A DNA stretch of 64,000 nt from NCBI GenBank assembly GCA_963666055.2, contig CAXWPH010000006.1, positions 64,001 to 128,000 on the forward strand. The letters run 5' to 3'. This DNA is from Acidobacteriota bacterium. GTDB lineage: Bacteria > Acidobacteriota > UBA890 > WLXD01. The position numbers were made by a program, and so were the translations under genes. Positions 1 through 64,000 of the stretch are shown here, in pieces; within the stretch, counting starts at the first letter, position 1; the number at the start of each line of letters is the position of its first letter. Below the pieces are notes generated by a model, which was not told the DNA's origin, did not search any database, and saw nothing but the letters and a program-made list of their open reading frames with translations.

Positions 1-1090
1 GAACGTACGCTGGAACGAAGCCGGGATAGAGGTAGTGGCCATCGTCATCGCGCACCGTCAGGCCACCGCGCTCCGCCTGACCTCGCAGATTGTTGCCATA
101 GTCGAAGCACACCGAGCCGGCGCGCTGCAGGTCGAGGATGCCCTGCGTATGCACCACGATCGAGTCGAGAGCGCGGCGACGATATTCGTCGGGGGCATCG
201 ACCCGCAATCGGTCGAGTTCTTCGAGGTCGCCGAGCGGTACGTAGTCGAGCAGGTTGTGCGCCGACGTTTGGTCGGTGACCACGTCGGGGATCGCGCCCA
301 TCGCGGCCAGCCGCGGATAGACCTCGGCAGCGTTGCCAACCAGCCCCACAGACAGACCTCTCCCCTGACTCCGGGCCTCCTCGATCCAGCCTACTGCCTC
401 CTCGAGATCGTCCGATTGGCGGTCACAGTATCCCTCCTCGACCTTGCGGGCGACGCGATCCGGGCGCACCTCGACGACCAGCGCGGCGGCGTCGTTCATG
501 GTCGCTGCCAGCGGTTGGGCGCCGCTCATCCCGCCGAGCCCGGCGGTGAGGACGAATTTTCCCCGCAGGCTGTCGACGCCGAACTCCTGCTTCGCACAGG
601 CGGCGAAAGTCTCGTACGTCCCCTGCAAGATCCCCTGAGTGCCGATGTAGATCCAGGATCCAGCCGTCATCTGCCCGTACATCATGAGACCGGCCAGATC
701 GAGCTCCTCGAAATGCTCCTCGGTTGCCCAATCCGGCACCAGGTTGGAGTTAGCGATGATCACTCGCGGAGCATCAGGCGATGTGCGAGCCACGTAGACG
801 GGCTTGCCCGACTGAACACACAAGGTCTCGTCGGTGGCCAGGCTACGCAGGCTCTCGACGATCTGTCCGTAGGCTCGCCAGTTCCGCGCCGCCCTACCGC
901 TCCCTCCGTACACCACCAGATTCGGCCAGTCGACGGCAACCTCAGGGTCGAGGTTGTTCATCAGCATCCGCAGAGCGCCCTCTGTGTCCCAGGTCGAGCA
1001 AGTGCGCTGCACTCCGCGCGGCGCCCGAATCGGCCCTGCTGGACGCTCCTCCGCGTACATCGGCCGCCCGATGTTCGCGGTCTCGGTCAT
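1..1090 (-). CDS. hutU: urocanate hydratase, 3' part runs off the window start
   Basis: Not in the ORF track because it has no stop in the window. Manual minus-strand translation gives IRAPRG..TEGALRMLMNNLDPEVA..LVVYGGSGRAARNW..QSGKPV..IANSNLV..GLMMYGQMTAGSWIYIGTQGILQGTYETF. Start is ATG 1090 (in-frame alternatives 1102, 1060). Confidence 0.95.
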   Translation of the reverse strand, partial: MTETANIGRPMYAEERPAGPIRAPRGVQRTCSTWDTEGALRMLMNNLDPEVAVDWPNLVVYGGSGRAARNWRAYGQIVESLRSLATDETLCVQSGKPVYVARTSPDAPRVIIANSNLVPDWATEEHFEELDLAGLMMYGQMTAGSWIYIGTQGILQGTYETFAACAKQEFGVDSLRGKFVLTAGLGGMSGAQPLAATMNDAAALVVEVRPDRVARKVEEGYCDRQSDDLEEAVGWIEEARSQGRGLSVGLVGNAAEVYPRLAAMGAIPDVVTDQTSAHNLLDYVPLGDLEELDRLRVDAPDEYRRRALDSIVVHTQGILDLQRAGSVCFDYGNNLRGQAERGGLTVRDDDGHYLYPGFVPAYV

Positions 1091-1109
1091 CCTCGTACCC
1101 ATGCTCGGC

Positions 1110-2264
1110 TCAGGGTTGGCCTCCCGGGCTGATGCCGCGAAGACGCCAGACAGCGATGTCGGCGACGAAAGCCTCGCCCAGTTGTGTCGTGCGCAACGGC
1201 TCGAAGTACGCCTCGAACGCCCGGTCCCACCGGTTCAAGATCCCGTCACCGGCCCCGCCTGGGCCGCGATCCTCGTATAGCACCCCGGCATGATCGTCGA
1301 TGGTGAGAATATCGCCCTGGCGCACGACGTCGAAACCCACCGCACGCAATGGATCGCTGGTCCAGTAGTAGGCGCCGTCAACGGCCAGAAACATGTCGTC
1401 CACTACCCTGTCGGCGATGTCTTCCAGACGATCCCACGGCAGGATCGGCCCTTCAAAGTCACCGGCGCGACGCCGTGACGCCTGCCAGAATGCGAGCACC
1501 GTACCTCCCAGAAAACGCTCGGCCGGATGATCGTCCATCTCCCCGATCATCGGCACATAGGGCAACCCGGCAAACCCCTGGAGGATCCCGAACGCATCGT
1601 CGCCGGCGCGCACCGTCACCCGATGGGGACGCCCGCTCGGTGAGGTCGCGTGGGCCTCGTCGCCCCCTGGGGAGGCCGACCGTTGGAGGATTCGGTTGCG
1701 CTGATCACGAATCACGGCGCGCACCATGAAGCGCATCGTGCCGGTTCCGAGATCGGGGTAGGCATCACCGCTGGGGTTGATGTCCGCGGCGTGGCTCCAC
1801 CCGAAGCCCCAGCTCACCTGATAGTTGTCGGTGAAGCCGATCTGCGTGGCGACGAAGCTCGGGTCGAAGTTCTCGTTGGCGAACGGAAACGTCGGCTCGA
1901 CCTTGAACCAGAGAAACTCCGGCGTGTACCACCAACTGCTCCACGCCTCGACCGGGCGCGGCGCGGCTTCCGGGGCGAGACGCACACTGGGCGTGCTGCC
2001 GAAGAGCACCGTCTCTCCGCCGCCAAAGCGCGGCGTCGCCTCCAGGATAGCGAACAAGGTAACCGGCGTGCCCGAGACCGCCTCCTTCGATGCAACGCTG
2101 GCTACCGAGTCGTCGAGCGCCGCCGACGTCACCCATACGCGCTGAATCTGCGGGGTCAGCCAGGCACGTGCCCGCGGCACCCCGAAAACCACCGAGAGCA
2201 GCGCCGCAACGACGGTGGAGGCAATCAACGCCAACCGCAGTCGTTCAGCAGCCGGCGGACGCAT
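1110..2264 (-). CDS. exported hypothetical protein; C-terminal half resembles an NlpC/P60-like fold without the catalytic Cys
   Basis: N-terminal signal/TM segment; GLPYV..ERFLGGTV..RRRAG and GDILTIDDHAGVLYED. ATG 2264 preferred because the ORF-track start at 2297 lies inside a repeat relic. Confidence 0.65.
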   Translation of the reverse strand: MRPPAAERLRLALIASTVVAALLSVVFGVPRARAWLTPQIQRVWVTSAALDDSVASVASKEAVSGTPVTLFAILEATPRFGGGETVLFGSTPSVRLAPEAAPRPVEAWSSWWYTPEFLWFKVEPTFPFANENFDPSFVATQIGFTDNYQVSWGFGWSHAADINPSGDAYPDLGTGTMRFMVRAVIRDQRNRILQRSASPGGDEAHATSPSGRPHRVTVRAGDDAFGILQGFAGLPYVPMIGEMDDHPAERFLGGTVLAFWQASRRRAGDFEGPILPWDRLEDIADRVVDDMFLAVDGAYYWTSDPLRAVGFDVVRQGDILTIDDHAGVLYEDRGPGGAGDGILNRWDRAFEAYFEPLRTTQLGEAFVADIAVWRLRGISPGGQP

Positions 2265-2274
2265 CAGCGAGCGC

Positions 2275-2349
2275 CTAGTGTGCTGTGCGGGAAGCAAATC
2301 GACACTCGTGGCTCCGCAAGGCGGCGAGGTCGAGAAGCAGCAGCACTAG
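2275..2349. mobile_element. degenerate CTAG-bounded miniature inverted-repeat relic (family B)
   Basis: CTAGTGTGCTG...CAGCAGCACTAG, imperfect terminal inverted repeats; internal GCAAGGCG motif shared with the 26141 element. Confidence 0.5.
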
Positions 2350-2513
2350 CAGGCCGTGGTGAAATGGGCCCGGTTGCCAGGCGCGACGACGAGACGATGT
2401 TTGCCCATCGTGGAGGAGGAGCAACGCCGCAGACGGACCCATTTCGCCGCCATCCTCCGGACAAATGGGCAGTTGCGGGCGATATGCAACGATCATCTGT
2501 TACAGACCACTAG
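2346..2513. mobile_element. chimeric miniature element: family-A left end, one structured lobe, family-B right end
   Basis: Starts CTAGCAGGCCGTGGTGAAA (identical to 26141-26159). Internal stem GGTGAAATGGGCCCG/CGGACCCATTTCGCC. Ends ACAGACCACTAG; that CTAG carries the TAG stop of the protease gene. Confidence 0.7.
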
Positions 2514-3352
2514 GATGTCGCGATCTCGGCGCGTTCCTCTTCAGGGGCTAGCAGCCCGGCGCGGCCGATAAGGCGCGCCGCCACGCGACGCACGGTATTG
2601 ATCGGGATAGCGAAGCCAACGCCGGCGTAGGCACCACGCCCAGTCCTTGACGCCGCCTCAGACACCGCGATCGCCGTGTTGATGCCGATAACTTCACCAC
2701 GCAGATTCGCTAGCGGGCCGCCCGAGTTGCCAGGGTTGATCGCCGCGTCGGTCTGGATGAATCCGCTGCGCATCGACAGTGACCGCACGCGGCGATCGAG
2801 GGCACTCACGATGCCTGTCGACACAGTCCCCGTCAGCCGAAACGGCGCTCCCATGGCTACCACCCACTCACCCACTCGAAGCACCTCGGAATCGCCCAAT
2901 GCCGCGGCCTGTAGCGGCTCGGTGACATCGACCTTGAGGACCGCGAGGTCAGTGCCGCTGTCGCGCCCCACCACGGTCGCCAACAATGGAGGCAAGCCTT
3001 GCAGTTGGATCTCGATCTGTCCGGCGCCCTCCACGACGTGCCAATTGGTCACCAGGTAACCGTCGGAGCGGACCACCAGCGCCGAGCCGCTCGAACGCTG
3101 CGGAGCCCCCTCCTCGCGCGCCCCGTCGTAGATAGCCACCACAGCTACGGAAGGCTCGAGCACACGGGCAACCTCTGTCCACGACGTGGCGAGCGGATCG
3201 GTGCGGAACTCCGGCAGCGGGCCACCAAGATCGACCTCGGGCCACAAGGCGCCGTCCGCGGCCACGTAGTAGCTACCAGCCAGCGACACCGCCAGGAGGC
3301 CGAGCACCGTCAGCAGCGTACGCTGCGTCAGCTGTTTGAAAGTGTAGCTCAC
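2510..3352 (-). CDS. membrane-anchored trypsin-like (HtrA/DegP-type S1C) serine protease without PDZ domain
   Basis: TNWHVV, TDLAVL and IQTDAAINPGNSGG catalytic triad motifs; N-terminal TM segment. Confidence 0.9.
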   Translation of the reverse strand: MSYTFKQLTQRTLLTVLGLLAVSLAGSYYVAADGALWPEVDLGGPLPEFRTDPLATSWTEVARVLEPSVAVVAIYDGAREEGAPQRSSGSALVVRSDGYLVTNWHVVEGAGQIEIQLQGLPPLLATVVGRDSGTDLAVLKVDVTEPLQAAALGDSEVLRVGEWVVAMGAPFRLTGTVSTGIVSALDRRVRSLSMRSGFIQTDAAINPGNSGGPLANLRGEVIGINTAIAVSEAASRTGRGAYAGVGFAIPINTVRRVAARLIGRAGLLAPEEERAEIATS

Positions 3353-3447
3353 GGGGGCAGTTTAGCACGGTGGTCAGGCTACCCTGGAAGCAAATAAACC
3401 CTTGTGGGCCGGCACATTGAGCAGGAGCGATAGTCTGCTCGACGCCG

Positions 3448-3474
3448 CTCAACCAGGCCCACCGACCGTCCGTC
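3448..3474 (+). promoter_or_regulatory. possible ECF-sigma promoter
   Basis: CTCAAC-N17-CGTC upstream of the efflux operon; weaker -35 than the copies at 8161 and 15007. Confidence 0.3.
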
Positions 3475-3590
3475 GGAGCAGCGCGCCGACGACGAAATGT
3501 TGCTTGCCGGCAGCGCGCAGCGTGACTACCCTCATCTATGGAGATACCGACTCCGCTCCCCCCCTCAGAATCCGCCACATCTGCGAAATC

Positions 3591-4886
3591 ATGCTGAAGA
3601 AGATACTGATCGGGGTCGTCGCGGCGCTCATCGTCACCGCCGGCGTGTATGCGAATCGCGGACGCACCGCCAAGGCGATCGAGGTGCAAACCGAGAACGT
3701 CAAGCGCCGCGACCTTACCGCGACCGTCTCCGGCTCGGGCAAAATCCGGCCGTTCAAGGAGGTCGACATCTCCTCCAACGTCAGCGGTCGCGTAGTACAG
3801 CTCTCGATACTGGAAGGACAGGACGTATCGGCCGGGCAGTTCCTGCTCCGAATCGACCCGGTTCGCTACCGCAGCGCCGTCGAGCAGGTCGAGGCATCGA
3901 TCCAGTCGGCAGAAACCAACACCGAGCTGGCCCGCCAGAATCTCACCTACGCACGCGACGTGCTCGACCGGCGCGAGGGTCTGTACCAGCAGGACCTGCT
4001 GGCTGAGGAAACCTACCTGGAGGCGCTGCAAGCGGTGCGACGCGAGGAGCAAAACCTGCAGATGCGAGAGACCGACGTCGAGCGGCTGCGCGCCCAGCTC
4101 AAGCAGTCCGAGCATGACCTGTCGCAGGTGGCGTTCCGGGCGCCGATCAGCGGGGTCATCACCAAGCTCAACATCGAAGAGGGGGAGACCGCCATTACCG
4201 GGACCATGAACAACCCCGGCACAGTGCTCCTGACGATCGCCGACCTGTCGTTCGTCGAGGCGGAGATCGAGATCGACGAGACCGACATCGTCGACGTCGA
4301 ACTGGGGCAACAAGCAGAAGTCCGCATCGACGCGTTTCCAGATTCCGTGTTCGCAGCGAGCGTCATCGAAGTGGGGAGGAGCCCGATCAACGACACGCAA
4401 GCCACCTCGAGCACGCAGGCAATCAACTTCAAGGTAGTTGTGCGCGTGCTCGAAGCGGTCCCAGGCGCTCGGCCGGGGTTGTCGTGCACCGCCGACATCG
4501 TCACCGCCACCCGTGACGCGGCGCTGGCGGTGCCGATCCAATCGTTGATTCTGCGCGAGGTCGAGCTGGACGAGAACGGGCAGATCGTGCAGCGGGACCC
4601 CCTCGCCGAGCTCTTGGCCGAGGTTGAAAATGGGGCGGCAAATGACGATACCGAGCAGGAGCTTCAAGAGCTCGAAGGAGCTTTCTTGGTTCGAGACGAC
4701 AAGGCGGAGTTCGTTCCGGTGAAGATCGGCGTAGCCGGCGAGCGATACTTCGAGGTACTTTCGGGGATCGACGAGGGCGATGAAGTGGTGGTCGGCCCAT
4801 TCGATGTGATCCGCACGCTGCAGTCCGGCGAGCGCGTCGACACCGGCACGACACGGCGAGATCGATCCGCGGAGGAAGCGGGGTGA
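3591..4886 (+). CDS. MacA-like periplasmic adaptor (membrane fusion) protein
   Basis: N-terminal [12 protein letters not shown] lipoyl half-motif, coiled coil, APISGVI, beta-barrel; ATG 3591. Confidence 0.92.
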
Positions 4887-4890
4887 GCGC

Positions 4891-5646
4891 ATGAGCGAGG
4901 CACGGACGCGCGGCACCGATGGCGGCTCGCTGATCATCGAGATCCGTGGCCTGGGAAAGACGTACGACATGGGCAAGGTTAAGGTCGAGGCACTTCGCGG
5001 TGTCGACTTGGACGTGTGTCAGAACGAGTTCATCGCCATCATGGGCCCTTCGGGATCCGGCAAATCGACCCTGATGAACTTGATCGGCTGCCTGGATACG
5101 CCAACCACCGGCACATACACGCTCAATCATCAAGAGGTCAGCAATCTCGATGACAACGAGCTAGCCGCAGTACGCAACAGCGAGATCGGCTTCGTCTTCC
5201 AGACCTTCAACCTGCTGCCGCGTGCCACCGCCCTGCACAACGTCGAGCTGCCGCTGATCTACGCCGGCGTCTCCGGCCGCGAGCGCAAGAAGCGGGCGTT
5301 GCACGCACTCGAGGTAACCGGCCTCGCCGACCGCTCGGACCACCGTCCGAACGAGCTCTCCGGTGGCCAGCGGCAGCGCGTTGCGATCGCTCGAGCGTTG
5401 GTCAACGAGCCTGCCATCCTGCTTGCCGACGAGCCCACCGGAAACCTCGACTCGAAGACCTCCTACGAGGTCATGGAGCTGTTCATCGACCTGCACGACA
5501 AGGGTCAGACCGTGATCGTCGTGACGCACGAAGCGGACATCGCCAAGTATGCACACCGCGTCGTACATTTCCTCGACGGCGAGATCGTTCGCGATGAACA
5601 GCAGACACCGTGGCTGATCGGCGCCGAGCACGCTTCGGCCGGATGA
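4891..5646 (+). CDS. MacB/LolD-family ABC ATP-binding protein
   Basis: [31 protein letters not shown]. Confidence 0.95.
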
Positions 5647-6890
5647 ACAGCACCCGCCGCGCTATCGGGCTTTCGGAGGGTGTGCTCATCGCTCTTGACT
5701 CGATCTGGGCCAACAAGCTGCGCTCGTTCCTCACGGTGCTCGGCAACATCATCGCCGTCAGTTCGATCATCCTCGTGGTGACAATCATCCAGGGAGTCAA
5801 CGCCGAGGTAACCGGCCTGCTCACCGCTGAAGGCGCCGACGTGTACTCGATCGAGCGTTCGGGCATCGCCTTCTCGCACGATGAGGCTGTGGCCATGCGC
5901 AATCGACCTCGGCTTACGCGCGCCGATGCCCGTTTCGTACGCCAGGAGGCGACGACGATCGCCGCACTGTCGGTCGGCGCCGACCGCAGCACGCTAGTGG
6001 AGTACGGGACGCGATCGGTCGACAGGGTCAGTATCGAGGGAAGGTCGTATGACTGGGCGTTGCTCGACCAAACCGGAATGCGTGCGGGACGCTACCCGTC
6101 CGCCCTCGAGGTGGACCGTAACCGTGCCGTCGCGATGCTGGGTCTCGATGTGGTGGAGGAGTTGTTTCCCGGGCTCCCGCCGGAGGCAGCGCTGGGCCGC
6201 CGTATTCGTATCGGGAGCCTGCATTTTGTCGTCATCGGAGTGCTCGAGACCCGCGGATCGGTGTTCGGCTTCAGCCAGGACGAAGTGGCAGTAATTCCAA
6301 TCGGAACCTGGCAACGCCTTTTCGGTTACCGGACCTCGTTGGAATTTCGCGTCAAGCCGCGACGACCCGACCTGGTTGAGGCGTCGATGGACGAGGCTCG
6401 GATGCTGATGCGCATTCGACACCGCCTACGGCCCCGCGACGTGGACGACTTCGCGGTGACCAGCTCGGACACCTTCCTGGATCTCTATCATCAATTTACC
6501 GCCGGCATCTACGCGGCGTTGATCGGCATCGTCGCGATGGCGCTGGTGGTTGGCGGAATAGTGATCATGAACATCATGTTGATGGTGGTCACCGAGCGCA
6601 CCCGCGAGGTGGGCATCCGCAAGGCGGTGGGGGCCACATATCAGCAGATCCTGTGGCAGTTCCTCGTCGAGGCGGTCACCGTCTCGCTGGTCGGCGGCGT
6701 GGCGGGAATCACCCTCGGCTACGCCGCGGCGGCGGGAATATCCAACTTCACTCCGTTGCCGTTCGTGCTCGTGCCCTGGTCGGTGGCAGCGGCGCTCGCC
6801 ACCGTCATGGTCGTGGGTGTGGTCTTCGGAATTTACCCGGCGAGCCGCGCCGCCACGCTCGACCCGATCGCCGCGCTCCGCTACGAGTGA
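5643..6890 (+). CDS. MacB/FtsX-family ABC permease 1
   Basis: [54 protein letters not shown]; ATGA overlap with the upstream stop. Confidence 0.93.
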
Positions 6891-8146
6891 TGCGCTCCGT
6901 CGTCATTAGCCAAGTCCTCGGGATGGCCTGGGAGAGTCTGCGTGTCCACAAGATGCGCTCGTTCCTCACTATCCTGGGTATCGTCATCGGCATCACGATG
7001 GTGGTCGGAATGACGAGCCTCATACGGGGCTTCGATCAGTCGATGACCGGCCAGATCGAGTCGCTCGGCTCGGACACCGTGTACCTCATCAAGTGGGGTG
7101 GCCGACTGGTCACCTCGGGAGAGGAGTTCCGTCGACTCAACGCCCGGCCGGACATTACCGAGCGCGACGCGGACGCCATCGGTCGACTCGCCGAATCAGT
7201 CGAGCGGGTCTCGATCATGTATGGGGCCGGCTTTCCACCGACCCAGGCGGTGGTTCGATTCGCCGGCCGCCGCACCAACCAGACTCAGGTCATGGGGATC
7301 GCCCCGCGGTTCCTGGATGCCGGCGACATGGAGCTAGAACTAGGCCGCTTCATCAGCCCGATCGACGTACGGCAGCGCACAGACGTCGTCGTGCTGGGTG
7401 ACGGACCTCGCTCTGTGCTGTTTCCAGACCGCGATCCGATCAGTCGCCGGGTGCGCGTCAACGGGCGCGAGTATCGGGTAATCGGCACGATCAAGTCACG
7501 GGACACATCCAGCTTGGCCGGCGAACAGGCCGACAACTTTGTTCTGGTGTCGTCAACCAACTACAGCAAGCTGTTCGGCCCACGCCCCAAAGGAGCGATG
7601 GTGGTCATGCGGGCCAAGGCCGAGCACGGCGTGGAGCGGATGCAAACCGAGGTCGAGGGCATCATGCGGGCGAGGCACGGCCTCCGCGCCAATGAGGATA
7701 GGGACTTCGATCTTGCCACCCAGGAAAGCCTGTTGGAGCTCTGGAAGAACCTCACGCAGTACTTCTTCCTGACGCTGGTGGCGCTCTCCTCGGTGGCCCT
7801 GATGGTCGGCGGCATCGGTGTAATGGCGATCATGCTCGTGTCGGTCACCGAGCGCACCCGTGAGATCGGCGTGCGCAAAGCTCTGGGTGCGCGGCGCTCC
7901 GACGTTCTCCTGCAGTTTCTGGCCGAGGCGGTAGTGCTGGCTGCGGTCGGCGGGCTGCTGGGTGCGCTGGTGGGCGCTGGCTTCGGCTACGCAGCGCACA
8001 TGGCCACCGGCTTCCCGATATCGTTACCGTGGTGGTCGTTCGCTATCGCAGTGGGAACCTCGTCCTTGATTGGCGTCGCCTCCGGTATTTATCCTGCTAA
8101 CCGTGCGGCCCGACTCGACCCCGTAGAAGCCTTGCGATACGAGTAA
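6890..8146 (+). CDS. MacB/FtsX-family ABC permease 2
   Basis: MRSFLTILGIVIGI, VSVTERTREIGVRKALGA, PANRAARLDPVEALRYE; TGATG overlap. Confidence 0.93.
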   Translation: MRSVVISQVLGMAWESLRVHKMRSFLTILGIVIGITMVVGMTSLIRGFDQSMTGQIESLGSDTVYLIKWGGRLVTSGEEFRRLNARPDITERDADAIGRLAESVERVSIMYGAGFPPTQAVVRFAGRRTNQTQVMGIAPRFLDAGDMELELGRFISPIDVRQRTDVVVLGDGPRSVLFPDRDPISRRVRVNGREYRVIGTIKSRDTSSLAGEQADNFVLVSSTNYSKLFGPRPKGAMVVMRAKAEHGVERMQTEVEGIMRARHGLRANEDRDFDLATQESLLELWKNLTQYFFLTLVALSSVALMVGGIGVMAIMLVSVTERTREIGVRKALGARRSDVLLQFLAEAVVLAAVGGLLGALVGAGFGYAAHMATGFPISLPWWSFAIAVGTSSLIGVASGIYPANRAARLDPVEALRYE

Positions 8147-8160
8147 TGGGTCCGTCTTCT

Positions 8161-8187
8161 TGAAACAACGAGCGGTGGGCGACCGTC
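8161..8187 (+). promoter_or_regulatory. putative ECF-sigma promoter for the tolC-family gene
   Basis: TGAAAC-N17-CGTC. Confidence 0.5.
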
Positions 8188-8295
8188 TCCCGATGAAAAG
8201 GATGGCGTCGTGCGCCCTTCGAAAGCCTCGCTCTTACGCGACTCCCTCGCTGGCTGGTATCTACAAGCGCCATCCCGACAGCGTCGAGAAACGGC

Positions 8296-9924
8296 ATGAT
8301 CCGAGTCCGCATGTTCAAGCTCTTGCACTTGGTCGCAGCGGTTGCGATCGTTCTCAGCCCACTGCCTGTCTCGGCACAGGAGCAAACAGCGGCTGCCCCG
8401 ATGACGGAGGACGATGTGCCGACGCTCGAGCTGACGCTGCTCGAGGCCGCCGAGATGGCACTGCGACACAACCTCCAAGTGCGTATCAACAAGTTTGCGC
8501 CGCAGGTCCAAGCCGAGAACATCACCTCCGCCCGCGCTCGCTTCGACCCGAGCCTAACCTTCGACGTGCCGAGCGTCTTTGGCCGTAACACGAGCCAGGG
8601 CACCTCGACCCTAGCGGGCGGCGACATCGTCACCGATGAGACTTTCTCGGGCGGGTTCGGCTTCAGTCATCTGCTGGAATACGGCACCAACTATTCAATC
8701 AACTGGACCGCTCAACGACGCTTCAGCACCAACACCTTCTCAACGTTCAACCCGAACTTCAGTTCCACGCTGAGGGTTCAGCTGACCCAGCCGCTGCTTC
8801 GTAACTTCGGCAAGGAGAACAACATCAGCCAGATCGTGATTGCCCAGGACAATCTCGAAGTCAGCATGGAGACCTTCCGCAATCAGGTGCAGCAGACGAT
8901 CCTGAGCGTTTACGAGGCATACTGGCAGCTCGTTTTCGCCGAGGACGACCTGGCGGTCAAGGAGCTGTCGCTCGACCTGGCGCGGCAGCAATTCGAGCGC
9001 AACAAGGTGCAGGTCGAGATCGGCACTCTGGCGCCGATCGAGACGATCCAGGCCGAGCAGCAGGTGGCCACCAACGAGCTACAGCTCACCCAGGCTCGAC
9101 AGGCGCTGGCCGACGCGAGCGACGACCTCAGACGACTGTTGAACGTAGAGGCCGGGGCGCAGGCGGGCTGGGACGTGCCGCTGGTGGCAGCCGACGAGCC
9201 ACAGGTGACCGATGAGGTCATCGACCTCGACGAGGCGATCAACCAGGCCCTCGAGCGTGATCCGCAGCTTCGCAGCCTTCGAATAGGGTCCCGTACCCGC
9301 GCACTCAGCGTTCGCACGGCGCGTAACGCGCTCCTCCCACAGCTGAACTTCAGTGGCTCGATCGTGCTGTCCGGCCAGGGCGGCGACACCCTGATACGGA
9401 GCGGCGGCTTCGGCTCCAGCGAGATTCTGGAGGTTCAAGAAGGCGGTTTCTCGGACGCGCTCCGCAACCTGTTCTCGGGCGAGTTCCGCAACTGGCAAGT
9501 GGGGCTTCAGGTACAGTTCCCGATCAACAACTGGGCCGCCAAGGCACAGCATGCTCAGGCGATCATCAACGAGCGCCAGCTGCTTGTGCAGATCGCCGAT
9601 CGCGAGCAGCAGCTCCGGGTGGATATCACCAAGGCCGTCCGCCAGGTGACCAGCGGCGCCCAGCAGGTAGCGCAGGCCACCGTGGCGCGCGTGCTCGCCG
9701 AACGGCAGCTCGACGCCGAGGAACGCAAATTCGCCGTAGGCACGACAACGAACTTCGAGGTGCTAACGTTCCAGCGAGATCTCGCTAACGCGCGCACCTC
9801 GGAGCTGCAAGCGATGACCAATTACATGAACTCGGGCGCCCGGCTCGAGCAGGCAAAGGGTACGCTGCTGGAGAGCCTCGGGATTAGCATCAACATGGCC
9901 GGAGTGCCTGGCAGACCGAGGTAG
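8296..9924 (+). CDS. TolC-family outer membrane efflux protein
   Basis: Signal peptide; LTLLEAAEMALRHN; two OEP-like repeats (LTQPLL, LLPQLNF, KFAVGTTTNFEVL); next to MacAB-like genes. Confidence 0.92.
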   Translation: MIRVRMFKLLHLVAAVAIVLSPLPVSAQEQTAAAPMTEDDVPTLELTLLEAAEMALRHNLQVRINKFAPQVQAENITSARARFDPSLTFDVPSVFGRNTSQGTSTLAGGDIVTDETFSGGFGFSHLLEYGTNYSINWTAQRRFSTNTFSTFNPNFSSTLRVQLTQPLLRNFGKENNISQIVIAQDNLEVSMETFRNQVQQTILSVYEAYWQLVFAEDDLAVKELSLDLARQQFERNKVQVEIGTLAPIETIQAEQQVATNELQLTQARQALADASDDLRRLLNVEAGAQAGWDVPLVAADEPQVTDEVIDLDEAINQALERDPQLRSLRIGSRTRALSVRTARNALLPQLNFSGSIVLSGQGGDTLIRSGGFGSSEILEVQEGGFSDALRNLFSGEFRNWQVGLQVQFPINNWAAKAQHAQAIINERQLLVQIADREQQLRVDITKAVRQVTSGAQQVAQATVARVLAERQLDAEERKFAVGTTTNFEVLTFQRDLANARTSELQAMTNYMNSGARLEQAKGTLLESLGISINMAGVPGRPR

Positions 9925-9929
9925 ACCTC

Positions 9930-12900
9930 CTGACTCAGCGCCGCCGACTCGCCGCCGGGATCGCTATCGCCGCGGTTGCGGTCATCGGCTGCCGCAATAC
10001 CGCTCGCACAGGCTCTTCGCTCGACCCCGACCAGCCCATCGCAATTACGTTTCTGAGCGACTCCGCCGAGCCGACGATGCCCGAGGAGGAGCGGGCGGCG
10101 CTAGAGTGGCTACAGGCTCAACCGGGGTTCGCGACGAAGTTCGTGCAGCTGTCCGACCTCGACACCGCGCGGCCTGACCCGAACAGCGTGCTCTGGTGGC
10201 ACCATGCCGCCTCGGCCGCACTGCCGACAAGCGCTATGCGGCAACCGGCAATCGCCGCCGTGCGCGCCCATCTTCGCGGCGGCGGCGCGCTGATGTTGTC
10301 GCTCTTCGCGGCCACTTGGGTCGTACCTCTGGAACTTGAAACCCGACCTCCGGACGATGTGGGCCTGCGACTGGGAACCGATTGGGCCCGCTGGACGCCC
10401 GACGACGAACGTCTCCTGACCGGGCTTCAGAGCTACCGTGGACACCCGTTGCTGCGCCGCTTCTGGGGCGGCGTCTATACGGGCACACTGCACCGCGACA
10501 AGCGCTATGCGTCAGTACGCTGGAGCGGCGACAACTGGCCACTAGACGGCGCCGTGGTGGCGGTCGGGAAGCGCTACATCAGTATCGACGCAGACCACCG
10601 CGTGATCGTCGAGTATGCGCCGGGCGATGGCCGCGCCGGACCCGTTCTGGTAATCGGCGAAGGTCTCTACTTCGCCGATCAGGACAACCGCAACCGCATG
10701 CAGCTGGAGCTGTTTACCCGCGACGCGCTCGCCTACATCAGTGGAGATCAACCACCGGCGCCGCCCGGGGCTACGGTTGCCTCTACCGGAGCGGTGGCCC
10801 TGCCGGCCGTACGGACGATGGCCGCTGGCGACAGCAATGCCCCGCCACCTCCACCGGGTGGGGCCGATCTGCCGCCCGTTTCGCCTGAGCCCTCCGCCGA
10901 GGAGTTGCCGGGAGTGCTCGGGGCAACCACGTATTGGATGCCTCTCCAGGCCGGCACGCGCTGGTTCGAGGCAAGCTCCGAGGAGTCTGCCACCGAGCTA
11001 CGCGCGGATGTAGTCGAGGCGGTCTCCGCCGCCCGATCGGGCCTCGCTCTCGAGCAGGAGGTAACCGACAACGCGCCGTTCGATCTATACAGTCCACGGA
11101 CGCTCGTGGTCGGCACCCGGAACGGGCGCGTCGATGAGCTATGGGGATATCCGCTCCGTATGTTGCGCGACCTGCGATTTGGCTTCAGTCGCGATGTCGC
11201 TCGACGAGATACGGCTCAGATCAGATGGCTGGACACCGCAGCGGAGAGCATCACCTACACCATCCGGCCGGAGGGCGCGTCGTTCCGATACACGCTCGAC
11301 GATCTGACGATCGTTGTCCACCTGGCTGTGCCGCGCGATCGACCCGGGCTGGTGGCGCTATTGGAAGTCGAAAGCGACACCCCCGTGGTCATACACGCAC
11401 GCTGGCGAAGCGATCATGCTTCGATGTGGCCGCGAGAGCCGCGACACCTCGGCCCAATCGAGCTGGGCTGGGATGCCGGCGTAGCGGCGGTAGTGTGGCG
11501 CGATCCGACGGCGACGTTCACCGCCTATGCCGGATTCAGCGCGCCAGCGTCAAGCGCCACGATCGGCGGCCGGCAGCTCGACGTCAGCGCCGCAGAGCCG
11601 GTCGGCGAAGCGACCGCAGCGCCGCCGTCGCAGGGGGAATCTGCCAACCTGTTGGAAAATGCACGCGTGTCGCTCCAGGTCATACACGATCCGACCCTCG
11701 AGCCCGCCGTGGCGTTTGTGGTGGCCAGTGCCTTCGATGACCGCACCGCGCGCGACTCGTACCTCGAGTTGCTCGGCGATCCGGCCGCCACCTGGACGGC
11801 GAACGCCAACCATTACCGGCAATTCCTGGCCGAGTCGCTGTCGATCGCGTCTCCCGATCCGACGTTCAACGAGGCTTTTCGATGGGCCACGGTCGGCCTG
11901 GATGCGTTCCGCGTCACGACGCCGGGAATGGGGACTGGGCTGGTCGCCGGGTACGCCGCCAGCGCCGATTCAGGCGCCGCTGCGTGGCACCGCGACAACG
12001 ATTTCCTGCGCCGGCCCGGCTACGCTTGGTACTTCGGCCGCGATGCAGTTTGGACGACCTTTGCTGCCGACGCGTACGGCGGCACCGACCTCACCGCCGA
12101 GGCCCTCCGCTTCTTGGCCAGGTACCAGGACGTCGACGGGAAGATCGCCCATGAGATATCACCCGGATGGGCGATCCATTATGACGCCGCCGACTCCACG
12201 CCGCTATTTCTCCTCGGCCTTGACCACCATATTCGGGCCACGGGCAACCGAGACTTGTTGCGCCAGCTGTGGCCGAGCGTCCGGCGCGCGATGCGCTTCC
12301 TCGAGAGCACCGATACCGACGGCGATGGCCTAATCGAAAACACCGGCGTCGGACATGGATGGATCGAGGGAGGAGAGATCTACGGAGCTCACACTACCTT
12401 CTACCTTGCGGGCCTCTGGGTAGCCACCCTGCAAGCGGTCGAGCGCATGGCCGTGTGGATGGTCGATGACGAGCTCACGGCGCTATCGCAACAGCGGCGC
12501 GCCAGCGCCGAGGCGACCCTAGAAGAGGGATTCTGGGATCCCCAGGCGCGCACCTATTATTACGGGCGGCGGGTCGACGGCACCTACCAGTCGGCTCCGA
12601 CCATCCTGCCGGCGGTCCCGATGTACTTCGGATTGCTCGATGGAGCCAAGGTGCAGCCGCTGTTGGAGCGATTCGCAAGCTCCGAGATCACCAGCGATTG
12701 GGGCGCCCGGCTGATAGAGCGGTCGAGTCCGGCGTACGATCCCAACGGGTACCACCAGGGCATGGTTTGGCCGCTGTTCTCCGGCTGGACATCGCTGGCC
12801 GCATACGCCCATGGACGCCCTCTGGCCGGGTACCTCAACCTGAACCAGAACTTGCGACTCGTGCGTCAGGGCAATCTCGGGCACATCCCCGAGGCGCTGC

Positions 12901-13643
12901 ACGGGGAAACCTACGAACTGGCCGGCGAAACTACTCATCAGGCGGCGTCGCACGCCATGGCCGTCCTCCCGGCCGTAGAGGGCATGCTCGGCATTCGGCC
13001 CGACGCACCGCAGGGGCGGCTCAGGATCTACCCGCACCTACCCGGTGGATGGACCGAGACCACGGTGCAGCCCGTAAGGGTCGGCGCGGAGTCATTTCGA
13101 GTCACGATCTTCCGCGCGCCGGAATCGAGCGGCTTCACCATCGACCGCCTGGCCGGCAGCGACCCGGTGCAACTCGAGCTTGCATTGCCCTTCCCGCGCG
13201 ACGTGCTCGTCAACCTTGATCCCGACAACACCACAGGTGTCGCCATCGCCGGAGGCCTTTCGGTAATCGACCACCCGCGGGAAAAGGAAGCTCGGGTTAC
13301 CGTCACCCTGACCGAGCCGCAGGCCACTGTGGTCTTCCGTCACAGCCCGTATCCCGAGGTGGTGCAACCAATCCCGGCGCCGGAGCCAGCTGCTACCAGC
13401 ACGGCGCTGCGAGTGCTCGAGTCGGTGCTCGTCGGCGGAGCGCTGCAGCTGCGCCTCGAGGGCATCCCGGGGCAAAGCTACCGATTGGAGATCGCAACGC
13501 CTTGGCCGGTGCGTTCCGTCGAGGGCATCGCCACCACCAACGTCATCGTCGGCGGTCCCGGGCGTGCGGTACTGGAGCTCATGCTTCCGGGAACCACCGA
13601 AAGCTATCAACGGGCCTCCATTACGGTGTACTTCACGCCGTAG
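9930..13643 (+). CDS. large lipoprotein with amylo-alpha-1,6-glucosidase/debranching-like (alpha/alpha)6 glycoside hydrolase domain
   Basis: GYAWYFGRDAVW, YDAADSTPLF, DTDGDGLIEN, YHQGMVWP, HIPEALHG. In-frame extension to CTG 9930 adds a lipoprotein signal (RRRLAAGIAIAAVAVIG-C). Confidence 0.8.
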   Translation: MTQRRRLAAGIAIAAVAVIGCRNTARTGSSLDPDQPIAITFLSDSAEPTMPEEERAALEWLQAQPGFATKFVQLSDLDTARPDPNSVLWWHHAASAALPTSAMRQPAIAAVRAHLRGGGALMLSLFAATWVVPLELETRPPDDVGLRLGTDWARWTPDDERLLTGLQSYRGHPLLRRFWGGVYTGTLHRDKRYASVRWSGDNWPLDGAVVAVGKRYISIDADHRVIVEYAPGDGRAGPVLVIGEGLYFADQDNRNRMQLELFTRDALAYISGDQPPAPPGATVASTGAVALPAVRTMAAGDSNAPPPPPGGADLPPVSPEPSAEELPGVLGATTYWMPLQAGTRWFEASSEESATELRADVVEAVSAARSGLALEQEVTDNAPFDLYSPRTLVVGTRNGRVDELWGYPLRMLRDLRFGFSRDVARRDTAQIRWLDTAAESITYTIRPEGASFRYTLDDLTIVVHLAVPRDRPGLVALLEVESDTPVVIHARWRSDHASMWPREPRHLGPIELGWDAGVAAVVWRDPTATFTAYAGFSAPASSATIGGRQLDVSAAEPVGEATAAPPSQGESANLLENARVSLQVIHDPTLEPAVAFVVASAFDDRTARDSYLELLGDPAATWTANANHYRQFLAESLSIASPDPTFNEAFRWATVGLDAFRVTTPGMGTGLVAGYAASADSGAAAWHRDNDFLRRPGYAWYFGRDAVWTTFAADAYGGTDLTAEALRFLARYQDVDGKIAHEISPGWAIHYDAADSTPLFLLGLDHHIRATGNRDLLRQLWPSVRRAMRFLESTDTDGDGLIENTGVGHGWIEGGEIYGAHTTFYLAGLWVATLQAVERMAVWMVDDELTALSQQRRASAEATLEEGFWDPQARTYYYGRRVDGTYQSAPTILPAVPMYFGLLDGAKVQPLLERFASSEITSDWGARLIERSSPAYDPNGYHQGMVWPLFSGWTSLAAYAHGRPLAGYLNLNQNLRLVRQGNLGHIPEALHGETYELAGETTHQAASHAMAVLPAVEGMLGIRPDAPQGRLRIYPHLPGGWTETTVQPVRVGAESFRVTIFRAPESSGFTIDRLAGSDPVQLELALPFPRDVLVNLDPDNTTGVAIAGGLSVIDHPREKEARVTVTLTEPQATVVFRHSPYPEVVQPIPAPEPAATSTALRVLESVLVGGALQLRLEGIPGQSYRLEIATPWPVRSVEGIATTNVIVGGPGRAVLELMLPGTTESYQRASITVYFTP

Positions 13644-13656
13644 GCGTAGGATCTGA

Positions 13657-13731
13657 GCCTGGCAGGCCGCCTTGCATCTGACCCCGACTCGCCGTAACCA
13701 GGCCCGCCACACTTTCACCACGGCCTGCTAG
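13657..13731 (-). mobile_element. solo left arm of family-A element
   Basis: Reverse complement matches 26141-26217 with about 4 C/T changes and a small indel near the end; its CTAG holds the stop of 13728..14942. Confidence 0.85.
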
Positions 13732-14942
13732 CCTCCCTCGGCAATTCTGATGCTGCCGCTCCCGGTATCGATGACCACGCGGGCGATCGGATCGTCGCCG
13801 ACACGGCCTACGAGGAGGTTGCGCTCGTCGCGTTCCAGGACCAGCGCGGGCAGGTCGACGTCGATGCCGCCGCTGCCGGTGCTCAACTTGAGGCTCATCG
13901 CCGGATAGGCTCGCAGGCGCATCTCGACGCGACCGCTGGAGGTGTTGATCTCGATGTTCCTAGCACGCGAAACATCGCCGTTGAACCGCACGCTACCGCT
14001 ACCGGTATCAACCAGGATGCGCTCCCCGGAAACGACTCCGTCGGCGCGAACCGACCCCGATCCCGTGCGTATGGAGATCGAACCGCTGACCTGATCGAGC
14101 GTCACACGGCCGGAGCCAGTATCCACCTCGACCACTTCGGCGGTTACGCCCGTCAGTCGGACAGCGCCGGAACCGGTATCAGCCACGACGTCTCCCACGA
14201 CCTCGCTCATTTCGACGCGACCTGAGCCAGTATCAGCCACCACCTCACCGCGATGCCCGTCGACCGTAATACTGCCGCTGCCCGTATCGAGCACTAGCGA
14301 GCCCTCCCCGTTCCGCGACTTGATGCTGCCAAGATGGGCCTCGAGACGGATCTCGCCGCTCACCGACGCCGACTGAATCTCGCCGACCGCGTTGAGCACC
14401 TGGAGTCGCGTACCGCTCGGCACGCGCACATGGAAGTCCGCCCAGACAGAGGCCGACCGTCCTGCACGACGGGTCGAGACCCTCACCCGACGGCCCATGT
14501 ACTCCAGCCGGGCGCTGCTCGTGTCGAACATGCCAAAGAACGAATGCGACTCACTGTCGCCCGGGTAATAGAACTCCGAGTAGTCGTCCACAGGGTAGGT
14601 GGCGCGCAGGACTCGCGTGCTGCCATCTTCTTCGAGCGCCAGTTGGATACGTTCCGCGAGCAAGTTCGCCTCGTCCTGTTCGTGCCCCCCTGCATGCACC
14701 AGGACCTCGATCTCCACGCTCGTACCGTCGGTTGGCTCAACCAAGAAGTCGCCGGCGAGGTTCTCGATCCGTAAAGTGGTCCCCGCGGCGACTTCTAGGC
14801 TGCGCTCGAGACGGCGTTCGGCCTCGAACGGCAACGGCGGCGCGGAGGAGACGGTCACAGCGCAGGCGGGCAGTGCCAGGACGGTGGCCAACGCCAGGAT
14901 CTGGCGCCGCGATGAGATCTGGTTGGCAAGCTTGCTGGTCAT
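13728..14942 (-). CDS. DUF4097-type beta-strand repeat (putative adhesin/envelope-stress) lipoprotein
   Basis: Many DTGSG/TGSG repeats; LPAC lipobox; GGAGG RBS before ATG 14942. Confidence 0.85.
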   Translation of the reverse strand: MTSKLANQISSRRQILALATVLALPACAVTVSSAPPLPFEAERRLERSLEVAAGTTLRIENLAGDFLVEPTDGTSVEIEVLVHAGGHEQDEANLLAERIQLALEEDGSTRVLRATYPVDDYSEFYYPGDSESHSFFGMFDTSSARLEYMGRRVRVSTRRAGRSASVWADFHVRVPSGTRLQVLNAVGEIQSASVSGEIRLEAHLGSIKSRNGEGSLVLDTGSGSITVDGHRGEVVADTGSGRVEMSEVVGDVVADTGSGAVRLTGVTAEVVEVDTGSGRVTLDQVSGSISIRTGSGSVRADGVVSGERILVDTGSGSVRFNGDVSRARNIEINTSSGRVEMRLRAYPAMSLKLSTGSGGIDVDLPALVLERDERNLLVGRVGDDPIARVVIDTGSGSIRIAEGG

Positions 14943-15006
14943 ACCGCCTCCGAAAGTTCCGTTGAGCGAATCGACCTCGCAGATCGATCCGCTGTTCTGT
15001 GTAGGA

Positions 15007-15033
15007 TACGGACCGTTTCGCTCCGCGGTTTCA
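15007..15033 (-). promoter_or_regulatory. putative ECF-sigma (SigW-like) promoter
   Basis: Minus strand TGAAAC-N17-CGTA, about 65 bp upstream of the DUF4097 gene. Confidence 0.6.
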
Positions 15034-15071
15034 CAGGTCGGCGCGGACACGCCGAAAGTCGACACCCGGAA

Positions 15072-16013
15072 TCACCGGTCAGCCAGCGAGGCAATCATGG
15101 CCGGTAACGATGCGATCGCCTCGGTACCCGACAGCAGGCAGGCCGCCGACGCCGCACTGACCGCGGCTCGCGCTGCCGTCACAGCATCAGCGCCGCCGAC
15201 ACGCGCCACGACGAACGCCGCACCGAAGGTATCCCCCGCACCAGTCGGATCGAGCGCCTCCACGTCCGGCGCCGCAACCCGAACATCCGGTGCTCCACAC
15301 TCGAAGACTTCCGCTCCAGCAGCCCCACGAGTGATCACGACAGTGCGAGGTCCGACCTGCTGATCCAGCGTCGTGCACACGAAGCGCTCCACCGGGTCCG
15401 AGCACCGTTCACCCAACGCCGCCCGGCCGGCCAGCACCGTCGCCTCCTGCTCGTTGCACTGGAGCGTATGGGCAACCTCGATCCAGCGGCGCCAGTCGGC
15501 GGGTCGCTCCGGGTATCGGAGGCCGCCGGAAGCACGGCCGAGCACTAGGCTATGTACATCCAGGTGAACCGGAATCCTTGACGCCGTGAGCCGCGCCAGC
15601 GCCTCGGGGGTGAGCACTGCTCCGGTCACGCAGTTGAGCAGAATTGCGTCGGCGGTGAGCGCCAGGTCGATCTCATGTGAATCAAGTGGTGGGGTCGGAC
15701 AAAGCAACCGTTCCTCGCGATCTCCGCCAATGCGGCCCCCATCTCGGTACTCGAGGTGCACCTGGCTGGGTGGTCCGCTCCAGGGAAGGAGTCCCGAGTC
15801 ATTGACGTTGCTGAAAGCGAACCACTCGCCATACAGGCGGTCGCGAAGGGCATGTGCGACGCGGCACACCGGCAGGATCTCGGCGTCCGGACCGGCTAGC
15901 GCAGCCATCGAGCTGACACTGTAGGCGAGGCCGCCGAGACTATGGACGATGGTGCCGTCGGGCCGCGCAATGTGATCGTCGACCACGACACCGACGACCG
16001 CGATCCTTGCCAT
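15072..16013 (-). CDS. PfkB/ribokinase-family carbohydrate kinase
   Basis: SLGGLAY, CNEQEA, VVITRGAAG, DPTGAGDTF. Confidence 0.9.
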   Translation of the reverse strand: MARIAVVGVVVDDHIARPDGTIVHSLGGLAYSVSSMAALAGPDAEILPVCRVAHALRDRLYGEWFAFSNVNDSGLLPWSGPPSQVHLEYRDGGRIGGDREERLLCPTPPLDSHEIDLALTADAILLNCVTGAVLTPEALARLTASRIPVHLDVHSLVLGRASGGLRYPERPADWRRWIEVAHTLQCNEQEATVLAGRAALGERCSDPVERFVCTTLDQQVGPRTVVITRGAAGAEVFECGAPDVRVAAPDVEALDPTGAGDTFGAAFVVARVGGADAVTAARAAVSAASAACLLSGTEAIASLPAMIASLADR

Positions 16014-16019
16014 CGACGA

Positions 16020-17456
16020 TCAGATTTCGCCTGTCGGCGACAACAACGTGAACGAGGCACCCACGACGAACGTGACCGTCGCACCGAGCGGCGCCAACCA
16101 AGTCCACGCCAGAGCTGTCTGTTGCTGAGCGAAGAGCGCAGCGCCCACACCAACCAGCAGGGCAATCGCTACGTGCGCTTCGCGGACGCGCCAGGAGGTG
16201 CCGGCGAGCAGGAACACGCCCAGAACACCGCCGAACGTGATCGACGTGATCGTCAATCCGGCCTCCAGCACCGACCCCCACGCGCGCGCCACCGCTGCCA
16301 CCGCGGCCAGCGCCAACGCGGCCCCGGCGGTATACAACCTTGCGGTGCGCAGCGCGCTCGCCTCGACGCGCCGGCCCTGGCCGCGGCGTGTGAAGTCCAG
16401 GGTCGCGACCGAGGCGACCGAGCTCATCGACGACGAAAGCGTCGACATCGCGGCAGCAAACACGGCGGCTATCACCAGCCCGCCCACCCCGGCCGGCATC
16501 TGCTCGGCAATGAAGCGCGGGAACACGTGATCGTTGGTGGTAAACGGCGTCGACGGCGCGTGGATCTCGTAGAACACGAATAGCAGAGAGCCGAGAACCA
16601 AGAAGAGCGCTAATTGGGCCAGCACGAGCACACCGGACGCCACCACGGCGCGGCGCGCCTGCCGAGCTGAGCCGCAGGCCAGCAGACGCTGCACGAACAT
16701 CTGGTCGGTGCCGTGCGTGGCCATCGTCAGCGTGGCACCTCCAATCAGGCCGGCCCAGAACACATAGGGCGTCGACCAACTCCATGCGAAGTCGAACACC
16801 CGTAGCTTGGCGAGTGGCTCGAGTACGGCGTGCGCGCCAGCCCAACCCCCGGGAATGCGCCACAGAAGAAGAACGAGTGCCAGCACCGCACCGCCAAGGT
16901 AGACAATCAACTGAACGGCGTCGTTCCAAATCACCGCCCGCAACCCGCCACGCAGCGTATAAACAAGCGTTACCCCCGACACACCGACAATCGCCAGCCA
17001 CACCGGCATTGGCAGCAGCGCCTGCAGCACCAGCGCCGTGGCGAACAGCCTGACACCGTCTGCAAGGCAACGAGAAATCAGGAAGAGCATCGAGGTCAGG
17101 CGCTGAACAAGGGCGCCAAAACGCTGGCCCAGGAACTCGTACGCCGTCTCGATACGGCCGGCAAAGTAGGCCGGCACCAGCAACCACGCCACCAGCACGC
17201 GTCCGAGGACATATCCCAAGGCGACCTGCAAGAACGTCAGATCACCGCCGTAGGCAATCGCCGGAACACCCACGAAGGTGAGCGTCGATGTCTCGGTACC
17301 GACAATCGACAGACAGGTGCTCCACCAGGGCATCCGACGACCGGCGAGGAAGTAGTCCTCGACGGTTTGCTGACCGCGCCCGACGCGCTCGCCCAGCCAG
17401 AGGGTCAGCGCGAAGTAGGCGACAACGACAAGCCAATTAGTCGCCAGCGGCGTCAT
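16020..17456 (-). CDS. sodium:solute symporter (SSS family)
   Basis: EDYFLAGRRMPWW, ETSTLTFVGVP, GGLRAVIWND, GTDQMFVQRLLAC, AAMSTLSS. Confidence 0.93.
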   Translation of the reverse strand: MTPLATNWLVVVAYFALTLWLGERVGRGQQTVEDYFLAGRRMPWWSTCLSIVGTETSTLTFVGVPAIAYGGDLTFLQVALGYVLGRVLVAWLLVPAYFAGRIETAYEFLGQRFGALVQRLTSMLFLISRCLADGVRLFATALVLQALLPMPVWLAIVGVSGVTLVYTLRGGLRAVIWNDAVQLIVYLGGAVLALVLLLWRIPGGWAGAHAVLEPLAKLRVFDFAWSWSTPYVFWAGLIGGATLTMATHGTDQMFVQRLLACGSARQARRAVVASGVLVLAQLALFLVLGSLLFVFYEIHAPSTPFTTNDHVFPRFIAEQMPAGVGGLVIAAVFAAAMSTLSSSMSSVASVATLDFTRRGQGRRVEASALRTARLYTAGAALALAAVAAVARAWGSVLEAGLTITSITFGGVLGVFLLAGTSWRVREAHVAIALLVGVGAALFAQQQTALAWTWLAPLGATVTFVVGASFTLLSPTGEI

Positions 17457-20400
17457 GAAGCCCGGTCGATCGCCCGCACTACCTCGCGATGAAACTCAAC
17501 CCGTGCCTCGATATGCTGCTGGTTCTCACGCGTCGGGTGCACGCGGTTGGTCAGCAAGATGACGAACAAACCGCGCCTCGGATCGATCCACATCGAGGTT
17601 CCGGTGAAACCAGTGTGGCCGTACGCGCTGGCATTGAACATCGACCAGCGCTGGCTGCGGCGCGCCGTATCCCACCCGAGGGCACGACTGCTGTCCGCGA
17701 CGATGTCCTGCGGCTTCCGCCAGCGATCGATGGTCGACCGCAACAGCACCCGATGATGATCGTAGCTGCCCAGGTTCAGCATCATCTGCGCGTAAGTCGC
17801 CAGATCCCGAGCGGTCGAAAACAGTCCGGCGTGGGGCGCCACGCCGCCCATCGCGTAGGCGTTCTCGTCGTGCACGGCGCCACGCACCATCGCACCACGC
17901 CACCCATCGTATTCGGTCGGGGGGATTCGTTGATGCTCGGAGGCCGGCGGATTCCACATCGTGTCGTACATCTCCAGCGGCTCGAAGAGCTCGCGCCGAG
18001 CATACTCCGCGAAAGGCTCGCCGAGCGCTCGGCTAAGAATCTCTCCGAGCAACACGATGCCGAGGTCGGAATAAGCGTACCGACTGCCCGCCGGTGCTTC
18101 CAACTCGGTCGCGTAGATCCTCTCGAGCACCGCGGCTCGTACCGCGGAACCCGCATCGCCAGGCGCGTAGTCGCGGAAGAACTCCACATACGCAGGCAAT
18201 CCAGAGGTGTGCGTCAAGAGGTGGCGAATCGTGACCGCCGATTTGTCGGCACCCTGAAACTCCGGCACCAGAGCTTGTACCGGATAGTCGAGCCGCAGCA
18301 TGCCGCGCTCGACGGCGCGCATTGCCACGGGTGTCGTCGCCACAACCTTGGTAACAGAGGCAAGGTCGAAGAGCGCATCGACGGGCATCGGCGGGGCGCC
18401 ATCGTCGTAACTCATCTTGCCTACGGCGCCTAGTCCGACCAGTCGGCGTCGATGCCCGACAGCGTAGACTGCGCCCGGGAACGCGCCGGCATCCACCCAG
18501 CGTTGCAGGGCCGCCGCAGCGGCCGTCAGGTCCACCGCATCGGCGCGGGGCGCGTCGCCGGCCGGCGCTCCGTAGACAACGTCTGCGGGCGGCGCAAGCT
18601 TGGCGTCGATGGCAACGCGTTGCTCGCCGTACCCGACAGGGTAGAGGCCGGGTACCGAGACCGGCAGCTTGCCGGTGACGGAAATCTCGCCGGTGACGGC
18701 GCGGGCCACCGCGCGTTGCAGCGGATCACTCCATCCGTAGACCGTCAAGATCGTCGAGGCCTGCGGAAACGCGGCAACAGCATAGGGGCTGCCGAGCGCT
18801 GCCACGATCGTCGGCACCTGCAGGTCGGCGAGCATCGCAGCGTACAGAGCCTGACGTCGCGGCAACCTGATGCGGCCGGTGCTCGTGCGTATGCGCACGC
18901 GAACCGCCAGGATCAACACTTTCGCCTTCGACGCGGCGGTAACGATCTCGGCGACCTCATCGCCCCGAGTTCGCCCATCGATCGACCGCGACGTGACGTT
19001 GGCTAACGGTACGCGCAAGGCGCTCACCAGTGCCGATATTGGCGCCGGCTGATCGTTGTCCGACACTCCGACCACCATGACGTTGTTCCAATCGCGGGCG
19101 TCCAAAGGCAGCAGCCCATTACGATCGCGCAGCAGTGTCACCGTGCGGTCCGAAACCTCCTGGGCGCGTTTCTGGTCGGAGGCCGGCGCGAAGTTCTCCG
19201 GAAGCGTCGCCAGCGGGGACGCGACGGTACCCTCGCGGAGCCCCAGTCGCATCTTGGCGCGCAACACGCCGCGTACAGCGTCATCAAGACGATCCCGGCT
19301 GAGATCCCCACCTTCGACAGCTCGGACGAGCGCCGCGTGGACGGCACGCGGGTTGGGCGGCAACAACACCACATCGGCGCCCGCCACCATCGCCTCGACG
19401 GCTGCCTGACCGGCCCACCAACGCCGCGAGATGCCACCCATCTCCATGGCGTCGGTAACCACCAGACCGCGAAAGCCGAGCTGCGTCCGTAGAAGATCCG
19501 TCAGCACCGCGTACGACAACGTCGCTGGCAAACTGCTGTCGGCAGTTAAGGCGGGCACCGCTATGTGCGCGGTCATGATGCTGGCCACCCCGGCATCGAT
19601 TGCGGCCCGGAAAGGGGCCAGCTCCACCGCTTGCAGCCGGCGGTTGTCGTGGTCCATCACAGGCAACGCGGTGTGCGAGTCGACCGCCGTGTCGCCGTGC
19701 CCGGGAAAGTGCTTGGCGGTTGCCAGGACCCCGCCTTGCTGCGCTCCACGTACGAACGCCGCCACCATACCGCTGACGTGATCTGGATCCTCACCGAAGG
19801 CACGCACGTTGATCACCGGGTTGCGCGGGTTGACGTTGACGTCAGCCACCGGTGCGAAGATCCAGTGCACCCCCAGCGCACGAGCATCGCGCCCACTAGC
19901 ACGTCCCATCCACTCGGCCGCGTCCGGATCGTAGGTGGCCCCGACCGCCATGGCAGTTGGAAACGGCACGGCACCGTCGATGCGAAAATTCGCTCCCCAC
20001 TCGAAGTCGGCGGCCACGATGAGTGGCAGATGGCCGGCGGCAGCTGCAGCTTCCTGCAGATCGTGTAGCAGTGCCGCCGCCTCGTAAGCTTGCGACCGGA
20101 AGAGGATCACACCTCCCAGAGCGAGATCCCTCACTAGCGACACCAGCTCGCGCCGGGCATTGTCATCGGCCGCGTAATACTCGCCGAAAGCCCGCACCAT
20201 GAGTACCTGGCCGACGCGGTCCTCGAGGCTCATGTGGGCGAGCGTGGCGTCGATCTCCGCTTCGGCGGCAGGCGAAAGCGGCACCCGAGGATCGATGGAT
20301 GGTGGCGCCGGACGCTGCAGCAGCGCGACCTCGACCACGACCGGACCCGCCGGCGCGGTGCCGCCGGCGCTCGCCAGGAGTATCAGCACGAAGGCGAGAC

Positions 20401-20470
20401 CACCTGCTAGGCCATGCATTAGTGAGCTAAGATGTGCATCCTGGAGCCGAATCATGGATTCCTGCGACAT
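17453..20470 (-). CDS. GH3 beta-N-acetylglucosaminidase (NagZ-like) fused to a serine beta-lactamase-like (AmiE-like) domain
   Basis: KHFPGHGDTAVDSH and VTDAM in GH3; ASVTK (SxxK), YSD and GHTGFTG in the C-terminal domain. Exact start uncertain. Confidence 0.92.
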   Translation of the reverse strand: MSQESMIRLQDAHLSSLMHGLAGGLAFVLILLASAGGTAPAGPVVVEVALLQRPAPPSIDPRVPLSPAAEAEIDATLAHMSLEDRVGQVLMVRAFGEYYAADDNARRELVSLVRDLALGGVILFRSQAYEAAALLHDLQEAAAAAGHLPLIVAADFEWGANFRIDGAVPFPTAMAVGATYDPDAAEWMGRASGRDARALGVHWIFAPVADVNVNPRNPVINVRAFGEDPDHVSGMVAAFVRGAQQGGVLATAKHFPGHGDTAVDSHTALPVMDHDNRRLQAVELAPFRAAIDAGVASIMTAHIAVPALTADSSLPATLSYAVLTDLLRTQLGFRGLVVTDAMEMGGISRRWWAGQAAVEAMVAGADVVLLPPNPRAVHAALVRAVEGGDLSRDRLDDAVRGVLRAKMRLGLREGTVASPLATLPENFAPASDQKRAQEVSDRTVTLLRDRNGLLPLDARDWNNVMVVGVSDNDQPAPISALVSALRVPLANVTSRSIDGRTRGDEVAEIVTAASKAKVLILAVRVRIRTSTGRIRLPRRQALYAAMLADLQVPTIVAALGSPYAVAAFPQASTILTVYGWSDPLQRAVARAVTGEISVTGKLPVSVPGLYPVGYGEQRVAIDAKLAPPADVVYGAPAGDAPRADAVDLTAAAAALQRWVDAGAFPGAVYAVGHRRRLVGLGAVGKMSYDDGAPPMPVDALFDLASVTKVVATTPVAMRAVERGMLRLDYPVQALVPEFQGADKSAVTIRHLLTHTSGLPAYVEFFRDYAPGDAGSAVRAAVLERIYATELEAPAGSRYAYSDLGIVLLGEILSRALGEPFAEYARRELFEPLEMYDTMWNPPASEHQRIPPTEYDGWRGAMVRGAVHDENAYAMGGVAPHAGLFSTARDLATYAQMMLNLGSYDHHRVLLRSTIDRWRKPQDIVADSSRALGWDTARRSQRWSMFNASAYGHTGFTGTSMWIDPRRGLFVILLTNRVHPTRENQQHIEARVEFHREVVRAIDRAS

Positions 20471-20485
20471 GGCAGCAGCGTTGAC

Positions 20486-21751
20486 ATGAGTGTACGGCCC
20501 GCCACCGGCGGCAACAAACCCCGTGGTCGCAGCCAGCAGCTGTGGATAGGCGTGCTGGCGCTAGCCAGCCTGGCGATCACCAGCCCCACCGCATCGACTC
20601 TGCCCCCCGTGGCCGCTGCAGCTCCGGTAAGACCCGGGATCGACGTTTGGCGGGCTGCGGGCTTCCACCCACTGGCGGGAAAACGCGTCGGGCTAGTTAC
20701 CAACGACACGGGCCGCACCAGCGGAGGTGCCCTGACCGCCATCGTTCTATCCAACTCACCGGCAATCGAATTGGCCGCAATATTCAGTCCGGAACATGGG
20801 TTTGCCGCCGCCCTCGAGGGTGACGTCGCTGATTCCTTCGACTCGGCTACCGGCCTCCCGATCCACAGCCTCTACGGAGACACCCAGCGCCCCACAGCCG
20901 AGATGCTGAGCGGCCTGGAGGGGTTGGTCTTCGATATCCAGGACGTCGGCACGCGTTTTTACACCTACGCTACGACGCTCGCGTATTGCATGGAGGAGGC
21001 AGCACGCCTCGGACTCCCCATCGTCGTCCTGGACCGCCCAAATCCCATTGGTGGCGTGGCGATCAGCGGGCCTGTGCTTGATGAATCGCTGTTGGCGTTC
21101 GTCGGCTACGCACCGATACCGACCCGGCACGGTATGACGATCGGCGAGCTAGCCGGCTACTTCAACGACGAGCGTGGCATCGACGCGGAGCTGACGGTGG
21201 TCCGCGCCGAGGGCTGGCAACGTAGCATGTGGTACGATCAGACGGGCTTGTTGTGGCGCAACCCGTCGCCCAACATTCGCAACCTCACCCAAGCTTTGCT
21301 GTACCCGGCTCTCGGCCCGCTGGAATGGACCAATATCTCTGTAGGTCGCGGCACCGACACCCCATTCGAATGGTTCGGTGCCCCCTGGATCAACGCTCGG
21401 GAGCTCGCCATGGCGCTCAACGCCGCCGCACTCCCCGGGCTCCGATTCATACCTCGACATCTGACTCCGGCGGCCTCGGTGTACGCTGGCGAGGAATGCG
21501 CTGGCGTCGACCTGATGGTGGTCGACCGCGAAGCATTCGATGCCGGACTGACCGCGGCGACGCTCGCGATTACGCTCGAGCGCCTTCACGCCGACTCGTG
21601 GGAGCGCAGTCGACTCACGACCCTGTGGGGTGATCCGGCGATACACGAACAGCTCCGGTCGGGAATAGACGCTCGCGCCGTGACCACCAGCTGGTCGCCG
21701 GCATTACAAGAATTCCGCCGCATCCGGGACCGTTACCTGCTCTACGATTGA
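20486..21751 (+). CDS. DUF1343 exo-beta-N-acetylmuramidase (NamZ/YbbC-like)
   Basis: FSPEHG, FDIQDVGTRFYTY, LDRPNP, RHGMTIGELA, PSPNI, SVGRGTDTPFE. Confidence 0.92.
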   Translation: MSVRPATGGNKPRGRSQQLWIGVLALASLAITSPTASTLPPVAAAAPVRPGIDVWRAAGFHPLAGKRVGLVTNDTGRTSGGALTAIVLSNSPAIELAAIFSPEHGFAAALEGDVADSFDSATGLPIHSLYGDTQRPTAEMLSGLEGLVFDIQDVGTRFYTYATTLAYCMEEAARLGLPIVVLDRPNPIGGVAISGPVLDESLLAFVGYAPIPTRHGMTIGELAGYFNDERGIDAELTVVRAEGWQRSMWYDQTGLLWRNPSPNIRNLTQALLYPALGPLEWTNISVGRGTDTPFEWFGAPWINARELAMALNAAALPGLRFIPRHLTPAASVYAGEECAGVDLMVVDREAFDAGLTAATLAITLERLHADSWERSRLTTLWGDPAIHEQLRSGIDARAVTTSWSPALQEFRRIRDRYLLYD

Positions 21752-21755
21752 GTGC

Positions 21756-22184
21756 TCAGGTCGCCGAGGTCGAGGTGCTCTGACCATCGGGATGGCTCGG
21801 CCAGATAGTCCAGACTCCATGAGCGACGGCTACCACCCGATCACGGGCATCGACCACTTCGCCCTCGGCGAACGCCACGCGACGGCCGCGACGCGCAACG
21901 CGCCCACGCGCACAGAGGGGGCCGTGGCGGGCCGGGTCTCGAAACTGTACCGAGAGCTCGAGCGTGCCGCACCATTCCGATTCGCTCAGGGTTGACACCA
22001 CGGCCGCACCCAAGGCGGTGTCGAGCATCCCACACACGACACCTCCGTGGGCCACGCCGCGCCGATTGCAATGGGCTGCTACCAGCTCCAGCAGTACCTC
22101 CGACTCACCGTCGCGCGCCGCCTTCACGTCGAGGCCGAGGAGGGCATCAAACGGCGTCGATTTGCGCACCATCGGTTCGTTCAT
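21756..22184 (-). CDS. PaaI-family thioesterase
   Basis: N..GVAHGG....LD..LG hot-dog motif. Confidence 0.88.
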   Translation of the reverse strand: MNEPMVRKSTPFDALLGLDVKAARDGESEVLLELVAAHCNRRGVAHGGVVCGMLDTALGAAVVSTLSESEWCGTLELSVQFRDPARHGPLCARGRVARRGRRVAFAEGEVVDARDRVVAVAHGVWTIWPSHPDGQSTSTSAT

Positions 22185-22248
22185 GGTCTTCCGTTGCACC
22201 TCCAGTCAAGAGAAGTGGGTTCCGGAGGCCCTCTCCTCCTATGCTAAT

Positions 22249-23187
22249 ATGGGTTTTCTGCGCGCACGATCTGCCGCGCCCCGGCCTTCGCAAACGCCAT
22301 CGGGAGCCGTCTTCTTGCCCTGGCCTCCTCCCCTGTCCGCGCGCTGGACCGCGATGGCGCTCTTCTTGTTCGCTCTCGCCCTCCATCTGTTCCTGGCGAT
22401 GGGTGGAACCATCGCCGGACTCGACTTCAAGCTTCTCATCGTGGTGGACGAGATCGGCGCAATCCTCGCCGCCCCGGTCTTGTTCGCACTGCTGCTCAGA
22501 CTGAACTTCCGCGACGCGTTCCTGCTGCGTTCCACGCATTGGATCCACTACGTGGTCGCTGGCGCCACTGCGATTCCCTTGCAGATGTTCGGCGGCGCTA
22601 CGCAGGAGCTGGTCCTCGAGTTGATACCCGGCGGCGACGACTGGCGCGAGTTACTGGAGCAGATGCTGGAACCGCTGTTGAAAACCGAAACCACTGGCGA
22701 GCTGGCGCTGCTGCTGTTCGGCGGAGTATTTCTGGCCGCGGTGTGCGAGGAGCTTCTCTTCCGTGGCCTGATGCTGCAACTGCTGGCTCGCGGTCGCCGC
22801 TGGGGTGTGCCGATTTTCATCACCGGGCTGTTGTTCGCGCTGTTCCACCTGGACATTATCGGGCTGCTGCCGCGCACACTTCTGGGCGTCTACTTCGGTA
22901 TTCTCGTGTGGCGCTCAGGCTCGATATTTCCAGCCATGTTGGCGCACGGCGCCAACAACTTGCTGGCATTCGCCGCCATCCCGTTACTCGAGACAACCGA
23001 AAGCCAAGCGCCGGAGTTCGGCGATGCAGGGCTACTGGCGCTGTTATCCGGAGCTGCTTTCCTGGCCATCCTGATCACCTACGTGCGGCTGACACCACTA
23101 CCGAGCTCGAGTGACTCCGCACCGGTCACGCCACCGGAACCGATCGCCACGAGCCCACCGGACGCCGAGCCGCGCGAGGGCTCTTGA
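22249..23187 (+). CDS. CPBP/CAAX (Abi) intramembrane metalloprotease
   Basis: EELLFRG, FALFH, AHGANN. Confidence 0.9.
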   Translation: MGFLRARSAAPRPSQTPSGAVFLPWPPPLSARWTAMALFLFALALHLFLAMGGTIAGLDFKLLIVVDEIGAILAAPVLFALLLRLNFRDAFLLRSTHWIHYVVAGATAIPLQMFGGATQELVLELIPGGDDWRELLEQMLEPLLKTETTGELALLLFGGVFLAAVCEELLFRGLMLQLLARGRRWGVPIFITGLLFALFHLDIIGLLPRTLLGVYFGILVWRSGSIFPAMLAHGANNLLAFAAIPLLETTESQAPEFGDAGLLALLSGAAFLAILITYVRLTPLPSSSDSAPVTPPEPIATSPPDAEPREGS

Positions 23188-23204
23188 TCGCGGTACTCTG
23201 CTGA

Positions 23205-23216
23205 ACGGCCTGCTAG
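23205..23216 (-). repeat. family-A terminal repeat remnant
   Basis: ACGGCCTGCTAG, an exact 12-nt match to the element end, on the stop of the CDF gene. Confidence 0.6.
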
Positions 23217-24235
23217 CGCAGCAACCGCGACCATGGGCAGCGGTCCTCGCCCGGACAGTACTCGCCGCACGGATCCGCGTGGATGGTCACGTCGGTACGC
23301 GGAATCGCAAGCTCGAGCTCCTGCTCCACGTGGTCAACGATGTGGTGCGAGGTCTCGAAGCTGATCGCCTTGCACAGCACCAAGTGCAGACTGACGATCT
23401 TCTGGCTTCCGGCACGACGTGTGCGCAGACCGTGATACGCCAGCACCTCGCCACCATGCTCATCCAGGACGCTGACAATCTCCTGTTGAACATCCTCCGG
23501 CAACTCGCGATCCAAGAGATCCTGGGCGGTGTCGATGATCAGCGCCCGCACCTGCCAAAGTACGAACACGGCGATCAGGATCGACACGAACGGATCGAAA
23601 TAGATGACGCCCGTCGTCGCCTGCAGAATGAGCGCAAGAATCACAGCGGCGTGACTGGTGAAATCCATCGAGTAGTGCAGCTGTTCGGTGGCGATTATCG
23701 GTGACTCGCTTCCGGCTCCACGCGAGCGGATGAGGCGCGAGAGCCCGAGGGCGACCAACGCCGAGATCAGCATCACGCCGACACCCAAGGCGGTACCGAC
23801 GACGGGCTCCGGAGAGCGCAGACGCTCGACCCCCTGAACGCCGATAAACACTGCCACACCGGCCAATATCAACGCCTGAATACCGCCAACCAGACTCTCG
23901 ACCTTGCCGTGCCCGAACGGGTGCTCGGTGTCCGGCGGCTCCTCCGCCTTCCGGGCTGAGAACCAGTTGAGCCCGGAGAGCGCCGCGTCGAGCATCGAGT
24001 CGAGGCCAGAGGCGAGAATCGCCAGGCTGTTGGTCCACCAGGCGGCGCCGAGCTTCAGCAGCACCAGCCCGAGCGCAGCGGCGACCGACAGCCGGAAGAT
24101 AGACGTCTTCACGGCAAGCTCCCGCACCCGCTGAGCTTCCATGACTCGAAGCGCGCGATCGTGTTCCGGAGCTCGGAAACGATCACGGGTGTCGGGACCT
24201 GGAGGCGACGGGGGCTGGCTTCGGTCGCGGGTCAT
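23213..24235 (-). CDS. cation diffusion facilitator (FieF/YiiP-like) with Cys-rich tail
   Basis: SLAILASGLDSMLD, HPFGHGKVE, HYSMD, HGLRTRRAG, IHADP. Confidence 0.92.
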   Translation of the reverse strand: MTRDRSQPPSPPGPDTRDRFRAPEHDRALRVMEAQRVRELAVKTSIFRLSVAAALGLVLLKLGAAWWTNSLAILASGLDSMLDAALSGLNWFSARKAEEPPDTEHPFGHGKVESLVGGIQALILAGVAVFIGVQGVERLRSPEPVVGTALGVGVMLISALVALGLSRLIRSRGAGSESPIIATEQLHYSMDFTSHAAVILALILQATTGVIYFDPFVSILIAVFVLWQVRALIIDTAQDLLDRELPEDVQQEIVSVLDEHGGEVLAYHGLRTRRAGSQKIVSLHLVLCKAISFETSHHIVDHVEQELELAIPRTDVTIHADPCGEYCPGEDRCPWSRLLR

Positions 24236-24499
24236 GACGAGCGTCCGATACCCTCGACCTGACGCCAGCCCGAAGATGCGCCTTTCGGCATCGCTGCCTC
24301 TCGTTTCAGGGTTGGGCGGACACCGCCGACGCAGTCTCAACGCCCGGATCGCGGGCGTCAAGGAGTCTGGCGGCCCGACCAGGCGCGGCCGAGCGCGGGG
24401 TCAACGGTGGATCATCGAGCATGCGAAAATATGCCGTGCACGGTGCGACCGACGCCCACCGAGTGTCTATTTGCCGCTCTCCGGAACTACGAGATCTCG

Positions 24500-25138
24500 A
24501 TGCTAGGACGTAGTGTACTCGTGCTGGCGATGTTGATCGTCGCACCTGCCGCATTTGGCCAGGACAGACCGAGCAGTACGGCGGGAATACCGCCGACACC
24601 GGACGTCGATCAGCCCGCCAACCCAACACTCAAACGGACACGCTGGGCGGTGGGTGCCAGCCATGGCATCGGCGTGGAGATCAACTCTTCGCGTGAGATC
24701 GATATCAGCTCGCTTTGGGTTCGCCTTTCACAGATCATCGGAGACCAGGATTCGGTCGCTGGTGCGAAGACCTTCCTCGGTGGGCAGCCGGCAATAGCCG
24801 TCGAGCTGATACCGCTCAGTTACTTTCGACAATCCCCTAGCGCCTGGGGAGCCGGCCTGAACGTCCTCTACGAGCACCGGCTGCGACCTACGGAGTCTGT
24901 CAGGCCGATCATTCGGGCCGGCGCCGGTACGGTGTACACAACGGAAAGGGTGCCGCCCGGCGAAACACGCTACAACTTCTCGCTGTTCGTCGGCGCGGGG
25001 ATCGAATTCGCGACCTTCGACGACAAGGCGATCCAGATCGACTACCGACTCCATCACATCTCCAACGCTGACTCCGGAGCAGAGAACCCCGGGATCAACG
25101 CACACACCGTGGTGGTGGGGTTGGCCTGGGGCTTTTGA
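24500..25138 (+). CDS. PagL-like lipid A 3-O-deacylase / acyloxyacyl hydrolase barrel
   Basis: Signal peptide, YRLHHISNA...NPGIN, terminal Phe. Confidence 0.82.
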   Translation: MLGRSVLVLAMLIVAPAAFGQDRPSSTAGIPPTPDVDQPANPTLKRTRWAVGASHGIGVEINSSREIDISSLWVRLSQIIGDQDSVAGAKTFLGGQPAIAVELIPLSYFRQSPSAWGAGLNVLYEHRLRPTESVRPIIRAGAGTVYTTERVPPGETRYNFSLFVGAGIEFATFDDKAIQIDYRLHHISNADSGAENPGINAHTVVVGLAWGF

Positions 25139-25139
25139 C

Positions 25140-26141
25140 TCACTGCCCCGAAACAAGTGGCCGCGCCGTGGGCGCGGCCTCGGTCGTAGCGCCGCGGGCA
25201 CCAGCGCGGGCCGCATCCAGCGCTTCACGGCCGGTGTATTGGGGTCGGATCCCGAAATGGGTCTTGAGTCGGGTGTTGTCGAGGATCGGCAACCCGGACG
25301 AGAAGCGCAGCTGACGCGCCGGCGACGGTGCCCGCCTGAACAACCACGCAGCCCACGCTAGACCCCAGGCCACTCCCCCGGGAAGTACCGCGCTGGGTCG
25401 CGACAGGGCCCGGCACACCTCAGAAAGGCGCAGCAGGCCGTCGGCGGCCACGTTGTAGGTGCCACCGTGCCGCTCCTGCACTGCCCGCCAGAGAACGTCT
25501 GCGGCGTCGTCCTCGTGAAGAAACTGCAGCATCGGGTCGCGGCGCAGACGTGGGACCAACGGCGTGCGCAGCAGCTCTTCGATGACCCTCACGTTGCGGG
25601 GCCCTATGGTTGTAGCCACGCGGAACACGTAGACGTTCGTCCGACCGTGTACCCCGGCGAACTCACGCACAGCGCGATCTATTGCCGTCTGGTCGTTGGC
25701 CCCTACTGCGGCATCGAGCGCATCGGTCTCCAACCAAGGGCGCCCGTTCGACGACGGTTGCGGGTATGCCGCCGCGCTCCCCCAGTGGATCAGCAGTGGT
25801 ACGCGCACGCTCGCCGCAGCGCGCATCGCGGTATTGGCAAGAGCGAGCCGTCCAGAGCAGTCGAGCGAGTCGGCGCAGAAGTTGACCAGGCACTGTGGTC
25901 GATGCTCGCGTACGGCCGTAGCGACTCCACGCCGGTCTCGGCGTATCTGAAAAACAGCTTCACCCGGCCACCCGGGCGGCTCCTCGGCGCCCACCCCGAC
26001 GGCGTCACCGCCCGCCCCCAGGATCCGCTCTGCGACAAGACCCGCCACCGTATCAAGCGACCCGAACATCATCACCGGGCCTGGTCTGCTGCTGGACTCG
26101 GTCGAGTCCACTGGTGGCTCGGGCCGGAAGCGAGCTGACAC
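25140..26141 (-). CDS. extended SDR / NAD-dependent epimerase-like protein, motifs degenerate
   Basis: GSAAAY, LQFLHEDD.A, GTYNVA, LDNTRLK fold motifs; no GxxGxxG or YxxxK. Confidence 0.75.
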   Translation of the reverse strand: MSARFRPEPPVDSTESSSRPGPVMMFGSLDTVAGLVAERILGAGGDAVGVGAEEPPGWPGEAVFQIRRDRRGVATAVREHRPQCLVNFCADSLDCSGRLALANTAMRAAASVRVPLLIHWGSAAAYPQPSSNGRPWLETDALDAAVGANDQTAIDRAVREFAGVHGRTNVYVFRVATTIGPRNVRVIEELLRTPLVPRLRRDPMLQFLHEDDAADVLWRAVQERHGGTYNVAADGLLRLSEVCRALSRPSAVLPGGVAWGLAWAAWLFRRAPSPARQLRFSSGLPILDNTRLKTHFGIRPQYTGREALDAARAGARGATTEAAPTARPLVSGQ

Positions 26142-26419
26142 TAGCAGGCCGTGGTGAAAGTGTGGTGGGTCTGGTTACGGCGAGTTGGGGCCAGATGCAA
26201 GGCGGCCTGACGCAGGCGATGCCCCGGCCATCGTCCAGGAAGGCCAACACCGCAAATGGCCCCAACTCGCCGTAACCCTTCGGGCGACAGGGGGTTGCGC
26301 GCGTAGGCTGCGTCGTTCCTCGTCAACGATGCGGTAACCATCGCCTCCTCCTCTCTCCTTGCCTGCACTTCGCAAGACCCTGTCGCCAGATCCACCACAC
26401 TTTCACCACGGCCTGCTAG
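26141..26419. mobile_element. complete 279-bp non-autonomous miniature inverted-repeat element (family A)
   Basis: 34-nt terminal inverted repeats including CTAG (33/34 identical); internal 21-bp perfect stem 26173-26193/26257-26277; C-TTCG-G loop; second stem 26283-26292/26378-26387; no ORF of plausible function. Confidence 0.9.
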
Positions 26420-27162
26420 CCGGCGCTCAGCGACGCGCCGCCGTCTACCGGCAGGATGGTGCCAGTTATGTAGTCCGGCGCTTCGGCGAAGAAGAGCACG
26501 CCGCGCGCTACGTCTTCGGGAGTCCCGGCAGACCCCGCTGGCACGCGGGCCAGCACCTCCTCGCGTTCTGCCTCCGACGTTCCCTCGGGGAACAGGATGG
26601 CGCCCGGCGCCACCCCGTTCACCTGTACGCGCGGCGCCAGAGCTTGAGCGCTGCAACGGGTCAGCGCATCGAGACCGCTCTTGGCAACGCAATACGCAGC
26701 GTAGTCCCCGAGTGGATGGATGCCGATGGTGCCGCAAATGTTAACAATGCGGCCCCGGCCCCGCTCCCACATCCGCTCCCCCACCAAGCGAGTGAGCCGG
26801 AAAGGCGCTTCGAGGTTCACGCTGAGATGGTATCGCCAGGTTGTCTCGTCCAGTTCGACGAATGCCCGGCGTTCGAAGACCGCGGCGTTGTTGACCAGCA
26901 GATCAAGCTCGCCGAGCTCGTCCCTGACCGCGTCGACGAGCTCGGTGACCGACCGCGGATTGGTGATGTCTGCCTGCAGCGCCGCCGCTTGCCCTCCGGC
27001 GCTCCGCAACTCCGACACCAGCTCGTTGGCCGGCTGCGCCGATCGCAGGTAATTGACCGCCACCGCGTAGCCTGCGCGCCCCAACGCCGTGCTGATAGCG
27101 CGCCCAACACGGATGGCGCCCCCGGTGACCAAGGCAACACGGTGCGGTGGTGTGGGGGGCAA
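26416..27162 (-). CDS. SDR oxidoreductase, pteridine reductase/FolM-like
   Basis: TGGAIRVG, LLVNNAAVF, YCVAK, VQVNGVAPG, YITGTILPVDGG. Confidence 0.85.
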   Translation of the reverse strand: MPPTPPHRVALVTGGAIRVGRAISTALGRAGYAVAVNYLRSAQPANELVSELRSAGGQAAALQADITNPRSVTELVDAVRDELGELDLLVNNAAVFERRAFVELDETTWRYHLSVNLEAPFRLTRLVGERMWERGRGRIVNICGTIGIHPLGDYAAYCVAKSGLDALTRCSAQALAPRVQVNGVAPGAILFPEGTSEAEREEVLARVPAGSAGTPEDVARGVLFFAEAPDYITGTILPVDGGASLSAG

Positions 27163-27364
27163 GAGTCCCTCTCGGAAGGAACAGCGGCATCAACCAGTCG
27201 TGGTCTCGGGGGCCCCGCGCGGGCCCTGCTGAAGTGTAGTGGCTGGCGAGCGGCCCAGCATACGAGCGCGTCCGTGTCGCGACACATCCGTCACCGCGGC
27301 AAGAGTTAGGATGATCTCTGACCGATCGACCGAGCCCCGTCAACACCATCCACCACCCGCGCCG

Positions 27365-28642
27365 ATGCCTCAAATTGTCGTCTACACCAAGTCGTTCTGC
27401 TCATACTGCAGCTGGGCCAAGAACCTGCTCGCAGCGAAGGGCGTGGAATGGGACGAGATCAACGTCTCGACCGACCCGGCTCGCTTCGCGGAGATGATCG
27501 AGCGCTCCAACGGCCGTGCCACCGCGCCACAGATATTCATCGACGATCTGCACATCGGCGGGTTCGACGAGCTCGCCACGCTCGAGACGCGCGGCGAACT
27601 GGACCCGCTGCTGAGCCCCGACCGCGATGGCCACAACGGCGCCGGGGTTGTGGACGCCGATAGCCCTACCACAACCCCGCAGAAGGAGGTGGCTGAGAGC
27701 CATCGTGAGCTGATCATCGTCGGCTCCGGCTGCGCCGGCCTGACAGCGGCCATCTATAGTGCCCGCGCCAACTTGGCACCGCTGGTGATCACCGGTCGCG
27801 AGCTAGGTGGACAGCTCTACACGACAACGGATGTCGAGAACTTTCCGGGGTTTCCAGACGGCATCCAAGGACCCGACCTCATCGACCGAATGCGGGCGCA
27901 GGCGGAGCGATTCGGCGCCGAGCTCGTGTTCGGTCACGTTGCCAGCCTTCAGCTCAGTGAGCACCCCTTCAGAGTCGTCCTGGAGGGTAGTGTCGAGCAC
28001 ACCTGCGATGCGCTGATCATTGCCACGGGGGCATCGCCAAAAGCCCTGGGTGTACCCGGCGAGATGGAGCTGCGCGGCTACGGCGTCTCCACCTGCGCGA
28101 CGTGCGATGCAGCCTTCTTCCGCGATCGACCCGTAGCGATCGTCGGCGGCGGTGACTCCGCCATGGAAGAGGCGCTGTTCCTCACCAAGTTCGCGTCCTC
28201 GGTGACGCTTCTACACCGACGCGACGAGCTCCGGGCCAGCCCCATCATGGCGGGACGCGTTCTGGAGCACGAGAAGATCGATATCCTGTGGAACACCCAG
28301 GTCGAGGAGTTCGTCGGCACGTCAGAAACGGGACTCACCGGCGTGCGAGTGATCAACAATCAAACTGGTGAGAGTGCTGACCTGCAGGTCGACGGCTGCT
28401 TCATCGCCATCGGTCACGACCCCAACACCGAAGTGCTGGTCGACTGGCCGATCCGGCTCGATGAGCTAGGCTACGTAGCCGACGACGAACGGCCGCTGCC
28501 CAGCACGGCGATCGACGGCGTGTTCGTGGCGGGCGATATTCACGACCACCACTACCGGCAGGCAATCACCGCCGCGGGATATGGCTGCCGCGCCGCCCTC
28601 GATGCCGAAAAGTGGCTCACCAAGAGGCTCATGGGAGCCTGA
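27365..28642 (+). CDS. trxB: glutaredoxin 3 - thioredoxin reductase fusion
   Basis: N-terminal [17 protein letters not shown]...IGGFDEL (Grx), then a linker, then GSGCAG, GGQL, STCATCD, VGGGDSA, HRRD, AGD (TrxB); one open frame. Confidence 0.92.
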
Positions 28643-28644
28643 GC

Positions 28645-29283
28645 CTAGCAGGGCCGCGCGGTAAGAAACGGGTTGGTGCGCCGCTCCTGACCCAGTGTCG
28701 TTTCCGGGCCATGGCCAGGAAGCACGGTGACCTCTTCGCCGAGAGGTAGCAACACGGTGCGAATCGACTGCATCAGGACTTCGTAGCTGCCGCCCGGCAG
28801 ATCAGTGCGGCCGATCGAGCCGGCAAACAGGCAATCACCCGAAACCACGACATCGAGATCAGCGAACCAGAAGGCCACGTGTCCTGGCGCGTGACCCGGG
28901 ACGTGCAGCACTCGGGCGCGCAGCCCTCCCAGCACCATCACCTCGTCAGTTTCAAGCCAGCGGGTCGGTGTCGGCAACGGTGGCACATGAAGCCCGAACG
29001 TCGCCGCCTGCTGCTCGACCGCGTCGTATAGCGGTCGATCGAGCGGGTGGAGCGCCAGCGACGCACCGGTCGCGTCTACCGCCTCGGCAACACCCGCGAC
29101 GTGATCGATGTGAGCATGAGTGAGCCAGATCTGCTCCACGTCGAGCCCCTGTTGCCCAGCAACGGCGAGCAACTCCGTGACGTGACCACCCGGATCGACA
29201 AGCGCCGCAGCACCGGTTTCGGGGCAGCCGATCAACCACGAGTTCTCGCTGAACGGCGCCACCACCTCAACGTGTCGAAACAT
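28645..29283 (-). CDS. MBL-fold hydrolase (glyoxalase II/YcbL-like)
   Basis: THAHIDH, PGHAPGH, GDCLF.GSIGRTDLPGG, PGHG. Confidence 0.92.
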   Translation of the reverse strand: MFRHVEVVAPFSENSWLIGCPETGAAALVDPGGHVTELLAVAGQQGLDVEQIWLTHAHIDHVAGVAEAVDATGASLALHPLDRPLYDAVEQQAATFGLHVPPLPTPTRWLETDEVMVLGGLRARVLHVPGHAPGHVAFWFADLDVVVSGDCLFAGSIGRTDLPGGSYEVLMQSIRTVLLPLGEEVTVLPGHGPETTLGQERRTNPFLTARPC

Positions 29284-29316
29284 GCGTAGCCAGCTCCCTG
29301 GGTTGGCTCCGTGGTT

Positions 29317-29326
29317 GGCCTGCTAG
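29317..29326 (-). repeat. family-A terminal repeat remnant
   Basis: GGCCTGCTAG on the recD2 stop codon. Confidence 0.45.
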
Positions 29327-31557
29327 TGCGCCGGTGTGATGGGTAGGATAGGCGCGACGCCATCGAGCGCCTCGCGAATGCGCTCAGCCAGGGTGGTGTT
29401 GCGAGCTGACGGCGATGCGTTGCCGACGGCGCGGGCGAGCGCCTCGCGACTGCTGATCAGCACCGCAACCCGCTGAGCCCGGGTCAACGCCGTGTAGAGC
29501 AGATTGCGCTGCAGCATGATGTGGTGCTCCGGCATGAGAACGATCACGACGGCGGGATACTCGCTCCCCTGACTCTTATGCACCGAGATAGCGTATGCTA
29601 GCGTCAGGTCGGTCGCAGCGTTACGGTCGTAGCCCACCAGGCGACCGTCAAAATCGACCGTCAAGCCCTCCTCCGGATCGGCGATCACCACGTGCCCGAT
29701 ATCGCCGTTGAACACCTCGCGATCGTAGTCGTTGCGCAGCTGCATGACTCGGTCCCCGACACCTAGCATCGGGTTCTCCGACAACGCCGCCACCGAACCA
29801 GGGTTGAGCGCCGCCTGAAGCTCGGAGTTGAGTCGGCTTACCCCGCAGCGGCCCCGGTGCATCGGCGCCAGCACCTGCACGTCGCGCATGGGGTCCAGCC
29901 CGAAGCGCCGGGGAATACGCTGTGTAACCAGCCGTTGCACGAGCGCACGAGCGCGGTCCGGATCGCGCTCATCAATCATGTAGAAGTCTGCATCGGGCTC
30001 ATCGGCCGATGCCGGAGCCTCGGGAACCTGGCCAGCGTTCACCCGATGTGCGTTCCGCACGATGAGGCTCGCGCGTGCCTGGCGAAAGATTCGCCGCAAC
30101 CGCACTGTGGGCACGCGCTCCGACGCAATGAGATCGCGTAATACCGCTCCGGGACCAACGGGAGGCAGTTGGTCGGCATCGCCAACCATCAGCAGTCGCG
30201 CGTCCGGTCGCAACGCGGCGATGAACGCGTCCATGAGTACCAGATCGACCATGGAGAACTCGTCAATCACCGCGAGATCAGCGTCGATGGGATTATCCGG
30301 CCCACGACCGAAGCCTTGTCCATACCCGAACTCGAGTAGACGGTGGATCGTCTTGGCCTCGCGCCCCGTCGCCTGCTCCATCCGCTTGGCGGCGCGGCCG
30401 GTCGGAGCCGCAAGGGCGACGCGCAAGTCAAGCATGGCGGCACACCGGACAATCGCATCGACCAGCGTCGTCTTGCCGGTGCCAGGGCCGCCGGTGACTA
30501 CCACCAGGCGGCCGAGAAGCGCGGCCTCGAGGGCGCTGCGTTGCTCCTCCGCGAGGCCGAGCTCGAGGCCCGCCTCGACTTGGCGTACCACGCCGATCAC
30601 GCGGCCGCTCTCGTCCGCCGGCTCGCACACGGTCGAAGCTCCCAGCACGGCTAGCCGACGCGCCACTCGCAGCTCCGCGGCATGCAAACCGGTCATGTAG
30701 ACCCGCGGGTCTGCGTCGCCGGCCGGCTCCACCACCACCTCGCGCCGTTGCGCCAGGGCATCGACTGTCGACAGCAGAGCGCGCCAGTCCTCGAGCTCGA
30801 GCAACTTGGCCGCCGCCGCCTGCAGATCGGAACGCAAGAGGAAACAGTTGCCCCGGCCGGCTGCCGCGAGCAGCGCCTCCGCCAACCCCGCCATCAACCG
30901 CTCAGGAGCGTCCGGGGCGATGCCCAATCGCATTGCCAGTCCATCGGCGGTGCGAAACCCGATGCCGCGCACCTCGCGGGCGAGCGCGTAGGGATCCCTC
31001 TTGACCCGGCGGATGGTCTCCTCTCCCAAGGTGCGCACGACTCTCTCGGCAAGCGCCGGACCCAGCCCAAGCCCCTGAAGAAAGATCCGCGCCTGTCGAT
31101 GCGCGGTTTTCTCCAACCATCCTGCCTTGATTTGCTCGAGCCTCTTGGCGCCGATGCCGCGCACCGTGAGGAGACGATCTGGCTCTTCATCCAGAACGCG
31201 CAGCGTGTCGGTGCCGAAGCGCTCAACGAGCCGCTTGGCGAACTCAGGGCCGATCCCGGGGATCACGCCGGAAGCAAGGTAGCGCCGCGCCCCGCTCTCG
31301 CTCTGGGGCTCGGCGGGTATGCTTGCGCGCGCCCGAAATTGCCTGCCGTAGCGCCGATCCGTTTCCCATTCGCCCTCGACCTCGATGCACTCGCCAGCAA
31401 AGAGCGGGGCCAGTGGACCCACGACGGTAACCAATCCACCATCGTCGGTCTCGAAGTGCACTACAGCCCAGCCCGTGTCGCGGTTCTCGAACACCACACG
31501 GGCAACGGTGCCTCGAAGCCGTCCGTCGAACAGCGACGGCTCCTGCGCTCGTGCCAT
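29323..31557 (-). CDS. recD2: SF1B helicase RecD2
   Basis: N-terminal OB and HhH motifs (IPGIGP, VRGIG, GIGFRTAD), TGGPGTGKTT, TIHRLL, IDEFSM, GDADQLPPVG, AYAISVHKSQGSE. Confidence 0.93.
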   Translation of the reverse strand: MARAQEPSLFDGRLRGTVARVVFENRDTGWAVVHFETDDGGLVTVVGPLAPLFAGECIEVEGEWETDRRYGRQFRARASIPAEPQSESGARRYLASGVIPGIGPEFAKRLVERFGTDTLRVLDEEPDRLLTVRGIGAKRLEQIKAGWLEKTAHRQARIFLQGLGLGPALAERVVRTLGEETIRRVKRDPYALAREVRGIGFRTADGLAMRLGIAPDAPERLMAGLAEALLAAAGRGNCFLLRSDLQAAAAKLLELEDWRALLSTVDALAQRREVVVEPAGDADPRVYMTGLHAAELRVARRLAVLGASTVCEPADESGRVIGVVRQVEAGLELGLAEEQRSALEAALLGRLVVVTGGPGTGKTTLVDAIVRCAAMLDLRVALAAPTGRAAKRMEQATGREAKTIHRLLEFGYGQGFGRGPDNPIDADLAVIDEFSMVDLVLMDAFIAALRPDARLLMVGDADQLPPVGPGAVLRDLIASERVPTVRLRRIFRQARASLIVRNAHRVNAGQVPEAPASADEPDADFYMIDERDPDRARALVQRLVTQRIPRRFGLDPMRDVQVLAPMHRGRCGVSRLNSELQAALNPGSVAALSENPMLGVGDRVMQLRNDYDREVFNGDIGHVVIADPEEGLTVDFDGRLVGYDRNAATDLTLAYAISVHKSQGSEYPAVVIVLMPEHHIMLQRNLLYTALTRAQRVAVLISSREALARAVGNASPSARNTTLAERIREALDGVAPILPITPAH

Positions 31558-31564
31558 CGGCCGA

Positions 31565-32965
31565 TCAGATATGTAGCGGGCGGCCGTCAACCGCCAGCGC
31601 GGCTTCCTTGAACGCCTCCGACAACGTGGGGTGCGCGTGGACGGTTAACGCAAGGTCTTCAGCGTAGCCGCCGTACCCCATTGCCACGACCGCCTCGTGA
31701 ATCAGATGCCCGGCCTCCGGGCCAACGCAGTGAACTCCCAGGATCACGTCGGTGTCGGCGTCGGCGATCACCTTCACCCAACCCTCCATGTCATCGCGCG
31801 CGCGTGCCCGGCCGTTGCCGCGGAACGGAAAGCGGCCAACCTTGAGTCTGTGCCCGCGCAGCTTGGCCTCCTCTTCCTTGAGTCCCACCGAGGCGAGCTC
31901 CGGATGGGTGAACACAACCGCAGGGATCGCGTCGTACTCCATCGCGGCGGCTCGGCCGGCGATACATTCCGCCGCAACAACACCCTCGTCCATGGCCACG
32001 TGCGCCAGCATGGGCGTGGCGACAATGTCGCCGATCGCATAAACACCAGGCACTCCGGTGCGCATGCCGTGGTCGACCATGATGAAACCACGATCGTCGG
32101 TTTCAAGCCCGATCGCGTCGAGCCCGAGCCCGTCGGTGGCCGGCAGCCGACCGATCGAGACCAGCACGCGGGCCGCGTCGACGGTCGCCTCGTCGTCCTC
32201 GACGCTGTAGCGTACCTGCGCGGAATCGCCCTCGACCTGAACGGCAGTAACCCTTGCACCGAGGCGGATGTCGAGCCCCTGCTCCGCGAGGAGCGTGTGG
32301 GCCGTTGCGGCCACCTCGGCATCCATTTCTGGCAGGATGCGATCCATCATCTCCAGCACGACGACCTCGGCACCGAGTCGCGAGTACACGCTCCCGAGCT
32401 CCAGCCCGATGTAACCCGCACCTACGATGACCAGGCGGTCGGGCACCATCTCGAGGTCCAATGCGCCGCGCGATGAGATCACCACGTCGTCGTCAAATGG
32501 AACCCTGGGCAACTCAGCCTCAACGGACCCGGTAGCGACAATGACGTTGTCCGCAAGCACGGTCACACCAGTCCCGTCCGCCGACTCCACGCCAAGCACG
32601 CCCGGCGCCTTGAAGCGCGCCGTCCCCCTCAGTTGCTCGACTCCGTGCCGCTTGAGCAAGCCGCGCACGCCGGTAGTCAGCGCCTTGACCACCTTCGCCT
32701 TGTGTCGCTGCATGGCGGCGAAATCAACTCTGGCGCCTTCGACCTGAATCCCGAACACCGACGCCCGGTTGATCTGGCTGAACAGGTGCGTGGCATCGAG
32801 CAACGCCTTTGACGGAATGCACCCGACATTGAGGCAGGTGCCGCCGACGAATTCCTTCTCGATCACAGCGACCCGCTGCCCCAGCTGCGCAGCGCGTATT
32901 GCTGCCACGTAGCCGCCCGGGCCTGCCCCGATGACGGCGACCTCTACTTGAATGTCGGCGTTCAT
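31565..32965 (-). CDS. lpdA: dihydrolipoyl dehydrogenase (E3)
   Basis: GAGPGG, GGTCLNVGCIPSK, GAGYIGLE, HAHPTLSE. Confidence 0.96.
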   Translation of the reverse strand: MNADIQVEVAVIGAGPGGYVAAIRAAQLGQRVAVIEKEFVGGTCLNVGCIPSKALLDATHLFSQINRASVFGIQVEGARVDFAAMQRHKAKVVKALTTGVRGLLKRHGVEQLRGTARFKAPGVLGVESADGTGVTVLADNVIVATGSVEAELPRVPFDDDVVISSRGALDLEMVPDRLVIVGAGYIGLELGSVYSRLGAEVVVLEMMDRILPEMDAEVAATAHTLLAEQGLDIRLGARVTAVQVEGDSAQVRYSVEDDEATVDAARVLVSIGRLPATDGLGLDAIGLETDDRGFIMVDHGMRTGVPGVYAIGDIVATPMLAHVAMDEGVVAAECIAGRAAAMEYDAIPAVVFTHPELASVGLKEEEAKLRGHRLKVGRFPFRGNGRARARDDMEGWVKVIADADTDVILGVHCVGPEAGHLIHEAVVAMGYGGYAEDLALTVHAHPTLSEAFKEAALAVDGRPLHI

Positions 32966-32973
32966 CGTCAGGC

Positions 32974-34452
32974 TCAGGGCACGAGCAGCTGCAGCTTGGG
33001 ATCCTCGAGCAACGCCACCAGATCACGTGTGAACTGCGCCGCCGGAGCACCATCGACGACGCGATGGTCGAGGGAAAGGGACAGGTTCACCATGTCGCGA
33101 ATCACGATCTCGTCGCCGCGCACCACCGGGCGCTTGCGAATAGCGGGCACCCCCAGGATCGCCACCTCGGGGTGGTTGATGATCGGCGTGGCGAGGAGTC
33201 CACCGATGCTGCCGGTACTCGTGATCGTAATAGTCCCACCCTGCAGATCATCCGCGGCGCTGCGCCCGGCACGCGCATCCGCGGAAAGACGCGCGATCTC
33301 TTGTGCCAGCGCGAAGATGCTCAACTGGTCGGCGTTCTTCACCACCGGCACCATCAGGCCGCGTTCCGTGTCGGTAGCAATGCCTACGTTGTAGTAGCGC
33401 TTCAGCACGATCTCGCCGCTCTCCTCGTCGAGCGACGAATTGAGGATCGGATGGCGACGGCACGCCTCGATCAACGCCTTGATGAAGAAGGGCAGGTAGG
33501 TAACCCGCAGCCCCTGAGCAGCGGCCATCCCCTTGGCCTCGCGACGCAACGCTACGATCTCGGTCATGTCGCACTCCTCGACGTATGTGAAGTGCGGGAT
33601 ACGACGCTTCGCCTCCACGAGGCGCTCGGCAATCCGTCGCCGAAGCCCGCGCAGCGGAATGCGCTCTTCGAGCGGACCGGCGGAGACCGGCGTCAGCCGA
33701 GGCGCGTTCACGGCGACCGGCGGCACCACATCGACCGGCGGCACCACATCGACCGGCGGCACCACATCGACCGGCGGCACCGCATCGACCGGCGGCACCG
33801 CATCGACCGCCCTGACGGCCTCCGGGGCGGCTCCGGCGATCGCATCGGGCATCGCGGGCGAGTCCGTTGGTGCGGCTCGATCGGCACCACTCAAGAGATC
33901 CGCTTTGGTAACCCGCCCACCCTTGCCGGTCCCTTGTACCCCTTGCAGATCGACGCCGAGCTGCCGCGCAAGGCGGCGGGTGGCCGGAGTCGTAGGCGTC
34001 GGCGTGGCGCCGGACGCGGCCCGGGGAACCTCCCAAGCGACCGTCTCCTCAGCTTCCGAGTCGAGCTCGGCGCGTGCCATTGCCTGCGCCGCCGCCACCG
34101 GGTCGTCGTCGACCTCCTCTGCTGCAATTGATACTACGGGGGCAACATCGGCACGGGGCTGCGAAGCTACGTCGGCCTCCCGAGCGTCGCTCGGCTCGCT
34201 GCTGCCCGCCTCCTCGCCCCTGTCGAGCAGCAAGATCACCGCGCCAACGTCGACGATTTCGCCTTCCTTGACGCGCAGCTCGAGTACGGTGCCCGAAAAT
34301 GGCGCTGGAATCTCCACTGTCGCCTTGTCGGTCATGACCTCGACGAGCGGCGTGTCCTCCTCCACGGCTTGGCCCTCGGTGACGAGCCACTTGATGATCT
34401 CGCCCTCGGCCGTCCCCTCGCCGATCTCCGGTAGCTTGATCTCGCTCGCCAT
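32974..34452 (-). CDS. dihydrolipoamide acyltransferase (E2)
   Basis: Lipoyl motif VMTDKA, binding domain PATRRLAR..G.GKGGRV, catalytic DHRVVDGA. Confidence 0.95.
   Translation of the reverse strand: MASEIKLPEIGEGTAEGEIIKWLVTEGQAVEEDTPLVEVMTDKATVEIPAPFSGTVLELRVKEGEIVDVGAVILLLDRGEEAGSSEPSDAREADVASQPRADVAPVVSIAAEEVDDDPVAAAQAMARAELDSEAEETVAWEVPRAASGATPTPTTPATRRLARQLGVDLQGVQGTGKGGRVTKADLLSGADRAAPTDSPAMPDAIAGAAPEAVRAVDAVPPVDAVPPVDVVPPVDVVPPVDVVPPVAVNAPRLTPVSAGPLEERIPLRGLRRRIAERLVEAKRRIPHFTYVEECDMTEIVALRREAKGMAAAQGLRVTYLPFFIKALIEACRRHPILNSSLDEESGEIVLKRYYNVGIATDTERGLMVPVVKNADQLSIFALAQEIARLSADARAGRSAADDLQGGTITITSTGSIGGLLATPIINHPEVAILGVPAIRKRPVVRGDEIVIRDMVNLSLSLDHRVVDGAPAAQFTRDLVALLEDPKLQLLVP
33715..33809. 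repeat. 18-bp tandem repeat (about 5.3 copies) in the E2 linker
   Basis: GACCGGCGGCACCACATC x3 then GACCGGCGGCACCGCATC x2; encodes D(A/V)VPPV. Confidence 0.95.
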
Positions 34453-34457
34453 GGGCC

Positions 34458-35435
34458 TCAGAAGTTTGCTACTCGCTCGATGGCGGCGACAACCCGTCGC
34501 TTGCTCGGCAAGTAGTCGTCCTCGTGAACGTGGGGAAACGGTACGTCAAAGCCGGCGACACGCTCGACCGGCGCCTCCAGATGCAACAGGGCGCGCTCCG
34601 AGAGCGTCGCCGAGAGCTCGGCGCCAAAGCCACAGTAGGTTGGCGACTCGGCCACGATCACCGCCCGCCCGGTCTTGGCAATCGAGCTCAGAACGGTGGC
34701 GATGTCGAGCGGAAGCAGCGTGCGCAGATCGACAACGTCGGTTTGGATGCCCGACCCGGCGGCGGCGTCGGCCGCCGCCAGGGCCACCGGCACGGTCGAC
34801 CCATATGCGAACACCGAGACATCGGTACCCTGCCGCCGGACTCGAGCCTCGCCAAGCGGCACGATGTGGTCGTCGTCGACGCTGGCTCGGCAATCCTGAT
34901 AGAGGCTCTTGGGCTCCAGGAACACGACCGGGTCATCTCCGCGCAGTGCCGCACGGAGCATGCCGGCGGCGTCCGTCGGATCCGAGGGTGCTGCCACGAC
35001 GAGCCCGGGCGTATGGCAGAAGTACGCTTCTGGACTCTGCGATTGGTACATCCCGCCACCGACGCCACCGCCATAGGGAAGGCGCAAGACGAGCGGACAA
35101 GCGTACTGACCCCCGGAGCGATATCGGATCCGGGCCATCTCCGACACGATGTGCTCGAAGCCGGGCCAGACGAAATCAGCGAACTGAAGCTCGGTTACCG
35201 GGCGGAGCCCGTAAAGCGCCATGCCCACGGCGGTGCCGATCACACCACCCTCCCCGGTAGGAGCGTCGATGACGCGCAGCTCGCCGAATTCGTCGAGCAA
35301 CCCTTCAGTGGTGCCGAACAGGCCACCGAGTGCTCCGACATCCTCACCTAGCAGCACAATCGAGTCGTCGCGGCGCATCTCGGCGCTCAGCGTCCGGTTG
35401 ATCGCTTGCGCCATGTTGAGATCGGGCATCTTCAT
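34458..35435 (-). CDS. 2-oxoacid dehydrogenase E1 beta, catalytic His replaced by Gln
   Basis: LGEDVG, ELQFADF, RYRSGG, GGMYQSQSPEA, DPVVFLEPK. Confidence 0.93.
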   Translation of the reverse strand: MKMPDLNMAQAINRTLSAEMRRDDSIVLLGEDVGALGGLFGTTEGLLDEFGELRVIDAPTGEGGVIGTAVGMALYGLRPVTELQFADFVWPGFEHIVSEMARIRYRSGGQYACPLVLRLPYGGGVGGGMYQSQSPEAYFCHTPGLVVAAPSDPTDAAGMLRAALRGDDPVVFLEPKSLYQDCRASVDDDHIVPLGEARVRRQGTDVSVFAYGSTVPVALAAADAAAGSGIQTDVVDLRTLLPLDIATVLSSIAKTGRAVIVAESPTYCGFGAELSATLSERALLHLEAPVERVAGFDVPFPHVHEDDYLPSKRRVVAAIERVANF

Positions 35436-35455
35436 CTCGCCAGGTCGCCGGCCAG

Positions 35456-35479
35456 CTAGTGTCCCGCGCGGGACACTAG
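35456..35479. repeat. perfect 24-bp palindrome; collapsed family-B element
   Basis: CTAGTGTCCCGCGCGGGACACTAG; carries the E1 alpha TAG stop. Confidence 0.85.
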
Positions 35480-36453
35480 GATTCGTCCTTCAGACGACGT
35501 AGCTTGCGCGACTGCTCTTGCAGCATCCAGGGCCGCTGCGCCCATACGTCGTCGAACATCGTGTCGGCTGCTGGTGGCCCGGCACTCTCCGCCGCGGCGA
35601 CGGCGGCTGCCACGCGCTCCTCGCAGCGGCGACTGAACTCGTCCTCTCGGCCGGCGTCCCAGACGCCGCGGTGCTCGAGATAGGGGCGCAGTCTGACCGC
35701 CGGCTCCAGCGCCGCCGTGCCGGCCGGCACAACAGCCTCGATCAGCGTCGGGCCGGCCCCAGCGAGCGCCGCTTCCCGGGCGCTGCGTGCCGCCGTGTAC
35801 ACGGCCAACATGTCGGTACCGTCGACGCTCACCGGGTTGACGCCATGCGCCATGGCGAGCGACGCCAGTGAGGTGCTCGGGCAGCGACATACGAAGACCA
35901 CGGGGGCGGCATGTCGCGCGGCAGTTGAGAGGCCGATCTGAAAGGAAGCCTGGTCGGTGGCTGCAGCTCCGAACAGGGCGAGAACGGCGTGCGGGTCATG
36001 TCGCAGCTTCATCGCCAGCGCGGTTCCTGCGGCGTGTTGAATCTGTGTCGCCAGCGGCCCCGAAACCGATACGAAGCGCCCCGCCGGCAGCGTGGCGTGG
36101 CCGGGTAACTGGCGCCCGCGCGCCAGGTCGTCTCGCGACGAAAGCACCTGCGCAAACAGCTGCTCGATGCTTCCGCCGCGCACCAGAAACGCCCCCACAT
36201 CGCGATAGGACGGATATAGCCAGTCACCGTCTTCGAAGGCCCGCGCGGCACCCGCCGATACCGCTGCGCTTGTTCCCGACGGAATCCAAAACCCGATTCG
36301 CCCTGACTGCTGCAGACGCGCGCATCGCTCATCGACGACCCGCGTCACGACCAGTGACTCGTACAGCGCCGTCAGGTCGGCATCCGACAGGTCGCCGACG
36401 TTGCGCTCGATCGCTTCAACGTCGTCCGCGAGGACGGTCAGCAGTTCGCCCAT
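35476..36453 (-). CDS. 2-oxoacid dehydrogenase E1 alpha-like, ThDP motif and active-site loops lost
   Basis: DWLYPSYRD, GRQLPGH, VDGTD.LAVY, GPTLIE, MFDDVW retained; GDG..NN reads GAA..RC. Confidence 0.88.
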   Translation of the reverse strand: MGELLTVLADDVEAIERNVGDLSDADLTALYESLVVTRVVDERCARLQQSGRIGFWIPSGTSAAVSAGAARAFEDGDWLYPSYRDVGAFLVRGGSIEQLFAQVLSSRDDLARGRQLPGHATLPAGRFVSVSGPLATQIQHAAGTALAMKLRHDPHAVLALFGAAATDQASFQIGLSTAARHAAPVVFVCRCPSTSLASLAMAHGVNPVSVDGTDMLAVYTAARSAREAALAGAGPTLIEAVVPAGTAALEPAVRLRPYLEHRGVWDAGREDEFSRRCEERVAAAVAAAESAGPPAADTMFDDVWAQRPWMLQEQSRKLRRLKDES

Positions 36454-37448
36454 GCCCCCTCCCCCGAGGAAGCGCGAATCGCGGACGTCGTGCGGATAGT
36501 TGCCGACGCGGCGACACGGCGCGTCTCGACCAGGTTGGCGACGAAGAACTCGCCGGCCCGATAAGAGCTGCGCACCAGCGGGCCCGACGCTACATAGGCG
36601 AAGCCGAGTCGCTCGCCGAGCTGCCGTAGCTGCGCGAAGCGCTCCGGCGTCACCCACTCAACGACGTCAAGGTGCTTGGACGTGGGCTGCAGGTACTGGC
36701 CGAGGGTCAGGAAATCGACGCCCACGGAGCGGAGCTCCTGCATCGAGCGACGCAGCTGTGCATCGCTTTCGCCCAGGCCGAGCATCAGCGATGACTTGGT
36801 GAACGGCTGCCGAGGATGGCGCTTGGCGCGCTCGAGAATGGCGAGCGACTTGTCGTAACCACACCGGGCGTCACGCACCGTGCGTTGCATCTCCTCAACC
36901 GTCTCGAGGTTGTGGGCGAAAACCTCCAGACCGGTATCGCACAGGGTATCGACAGCCTCGACGTCGCCGTTGAAGTCACCGACCAGTGCTTCGAGGATCA
37001 ACTCCGGTTGACGACGCTTCAACTGCTCGATGCAGGCAGCAACGTGGCCTGCCCCACCGTCGCTGAGATCGTCGCGATCGACCATGGTCAACACGACATA
37101 GCGAAGCTTGAGCAACGCCACCGACTCGGCGAGCTTGCGAGGCTCCTGGCTATCCACGCGGCCACCAGGGTTGCCGGTGGTCACCGCGCAGAAGCGGCAG
37201 CCACGTGTGCAAATCTCCCCGAGCAGCATGAAGGTAGCCGTGCCGCCCGCCCAGCACTCGCCGATGTTCGGGCAGCGTGCCTCCTCGCAAACCGTGAACA
37301 GGCCGCGGTCACGAAGCGTCTTCTTGATGAAGGTGTAACGCTCGCCGCCGGGAGCGCGAACCCTCAGCCAGTCAGGCTTTGCGCGGCGCGTCAGAGGTCC
37401 CGGAGCGCACCCCTCAGGTTCGCCTTGAAGCACGGGAAGGTCCACCAT
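36438..37448 (-). CDS. lipA: lipoyl synthase
   Basis: CEEARCPNIGEC, CTRGCRFC, HNLETV, LGQYLQP, PLVRSSY. Confidence 0.96.
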   Translation of the reverse strand: MVDLPVLQGEPEGCAPGPLTRRAKPDWLRVRAPGGERYTFIKKTLRDRGLFTVCEEARCPNIGECWAGGTATFMLLGEICTRGCRFCAVTTGNPGGRVDSQEPRKLAESVALLKLRYVVLTMVDRDDLSDGGAGHVAACIEQLKRRQPELILEALVGDFNGDVEAVDTLCDTGLEVFAHNLETVEEMQRTVRDARCGYDKSLAILERAKRHPRQPFTKSSLMLGLGESDAQLRRSMQELRSVGVDFLTLGQYLQPTSKHLDVVEWVTPERFAQLRQLGERLGFAYVASGPLVRSSYRAGEFFVANLVETRRVAASATIRTTSAIRASSGEGAWANC

Positions 37449-37466
37449 AGCGGCGATTATCCCACA

Positions 37467-38240
37467 TCACATCACCATCCGACGGCGCAGGTTCACGACT
37501 CCCAGCGCCATCCCGAAAGCTGCCGCGAGGAGCAGCCAGAGGATCTCGAGCGCCCATCCAGGCGGCGCGTGACCAGTGCTCAACGGGCGAATCAGGTGGA
37601 CGGCATGGGTGAGCGGATTCAGCTGCGCGGCAGCGCTTAGCGGGGCCGGCATGCCGTCGAGCGGAAAGAACACGCCAGAAAGGAAGAGCACCGGCATGAT
37701 GAACAGCGCGTAGAAGTGGTTGAGCGCGTCGAGCGCCGGCACGCGCGACGCCACCGCCAGCGCGACGCCACCGAAGAACAGCCCTTGCAGCAGCACCACT
37801 CCCAGTGCCGCAACCAGCCACACACCCGGCTCGAGTAACCCGAACGCCAAGCCGATGACCATCGTGGCCGTCGCGGAGATCATTCCCTTGGTCGCGGCCC
37901 AAAGAACCTCGCCCGCCGCCAGATCGGAAACTGACAATGGAGTGGCCAGGATAGCGTCGAACGTCCCCTGCACCCTCATGCGCAAGAAGGAGCCGTAGCT
38001 GGTCTCGAAGCAGGCAGCCGACATCGCCGCTCCGGCGACCACGCCGGCCACCACAAAACTGATGTACGGCACGCCGTCGATCGGAGGCATGTAGGAACCG
38101 AGACCGAACCCCACCACCGCAACGTAGAACAGCGGATCAGCCAGATGGCCGAAGAGGTTCCCCACCCACACCCGGCGATAGGTGGTGGCGTTTCGTTGCC
38201 AAACGCGCCCGGCGCGCCAAGTCGGAAACAGGTCGCTCAT
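37467..38240 (-). CDS. ABC-2 type permease (NodJ-like)
   Basis: Six hydrophobic segments; ILATPLS, LSGVFFP, NPLTHAV. Confidence 0.88.
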
Positions 38241-39157
38241 TGCCGCATCTCACGGCCGGTAAGCCTCAAGAAAAGGTCTTCCAGCGTGGCGCTTCGCTGC
38301 AGCAACCGCTCGTTGGGGATAGCGTGCAACGCCGACCAGTCGATCTCGCCTCGTGGATACATGTAAATCGTGTCGCCGACCTGTTGCCGGTGACTCGCGC
38401 CCACCGCATCGAGGCGCGCCTCGATCAGGCCGCGCTCGGCGGGCAACGGCCGAATCTCGATACACTGCTCGCCGACGTGCTCCCGAACCAGTTCTGCCGG
38501 CTCGCCCTCGGCAAGCAGCGTGCCGGCGTCGATCACTGCTATGCGATCGCAGAGCTGCGCCGCCTCCTCCATATAGTGCGTCGTCAACAACATGGTCACG
38601 CCGGCGGACCGCAAGCTGCGCAGGCGGCTCCATACCCAATGACGCGCCTGCGGATCAAGCCCAGCAGTGGGCTCGTCGAGCAACAACAGCTCGGGCGAGC
38701 TGATCATCGCCCGCGCCAACACGAGTCGCCGCTTCATGCCTCCGGAGAGCGTCGGAATGAGCGCGTCGGCGCGATCGCTGAGCTCAACGAACTCGAGCAA
38801 CTCGTCGGCCCGACGCGCCGCATCTCGCCGGGCGACGTCGAAGTAGCGCGCGTACACCAGCAGGTTGCTACGAACCGTGATGTCGGGGTCGAGGCTGTTT
38901 TCTTGTGGCACCACCCCGAGGCGGGCCTTGATCGCCCGGGGGGCGGTGTGCACGTCGTGCCCGAGCACGGTCAGCGCTCCCGACGACGGCGGCAAGACGC
39001 ACTGGACCATGCGTACGATGGTCGTCTTGCCGGCGCCGTTGACCCCCAGGAAGCCGAAACACTCGGCGCGCCGGACAGCGAAGTCGATACCGGCGACGGC
39101 CTCGAGCTCACCGAATCGTCTCACCAGCTGTTGCGCGACGATGGCGTCGGCGCTCAT
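38237..39157 (-). CDS. ABC-2 type ATP-binding protein (NodI-like)
   Basis: [38 protein letters not shown]. Confidence 0.92.
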
Positions 39158-39238
39158 GTTGTTCCACCCCTAGGCATTCGCTCCGATCGACTGGCCGACG
39201 CGTGCGACAATACCGTGCCGATCGGGAGAGGAATCCGC

Positions 39239-40030
39239 ATGAAACCATACCTGGACCTGATGCGCACGGTGCTGGAATCAGGGGCTCCGAAGGACGACCG
39301 TACCGGTACGGGGACGCGCAGCATCTTCGGCCATCAAATGCGTTTCGACCTGAGCGCTGGCTTCCCGTTAGTCACCACCAAGAAGCTCCACCTGAAGTCT
39401 GTCATCCATGAGCTGTTGTGGTTCCTGCGCGGCGAGTCCAACGTTCGCTACCTACGGGAACACGACATCAGCATTTGGGACGAGTGGGCGGACGATCAGG
39501 GCGAGCTCGGGCCGGTGTACGGAGTGCAATGGCGCTCGTGGCCCAAGGCCGACGGTGGGAGTGTCGACCAGATCGCCTGGGTGGTGAACGAGATCCGCAC
39601 AAATCCCACATCGCGACGGCTGGTGGTGTCGGCGTGGAATGTGGGCGAGATCGACAACATGGCCCTGCCGCCATGCCACACGCTGTTCCAGTTCTACGTA
39701 CGGGACGGTGTGCTGTCTTGCCAGCTGTACCAGCGCAGCGCCGATATCTTCCTGGGTCTGCCGTTCAACATCGCCTCGTATGCGCTTCTCCTGCAGATGG
39801 TGGCGCAAGTTACCGACATGCATCCCGGTCATTTGGTTGTGACGCTCGGCGATGCACACTTGTACGCCAACCACCTGGAGCAGGCTCGCCTGCAGCTGAG
39901 CCGTTCGCCGCGTCCGCTGCCCACCCTGCGCCTGGCCGCGGCGCGCAACATCGACGCCTTCCGTTTCGAGGACTTCGAGCTCTTGAGCTACGATCCGCAT
40001 CCGCACATCAGAGCACCGGTGGCCGTGTGA
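39239..40030 (+). CDS. thyA: thymidylate synthase
   Basis: [45 protein letters not shown]. Confidence 0.97.
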
Positions 40031-40851
40031 CCACCCATGCGGACACTTCGACACGGGGCGCTCACCGACTGAGTCTGATCGTCGCGGCCGCCGACGACGG
40101 CGTCATCGGCCGCGACGGGCAGTTGCCCTGGCACCTACCGGACGAGCTGAGGCACTTCAAGGCAATTACCCTGGGGCACGCGATCATCATGGGCCGCGTC
40201 ACCTACGAATCGATCGGCAAGCCGCTGCCCGGCCGACGCAACATCGTGCTCAGCCGCGACCCCGAGTATCGAGCCGAGGGCGCTGAAGTGGTGAAATCTC
40301 TCGACCAGGCCATAACGGCCGCCACCGACGGCGAGCGGCTCTTCGTCATCGGCGGCGCAGCTCTGTTCGCCGAGGCGCTACCGATCGCTGATCGAATCTA
40401 CCTCACCCGCGTTCACGCCGCCGTTGCTGGGGACGTGTCGTTTCCACGCCTCGACGAGCAGCGCTGGCGCCTGGTTTCGGAGGAGCATCACCCGGCGGAC
40501 TCTGAGCACCGTTTCGCGTTCAGCTTCCGCGTGTACGAGCGCATCGATCAGCGGGTCGACGCCTTCAGTCGCGATCTAGCCGCTTGTTCACGCGCCGCGC
40601 CGGCCGCGTGTTGTATTCGGCCTGCCAGGCGCGATGCAGCGGCGAGTCCGGGAAGTGCTCGCCAAGACCGTACGGGTAACCGCTCATGGCGTGGAAGGGC
40701 AGCGGCTCTACACGATCACCATGCAAGGTGTTCGGATCGCCGTCCTTCACCCATCCGTTCAGATACACGAGCCAGTCGCGCCGCCAGCCGTCATGGACTG
40801 GAGGCAGGGTATCGGCGAAACGCAGCACCACCTCGTCGCCGGCCGCGATGA
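40027..40851 (+). CDS. folA: dihydrofolate reductase with long C-terminal run-on
   Basis: GTGA overlap with thyA; [40 protein letters not shown]. Domain ends near 40545 but the first stop is at 40849-40851. Confidence 0.9.
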
Positions 40852-43800
40852 TGACGTAGCGATCGTCCGCTTGCCGCACTAGCTCGCCCACCGCACCGTA
40901 GCGCGTGTAACTCCCCCGATGCGGATCCCAGTTCGAGCTCGAGCTGACATTCTCGTAGTCGAAGGTCTCATAGCCATCCACGGTCCGGCGCAGCGCCGAG
41001 AACCCGCGCCAACGGATCTCCGCACTTGCCGGCTCCAACACGTGGATGCTCACCTCCGGGATCGTCCCGGTCGCGGCATCCCGCATCACCAGGTCACCGC
41101 CGCGAGGCACCTCCCACTCGCCTTTCCAGTTCCCCGTAGGCAGCAAGCCGCGTGGATGACGGCCGCCGACGGTGTAGAACACCGCGTCCCAGTAGAGTCG
41201 CATCGTGGTGGTCACCCGAATGCGCGGATCCTGGGGATCGATGATCTCTGTTACATCAACGCTAATGGTGGAGTTCTTGCCATTGGGCAGCCCGATGTCA
41301 GCGATTGCCGTGCGCCAACCCCCACGACCATCAGGAACCTCGAGCGCAACCGGCGCGAACGCCACGCGCGGGTCCTCGTCGACAACCAAGTTGACGCTGG
41401 CGGTAGCCCAGTACACCCACCCGGTGAGATACAAGCGCACCTGTCCACCCGCGGCGGCGTCCGGAAGCGATAGATCGAGAGCGTGGGGCGTGGCGAGCCC
41501 CTCATACAGAGCCGGCTCGAAGGGCGCCGGCCAAACGCCGTCGATCGAGGCTAGCGCAGCGCTCCAATCGCGACCGTGCTGATCAACGGCGGCCACCGGG
41601 CGGGGCTCATCGACGACAAACAGCCGCAGCTCGGGATGCGGCGGCGCAACGAACTTCTCGTCCGGAATCACCAGCGTCCCTTCGGGATGGTCCACGGCCA
41701 GCAGCCGTACCGCGTCGAGGTACCCGGCTTCGCGCAGCTCCTCGCTAAGTCGCAACTCCAGCACGCCATCCCGAGGCTGGAGCGCCTCGCCCGGCACCGG
41801 TACATACTCGTCGAAATCAGCCGGGTGGATTACACCGGTGGCAAGTGGCATTCCTAGCGGAGCTACACCGAGCACCTCGTTGATGAAGCGCCAAGTCTTT
41901 CCGTCCCAGGTGTACAGCAGCGGACACGACCCCTCGAGCCGCTCCACTTCGGTAACCGGACCGAGCGTCGCGCGCGCCGCTACGGCGGTCTCGTTCTGCA
42001 GGATGCCGTTCGGCCATGTGATCCTCACCACCTCGACCTCGTCGAGATCTCCGAGGCCAAAGTGCACCGCGTCGCGCCGCATGCGGCGACGCTGGTACAG
42101 GCCTCCGCTCTTGACCTCGACCGACGCACCGATGCCGCGGACGTTGTTCTTGATGCCCCGTAGCCGCACACTCAGCCAGGCCCCCAGCGGCGCCGGCTGT
42201 TCGTACCAGACGGCCGTGCTGCCGGTGCTCACGAGGATATCGACGCTGCCGTCGCCGTTGCCGTCGAACGCATCGACCAGCTCACCGCCGCCGCTGTCAA
42301 GCACCGGCCCGGCAACGAATCGCCACTCGCCAATGTTCAGCAAGGTGTGCACCCCGTCGGCGGTCTCGACGATCAGATCGAGCCAGCCGTCGTTGTCGAG
42401 ATCACCAGCAACGATGCGCCGTACGGCGGCGGACATGTCGATATCACGATCGTCGAAGGTGCCGTCGCCGTCGTTGCGGAGCCCGCGTAGGCCGTTGGCG
42501 CCCCCGAGCACCAGATCGACGGCGCCGTCGTTGTCGAAGTCCTCGGCAACCGCGTCGACCGTGGCGGCGTCCCCGCCGGCGCCCACGGCGTCAGCGATCT
42601 CCTCGAAGCGCCCGCCTCGTGAGTTGGTGTACAAGGTCGCGGGTGCACGATCGCCGACGACGTAGAGATCGATATCGTTGTCGTCGTCGAAGTCGGCCCA
42701 CGTCACACCGATGGCTGCGGGCTGTGCCCCTAGCCCGGCGGCGAGGGTGGCGTCGGCAAACTCGTCGCCCCCATGGTTGAGCACCAGTCGCAGACCTGGC
42801 CCACTACCGGCGGCAGCGATCAGCAAGTCGAGATCGCCGTCGTGGTCGGCATCGACCCAGGTCACCTCGGTCGCATCGGGCGTGACCGGCAGCCCTGCCG
42901 ACTCGACGAGCTCGAATCGTGCCGTCAGTGGGTCGCTCCCCAGGTTGCGGAACAATTGACCGGCGGACGCCGCGGCGACGTACACATCAAGACTCCCATT
43001 CCGATCGGCGTCGCCGAGCGCCACCGGGCCCGCTACGGCATCAAGGACAACGGCGGTACTGCCGCCGGATGCGCCTTCCGTCGATCCGACCTGCAGCAGC
43101 TCGACGCGCCCGGCTCCAAGGTCGGCGGCAAGCAGCCGCCCCGCGAGGGCAACCGGCAGCGCCACTTCGCGTCGCGTGAACACCAGCCGTTCCGCCGAAT
43201 CCGTCGACGGCCGTGCGTAGTTAACGCGCGGCACCTCCACGCGCTTGTAATGACCTACCTCCAACGCCACCGGGGCCCGCTGCGCCTGAGAAAGCTGGCG
43301 CTGGTACATCTGGTAGCGCTCGAGGAGCGGCGTCGCCGCCTGGCGATCACCACCACGCAGCAACAGGAAGGCGGAACGGTACGTCGCTGAGACGAAATGC
43401 TGCAGTCCGATATCGAAGCCCATCGCCATGACCGCGCCGTAGTGGCGTTGCGCCGACGCCAAGTCTTGTAGTGTTTCGTAACTCGCCCCGAGGTTATAGC
43501 GGATGGCCGGGTCGGCCGGATCGAGCTCGGCGGCGAGAGCGAGCGCCGCCTGTGCCTGGGCTGTCTGGCCCCGCTTGGCGTGCAACAAGCCGCGCAGGTA
43601 GGCGGCACCGGCATGTTGCGGATCGAGTTGCGCAGCAGTATCGAGAGCAGCGAGCACCGCGTCGTCGTCTGCTGGCGCGGCGGCGGTCTCGTACAACGCC
43701 AACGCCAAATTGATCCAATCGCGCGCCGTGGCTCCGGACTGCTGCACGACGCGGTGGAACGCCGCCGCGGCGGCCACGTGCTGCTTCTCCTCGTACAGGG

Positions 43801-43957
43801 CCTGCCCGCGGTTTCGTAGCGACTGCTGGGCGGCATCCTGCGGCACTGCGAGGCCAACAAACGGACCGCAAACGAGGGCTAGAGCCGCTACCAGGATGGG
43901 CAGCGCCGAGCGGCGTCGGCCACTTCGCGAGCCGAGCTGCTGACCCTCAGGCGACAC
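40565..43957 (-). CDS. exported TPR + FG-GAP/VCBS + ASPIC/UnbV (CRTAC1-like) protein
   Basis: TPR-like helices, repeated D.D.DG..D motifs, GIGASVEV...HFGLG, SCPLLYTWDG, GWVKDGD; GGAGG RBS before GTG 43957. Confidence 0.87.
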   Translation of the reverse strand: MSPEGQQLGSRSGRRRSALPILVAALALVCGPFVGLAVPQDAAQQSLRNRGQALYEEKQHVAAAAAFHRVVQQSGATARDWINLALALYETAAAPADDDAVLAALDTAAQLDPQHAGAAYLRGLLHAKRGQTAQAQAALALAAELDPADPAIRYNLGASYETLQDLASAQRHYGAVMAMGFDIGLQHFVSATYRSAFLLLRGGDRQAATPLLERYQMYQRQLSQAQRAPVALEVGHYKRVEVPRVNYARPSTDSAERLVFTRREVALPVALAGRLLAADLGAGRVELLQVGSTEGASGGSTAVVLDAVAGPVALGDADRNGSLDVYVAAASAGQLFRNLGSDPLTARFELVESAGLPVTPDATEVTWVDADHDGDLDLLIAAAGSGPGLRLVLNHGGDEFADATLAAGLGAQPAAIGVTWADFDDDNDIDLYVVGDRAPATLYTNSRGGRFEEIADAVGAGGDAATVDAVAEDFDNDGAVDLVLGGANGLRGLRNDGDGTFDDRDIDMSAAVRRIVAGDLDNDGWLDLIVETADGVHTLLNIGEWRFVAGPVLDSGGGELVDAFDGNGDGSVDILVSTGSTAVWYEQPAPLGAWLSVRLRGIKNNVRGIGASVEVKSGGLYQRRRMRRDAVHFGLGDLDEVEVVRITWPNGILQNETAVAARATLGPVTEVERLEGSCPLLYTWDGKTWRFINEVLGVAPLGMPLATGVIHPADFDEYVPVPGEALQPRDGVLELRLSEELREAGYLDAVRLLAVDHPEGTLVIPDEKFVAPPHPELRLFVVDEPRPVAAVDQHGRDWSAALASIDGVWPAPFEPALYEGLATPHALDLSLPDAAAGGQVRLYLTGWVYWATASVNLVVDEDPRVAFAPVALEVPDGRGGWRTAIADIGLPNGKNSTISVDVTEIIDPQDPRIRVTTTMRLYWDAVFYTVGGRHPRGLLPTGNWKGEWEVPRGGDLVMRDAATGTIPEVSIHVLEPASAEIRWRGFSALRRTVDGYETFDYENVSSSSNWDPHRGSYTRYGAVGELVRQADDRYVIIAAGDEVVLRFADTLPPVHDGWRRDWLVYLNGWVKDGDPNTLHGDRVEPLPFHAMSGYPYGLGEHFPDSPLHRAWQAEYNTRPARRVNKRLDRD

Positions 43958-44130
43958 CGTTTTCCTCCATCGACCGACGTGTGGGGACGCTTCTACACAG
44001 TCTAGTGCGTCGCCGCCCAACGGGCCCGCCGGCCCTGGCCAGCCCAGGTCCGCCACTTGATACCGACGGGGCACTCCTTTCCCGGGGTCGTCGGCGTTGT
44101 AGATTAGGTACGTTCAAATGGGGGGAAGCC

Positions 44131-44505
44131 ATGCGGCGAAACATACTCGTCTTTCTGTTCGGGTTCTTGGCTGGGGTGACGGTGATCCATTTCCTGGAGG
44201 GCCCATTCGATCTGGGGCTGCTGCGCAACGAAGCCTCAGAAGCGCTCGACTCGGCCGGGCGTGGGGCGCGTAACCTGCGCCTGTCGACCAAGGTGCGCGC
44301 CGCGCTGGCGCTGCACAAGGACTTCAGTCTCTTCGACATCGACGTCCAGGCCGATGCAGAAGAAGGCAACGTCACCCTCGGCGGTCAGGTGGGCACCGCA
44401 GACCAGCAAGCTCTTGCCGAGCTCATCACCCGCGGCGTAGATGGGGTCGAAAACGTCGACAATCGTCTGGAGGTGCACCGCGCCCCCGAGCCGACACAGA
44501 ACTAG
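44131..44505 (+). CDS. BON-domain membrane protein
   Basis: N-terminal TM; TKVRAAL...IDV....GNVTLGGQV...VDGVENVDNRL. Confidence 0.85.
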   Translation: MRRNILVFLFGFLAGVTVIHFLEGPFDLGLLRNEASEALDSAGRGARNLRLSTKVRAALALHKDFSLFDIDVQADAEEGNVTLGGQVGTADQQALAELITRGVDGVENVDNRLEVHRAPEPTQN

Positions 44506-44524
44506 TGCTCCGCGCGGGCGCTAG
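44502..44524. repeat. degenerate collapsed family-B palindrome
   Basis: CTAGTGCTCCGCGCGGGCGCTAG, similar to 35456-35479; carries the BON gene TAG stop. Confidence 0.65.
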
Positions 44525-44551
44525 GTTGGGACGCGCCGCAGAGCAAGCGAA

Positions 44552-44585
44552 GGGCCGACGATATTCGATCGTCGGCCCATTTCTC
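44552..44585. terminator. intrinsic terminator between convergent BON and ferredoxin genes
   Basis: 11-bp stem GGGCCGACGAT/ATCGTCGGCCC followed by a short T-rich tail. Confidence 0.7.
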
Positions 44586-44595
44586 GTCTATCGCG

Positions 44596-44609
44596 CTAGC
44601 AGGCCGTGG
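44596..44609 (+). repeat. family-A terminal repeat remnant
   Basis: CTAGCAGGCCGTGG, an exact 14-nt match, followed by another CTAG at 44611. Confidence 0.7.
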
Positions 44610-44650
44610 ACTAGGGACGCCTGCTCCTGGAACTCAGCTATGGCGCCAAG

Positions 44651-44947
44651 CTACTCGTCGTAGGGGACGTCGGAGAGCACGTAGTTGAGCGGCGTGTACT
44701 CGGTCCACTTGGCGGGCACTTCCTCGTCCAAGAAGATGGCGTCGACCGGACAGACGGGCTCGCAGGCGCCACAATCGATGCACTCCTCAGGGTGAATATA
44801 GAGAATCTCCTCTTTGCCCTCAGGAGCCTTCACACCGTGCACGCTCATCCCGTCGTCGTCGATCTCGTAGATACAGTCGACTGGGCATACTTCGACGCAG
44901 GCTCGATCGCGAACGTTCACGCACGGTTCAGCGATGATGTAGGTCAT
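44651..44947 (-). CDS. 7Fe-type dicluster ferredoxin (FdxA-like)
   Basis: MTYIIAEPC...[10 protein letters not shown]...[22 protein letters not shown]; GGAGAGG RBS. Confidence 0.93.
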
Positions 44948-45139
44948 CCTGACATCCTCTCCTACTGTGACCCGCTTCCCAGTGTGACCCGACCTGATGG
45001 TAGGCGAGACTTGCTTTCTTGGCGTCATGGCGAGCCTTGATGCGCCCGCGCGGTCACAGTAACACACGCGATTCGAGCCAGCAAAACACCATTTCAGCGC
45101 CTCGATCCGGTGGGAAAACGAAAAAAAAACTTCGGGTTG

Positions 45140-45271
45140 TTTTGCACACCCCGATCGCCGCACTTTCGCCCCCCGGCGCTGGCATCGCGGTAACCGGTGA
45201 ACGCTGTACACACTGAACATACGGATGCGCGGCAGCAGCGCGGCAATATCGTTTTCCACACGATTTCCACA
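45140..45271 (+). promoter_or_regulatory. DnaA-box cluster
   Basis: TTTTGCACA (45140-45148) and TTTTCCACA (45252-45260) match TTWTNCACA; ATTTCCACA (45263-45271) has one mismatch. Confidence 0.55.
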
Positions 45272-45315
45272 ATACCTTGCGGGGTTGTTGACGTTGACCC
45301 CCCACATGCTGTGGT
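45267..45315 (+). promoter_or_regulatory. tandem NrdR boxes
   Basis: CACAATACCTTGCG (45268-45281) and CCCCACATGCTGTG (45300-45313), 32 bp apart, upstream of an RNR gene. Confidence 0.72.
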
Positions 45316-45322
45316 CAACGTC

Positions 45323-45352
45323 TTGACAACCGCGAAAGCTGCAAGGTAGAAC
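45323..45352 (+). promoter_or_regulatory. sigma70-type promoter for nrdJ
   Basis: TTGACA-N18-TAGAAC. Confidence 0.45.
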
Positions 45353-45436
45353 TTGGAGCCTTGGCAGGGCCGTCAGCAGTCGCGGCAACGGGCCAAACCG
45401 CCTCCCAAACGTCCCAAAGATCGGAGCACCAGTACT

Positions 45437-48235
45437 ATGTCCCCTGACAAGAACGCACCTCCCGGCTCCGGTGCTTCACAGACTGTGGATCCCGCTCCAC
45501 GCGGGGCCGAGGCAACCAGGAAGCAGCCAACGACAACGAAGCGCAAAGCTGCAAAGAATCGCACCGGCTTGAGCTTCACCCGCTACTACAGCACCGAGGG
45601 CGTGCACCCCTTCGACGCGGTCGAGTGGGAACGCCGCGATGCGGTCATCGAGAGCCATACGGGAGGTTTGGTTTTCGAGCAGGCCGACGTCGAGTTTCCG
45701 GCCTTCTGGAGCCAGCTAGCGACCAACATCGTGGCGTCGAAATACTTCCACGGACAGCTCGGCACCTCGAGACGCGAGTCGAGCCTCAAGCAGCTGATCG
45801 GCCGCGTCGTCGGGGCCATGACGCAGTGGGGAATAGACAGCAGCTACTTCGCCAGTGACGAGGACGCCGAGATTTTCTCCGACGAGCTCACCCACCTACT
45901 ACTGCACCAGATGGTGGCCTTCAATTCTCCCGTTTGGTTCAACATCGGGATCGCCGGAGAGCGCCAGCAAGCCTCGGCCTGCTACATCAACCACGTCGAG
46001 GACAAGATGGAGTCGATCCTCGACCTGGCGAAGACCGAAGGGTTGATCTTCAAGTTCGGTTCTGGTGCTGGAGTAAACCTGTCGCGCCTGCGCGGCTCGA
46101 CAGAGCATCTGTCCGGCGGCGGCATCGCATCCGGGCCGGTCTCTTTCATGAGGGGCTTCGATGCCTTTGCCGGTGTGATCAAGAGCGGAGGCAAGACGCG
46201 ACGCGCCGCCAAGATGATCATCCTCGACGTCGACCACCCGGATATCGTGGAGTTCATCGAGTGCAAGGGAGTTGAGGAGCGCAAGGCCTGGGCCTTGATC
46301 GGCGCCGGCTATGACCCGTCGCTGGATGGCGAGGCCTATGGGTCGGTCTTCTTCCAGAACGCCAACCACAGCGTGCGGGTATCGGACACGTTCATGGAGG
46401 CGGTCGAGAACAACGCCGACTGGATCACCACCGGCCGCGTCGAGGGGCAGCCCGTCGGCACGCACAACGCCAGAGAGCTGCTTGGCAAGATCGCCCAGGA
46501 GACCTGGCAATGCGGCGACCCCGGGATGCAATACGACGACACCATCAACCGGTGGCACACCTGCAAGGCCACCGATCGGATATACGGCTCCAACCCTTGC
46601 TCCGAGTACATGTTCCTGGACGAGACCGCCTGCAACCTGGCGTCGCTCAACCTCCTGCGATTTCAGCAGGAGGACGGCACGTTCGACGTGCAGAGCTTCC
46701 GGAAGGCGGTCGATATCGTGTTCACGGCGATGGAGATCGTCGTCGGCTACGCCGACTACCCGACCGAAAAGATCACCCAGAACTCACTCGACTACCGACC
46801 GCTGGGACTGGGCTACGCCAACCTGGGAGCCTTGCTGATGCACCAGGGGCTGCCTTACGACTCCGATGAGGGGCGCGCCTACGCCGCCGCCATCACCGCC
46901 ATCATGACCGGCGAGGCCTACGCTCAGTCGGCGCGCTGCGCCGAGGTGCAGGGCCCCTTTGCAGGCTACGCCCCGAACGAAGAAGCGATGCTCGGAGTGA
47001 TGCGTATGCACCGCGATGCCGCGTACGACATCGACGATGCGACGCACCCGAACTCATTGTCGCGTGCCGCCCGACATGTCTGGGACCGAGCGGTGGACCT
47101 GGGAGAGGAACATGGCTACCGCAACTCCCAGGCATCCGTGCTCGCACCAACCGGAACGATCGGTTTCATGATGGACTGCGACACCACCGGAGTGGAGCCT
47201 GACCTGGCGCTGGTGAAACACAAGCGCCTGGTCGGTGGCGGGACGATCAAGATCGTCAACGCGTCCGTCCCCGCCGCCCTGCGCAAGCTCGGGCACAACC
47301 GCGATCAGGTCAACAGGATCGTCGATCACATCAACACGAAGAACACCATCGAGGGCGCCCCGGATCTCAACGAGTCACACTTGCCGGTGTTCGATTGCGC
47401 GTTCCGGCCACCGAACGGTGAGCGATCGATCCATCACTCGGGCCATCTGAAGATGCTGGCAGCGACGCAGCCGTTCATCTCCGGCGCCATCTCGAAGACG
47501 ATCAACATGCCGGCAGAGTCGAACGTCGAGGAGATCGCCGACGCCTACAAGCAGGCCTGGAAGCTGGGCCTGAAGGCGGTCGCGATCTACCGCGACGGCA
47601 GCAAGCGCTCTCAGCCGCTCGCGACGACAGCCGGGCAGGCGGAAGGCGAGACGGTAGTAACTCGGCCGCCCGTGCGACGCCGGCTGGCCGATGAGCGTGC
47701 CTCGGTGACCCACAAGTTCTCGATCGCCGGCCACAAGGGCTATATCACCGTGGGTCTATACGAGGACGGGACCCCTGGCGAAGTGTTCATCACGATGGCC
47801 AAACAAGGCTCGACCATCTCGGGTCTCATGGACTCGTTCGCCAGCATGACATCGTTCGCGCTGCAATACGGCGTACCCCTGAGGTTCCTGGTGCAGAAGT
47901 GCATCAATGCGCGGTTCGAGCCCAGCGGCTACACGGGCAACCCCAAGATACGGTTCGCCAAATCGATCACCGATTACATCTTCCGTTGGATGGCGAGCCG
48001 GTTCCTCACCAAAGAGGAGCAACGGGAGCTCGGGCTCGACAGCAACGACGCGACCGTGACGCCGACGGTGGTTTCGGCACAACCCGACGCGAGCCCCGTA
48101 GCGGCGGAACGCGCTGGGTACGGCTTCGTTCCGCCGACGGACGCGCCGGTGTGTCCCGAGTGCGGGTCGCTCATGGTTGCCAACGGAAACTGTCACAAAT
48201 GCATGAACTGCGGATCGACTTCGGGGTGCTCCTGA
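45437..48235 (+). CDS. nrdJ: adenosylcobalamin-dependent class II ribonucleotide reductase
   Basis: [51 protein letters not shown]; C-terminal TSCPD-like region and CxxC..CxxC..GCS. Confidence 0.96.
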
Positions 48236-48333
48236 GTTAGTCGATCCGCGGGTTTTCTCGCGCAGCGCGGTGGGCGGACCGCACTGGGGTGGGCGGCGGC
48301 CCGGCTCACCGCGTTGCCGAGTATTCGCCTTCC

Positions 48334-48399
48334 GACGGGTCGGCCGGGGCCGGGGGCTGCCTCCCGCCGTCGGTCGAGGGCTGCGCCGGCCGACCCGTC
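48334..48399. terminator. long GC-rich hairpin between convergent nrdJ and ggt
   Basis: GACGGGTCGGCCGG / CCGGCCGACCCGTC, 14-bp stem with large loop and no U-tract. Confidence 0.4.
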
Positions 48400-48456
48400 T
48401 GATCGTGCTGACGGCTATGCCGGAGGCGATCGATGCCATCCTCGACCTAGTGGCCG

Positions 48457-48543
48457 CGTAACCATCGCCTCCTCCTCTCTCCTTGCCTCGACCTCGCAAG
48501 ACCCTGTCGCCAGACCCATCACACTTTCACCACGGCCTGCTAG
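48457..48543 (+). mobile_element. solo right arm of family-A element
   Basis: GTAACCATCGCCTCCTCCTCTCTCCTTGCCT..CGCAAGACCCTGTCGCCAGA..ACACTTTCACCACGGCCTGCTAG, nearly identical to 26334-26419; its CTAG holds the ggt stop. Confidence 0.88.
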
Positions 48544-50276
48544 TAGGCAGCCGCAGCTCCGGATCGGCGACCGTCGGCGACCGCCATGCGCGCACCGTCA
48601 GGATAGATGTAGATGCAGTGCGCATCGCCTTGCAACCGCGACGTTCCGAGCGAGTGCCCCATCTTTTTCAGCGCGGCGATCGTCTCGGCCGGAAAGTTAC
48701 CCTCGAGTCGAAGGGAGTCTGGCATCCACTGGTGGTGCACTCGAGGACTGTCGACGGCATCCGGCAGAGCGAGGCCAAAATCAATCAAGTTCGTCACCAC
48801 CCGGAGCACGGTGTTGATGATCGTCTTGCCGCCGGGCGAGCCAATCAGCGCCAACGGTACTCCGTCGCTAGCGACGATCGTCGGCGTCATCGACGACAGC
48901 GGCCGCTTTCCGGGAGCGATGAGGTTCGGCTCGGTACCAACATAACCGCGAGAGTCGGTGACGCCAGGCCACTCGTTGAAATCACCCATCTCGTTATTGA
49001 GCAGGAATCCGGTACCCGCCGCTACGACCTTGGCACCGAAGCCTGCCTCGATGGTGTAGGTAATCGATACGGCGTTGCCGGCGGCGTCCACGACGGAATA
49101 ATGGGTGGTCTCTGGTGACTCCGCAGTGGTCAGCACGCCGGCCCCGAGCTCGGAGCTGGCGCGCGCGCGCTGCCGCGGAATCTCGGCTGCCAACTGGCGC
49201 GCATATGCCTTCGATGTGAGCCTCTCGACAGGAACCGGAGAATGGTCCGCATCGCCGAGGTACAAGGCGCGATCGAGATACGCCTGGCGCATCGACTCGG
49301 CCAGCAGATGCACGAGCTCCGGCGAGGTAGGCTCCATGTCACTGAGATCGAACTGCTCGAGAATATTGAGCATCTGCACGAGGATCGTGCCGCCGGACGA
49401 CGGCGGCCCCATCGACACGACCTCGTAACCGCGATAGGTACCGCGAATGGGCTCGCGCTCGATGGCTTCGTATGCGGCCAGATCCGCAGCCGTGATGAGG
49501 CCGCCATTGGCGGTCATGGCCGCGGCAACGCGCTCCGCGATGGGGCCACGGTAGAACGCATCGGCGCCACCGCTGGCGATTTGCCGGAGCGACCACGCCA
49601 AGTCCGGCTGACGGAAGCGCTCCCCCGCCATGTAGGGGGTGCCATTCGGGTGCAGGAAGGCCGCTGCAGACGCGTCGTGCTGGCGGAAGATCCGCGCTAC
49701 CCGAGCGAATGATCGCGCCAGGTACGGGCTGACGTAGAACCCATCCGATGCCAGCCGCACGGCCGGCTCGACGAGACGCGACCAGGGCAGATGCCCCCAG
49801 CGCGCGTGCGCTGTGCCGAAACCGGCGACTGTTCCGGGCACACCCACCGCCTTCCAGCCGACGTAGTTCAACCCGCGCACTGGCCTGCCGTCTTCACCCA
49901 GGTACATAGTGCGGGTGGCGGCTGCAGGCGCCTTCTCTCGGAAGTCCAGCGTCGTATAGCGGCCCTCTTCGGCCAGGTAGATCACCATGAAGCCGCCACC
50001 ACCCAGATTGCCGGCCTGGGGGTGCGTCACCGCCAACGCCATGCCCACCGCAACGGCGGCATCAATCGCGGTGCCGCCGACCCGCAACACCTCGATACCG
50101 ATGCTCGTGGCGTGACCGTCGACGCTGACCACAGCGCCGTGTGCTCCCATGGCCAGGCGGCCAAAGTCGATCGGCGCCTGTGAAGCCAGCACCGAGGGCA
50201 CGGCTATCAGCGCCACCGACACGCTCAGCGCAACTGTCACCCTGAACCGCACTCGCCCCATCCCGTGCACCCCCAT
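48540..50276 (-). CDS. ggt: gamma-glutamyltransferase
   Basis: GNLGGGGF, DFREKAP, PPSSGG, ETTHYS (nucleophile Thr), LLNNEMGDF, LSSMTP, GSPGG. Confidence 0.95.
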   Translation of the reverse strand: MGVHGMGRVRFRVTVALSVSVALIAVPSVLASQAPIDFGRLAMGAHGAVVSVDGHATSIGIEVLRVGGTAIDAAVAVGMALAVTHPQAGNLGGGGFMVIYLAEEGRYTTLDFREKAPAAATRTMYLGEDGRPVRGLNYVGWKAVGVPGTVAGFGTAHARWGHLPWSRLVEPAVRLASDGFYVSPYLARSFARVARIFRQHDASAAAFLHPNGTPYMAGERFRQPDLAWSLRQIASGGADAFYRGPIAERVAAAMTANGGLITAADLAAYEAIEREPIRGTYRGYEVVSMGPPSSGGTILVQMLNILEQFDLSDMEPTSPELVHLLAESMRQAYLDRALYLGDADHSPVPVERLTSKAYARQLAAEIPRQRARASSELGAGVLTTAESPETTHYSVVDAAGNAVSITYTIEAGFGAKVVAAGTGFLLNNEMGDFNEWPGVTDSRGYVGTEPNLIAPGKRPLSSMTPTIVASDGVPLALIGSPGGKTIINTVLRVVTNLIDFGLALPDAVDSPRVHHQWMPDSLRLEGNFPAETIAALKKMGHSLGTSRLQGDAHCIYIYPDGARMAVADGRRSGAAAAY

Positions 50277-50422
50277 GCTGCTCTATCCCTCAACAAAGCC
50301 TTGGTCGTTGCACGCCATCGTACCGCCTCGTGGTTGCTGCTGCCGTATGAGGTCGGCCGGATCGTGACGCTGCCCGAACGGGCACGAGCTACTCGCCGCA
50401 GTAGCGTCGCCGAACAGATGCA

Positions 50423-51592
50423 CTACAGGCGGCTCGCCGAAGCGTCGTCGCCCCGCGTCAACCGGGCGCGGCCAAAGGACACCGCGGTTGCCGGAATACC
50501 GCGCGTGAGCCACATCGCGCGGTGCGCTTCGCCGATCTCGGATACCAGCAGATGGCGCAGTGCCAGCCAGGTCGGGTCGCCGGCTGAAACTCGCTTCGTC
50601 GTACACAGACCGATCAAGAACACGCGCAGGCTGCACATTTCACCGCCGTCGAATCCGAGCGCGTGCGCCACTCGCCGCAGGTTTCCGAAATCGACCTGGG
50701 CGGTGATGTCATCTGCCCCCGGGCGCAGCAACGGATCGTCGTGCAACGTGAAACGACGGTGACAGACGAGCGTGCCGCTGGGTCGGGACTCGTTGTACAA
50801 CGTGGCGGTCTCATGCCCGTAGTCGATCGTCAACCATCCGCCCTTGGCCAGCCGGGAGCTAACCTGTGCTCCCCACGACGCGACCTCGAGACAGAGCTCG
50901 GCGATCTGTCCCTCGCGCAGGCACACCCCGTTGTACTCCAGATGCTCCTGGAGGCGCGCCGTGCTCGGCGCCAGGAAGCGCTCTTTGAGGCGCCCCTCGA
51001 TAACATCGACGTGGCCCTCCAACAGCAGCCCATCATGAAGCATCACCCGGTGTACCGGAAAAGCATCGAGGAGCTCGTTCGAATACACCAGGCCGCTGAA
51101 CTCGTCGGATACGTCCTCGAGGCTGGCAACGACGCGCAGGCCGCCGGGAACGCTTCGCTGCTCTGCCTGCTGGAGGCGGCGACCCGATGCACCGCGCTCG
51201 ACGCTCCAAGCGCGCAGACGCGGCCACACGGTCGGATACTGATGCTGCAGCGCCGTCAGCGTCGACATGAGCAAGCGGCCGTCGCCGCTGCCAAGCTCGA
51301 CGAGGTCAAGGCGGGCCGGTCGACCGAGCGCCCCATCCACGGCGTCGGCGAGCTTGGCCACGGCCTCACCCAGCGCCGGGCCCGTCTGTGGTGCGGTAAG
51401 GAAGTCCGGGGTCGCCGTCCAGGGACCCGGCACGGACGTATAGTAGCCATGCTCTGGGTGGTAGAGCGCATCCGTCATGAACGACGCGAACGGCGTGGGT
51501 CCCGCGGTGGCGATCCGCTCGGAAAGGTAGCGGATCAGAGCTCGGGAACGGCGGCCAGCATTGTCAACTTCGAGTTGCACGCCTTCAATCAA
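50423..51592 (-). CDS. MidA/NDUFAF7-family SAM-dependent methyltransferase
   Basis: ALYHPEHGYY, DFLTAP, ELGSGDG, NELLDAFP, IDYG, DITAQVDF. Confidence 0.9.
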   Translation of the reverse strand: MIEGVQLEVDNAGRRSRALIRYLSERIATAGPTPFASFMTDALYHPEHGYYTSVPGPWTATPDFLTAPQTGPALGEAVAKLADAVDGALGRPARLDLVELGSGDGRLLMSTLTALQHQYPTVWPRLRAWSVERGASGRRLQQAEQRSVPGGLRVVASLEDVSDEFSGLVYSNELLDAFPVHRVMLHDGLLLEGHVDVIEGRLKERFLAPSTARLQEHLEYNGVCLREGQIAELCLEVASWGAQVSSRLAKGGWLTIDYGHETATLYNESRPSGTLVCHRRFTLHDDPLLRPGADDITAQVDFGNLRRVAHALGFDGGEMCSLRVFLIGLCTTKRVSAGDPTWLALRHLLVSEIGEAHRAMWLTRGIPATAVSFGRARLTRGDDASASRL

Positions 51593-51696
51593 TCAGCTAA
51601 CTTGACAACTGTAGGATGGGCGGAGTTTGTCTTCCGACCTATGTCTCCCCATTTCCGCTGCTGCGGCCCCCGAATTCTAGGTAAAGACACACCGGT

Positions 51697-53271
51697 ATGG
51701 CAAACGAAAAGGTCGAGGAGATCCAGGCCCTAATCGAGAAGGGCAAGAAGCGAGGCTTTCTGACGTTCGCTGAGGTCGAAGAGCTCCTGCCCGAGGGCGC
51801 GGACCCCGAGCTCAACCGCCGTCATCTCACCTCGATGTTCGAGAGTATGGAGATCGAGGTCGTCGAGGAAAGCCCTGAAGATGCCGACGCGGAATTCGAG
51901 GAAGATGACGAAGAAGACGAGAAGGAAGGCTACGAGCCCGGCGCCGGTGACCTCGACGATCCGATCAAGATCTACTTCCGGGAGATGGGAGAAAAAGCCC
52001 TACTCGACCGAGAGGGCGAGATTCGGCTGGCGCGCGCCATCGAGGAAGGGCTGGAGGGCCGAGTAACAGCGGTTCTCAACTGCCCGATGGCCAGCGAGTA
52101 CCTGGTGGAGCTCGCATCACATGTCTACGTCGAGCCGGCTGACATGGATCGCCTGTCGGACAAGTACGACGAGGTCGATCCGCCGCGCGCGATCAGGGAA
52201 GTCCGCAAGATAGTCAACGCCGTCGAGAAGCACCGCAAGGCCCTCCGCAAGGTGCGCTCGAAGCTGAAGCGCAAGCTACGCGAGGAAACGGCGCTGCGCG
52301 TGCGACTCGATATGATTCAGGTTCAGTCGAAGATCGCGAGCAAGATGGCCGAGTTGGTTCCGAGCGAGCGTTTCATTGACGAGAGCATCGTCCGCATGCG
52401 GCGGTTGGTAGCTCACTACGCGATCGCGGCTCACGCCAAGGACGCGGAACGCACCCGCGAGCTCGAAGGCGGGCACCGCCTTACCCGTGACGAGCTGCGC
52501 CGCTACCTTCGCGCTATCGAAGAGGCGGAGCAACAGGTCGAGTGGGCGAAGAGCGAGCTCACGCAGGCGAACCTGCGCCTGGTGGTCTCGATCGCCAAGA
52601 AGTACGTCAACTATGGGCTGCCGTTCTCGGACTTGATCCAGGAAGGCAACATCGGCCTCATGAAGGCAGTCGAGAAGTTCGACTACAAGAAGGGCTACAA
52701 GTTCTCGACTTACGCCACCTGGTGGATCCGGCAGGCGATCACCCGCGCCATCGCCGACAAGGGCAAGACGATCCGCGTGCCGGTGCACATGATCGAGACC
52801 ATCCGCAAGGTTTCGCAAACGTCGCGGCGGCTGTTCAAGAACCTCGGTCGCAAACCGACCCCGAAAGAGATCGGCGACGAGATGGACATGTCGGTCGAGA
52901 AGGTCAAGGAGGTTCTGCGCGCCGCCAAGAAGACCCTGTCGCTGGAGACGCCGATAGGCGACGGCGAGGATTCCTCGCTTTCTGATTTCATCGAAAACGA
53001 GCAGGTCGTCTCACCGCTGGACATCGTCCTTTCCAAGAACCTATCCGACCAGACGCGCAAGGTGCTGGCGACGCTGACGCCCCGCGAGGAGAAGGTGCTG
53101 CGCATGCGCTTTGGCATCGGCGAGGAGCGCGAGTACACGCTAGAAGAGGTCGGCGAGTACTTCAGCGTCACACGCGAGCGTATCCGCCAGATCGAAGGCA
53201 AGGCGCTCCGCAAGCTGCGCCACCCGTTGCGCTCGAAGAATCTGAAGGAATTGCTCGACGAGGCCAGCTAG
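51697..53271 (+). CDS. rpoD: RpoD-like sigma70 factor
   Basis: Region 1.1 (GKKRGFLT), [66 protein letters not shown]. Confidence 0.9.
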
Positions 53272-53273
53272 CC

Positions 53274-53298
53274 TTCGGGCTATCCTCGGGAGCCCGAA
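53274..53298. terminator. hairpin between convergent rpoD and M23 genes
   Basis: TTCGGGCT / AGCCCGAA stem. Confidence 0.5.
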
Positions 53299-53322
53299 CC
53301 GGCGATCTCTGCGGCCTCTAAT

Positions 53323-54570
53323 CTACCGCCTTCGCAACCAGTTGAGCGGGTTCAGAGCATCGGTCCGCTCACGTACCTCGAAGTACAGGTTCGACCCGAT
53401 CAACGAAGCAGTGTCGCCCACCTCGCCGACGATGTCGCCTGCGGTGACGCTCTCGTTGACTCGCATCTGGATGGCGTTGAGATGCCCGTAGAGGCTGAAG
53501 TAACCACCCCCATGGTCGACGATGACCATCAAGCCATAGCCGCTATACCAGTCGGCGAAGACGACCCTCCCGTCGAATACGGCGACGACAGGGTCGCCCT
53601 GGTCCCCCTCGATCTCGATTCCGCGCGACACGGTATAGGTGTCGTAGATTGGATGTCGACGCCGTCCGAACTCACCGACGACGGCGCCGTTGACCGGCCA
53701 CTCGAGCTGCCCGCGTGCGGCGGCGAACGCCACGGGAGCGCTGGCGGCGGTCGCCCGCGCAAGCGCCGCCATGGTGGACACCAGCCGGCTTTCGGAGCGC
53801 TGCGCCGCAGCCAGGGCAACGCGCTGCGTCTCGGCCTCGCGATCGATAGCCACAAGCAACCGACGCCGCTCCTCTTGCTGCTGCGCCAGAGCGGTTGCCG
53901 TCGCCTCCGTATCGGCGGCAACCGCCGCAAGCTGCCGTTCGGTCTCGGCCAATGCGGCTCGGGTCTGGTCAATCTCCGCCACCGTGGTGCGCACCGATAG
54001 GAGCAAGTCGCGATCGCGAGCCGCCAGGTACGTAATGATCTGGTAAGCAGTCAGGGCGTCGGACGCCGAGTCAGCCGCCAGCAGCAGACGATTGTAGGAC
54101 AGGGGCCCGGCACGATAGAGCGATCCCACTCGTGCTCGCAGCGCTGCACGAATCTCCACGAAGGCCGCCTCGAGACGCTCCAGTTCAGTCTCGCGCTCGG
54201 CCCGCTCCCTTGCCAGCACGCCGTCCCGCTGTACCAAGATTGATAGCTGCTGACGCCGAAGCGCTAGCTCCACGTCGGCAGTCTCGAAGCTGTTGACGAC
54301 GGATTCGCGTTCGGAAGCGAGGCGCTCGAGCTCTCCCTCCAGCGTCACCGCGCGGGCGCGCAGGGAAACGAGCTCATCCTGGACTGTCCCCTTGGGCCCG
54401 TCCTGTGCCGATCCCGGCAGCGGCCCGGCTACCAGCAACATCAACAACAGCATCAGGCAACGCCGTCCGCGGCGTTGGCGTCGCCGGCGCAGCGGCTCAG
54501 GCGCGCAGACCCGGGCGGTACTGGCGCCCGCGGTCGCGGCGCCCAGCACACCGATGCGTTCGATGCCCAT
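53323..54570 (-). CDS. EnvC-like coiled-coil + degenerate M23 (LytM) protein
   Basis: Long coiled coil; WPVNG...FG, RGIEI, YGLMVIVDHG, SLYGHL, LYFEVR (Zn ligands degenerate, as in EnvC). True start uncertain. Confidence 0.85.
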   Translation of the reverse strand: MGIERIGVLGAATAGASTARVCAPEPLRRRRQRRGRRCLMLLLMLLVAGPLPGSAQDGPKGTVQDELVSLRARAVTLEGELERLASERESVVNSFETADVELALRRQQLSILVQRDGVLARERAERETELERLEAAFVEIRAALRARVGSLYRAGPLSYNRLLLAADSASDALTAYQIITYLAARDRDLLLSVRTTVAEIDQTRAALAETERQLAAVAADTEATATALAQQQEERRRLLVAIDREAETQRVALAAAQRSESRLVSTMAALARATAASAPVAFAAARGQLEWPVNGAVVGEFGRRRHPIYDTYTVSRGIEIEGDQGDPVVAVFDGRVVFADWYSGYGLMVIVDHGGGYFSLYGHLNAIQMRVNESVTAGDIVGEVGDTASLIGSNLYFEVRERTDALNPLNWLRRR

Positions 54571-54591
54571 GTTCACTCGCCCCCCGGAGAG

Positions 54592-55776
54592 CTACTCGTC
54601 GCGTTCGACTGCTAGCGCCACCGCGTTGCCCCCACCCAGGCACATGGCCGCGATGCCGCGTTTTTCGCCGCGGTCACGAAGAGCGTACAGCAGCGTGGTC
54701 AGGATCCGCGCCCCCGACGCACCGATCGGGTGGCCGAGCGCGATCGCACCGCCGCGAACGTTGACACGCTCCGCGACCAAACCGAGCTCCCGTACGAGCG
54801 CCACAGATTGCACCGCGAACGCCTCGTTGAGCTCATACAGGTCGACATCGGCGCGATCCCATCCGGTCTTGTCGAGAACCTTCTCGATGGCCCGCACCGG
54901 CGCCATCATCACCAGCTCGGGCTCGGTACCGCTGGTCGCATAGGCGGCTACGCGGGCCAATACATCGAGCCCTCGCTCCTCAGCCTGAGCCTGCGACGTC
55001 ACACAAACTGCCGCTGCCCCGTCGTTCACCCCCGGGGCGTTGCCGGCGGTGACCGTGCCGTCCGATTGGAAGGCCGGCTCGAGGCGACCAAGCGCGTCGA
55101 TGGAAGTATCCGCGCGGATAGTCTCATCGCGATCAACGAGGATGGAGTCGCCCTTTCGCTGCGGCACCTCCAGCGGCAGCATCTCGGCGTCGAACATACC
55201 GGCCGTGTCCGCCGCCGCCGCACGTTGATGCGACTGCACGCTCCAGGCGTCTTGATCCCCGCGGCTCACACCCCAGCGCTCGGCAACTACCTCGCCCGTA
55301 CGGCCCATGTGGTAGTCGTTGTATGCGTCCCAGAGGCCATCGTGGACCGTGGCATCGAGCAGCTTCCCGTGCCCCAGGCGATAGCCGGCCCGGGCCCGGG
55401 TGAGCAAGAACGGGCCGTTGCTCATGCTTTCCTGCCCGCCAGCCACAATGTGCTCCATATCGCCCAGCCGTATCGCCTGCGTCGCCAACACCACAGCCTT
55501 GAGCGACGATCCACAGACCTTGTTGATGGTCAGGGCGCCAGCGCTAGCCGGCAGCCCCGCCCCCAGCGCGCTCTGTCGGGCTGGATTCTGCCCGCAGCCC
55601 GCCTGCACCACGTGGCCCATGATGACCTCGTCGATGTCGGCAGGGTCGAGTCCGGCCCGCTTTACCGCCGCGCCAACCACTTGCGCCCCAAGTTCCGTCG
55701 CCTTGAAGCTACTGAGGGCCCCCATCAAGCGACCGATCGGAGTGCGCACGGCAGAGACAATCACGGCTTCGCGCAT
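54592..55776 (-). CDS. acetyl-CoA C-acetyltransferase (thiolase)
   Basis: [27 protein letters not shown]. Confidence 0.95.
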
Positions 55777-55921
55777 CCAACCAGATTAGCGGCGTCCTAA
55801 AGCGCCCACAAGCCACACCGAGAGATCCGTTTGTGGGGTCCCGAGGTGCACCGTACACTGCAGCAATTCCACTCCGATCCACGGTGCGCGTGGTGGCTGA
55901 CCCGCCGCCGCGACGAGCGCC

Positions 55922-57847
55922 GTGGCCTACGTGGACACCGTGTCTTCAGACACCATCGACCGCTACCGAATCGTCGGTACCGCCGGCCACATCGATCACG
56001 GCAAGAGCGCCCTGGTACGCGCTCTGACGGGAGTCGATCCAGACCGCCTTCCGGAGGAGAAAGAACGCGGAATTACCATTGATCTGGGCTTCGCCGATGC
56101 TCGTCTCGGCGATCTCCATATCGGCTTCGTCGATGTGCCCGGACACGAGCGTTTCGTCAAGAACATGCTCGCCGGCGTTGGCGGAATCGACGCGGTGCTG
56201 ATGGTGGTGGCCGCTGACGAGTCGATCATGCCGCAGACGCGCGAGCACCTCGCCATCATTCGATTGCTGGGTATCAAGGCCGGTGTGGTGGCGCTCAGCA
56301 AGTGCGATCTGGTAGACGACGAGATGGCCGAGCTCGTCGGCCTCGAGGTAGAGGACTTACTCGCCGGTACTGACCTGGAAAGCGCGCCGATCGTGCGCAC
56401 CAGCGCCGCCAGCGGTGCCGGAATAGATGCGCTTCGAGATGAGCTACAGCGAGTGCTGTCGTCCACCGCCACGCGACCAACGGAGGGCGTTCTGCGACTA
56501 CCGATCGACCGGATCTTCACAATGAAGGGCTTCGGGACGGTGGTCACCGGAACGCTGATTGCGGGCAGCGTGGCGATCGGCGATCAGGTCGAAGCACTGC
56601 CGTCTGGGCGTACGATCACAGTTCGAGGCGTTCAGGTGCACGGTCTCGCCCAGGACCGTGCCGTCGCCGGACAGCGCACAGCGTTGAACCTTCAGGGTGT
56701 CCAGGTCGAGGAGTTGGCTCGAGGAATGGTGCTTGCCAGGCCGGGCGCGCTGCAGCCTTCCCACATGATCGATGCACGGCTGAGAGTTCTTGACGGTTTC
56801 GAGGTCAAGCACCTGCAACGTCTGCGTTTCCACCACGGTGCTGCAGAAGTCCTCTGTCGAGCCGCCGTGCTCGAGACCGATCGTATAAGGGGGGCCGAGG
56901 GCTATGTGCAGTTGCGCCTTGAATCCCCATATCCGGTTGCCCCGGGCGACCGGTTCATCGTCCGGCGCTACTCGCCGGTGGTGACGATTGGTGGGGGCGT
57001 CGTGCTCGATACGATGGCGCCGAAACGACGGCGCGGGCGGGCCGCGATCGAGGCCATGCGTCAACTCGACGGCGCGAACGACGAGACCAGGCTGACGGTT
57101 TGGGTCGACCAAGCCGGCGAGTCGGGCTTGGAACGCGGCACCCTTAGGCGGCGGCTAGCGTGTACCGACGACACCCTCGGCGCCGTAATTACCGCGGCCG
57201 TCGCCGGCAATCGCATCATGGAGATCGCCGGCCACGAGCCCCGGCTGGTTCCCCGTGTGGCGATCGAGCGCCTGTGTGCGCGGACCCTCGAAAGCCTGCG
57301 CCGCTATCACCAACGTTACCCGCTACGCCCCGGTCTACCCAAGCAGGATCTGCGGAGCGCTGTGGCGGCGGGCATGCCGGAGCCGGTGTTCGATGCGGGG
57401 CTCGCGTACCTACTGGAGCAGGGCGCCATTCGTGTCGCAAGTGACGGCTTCGCGCTTCACGCCCACGAGGTGTCGGTAGACGACACGGACCGAGCGCTCC
57501 TCGACAATCTGCTCAGCCGTTTCACCGCGCAGGGTGTCGCCGCTGCGTCGCCATCAGAGGTTCTAGCGACCGTCCCCGGGGATCCCGAAGTAGTGCGCGA
57601 GCTGTTTCATCACCTGGTGCGCGACGGGCACCTGGTACGCATTCGCGAGGGGCTGGTAGTCGACGCTGCCGCGCTGCAAGAACTGATAGCCGACATACAG
57701 GCGCGGCGACAAGCCGGCGAGCGTTTCTCGGTGGGCGACTTCAAGGCGTGGACCGGGCTGACGCGTAAGCACTCGATCCCGCTGTTAGAGTACCTCGACA
57801 GCGCTCGAGTCACGCGTCGTGTCGGCGATGAGCGTGAGCGCATCTGA
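55922..57847 (+). CDS. selB: selenocysteine-specific elongation factor
   Basis: [48 protein letters not shown]-terminal [20 protein letters not shown]. Confidence 0.95.
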
Positions 57848-57910
57848 CCGCGCCATCGACAATCGCTCCGCGGCGCGTTTCGCATACCATAGAGAGTGCG
57901 CTCCGCGTCA

Positions 57911-57940
57911 TTGACCGACGCTCCGCAACGCGCCTATCAT
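57911..57940 (+). promoter_or_regulatory. sigma70-type promoter for tatA
   Basis: TTGACC-N18-TATCAT; GGAGG RBS downstream. Confidence 0.45.
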
Positions 57941-57972
57941 GGATACACGGAATCTCACGGAGGAAACTCACG

Positions 57973-58134
57973 ATGTTTGGATCGCTTGGACCTACGGAAC
58001 TGCTGCTGATCTTCTTGATCGTAATGCTAATTTTCGGCGCCAGGAAGCTGCCCGAGATCGGTAAGGGTCTGGGGAACGGCATCCAGAACTTCAAGGCCGC
58101 CATGCGCGGCATTAGCGACGACGACGCCAGCTGA
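57973..58134 (+). CDS. tatA: twin-arginine translocase TatA/E subunit (53 aa; below the ORF-track cutoff)
   Basis: [41 protein letters not shown]. Confidence 0.95.
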
Positions 58135-58181
58135 GTTCTAGTTCCGACAGTAATCACCGCCCCTGACTAGCGAGGGCTTCG

Positions 58182-58688
58182 ATGCCTAAGTGGCGACTCG
58201 TGCGGGCTGGTGCCTTGCTCGTCTTGTTTGCTTTGCCCGCCTGCCAGATCACCTGGCGCGAGCCTGTCCTGCAGCCGCTCAACAGCAACCGCTATTACGA
58301 CTCCAGTTTGGAGATCACCTGTGCAGCTGCCCGCGAGGTCGTAACGCGCCTAGGCTTGAGCGTAAAGGAGTCGCAAGAGGAAGAGCGCGCATGTCTGCTC
58401 GAGACCGTCTTCAAAGTGCTGTCCGACTCCGGGGACGACCCCACCGAATATCTCGATAAGGTGGCTTTCGTCGGTGTCGGCCCGTTCATCGGGGGCCGCT
58501 ACACGCTGACCGTCACGACGCGGGACGTGCGCAACAGCGGCACGCGCGTGAAGGTAACGACGCGCGTCGAGGGATACGTCGGCGAGGAGTTCGGCTATCA
58601 GGTACTGCGCTCCAAGGGTCTTATCGAAGAGCGGGTGTTCGCCGCCATTGGCGAGTCCATTGGCGCCACCCCCGTCGAGGCCAACTGA
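58182..58688 (+). CDS. hypothetical lipoprotein
   Basis: Signal peptide with LPA-C lipobox; plausible codon usage. Confidence 0.75.
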   Translation: MPKWRLVRAGALLVLFALPACQITWREPVLQPLNSNRYYDSSLEITCAAAREVVTRLGLSVKESQEEERACLLETVFKVLSDSGDDPTEYLDKVAFVGVGPFIGGRYTLTVTTRDVRNSGTRVKVTTRVEGYVGEEFGYQVLRSKGLIEERVFAAIGESIGATPVEAN

Positions 58689-58858
58689 GGCTCATCGCGG
58701 TGGCACTCGCGGCGGCGGCGGCGCTGGCGTGTTCGGTCACCTGGCGTGCTGAGCTCGGCCCGCAGCGATCCGGCTCAGCTCAGAAACGAAACTCGAAGCC
58801 AGCCGTCCAGTACAAGTTCGAGGCGTTGAAGTCGCCCAGGAAGATGCTCGGCAGCTGA
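58685..58858 (+). pseudogene. truncated paralog of the upstream lipoprotein
   Basis: CTGA overlap; LRLIAVALAAAAALACSVTWR compared with upstream ..ALPACQITWR; then runs into the antisense of the next gene. Confidence 0.5.
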
Positions 58859-59496
58859 CCGTCCTGCTGCTTGGGGCCGAAGCCGGTCCTGAGCCCACGT
58901 ACGTCAGCACGCACGCCGAAGTTGTCGATCACGCGAATATGCAGCCCCGCCCCGAAGACCAGCCCCATCTGTCTGCTGTCGGCGATCTCCGAAGCCGTGG
59001 AGGTCATGCTCACGGTTCCGTAACCAAGGGATAGAACCGGCACGATGCGCCGCGAGCGCTCCAGCAAGGCGCAGCTCACCACGCCCATGAGATAACTGAG
59101 ATGGAGATCCGCAAACGAAAACTCAGTCCTCCCCTGGCCGGCAAGATCGGTGAGGATGACGTTCACTCCCGGCGATGACCTCCCGTACTCGATCTCGACC
59201 TCGAACCGGGGTGCGAACACGAACCCGACCCGCAAGCCCCACATCGAGTCCGTATCCATGTCGTACGACGAGCGGAAGAAGACGTTCTCGATGCTGCCCA
59301 GCGGCGTGCCGCCGGTCATCTGTCCGGAGAACCCGCCGACGCGGAAGCGTCGTTCCTTCCAACCCTCGTCCAGGTCCATGTAGGTCGACTCCTGCGGCAG
59401 CTCCAACTCATAGTCGTCTTGCTGTGCGGCGGCAGTGGCCGGGAGGAGTGCGAGTGCCGTGAGCACCGCGAGGCATCTCCACATGTGCCGCATCAC
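58780..59496 (-). CDS. outer membrane beta-barrel protein
   Basis: Signal peptide, amphipathic strands, C-terminal TAGFEFRF. Confidence 0.85.
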   Translation of the reverse strand: MMRHMWRCLAVLTALALLPATAAAQQDDYELELPQESTYMDLDEGWKERRFRVGGFSGQMTGGTPLGSIENVFFRSSYDMDTDSMWGLRVGFVFAPRFEVEIEYGRSSPGVNVILTDLAGQGRTEFSFADLHLSYLMGVVSCALLERSRRIVPVLSLGYGTVSMTSTASEIADSRQMGLVFGAGLHIRVIDNFGVRADVRGLRTGFGPKQQDGQLPSIFLGDFNASNLYWTAGFEFRF

Positions 59497-60494
59497 CGCA
59501 CCTCCACGACGATGCCCGAGGCCGACTGACCGGCGCCAACGCGGATCGTCTGGCCAACCGAGGTAGCGCGGAAGGTCGTATCTACACTGTCGCGCAGGAA
59601 GATGCCGCCGAGCGCCGCCGGCGACACCACGCCGCTCAGCGGAAACGCCCCCAGCAGGTAGGTACCGGGAGGTAGCCCGCCGATTCGGAACGTGCCGTCG
59701 GGTAGGCTGACCGCGCCGACGAGGATGTCCTGGAACGGTTCATGCGCGACGACGTGGGCACCAAACACCACTGCCCCGGCCCTGATCACCTGCCCGCTGA
59801 TCGTCGCACGTACCGAGCCAGGGGCCGGATACAGTGCCGCCAGCGCCGCAATATCGTCATCGCGCAACGTGCGCGCCGATTCGCCGACGCCCCGGCCGAG
59901 CGGAAACATGACCGAAGTGTCATCGGCAAGCTCGCCGTCGGCGGCGAACCCTCCCAACGGCGAGCTCGCGAGGCCGAGAAATCGGCCGATCTCCTGCAGC
60001 ATCGTGGTCTCGAGATCGAGGCCGACGCTGTTACCTGCCGTCGTCGTGAAGCCGATGACCCGATCGTTTACCAGCAGATCGGATTCGACGATGCTGCCAT
60101 CGGCGTTCATCAGCGTAAACGACAGCGTCAGAAACTGGGCGTTGTCGAGCGACGCGTCGTTGGAGAACTCGATGGCGTTGATTCCGTCGAGAACATCCGC
60201 CTCCAGTCCCCTCTGCTCGGCCTCGACGAAGATCTCGACGATGGAATCGGGCGACGCGCTCCATGTGGCCATCGCCGCGTCGAGAGCAGCCCGCCCCGCC
60301 GCAGCCGGCACGTCGCTGGTTAGCCCGCGCGTCACCCGAGTCGCAATCGGAAAGGCGCTCGCAGGCCAGTGCGCGACAACCGCGGAGCCGCCTACGAAGT
60401 CGATCGTATTCGGAACGTAGGCGGGCACCGGGGACGCCGGCACCGCCACCAAGGCGACGAGCGCCCCCAGGGTGGCCGCCCTAGCGACCTTCAT
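59493..60494 (-). CDS. matrixin (M10)-like protein lacking Zn ligands, plus carboxypeptidase-regulatory-like beta domain
   Basis: AAMATW, ESDLLVN, DLETTMLQEIGRFLGLAS, SVMFP Met-turn, LRDDDIAALAALYP, ISGQV...DGTFRIGGLPPGTY. Confidence 0.8.
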   Translation of the reverse strand: MKVARAATLGALVALVAVPASPVPAYVPNTIDFVGGSAVVAHWPASAFPIATRVTRGLTSDVPAAAGRAALDAAMATWSASPDSIVEIFVEAEQRGLEADVLDGINAIEFSNDASLDNAQFLTLSFTLMNADGSIVESDLLVNDRVIGFTTTAGNSVGLDLETTMLQEIGRFLGLASSPLGGFAADGELADDTSVMFPLGRGVGESARTLRDDDIAALAALYPAPGSVRATISGQVIRAGAVVFGAHVVAHEPFQDILVGAVSLPDGTFRIGGLPPGTYLLGAFPLSGVVSPAALGGIFLRDSVDTTFRATSVGQTIRVGAGQSASGIVVEVR

Positions 60495-61021
60495 CGTGTC
60501 ACCCCGGCGTCGCCGACCAGCTGCGAAACCGTCCGCTGGCGCAAGTCGACCGCGGCACGACCGGCCTTCGGTGCAAGCACCACAGCACCGCCGGAGCCGC
60601 TAGCGCGAGCCATCTTCAGGTCATCGCGATCAAGTCGCCAGACGCCCTGGAACATCCCCACCGGCCGCCAGCTGTCGACGTCGCGGTACAGGAACAGCAG
60701 CACGCTCTCGCCTTGGATGAGCTCGGGCGACCCTGGCACCACCAGGCGACGCCCCTTGTAGAGGCCGCCGGGAGCTCGCACTGTCAGCAAGCGGGAGTCG
60801 GCGCCCTTGAAGGCGCGATCGACCCGCACGCGCGCCACAGTCTCGATGCTTCTTGGTGTCCGCACCGTTCGGACTGCCACGACCGTGCCCGCCACGATCG
60901 ATTCCGCGCGCCCGCGAAGATCCTTGAGAGTCAGTCCCCGGATGACCGACGCGTCGGCTGCGGTTGCTAGTACCAGCAGCGACGCTAGCGCTGTCGCCGC
61001 GAACCGTCCTCGGTGAGGCAG
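60491..61021 (-). CDS. exported hypothetical protein, probable CTG start
   Basis: Signal peptide ending ADA; LTLKDLRGRAESIVAGTV..PGG..VPGSP....GESVLLFL. ORF-track start overlaps the VWA gene by more than 200 bp. Confidence 0.7.
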   Translation of the reverse strand: MPHRGRFAATALASLLVLATAADASVIRGLTLKDLRGRAESIVAGTVVAVRTVRTPRSIETVARVRVDRAFKGADSRLLTVRAPGGLYKGRRLVVPGSPELIQGESVLLFLYRDVDSWRPVGMFQGVWRLDRDDLKMARASGSGGAVVLAPKAGRAAVDLRQRTVSQLVGDAGVTR

Positions 61022-61034
61022 TGGGTGTCCCGAC

Positions 61035-62225
61035 TCAGGACGGACCGCCGTAGTAGCCCGGCTTTGTACGTACCTCCTTGGCACCGTCGGCACGCACCTC
61101 GATCTCTCTCCACTCGCCAGCCGATGCCAGATCGGACGGCCGATAGGCGAGGGCATACTGGCTCTTGAGCTCGTTGGCGATGTCTTCATAGGCGGAAAGC
61201 AACTCTCCAAGGGAATCGAGAATGATCGAGCGGCCGCCAGTACCGTCGGCAAACGAGCGCAGCGCATCTTCTCCCGGGCTGATCATGTCAAAGGAGCGCC
61301 GGCCTCGTATGTCGCCGCGAAGCGCGCCGAAAATACCGATCGTATAGACGCGGACATCGAGGCGGCGAGCATAGTCGACCGCCTGGTCGACGGAAACTGT
61401 CTGGGTCGTGTCGTAACCGTCTGAGAGCACGATCAACGCCCGGCGCTCCGGTCGATCTAGAAGGACATCGGCCCCCTCCACGACTGCCAAATTCATCGAC
61501 GTCGCGCCGCCCGGTACCAGATCGCTGAGCGCCTCGCGAAGCATCGCTTGGTTGCCCGTCAGGTCCTGCTGGAGCATCGGAAACGAGTCGAACGTCATTA
61601 CAAACGCCTCGTCCCCCCCTCCGATCTGATCCAGGAACGCCAACGCACCCTGGCGCGCGCGCTCGAGCTTTGCTCCCTCCTGCATGCTCCCCGACGTATC
61701 CAGCAGCAGCCCCACGACCATGGGTCGGGGCTCGGAGGAGAAGCTGGCGATCGTCTGTCGCTTGCCGTTCTCGTAGACCTCGAAGTCGTCGACTTCCAGG
61801 CCGGAAACGTAGCGCCCACGACCGTCGAGAGCACTCACATACAGCAGGACGGCGTTGACCTCAGCTCTGAAAACAGCAGTTTCCAGATCGCGGGTGAGGA
61901 CCGTGTCGGTAGCTTCTCGTCCGGTGACGTCCACCACCTCCGCGTCGACTACATGCTGATCAAAATCGTCGCCAGCGTTCCATTCGGCTTCCCACGGCGG
62001 CTCCTCGAGCACCGCGAGCACCGATCCGTCGACCCTGATCGTGACGCGGGAGATGGCCGTGTCCCCGACCTGGTCCACCTCGACACGGATCGTCGTCGTC
62101 CCGGAGACGTAGGTGTCGTTCTGCGGCGAGACGACACGAATCTGAAGATCACCTTGCTGCGAAGCGACCGGCGTAGCGGCAACCAACAGCACGAGGATGA
62201 CTATTGCAATGCGTTGGCTTTTCAC
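61035..62225 (-). CDS. exported Ig-like + VWA domain protein
   Basis: MIDAS DTSGS, T, LSDG; DDFEVYENG..Q, TGG, ELKSQYALAY. Confidence 0.9.
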   Translation of the reverse strand: MKSQRIAIVILVLLVAATPVASQQGDLQIRVVSPQNDTYVSGTTTIRVEVDQVGDTAISRVTIRVDGSVLAVLEEPPWEAEWNAGDDFDQHVVDAEVVDVTGREATDTVLTRDLETAVFRAEVNAVLLYVSALDGRGRYVSGLEVDDFEVYENGKRQTIASFSSEPRPMVVGLLLDTSGSMQEGAKLERARQGALAFLDQIGGGDEAFVMTFDSFPMLQQDLTGNQAMLREALSDLVPGGATSMNLAVVEGADVLLDRPERRALIVLSDGYDTTQTVSVDQAVDYARRLDVRVYTIGIFGALRGDIRGRRSFDMISPGEDALRSFADGTGGRSIILDSLGELLSAYEDIANELKSQYALAYRPSDLASAGEWREIEVRADGAKEVRTKPGYYGGPS

Positions 62226-62432
62226 GACTCACCTTATCGCCGTCGATGCACGCACGGCCGCAACGGCATCGGCTCGAGGAGATCCAGGGGAGATATTTCC
62301 AAGGCTAGCACAGCTTTTGTCGGGCGCTCAAACTGCCGCAGCAGCGGGTTATCCTATCTTTTCGACACCGGCCCCCGAGCGTCCTCTGGTGTGCCGCGCG
62401 CCGTCCGGCTCACCGCACGGGCGGGCAGCCTG

Positions 62433-62476
62433 CTACCAGGCCGTGGTAGAAGTGTGGCGGGCCTGGTTACGGCGAA
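62433..62476 (+). mobile_element. degenerate left arm of family-A element
   Basis: CTACCAGGCCGTGGTAGAAGTGTGGCGGGCCTGGTTACGGCGA, directly upstream of the phosphorylase start. Confidence 0.8.
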
Positions 62477-62490
62477 TAGGCGAGAGCGTA

Positions 62491-63795
62491 GTGCGCTTTG
62501 TCGATCTGATCGAATGCAAGAAGGCCGGCGGTTCTCTGACCTCCGACGAGCTCCGCTGGGCCATCGGAGCCTACCTCGACGACGAGGTAGCCGACTACCA
62601 GATGGCGGCCTTGCTGATGGCAATCCGCTGGCGTGGATTGGTCGACAGCGAGACGGTGGCGTTGACCGAGGCCATGGTGACGTCGGGTGAGACATACGAT
62701 CTCGACAACCTCGGCGGGGCGCTGGTCGACAAGCACAGCACCGGTGGCGTTGGCGACAAGGTGAGCCTGATCCTGGCACCGCTGGCGGCAGCCGCTGGGT
62801 GCACGGTGCCGATGGTGTCCGGGCGTGGGCTGGGGCACACGGGCGGCACGCTCGACAAGCTCGAGAGCATACCGGGGCTCCGAACCGACCTGTCGGCGGC
62901 GGCCTTCCGCGACCAGCTACAGCACATAGGCGTGGCGATGGGCGCACAGACGGCAACGTTCGTGCCGGCCGACAAGCGGCTGTATGCGCTCCGTGATGTG
63001 ACCGGGACTGTGGACGACCCCGGCCTCATTACCGCCAGTATCCTCAGCAAGAAGATCGCCGAGGGTACACGCGCTCTGGTGCTCGATGTGAAGGTCGGGC
63101 GTGGCGCCTTCTTCGCCGACATCGAAGATGCGCGGAGCCTGGCCGATCGCATCATAGCCGTGGCCGGCGCGTCGGGGCTGCGCTGCAGCGCGATGATCAC
63201 TGCCATGGAGCAGCCGTTGGGGAACACCGTGGGCAACGCCCTCGAGATGGCAGAATCGATCGATGTGCTGCGCGGCGGCGGTCCCGCCGATGTGCGTGCT
63301 CTGACGCTGGAGCTGGGGGCGGAGATGTTGCAGCTTGGCGGCATCGCCGCCGACCACGACGCCGCCCGGCGAAGAGTCGCCGACTGCCTCGACAGCGGCG
63401 CCGCTGCGGAGCGGTTCGAAGCTCTGGTCCAGGCGCAAGGCGGTGACCCGCGGGTGCTGTCCGATACCGCATTGCTCCCCACCGCAGCCCACCGCAGCCG
63501 GCTGTACCCGCCACAGTCCGGTTACGTTGCCGAGCTCGACGCTCGCGCCATCGGCCTGGCCAGCATATGGCTACGCGCCGGAAGAAATACCCAGGACGAC
63601 AAGCTCGACCTCGGCGCCGGCATCGAGCTACATGCCAAGTGCGGCGATGAAGTCAACGTCCGCACCCCATGGGCAACACTGCACCATGGCCCCGCGGCCG
63701 ACATAGACCGTGCCACCGAGTTAGTGCAAGCTGCGCTTACCGTATCGGCTGCCTCACTCGACCCACGACCCCTGATCCGCGAGAAGCGCCCATGA
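62491..63795 (+). CDS. pdp: thymidine / pyrimidine-nucleoside phosphorylase
   Basis: DYQMAALLMA, VDKHSTGGVGDK, SGRGLGHTGGTLDKLESI, SILSKK, DVKVGRGAF. Confidence 0.93.
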   Translation: MRFVDLIECKKAGGSLTSDELRWAIGAYLDDEVADYQMAALLMAIRWRGLVDSETVALTEAMVTSGETYDLDNLGGALVDKHSTGGVGDKVSLILAPLAAAAGCTVPMVSGRGLGHTGGTLDKLESIPGLRTDLSAAAFRDQLQHIGVAMGAQTATFVPADKRLYALRDVTGTVDDPGLITASILSKKIAEGTRALVLDVKVGRGAFFADIEDARSLADRIIAVAGASGLRCSAMITAMEQPLGNTVGNALEMAESIDVLRGGGPADVRALTLELGAEMLQLGGIAADHDAARRRVADCLDSGAAAERFEALVQAQGGDPRVLSDTALLPTAAHRSRLYPPQSGYVAELDARAIGLASIWLRAGRNTQDDKLDLGAGIELHAKCGDEVNVRTPWATLHHGPAADIDRATELVQAALTVSAASLDPRPLIREKRP

Positions 63796-64000
63796 TCGGC
63801 ATCGTCGGACTCGTTGTGCTGTATGGCATCGCTTACGGTCTCTCGCGCAACCGCGCCGCGGTGAACCTGCGCACGGTGCTGTGGGGCCTGGGCCTGCAGC
63901 TAACGTTTGCACTGATCATCATAAAGACCACGCCGGGCCAGGCTGTGTTCGCGGCGCTGGCCGCCGGGGTGACACGCCTACTGACCTTCGCTGATGCCGG
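63792..64000 (+). CDS. NupC/CNT-family nucleoside transporter, 5' part
   Basis: ATGA overlap; MIGIVGLVVLYGIAYGLSRNRAAVNLRTVLWGLGLQL; follows pdp. Confidence 0.85.
   Translation, partial: MIGIVGLVVLYGIAYGLSRNRAAVNLRTVLWGLGLQLTFALIIIKTTPGQAVFAALAAGVTRLLTFADA

Follow-up and report, generated by a model that had tools for sequence, protein, structure and literature searches.

A CTAG-flanked miniature element between two once-coupled genes of an Acidobacteriota bacterium carries a structured core found in MITEs with unrelated ends

The window analysed here is a stretch of 64,000 nucleotides from an Acidobacteriota genome (G000; contig CAXWPH010000006.1, positions 64,001 to 128,000 of the forward strand). 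On its minus strand, a gene for a 248-aa short-chain dehydrogenase (SDR; 26416-27162) lies upstream of a gene for a 333-aa protein of the NAD-dependent epimerase/dehydratase family (25140-26141), both assigned from open reading frames and Pfam; the best NCBIfam match of the SDR protein, pteridine reductase, is below its cut-off. Between the two genes is a non-coding element of 279 bp, whose bounds (26141-26419) are exactly those given in the original prediction and which consists of 271 bp plus the duplicated CTAG. The C of the left CTAG (26141-26144) supplies the initial base (a G when read on the minus strand) of the GTG start of the epimerase gene, and the minus strand of the right CTAG (26416-26419) contains the TAG with which the SDR gene stops. 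Elsewhere in the window (27239-28642), a glutaredoxin domain and a thioredoxin-reductase-like domain are joined in one frame.

The terminal arms of the element, described earlier as 34-nt inverted ends, agree at 33 of 34 nt with CTAG counted and at 29 of 30 nt inside the CTAGs, and form a terminal stem below two inner hairpin lobes. Each 34-nt arm is made up of the 4-nt target duplication, 17 nt common to an insertion sequence (IS) and a 13-nt inner arm. On the left, the 17-nt terminal repeat (26145-26161, plus strand) is identical to the left end of an IS1182-like element of genome G011, and the inner arm (26162-26174, plus strand) is absent from this IS and nearly identical in a MITE family with IS5-type ends; the right arm (26386-26415, minus strand) likewise joins an inner arm to the 17-nt terminal repeat (26399-26415). 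Lobe 1 (26173-26277, plus strand), the lower stem of which is fully compensatory across the order, holds the first copy of a core motif (26192-26259, plus strand) with two symmetric tandem-G·A loops and a C·A variant. Lobe 2 (26283-26385, minus strand), defined by the fold, holds the second copy (26301-26367, minus strand), which is of the A·G variant and lies on the other strand from copy 1. Folding gave z = -16.0 for the plus strand as RNA, -13.3 for the minus strand as RNA and -13.5 for the plus strand as DNA, and in each of these three settings none of 200 shuffles folded as well as the element. The lobes had been described as joined by a C-UUCG-G loop, a detail that did not hold: CTTCG is unpaired in the plus-strand fold, and the linker (26276-26284, minus strand) reads CCC-NNN-GGG across relatives and C-GAA-G, a GNA triloop type, on the minus strand here. 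Among 37 linkers, which are related sequences, GNA occurs on one strand in 26, each of the four bases being represented in the middle; 11 are not GNA, and 12 are compatible with UUCG.

On the minus strand, 26141-26341 comprises a purine-rich run resembling a ribosome site, an ATG and a frame of 66 codons that ends in a stop overlapping the GTG of the epimerase gene. The frame is open in 54 of 81 copies of the same genome versus 6 of 29 relatives. A coding role was rejected, since the frame is not kept in relatives and there is no third-position excess of variation; the frame could re-couple translation by accident.

The original prediction held that the insertion split a translationally coupled gene pair, and the same junction in congeners is consistent with this. 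In G004, there is no insert and the genes overlap as TAA/ATG, in frame with the epimerase gene, the SDR gene there appearing decayed. In G002, a different 279-bp MITE lies between the same flanks at the same CTAG junction, and in G003 the junction carries the remnant of an end of a third family. Given these three states, the coupled pair is supported and the junction was struck more than once. The epimerase gene starts at the same TAR/TG junction in all four congeners, for which reason a start shifted to codon 11 in G003, at its ATG, was rejected. Downstream of the epimerase gene, a PagL-like gene bears an element copy on its stop codon in G004 (L031:1303-1477) and in G008 (L037:1290-1449), and this stop is a second repeatedly hit site in the neighbourhood.

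G000 contains 372 ends of this family, forming 105 paired elements, 81 of which are full copies of 265-290 bp, so that the expectation of a non-autonomous element in many copies was confirmed. Their median pairwise identity is 94% and no pair is identical; about 20 paired copies have one lobe only, and 11 short palindromic scars are also present. The window itself holds a left-end fragment (13663-13731, minus strand; element positions 1-69), a right-end fragment (48458-48543, plus strand; positions 194-279) and a degenerate left-end fragment (62433-62475, plus strand; positions 1-43). At 11 junctions, a copy is located in the CTAG of the loop of lobe 1. At C11:160026-160413, four 83-bp left-end units and a partial fifth form a tandem array joined at this CTAG, which looks like repeated self-insertion or slippage. 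By BLAST, the element is present in 23 of 41 genomes including G000: 9 of the 10 genomes of the family, 11 of the 15 of the sister family and 2 of 15 from the rest of the phylum. Plasmids and phages gave no element match, with four weak 42-nt hits within an EAL gene, and contigs of four sequencing runs at the locus yielded no joint spanning the whole element.

For an empty-site test, 38 distinct G002 sites were compared with G000; 17 had no clean two-sided orthologue and 21 were usable. Three of the 21 were filled in G000, eight were scored as remnants and ten were without trace. In 4 of the 21, the two flanks meet at one 4-bp site (CTAG twice, CTGG and ACAG); one of these CTAG cases (L068) is counted among the eight remnants, as its flank resembles an end. 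These empty sites bear out the predicted duplication of CTAG. At the 17 sites lacking a clean orthologue (within L049-L087), frequently just one flank matches, and element copies may perhaps mark rearrangement breakpoints.

Type II MITEs share just their terminal repeats with an IS, as stated in the sections of PMC10969869 drawn on here and below. The window element resembles them, as portrayed there, in being non-coding, within 50-500 bp, intergenic and folded into a stable stem-loop, with IS-shared ends and a target duplication. Indeed, inverted repeats, a duplication seen from empty sites, the expected copy number and size, a lack of coding capacity and IS similarity confined to the 21-nt ends were all found. 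We therefore regard it as a MITE with near certainty. It differs from the type II MITEs of those sections in being GC-rich rather than AT-rich, and in that its interior has a covarying motif common to other end families.

Mobilisation in trans had been predicted, with IS5-type and related elements cited as users of CTAG targets, and a transposase flanked by the same ends was to be sought; the results support a partner of the IS5/IS1182 superfamily. A DUF772 search of the order yielded such a candidate in G011, of the same order, where four identical IS1182-like ISs of 1497 bp each lie between CTAGs; their ends match the MITE ends at 21 of 21 and 20 of 21 nt, and the rest is without significant similarity. 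The 472-aa transposase, P0001, agrees with the IS1182 family in length (about 450-500 aa) and in its DUF772 plus DDE_Tnp_1_6 domains: it matches DUF772 at 69.4 bits (cut-off 23.1) and DDE_Tnp_1_6 at 21.9 bits (below its cut-off of 25.1), and the best of its six NCBIfam matches is IS1182 (NF033551) at 158.6 bits, below the curated cut-off of 270. Judged by its sequence, P0001 would be IS1182-like rather than a tested family member. We propose that the MITE, lying in a duplicated CTAG, would owe its movement to an IS1182-like DDE transposase that acts in trans and has the same 17-nt ends. This transposase may be an occasional visitor: of 26 genomes of the order, one had the P0001 type, and it was not found in G000 or the four congeners searched, with tblastn of P0001 on G000 giving E>2 only. 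Because it was not found in these genomes, the link between P0001 and the window copy stays a candidate.

No G000 transposase among those examined bears these ends. As movers, the IS5 of G000 (eight copies) was rejected for its TTAA flanks and other ends, the one IS903-like element for its non-matching ends, and the single intact IS630 because its ends fit other MITE families (20/24 and 18/24). A 1313-bp end pair in G000 was rejected as an IS, a host gene lying between two separate fragments; three further end pairs span 3.3-3.9 kb. At L097:1327-2745, the transposase gene ends on the TAG within the right CTAG, which makes this IS reliant on its target for its own stop. G007, with 146 DUF772 transposase matches in a 5.1-Mb genome (L089, L110 and others), is a case of extreme IS expansion.

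The target had been given as CTAG or TA. At 78 loci of related transposases that we compared, most ends consist of CTAG followed by a similar repeat. Four of these IS loci have coupled non-CTAG direct repeats (ATAG, CCAA, CTAA and TTAG at L132, L182, L183 and L190), two match at 3/4 bases, and three (L129, L151 and L153) have outer-only changes. Because the base adjoining the repeat varies, the duplication is 4 bp and the element 271 bp. In G000, 335 of the 372 ends carry the outer C of CTAG, and the MITE pairs with a non-CTAG flank comprise 10 outer-only variants, 3 inner-only variants, 1 coupled 4-bp repeat and 8 others. Taken alone, these G000 variants fit a TA duplication better, as would be expected if the end family were moved by an IS630-type transposase and the terminal G and C were part of the element; moreover, the one intact IS630 of G000 is located at CTAG. 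However, the ends of the IS630 elements in G000, G002 and G137 correspond to other MITE families and not to the window family, whose ends fit the IS1182-like IS at 21/21; the IS relatives repeat 4 bp, including the TA-less CCAA; and the outer variant at L070 (ATAG) has a CTAG empty site, one case consistent with later change of the flank. We infer that the outer-only excess arose from later change at a codon wobble position or from hairpin repair. CTAG is thus favoured over TA, although the MITE flank variants are ambiguous. We hold with strong confidence, from comparison of ends and flanks, that the mover would be IS1182-like with a 4-bp duplication, and we regard movement by an IS630-type transposase as very improbable.

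At 46 of 81 copies, compared to 1139 of 4890 other CTAGs, the TAG of the target is the stop codon of a frame of 150 codons or more (Fisher p 1e-10), and a long frame is interrupted at 2 of 81 copies, compared to 1043 of 4890 other CTAGs (Fisher p 2e-6). Element orientation relative to the upstream gene is 30 versus 17 (p 0.08). Copies would thus persist mainly where CTAG contains a TAG stop, probably because the duplication restores the stop.

The core, which each lobe of the element holds once and each strand once, is a 68-nt tandem-G·A motif with two-fold symmetry. Along either strand of its hairpin the order is C-R-A-G-G-M, a stem of 5 bp and R-A-C-G-N-N-G, and the two purine-rich loops face one another in two-fold symmetry beneath an apical stem. 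In 38 core rows, 90.9% of cells are paired with 85 double changes, which none of 500 shuffles reach, and slid controls give 24-52%. A further 42 matches showed 88.4% pairing and 118 double changes, in an alignment (A3) fitted to the model and with related rows inflating the covariation counts. At the M·R position, all 40 pattern-selected rows and 40 of the 42 further rows have C·A or A·G, and a G·U pair is kept in 30 of the 38 core rows. C·A and A·G are interchangeable sheared pairs, which form an RNA isosteric family. The core is absent from the IS elements scanned, and the interior of the MITE does not resemble decayed IS sequence; 286 of 290 core hits are adjacent to a MITE end, versus 48 of 1000 random windows.

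We considered whether the core is functionless, in which case one ancestral MITE spread from lineage to lineage, its families recombined, and hairpin-templated repair mimicked compensation. Mixed-end chimeras (see below) demonstrate exchange, and a variant in one arm generally has its counterpart in the other (73 of 81 at one site), as repair or descent gives. However, hairpin repair would be expected to remove mismatches, but the G·A loops persist while the surrounding stems have been replaced; furthermore, a non-standard pair covaries, and the motif is retained across phyla despite different apical stems. We consider a functionless core improbable. With considerable confidence, if slightly less than for the mover, we take the core to have been selected as a fold, and it likely serves as a conserved protein-docking or protein-binding structure.

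In the portion of the archaeal RNase P RNA study used here (PMC5499556), the kink-turn and double kink-turn likewise have two tandem sheared G·A sets with a short helix between them. The core was rejected as a kink-turn by eye on A2 and A3, as its loops are head-to-head and there is no 3-nt bulge by the canonical helix. The position of the bulge is filled by a G-C pair, covarying in one loop, and position 2b is C in 27 of 42.

The core is not confined to one end family. In G000, it also lies within MITEs with IS5-type ends, of which 19/21 positions agree with an IS5-like element in G007, and within MITEs with IS630-type ends, which match the G000 IS630 as given above. The same core, in elements of comparable one-lobe and two-lobe size, is present in at least three other G000 MITE families with different ends (C2:102509-102786, C5:147123-147402 and C12:302800-302973; L215-L219). 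A covariance model of the core gave hits in 36 of 121 Acidobacteriota genomes, in 14 of 61 genomes of the phylum of G139 (Planctomycetota) and, with 52 matches, in G137 (Ca. Binatia), with none in four other genomes of that set. Scans of the phyla of G141 (presumably Pseudomonadota; single weak hits in 2 of 101 genomes) and G140 (presumably Chloroflexota; 0 of 51 genomes) double as a false-positive check. The enclosing repeat was located at 20 of 30 loci in one set and 4 of 10 in another; these core elements mostly have CTAG-type bounds, contain one or two lobes and represent at least eight end types. One-lobe elements are about 165-180 bp long, and two-lobe elements mostly 274-292 bp, with a few up to 361 bp. 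In G137, 165-bp core-bearing MITEs and six IS630 copies have identical 22-nt ends. Four of these six copies (L278, L281, L282 and L283) abut a same-ended MITE at a shared CTAG.

How the core might pass between end types is suggested by elements with two different ends, which make up 4 of 110 paired elements of G000. One of them is 279 bp long and switches inside the shared interior. Another lies in the window (2346-2513, plus strand; 168 bp), where a left end of IS1182 type meets, at a short word common to both parts, the single-core interior and the right end from an IS630-type MITE. We infer that recombination through the shared interior would let MITE families trade ends and carry the core between end types, the chimeras being possibly assembly errors. 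More speculatively, and in our view rather doubtfully, the 68-nt module could be a second-level selfish unit, a novel fold recognised by a dimeric factor that certain phyla possess, boosting the MITEs that carry it and hopping among IS1182-like, IS5-like and IS630 ends by recombination; if so, the chimera at 2346-2513 would represent an unfinished exchange of ends.

HUH enzymes recognise strand-specific hairpins, and G137 encodes Y1 domains; the core might accordingly be a REP/REPIN-like unit that a Y1 (RAYT-type) nuclease moves in the form of single-stranded DNA, with the IS ends as bystanders. The GTAG/CGTC REPs and REPINs served by RAYTs are likewise dispersed extragenic palindromes with strand-specific folds, as described in part of PMC3733652. 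In contrast to that system, none of five order genomes (G000, G002, G004, G007 and G011) has a Y1_Tnp match, and the boundaries lie at IS-type ends and the CTAG duplication, not at the core; the four Y1 loci of G137 are also without a core hit. We consider such movement extremely improbable, and return to a core carried within IS-type ends.

A core selected as a single-strand fold could act on either DNA or RNA. As RNA, it could bind protein or allow RNase III-type processing or stabilisation of host or element transcripts, making insertions tolerable, and the two opposed lobes would put one motif into RNA in either landing orientation. The motif is strand-specific, its tandem G·A loops and conserved G·U pair suit RNA equally well, and the C·A/A·G exchange agrees with the RNA isosteric family. 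Two-lobe copies are also somewhat enriched between convergent genes (22 of 83, versus 708 of 4512 gene pairs), and against the DNA reading there is no replichore bias (best split 29/49, p 0.91). In addition, co-transcripts that include Correia or ERIC copies can be cleaved by RNase III or RNase E (PMC10969869, in the sections cited above). However, one-lobe copies bear a single motif, and a role in host mRNA therefore predicts a strand bias among them, whereas they were indifferent to the transcribed strand, with 8 sense and 10 antisense in G000 and 4 versus 5 among 15 G137 loci, in tests that are small and based on a home-made gene caller. The element has no U-tract or promoter-like site, one hit lying elsewhere in 25900-26700 versus 0.4 expected, and so lacks the GC-rich stem followed by a U-tract of an intrinsic terminator. 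The suggestion that it acts as a terminator or processing site was thus not supported. Furthermore, Rfam returned no match at gathering score for the element (10 loci), with sub-threshold matches only, mostly to generic hairpins, and the linker is GNA and not UUCG. GCGNAGC-type mini-hairpins are unusually stable as DNA, their RNA counterpart being much less so, according to the part of PMC13037366 used here.

Together, the GNA linker, the lack of strand bias and the lack of a U-tract or promoter lean towards a DNA-level role in the spread of the element. We put selection of the core as RNA as unlikely, though of real weight. That the core acts on DNA for the element's own spread is a tentative reading whose chances fall just short of even. 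In our proposal, the core would be selected as a single-strand fold that benefits the element and not the host transcript, with DNA more likely than RNA. The full account, in which a CTAG MITE moved in trans carries a conserved core that docks a protein on single-stranded DNA, appears to us evenly balanced between right and wrong.

The element as a MITE is ordinary; the conserved core is the unusual part. Common to MITEs with unrelated ends and missed by the original prediction, the core is the notable feature of this family. Correia/NEMIS elements and ERIC duplicate TA, and RUP is tied to IS630. For Correia/NEMIS and ERIC, we know of no core shared across transposase families. Identical ends, a CTAG target and 4-bp repeats in IS relatives liken the element to the IS1182/IS5 superfamily (DUF772 plus DDE), the MITE itself being without transposase. 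ISPsy36 of the IS1182 family has GGCC as its target in the passages of PMC8027508 consulted, unlike the CTAG here. In the same sections of PMC10969869, Correia/NEMIS (Neisseria) and ERIC (enterobacteria) are likewise abundant structured MITEs beside genes, but no promoter-like site was found in the window element; RUP, BOX and SPRITE of Streptococcus pneumoniae cluster and insert into each other there, as do the copies at the 11 lobe-1-loop junctions here. SPRITE is terminator-like, whereas the window element has no U-tract. The main text of a large MITE survey (PMC11602168) mentions neither IS1182 nor CTAG, and its supplementary catalogue may list copies; in the literature covered, which included few subscription journals and not ISfinder, the family and its core are undescribed.

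A transposase requires nothing but the ends; that a single structured centre has nevertheless been kept across phyla and unrelated end types points to a further partner and to an additional step in the spread or tolerance of non-autonomous elements. New here are a transposase with identical ends, the argument for 4 bp over TA, the mixed-end chimeras and the tests leaning towards DNA. The question is now testable, with P0001 named, the motif defined pair by pair and natural end-swap intermediates given.

For annotation, these repeats lie on a stop codon in over half of the full copies, and they break short-read assemblies. With a rough gene caller, TAG is the stop of 1630 of 4527 G000 genes, 687 of them as CTAG, and CTAG overall occurs at 0.63 of expectation, figures that could be the footprint of long CTAG-targeting activity.
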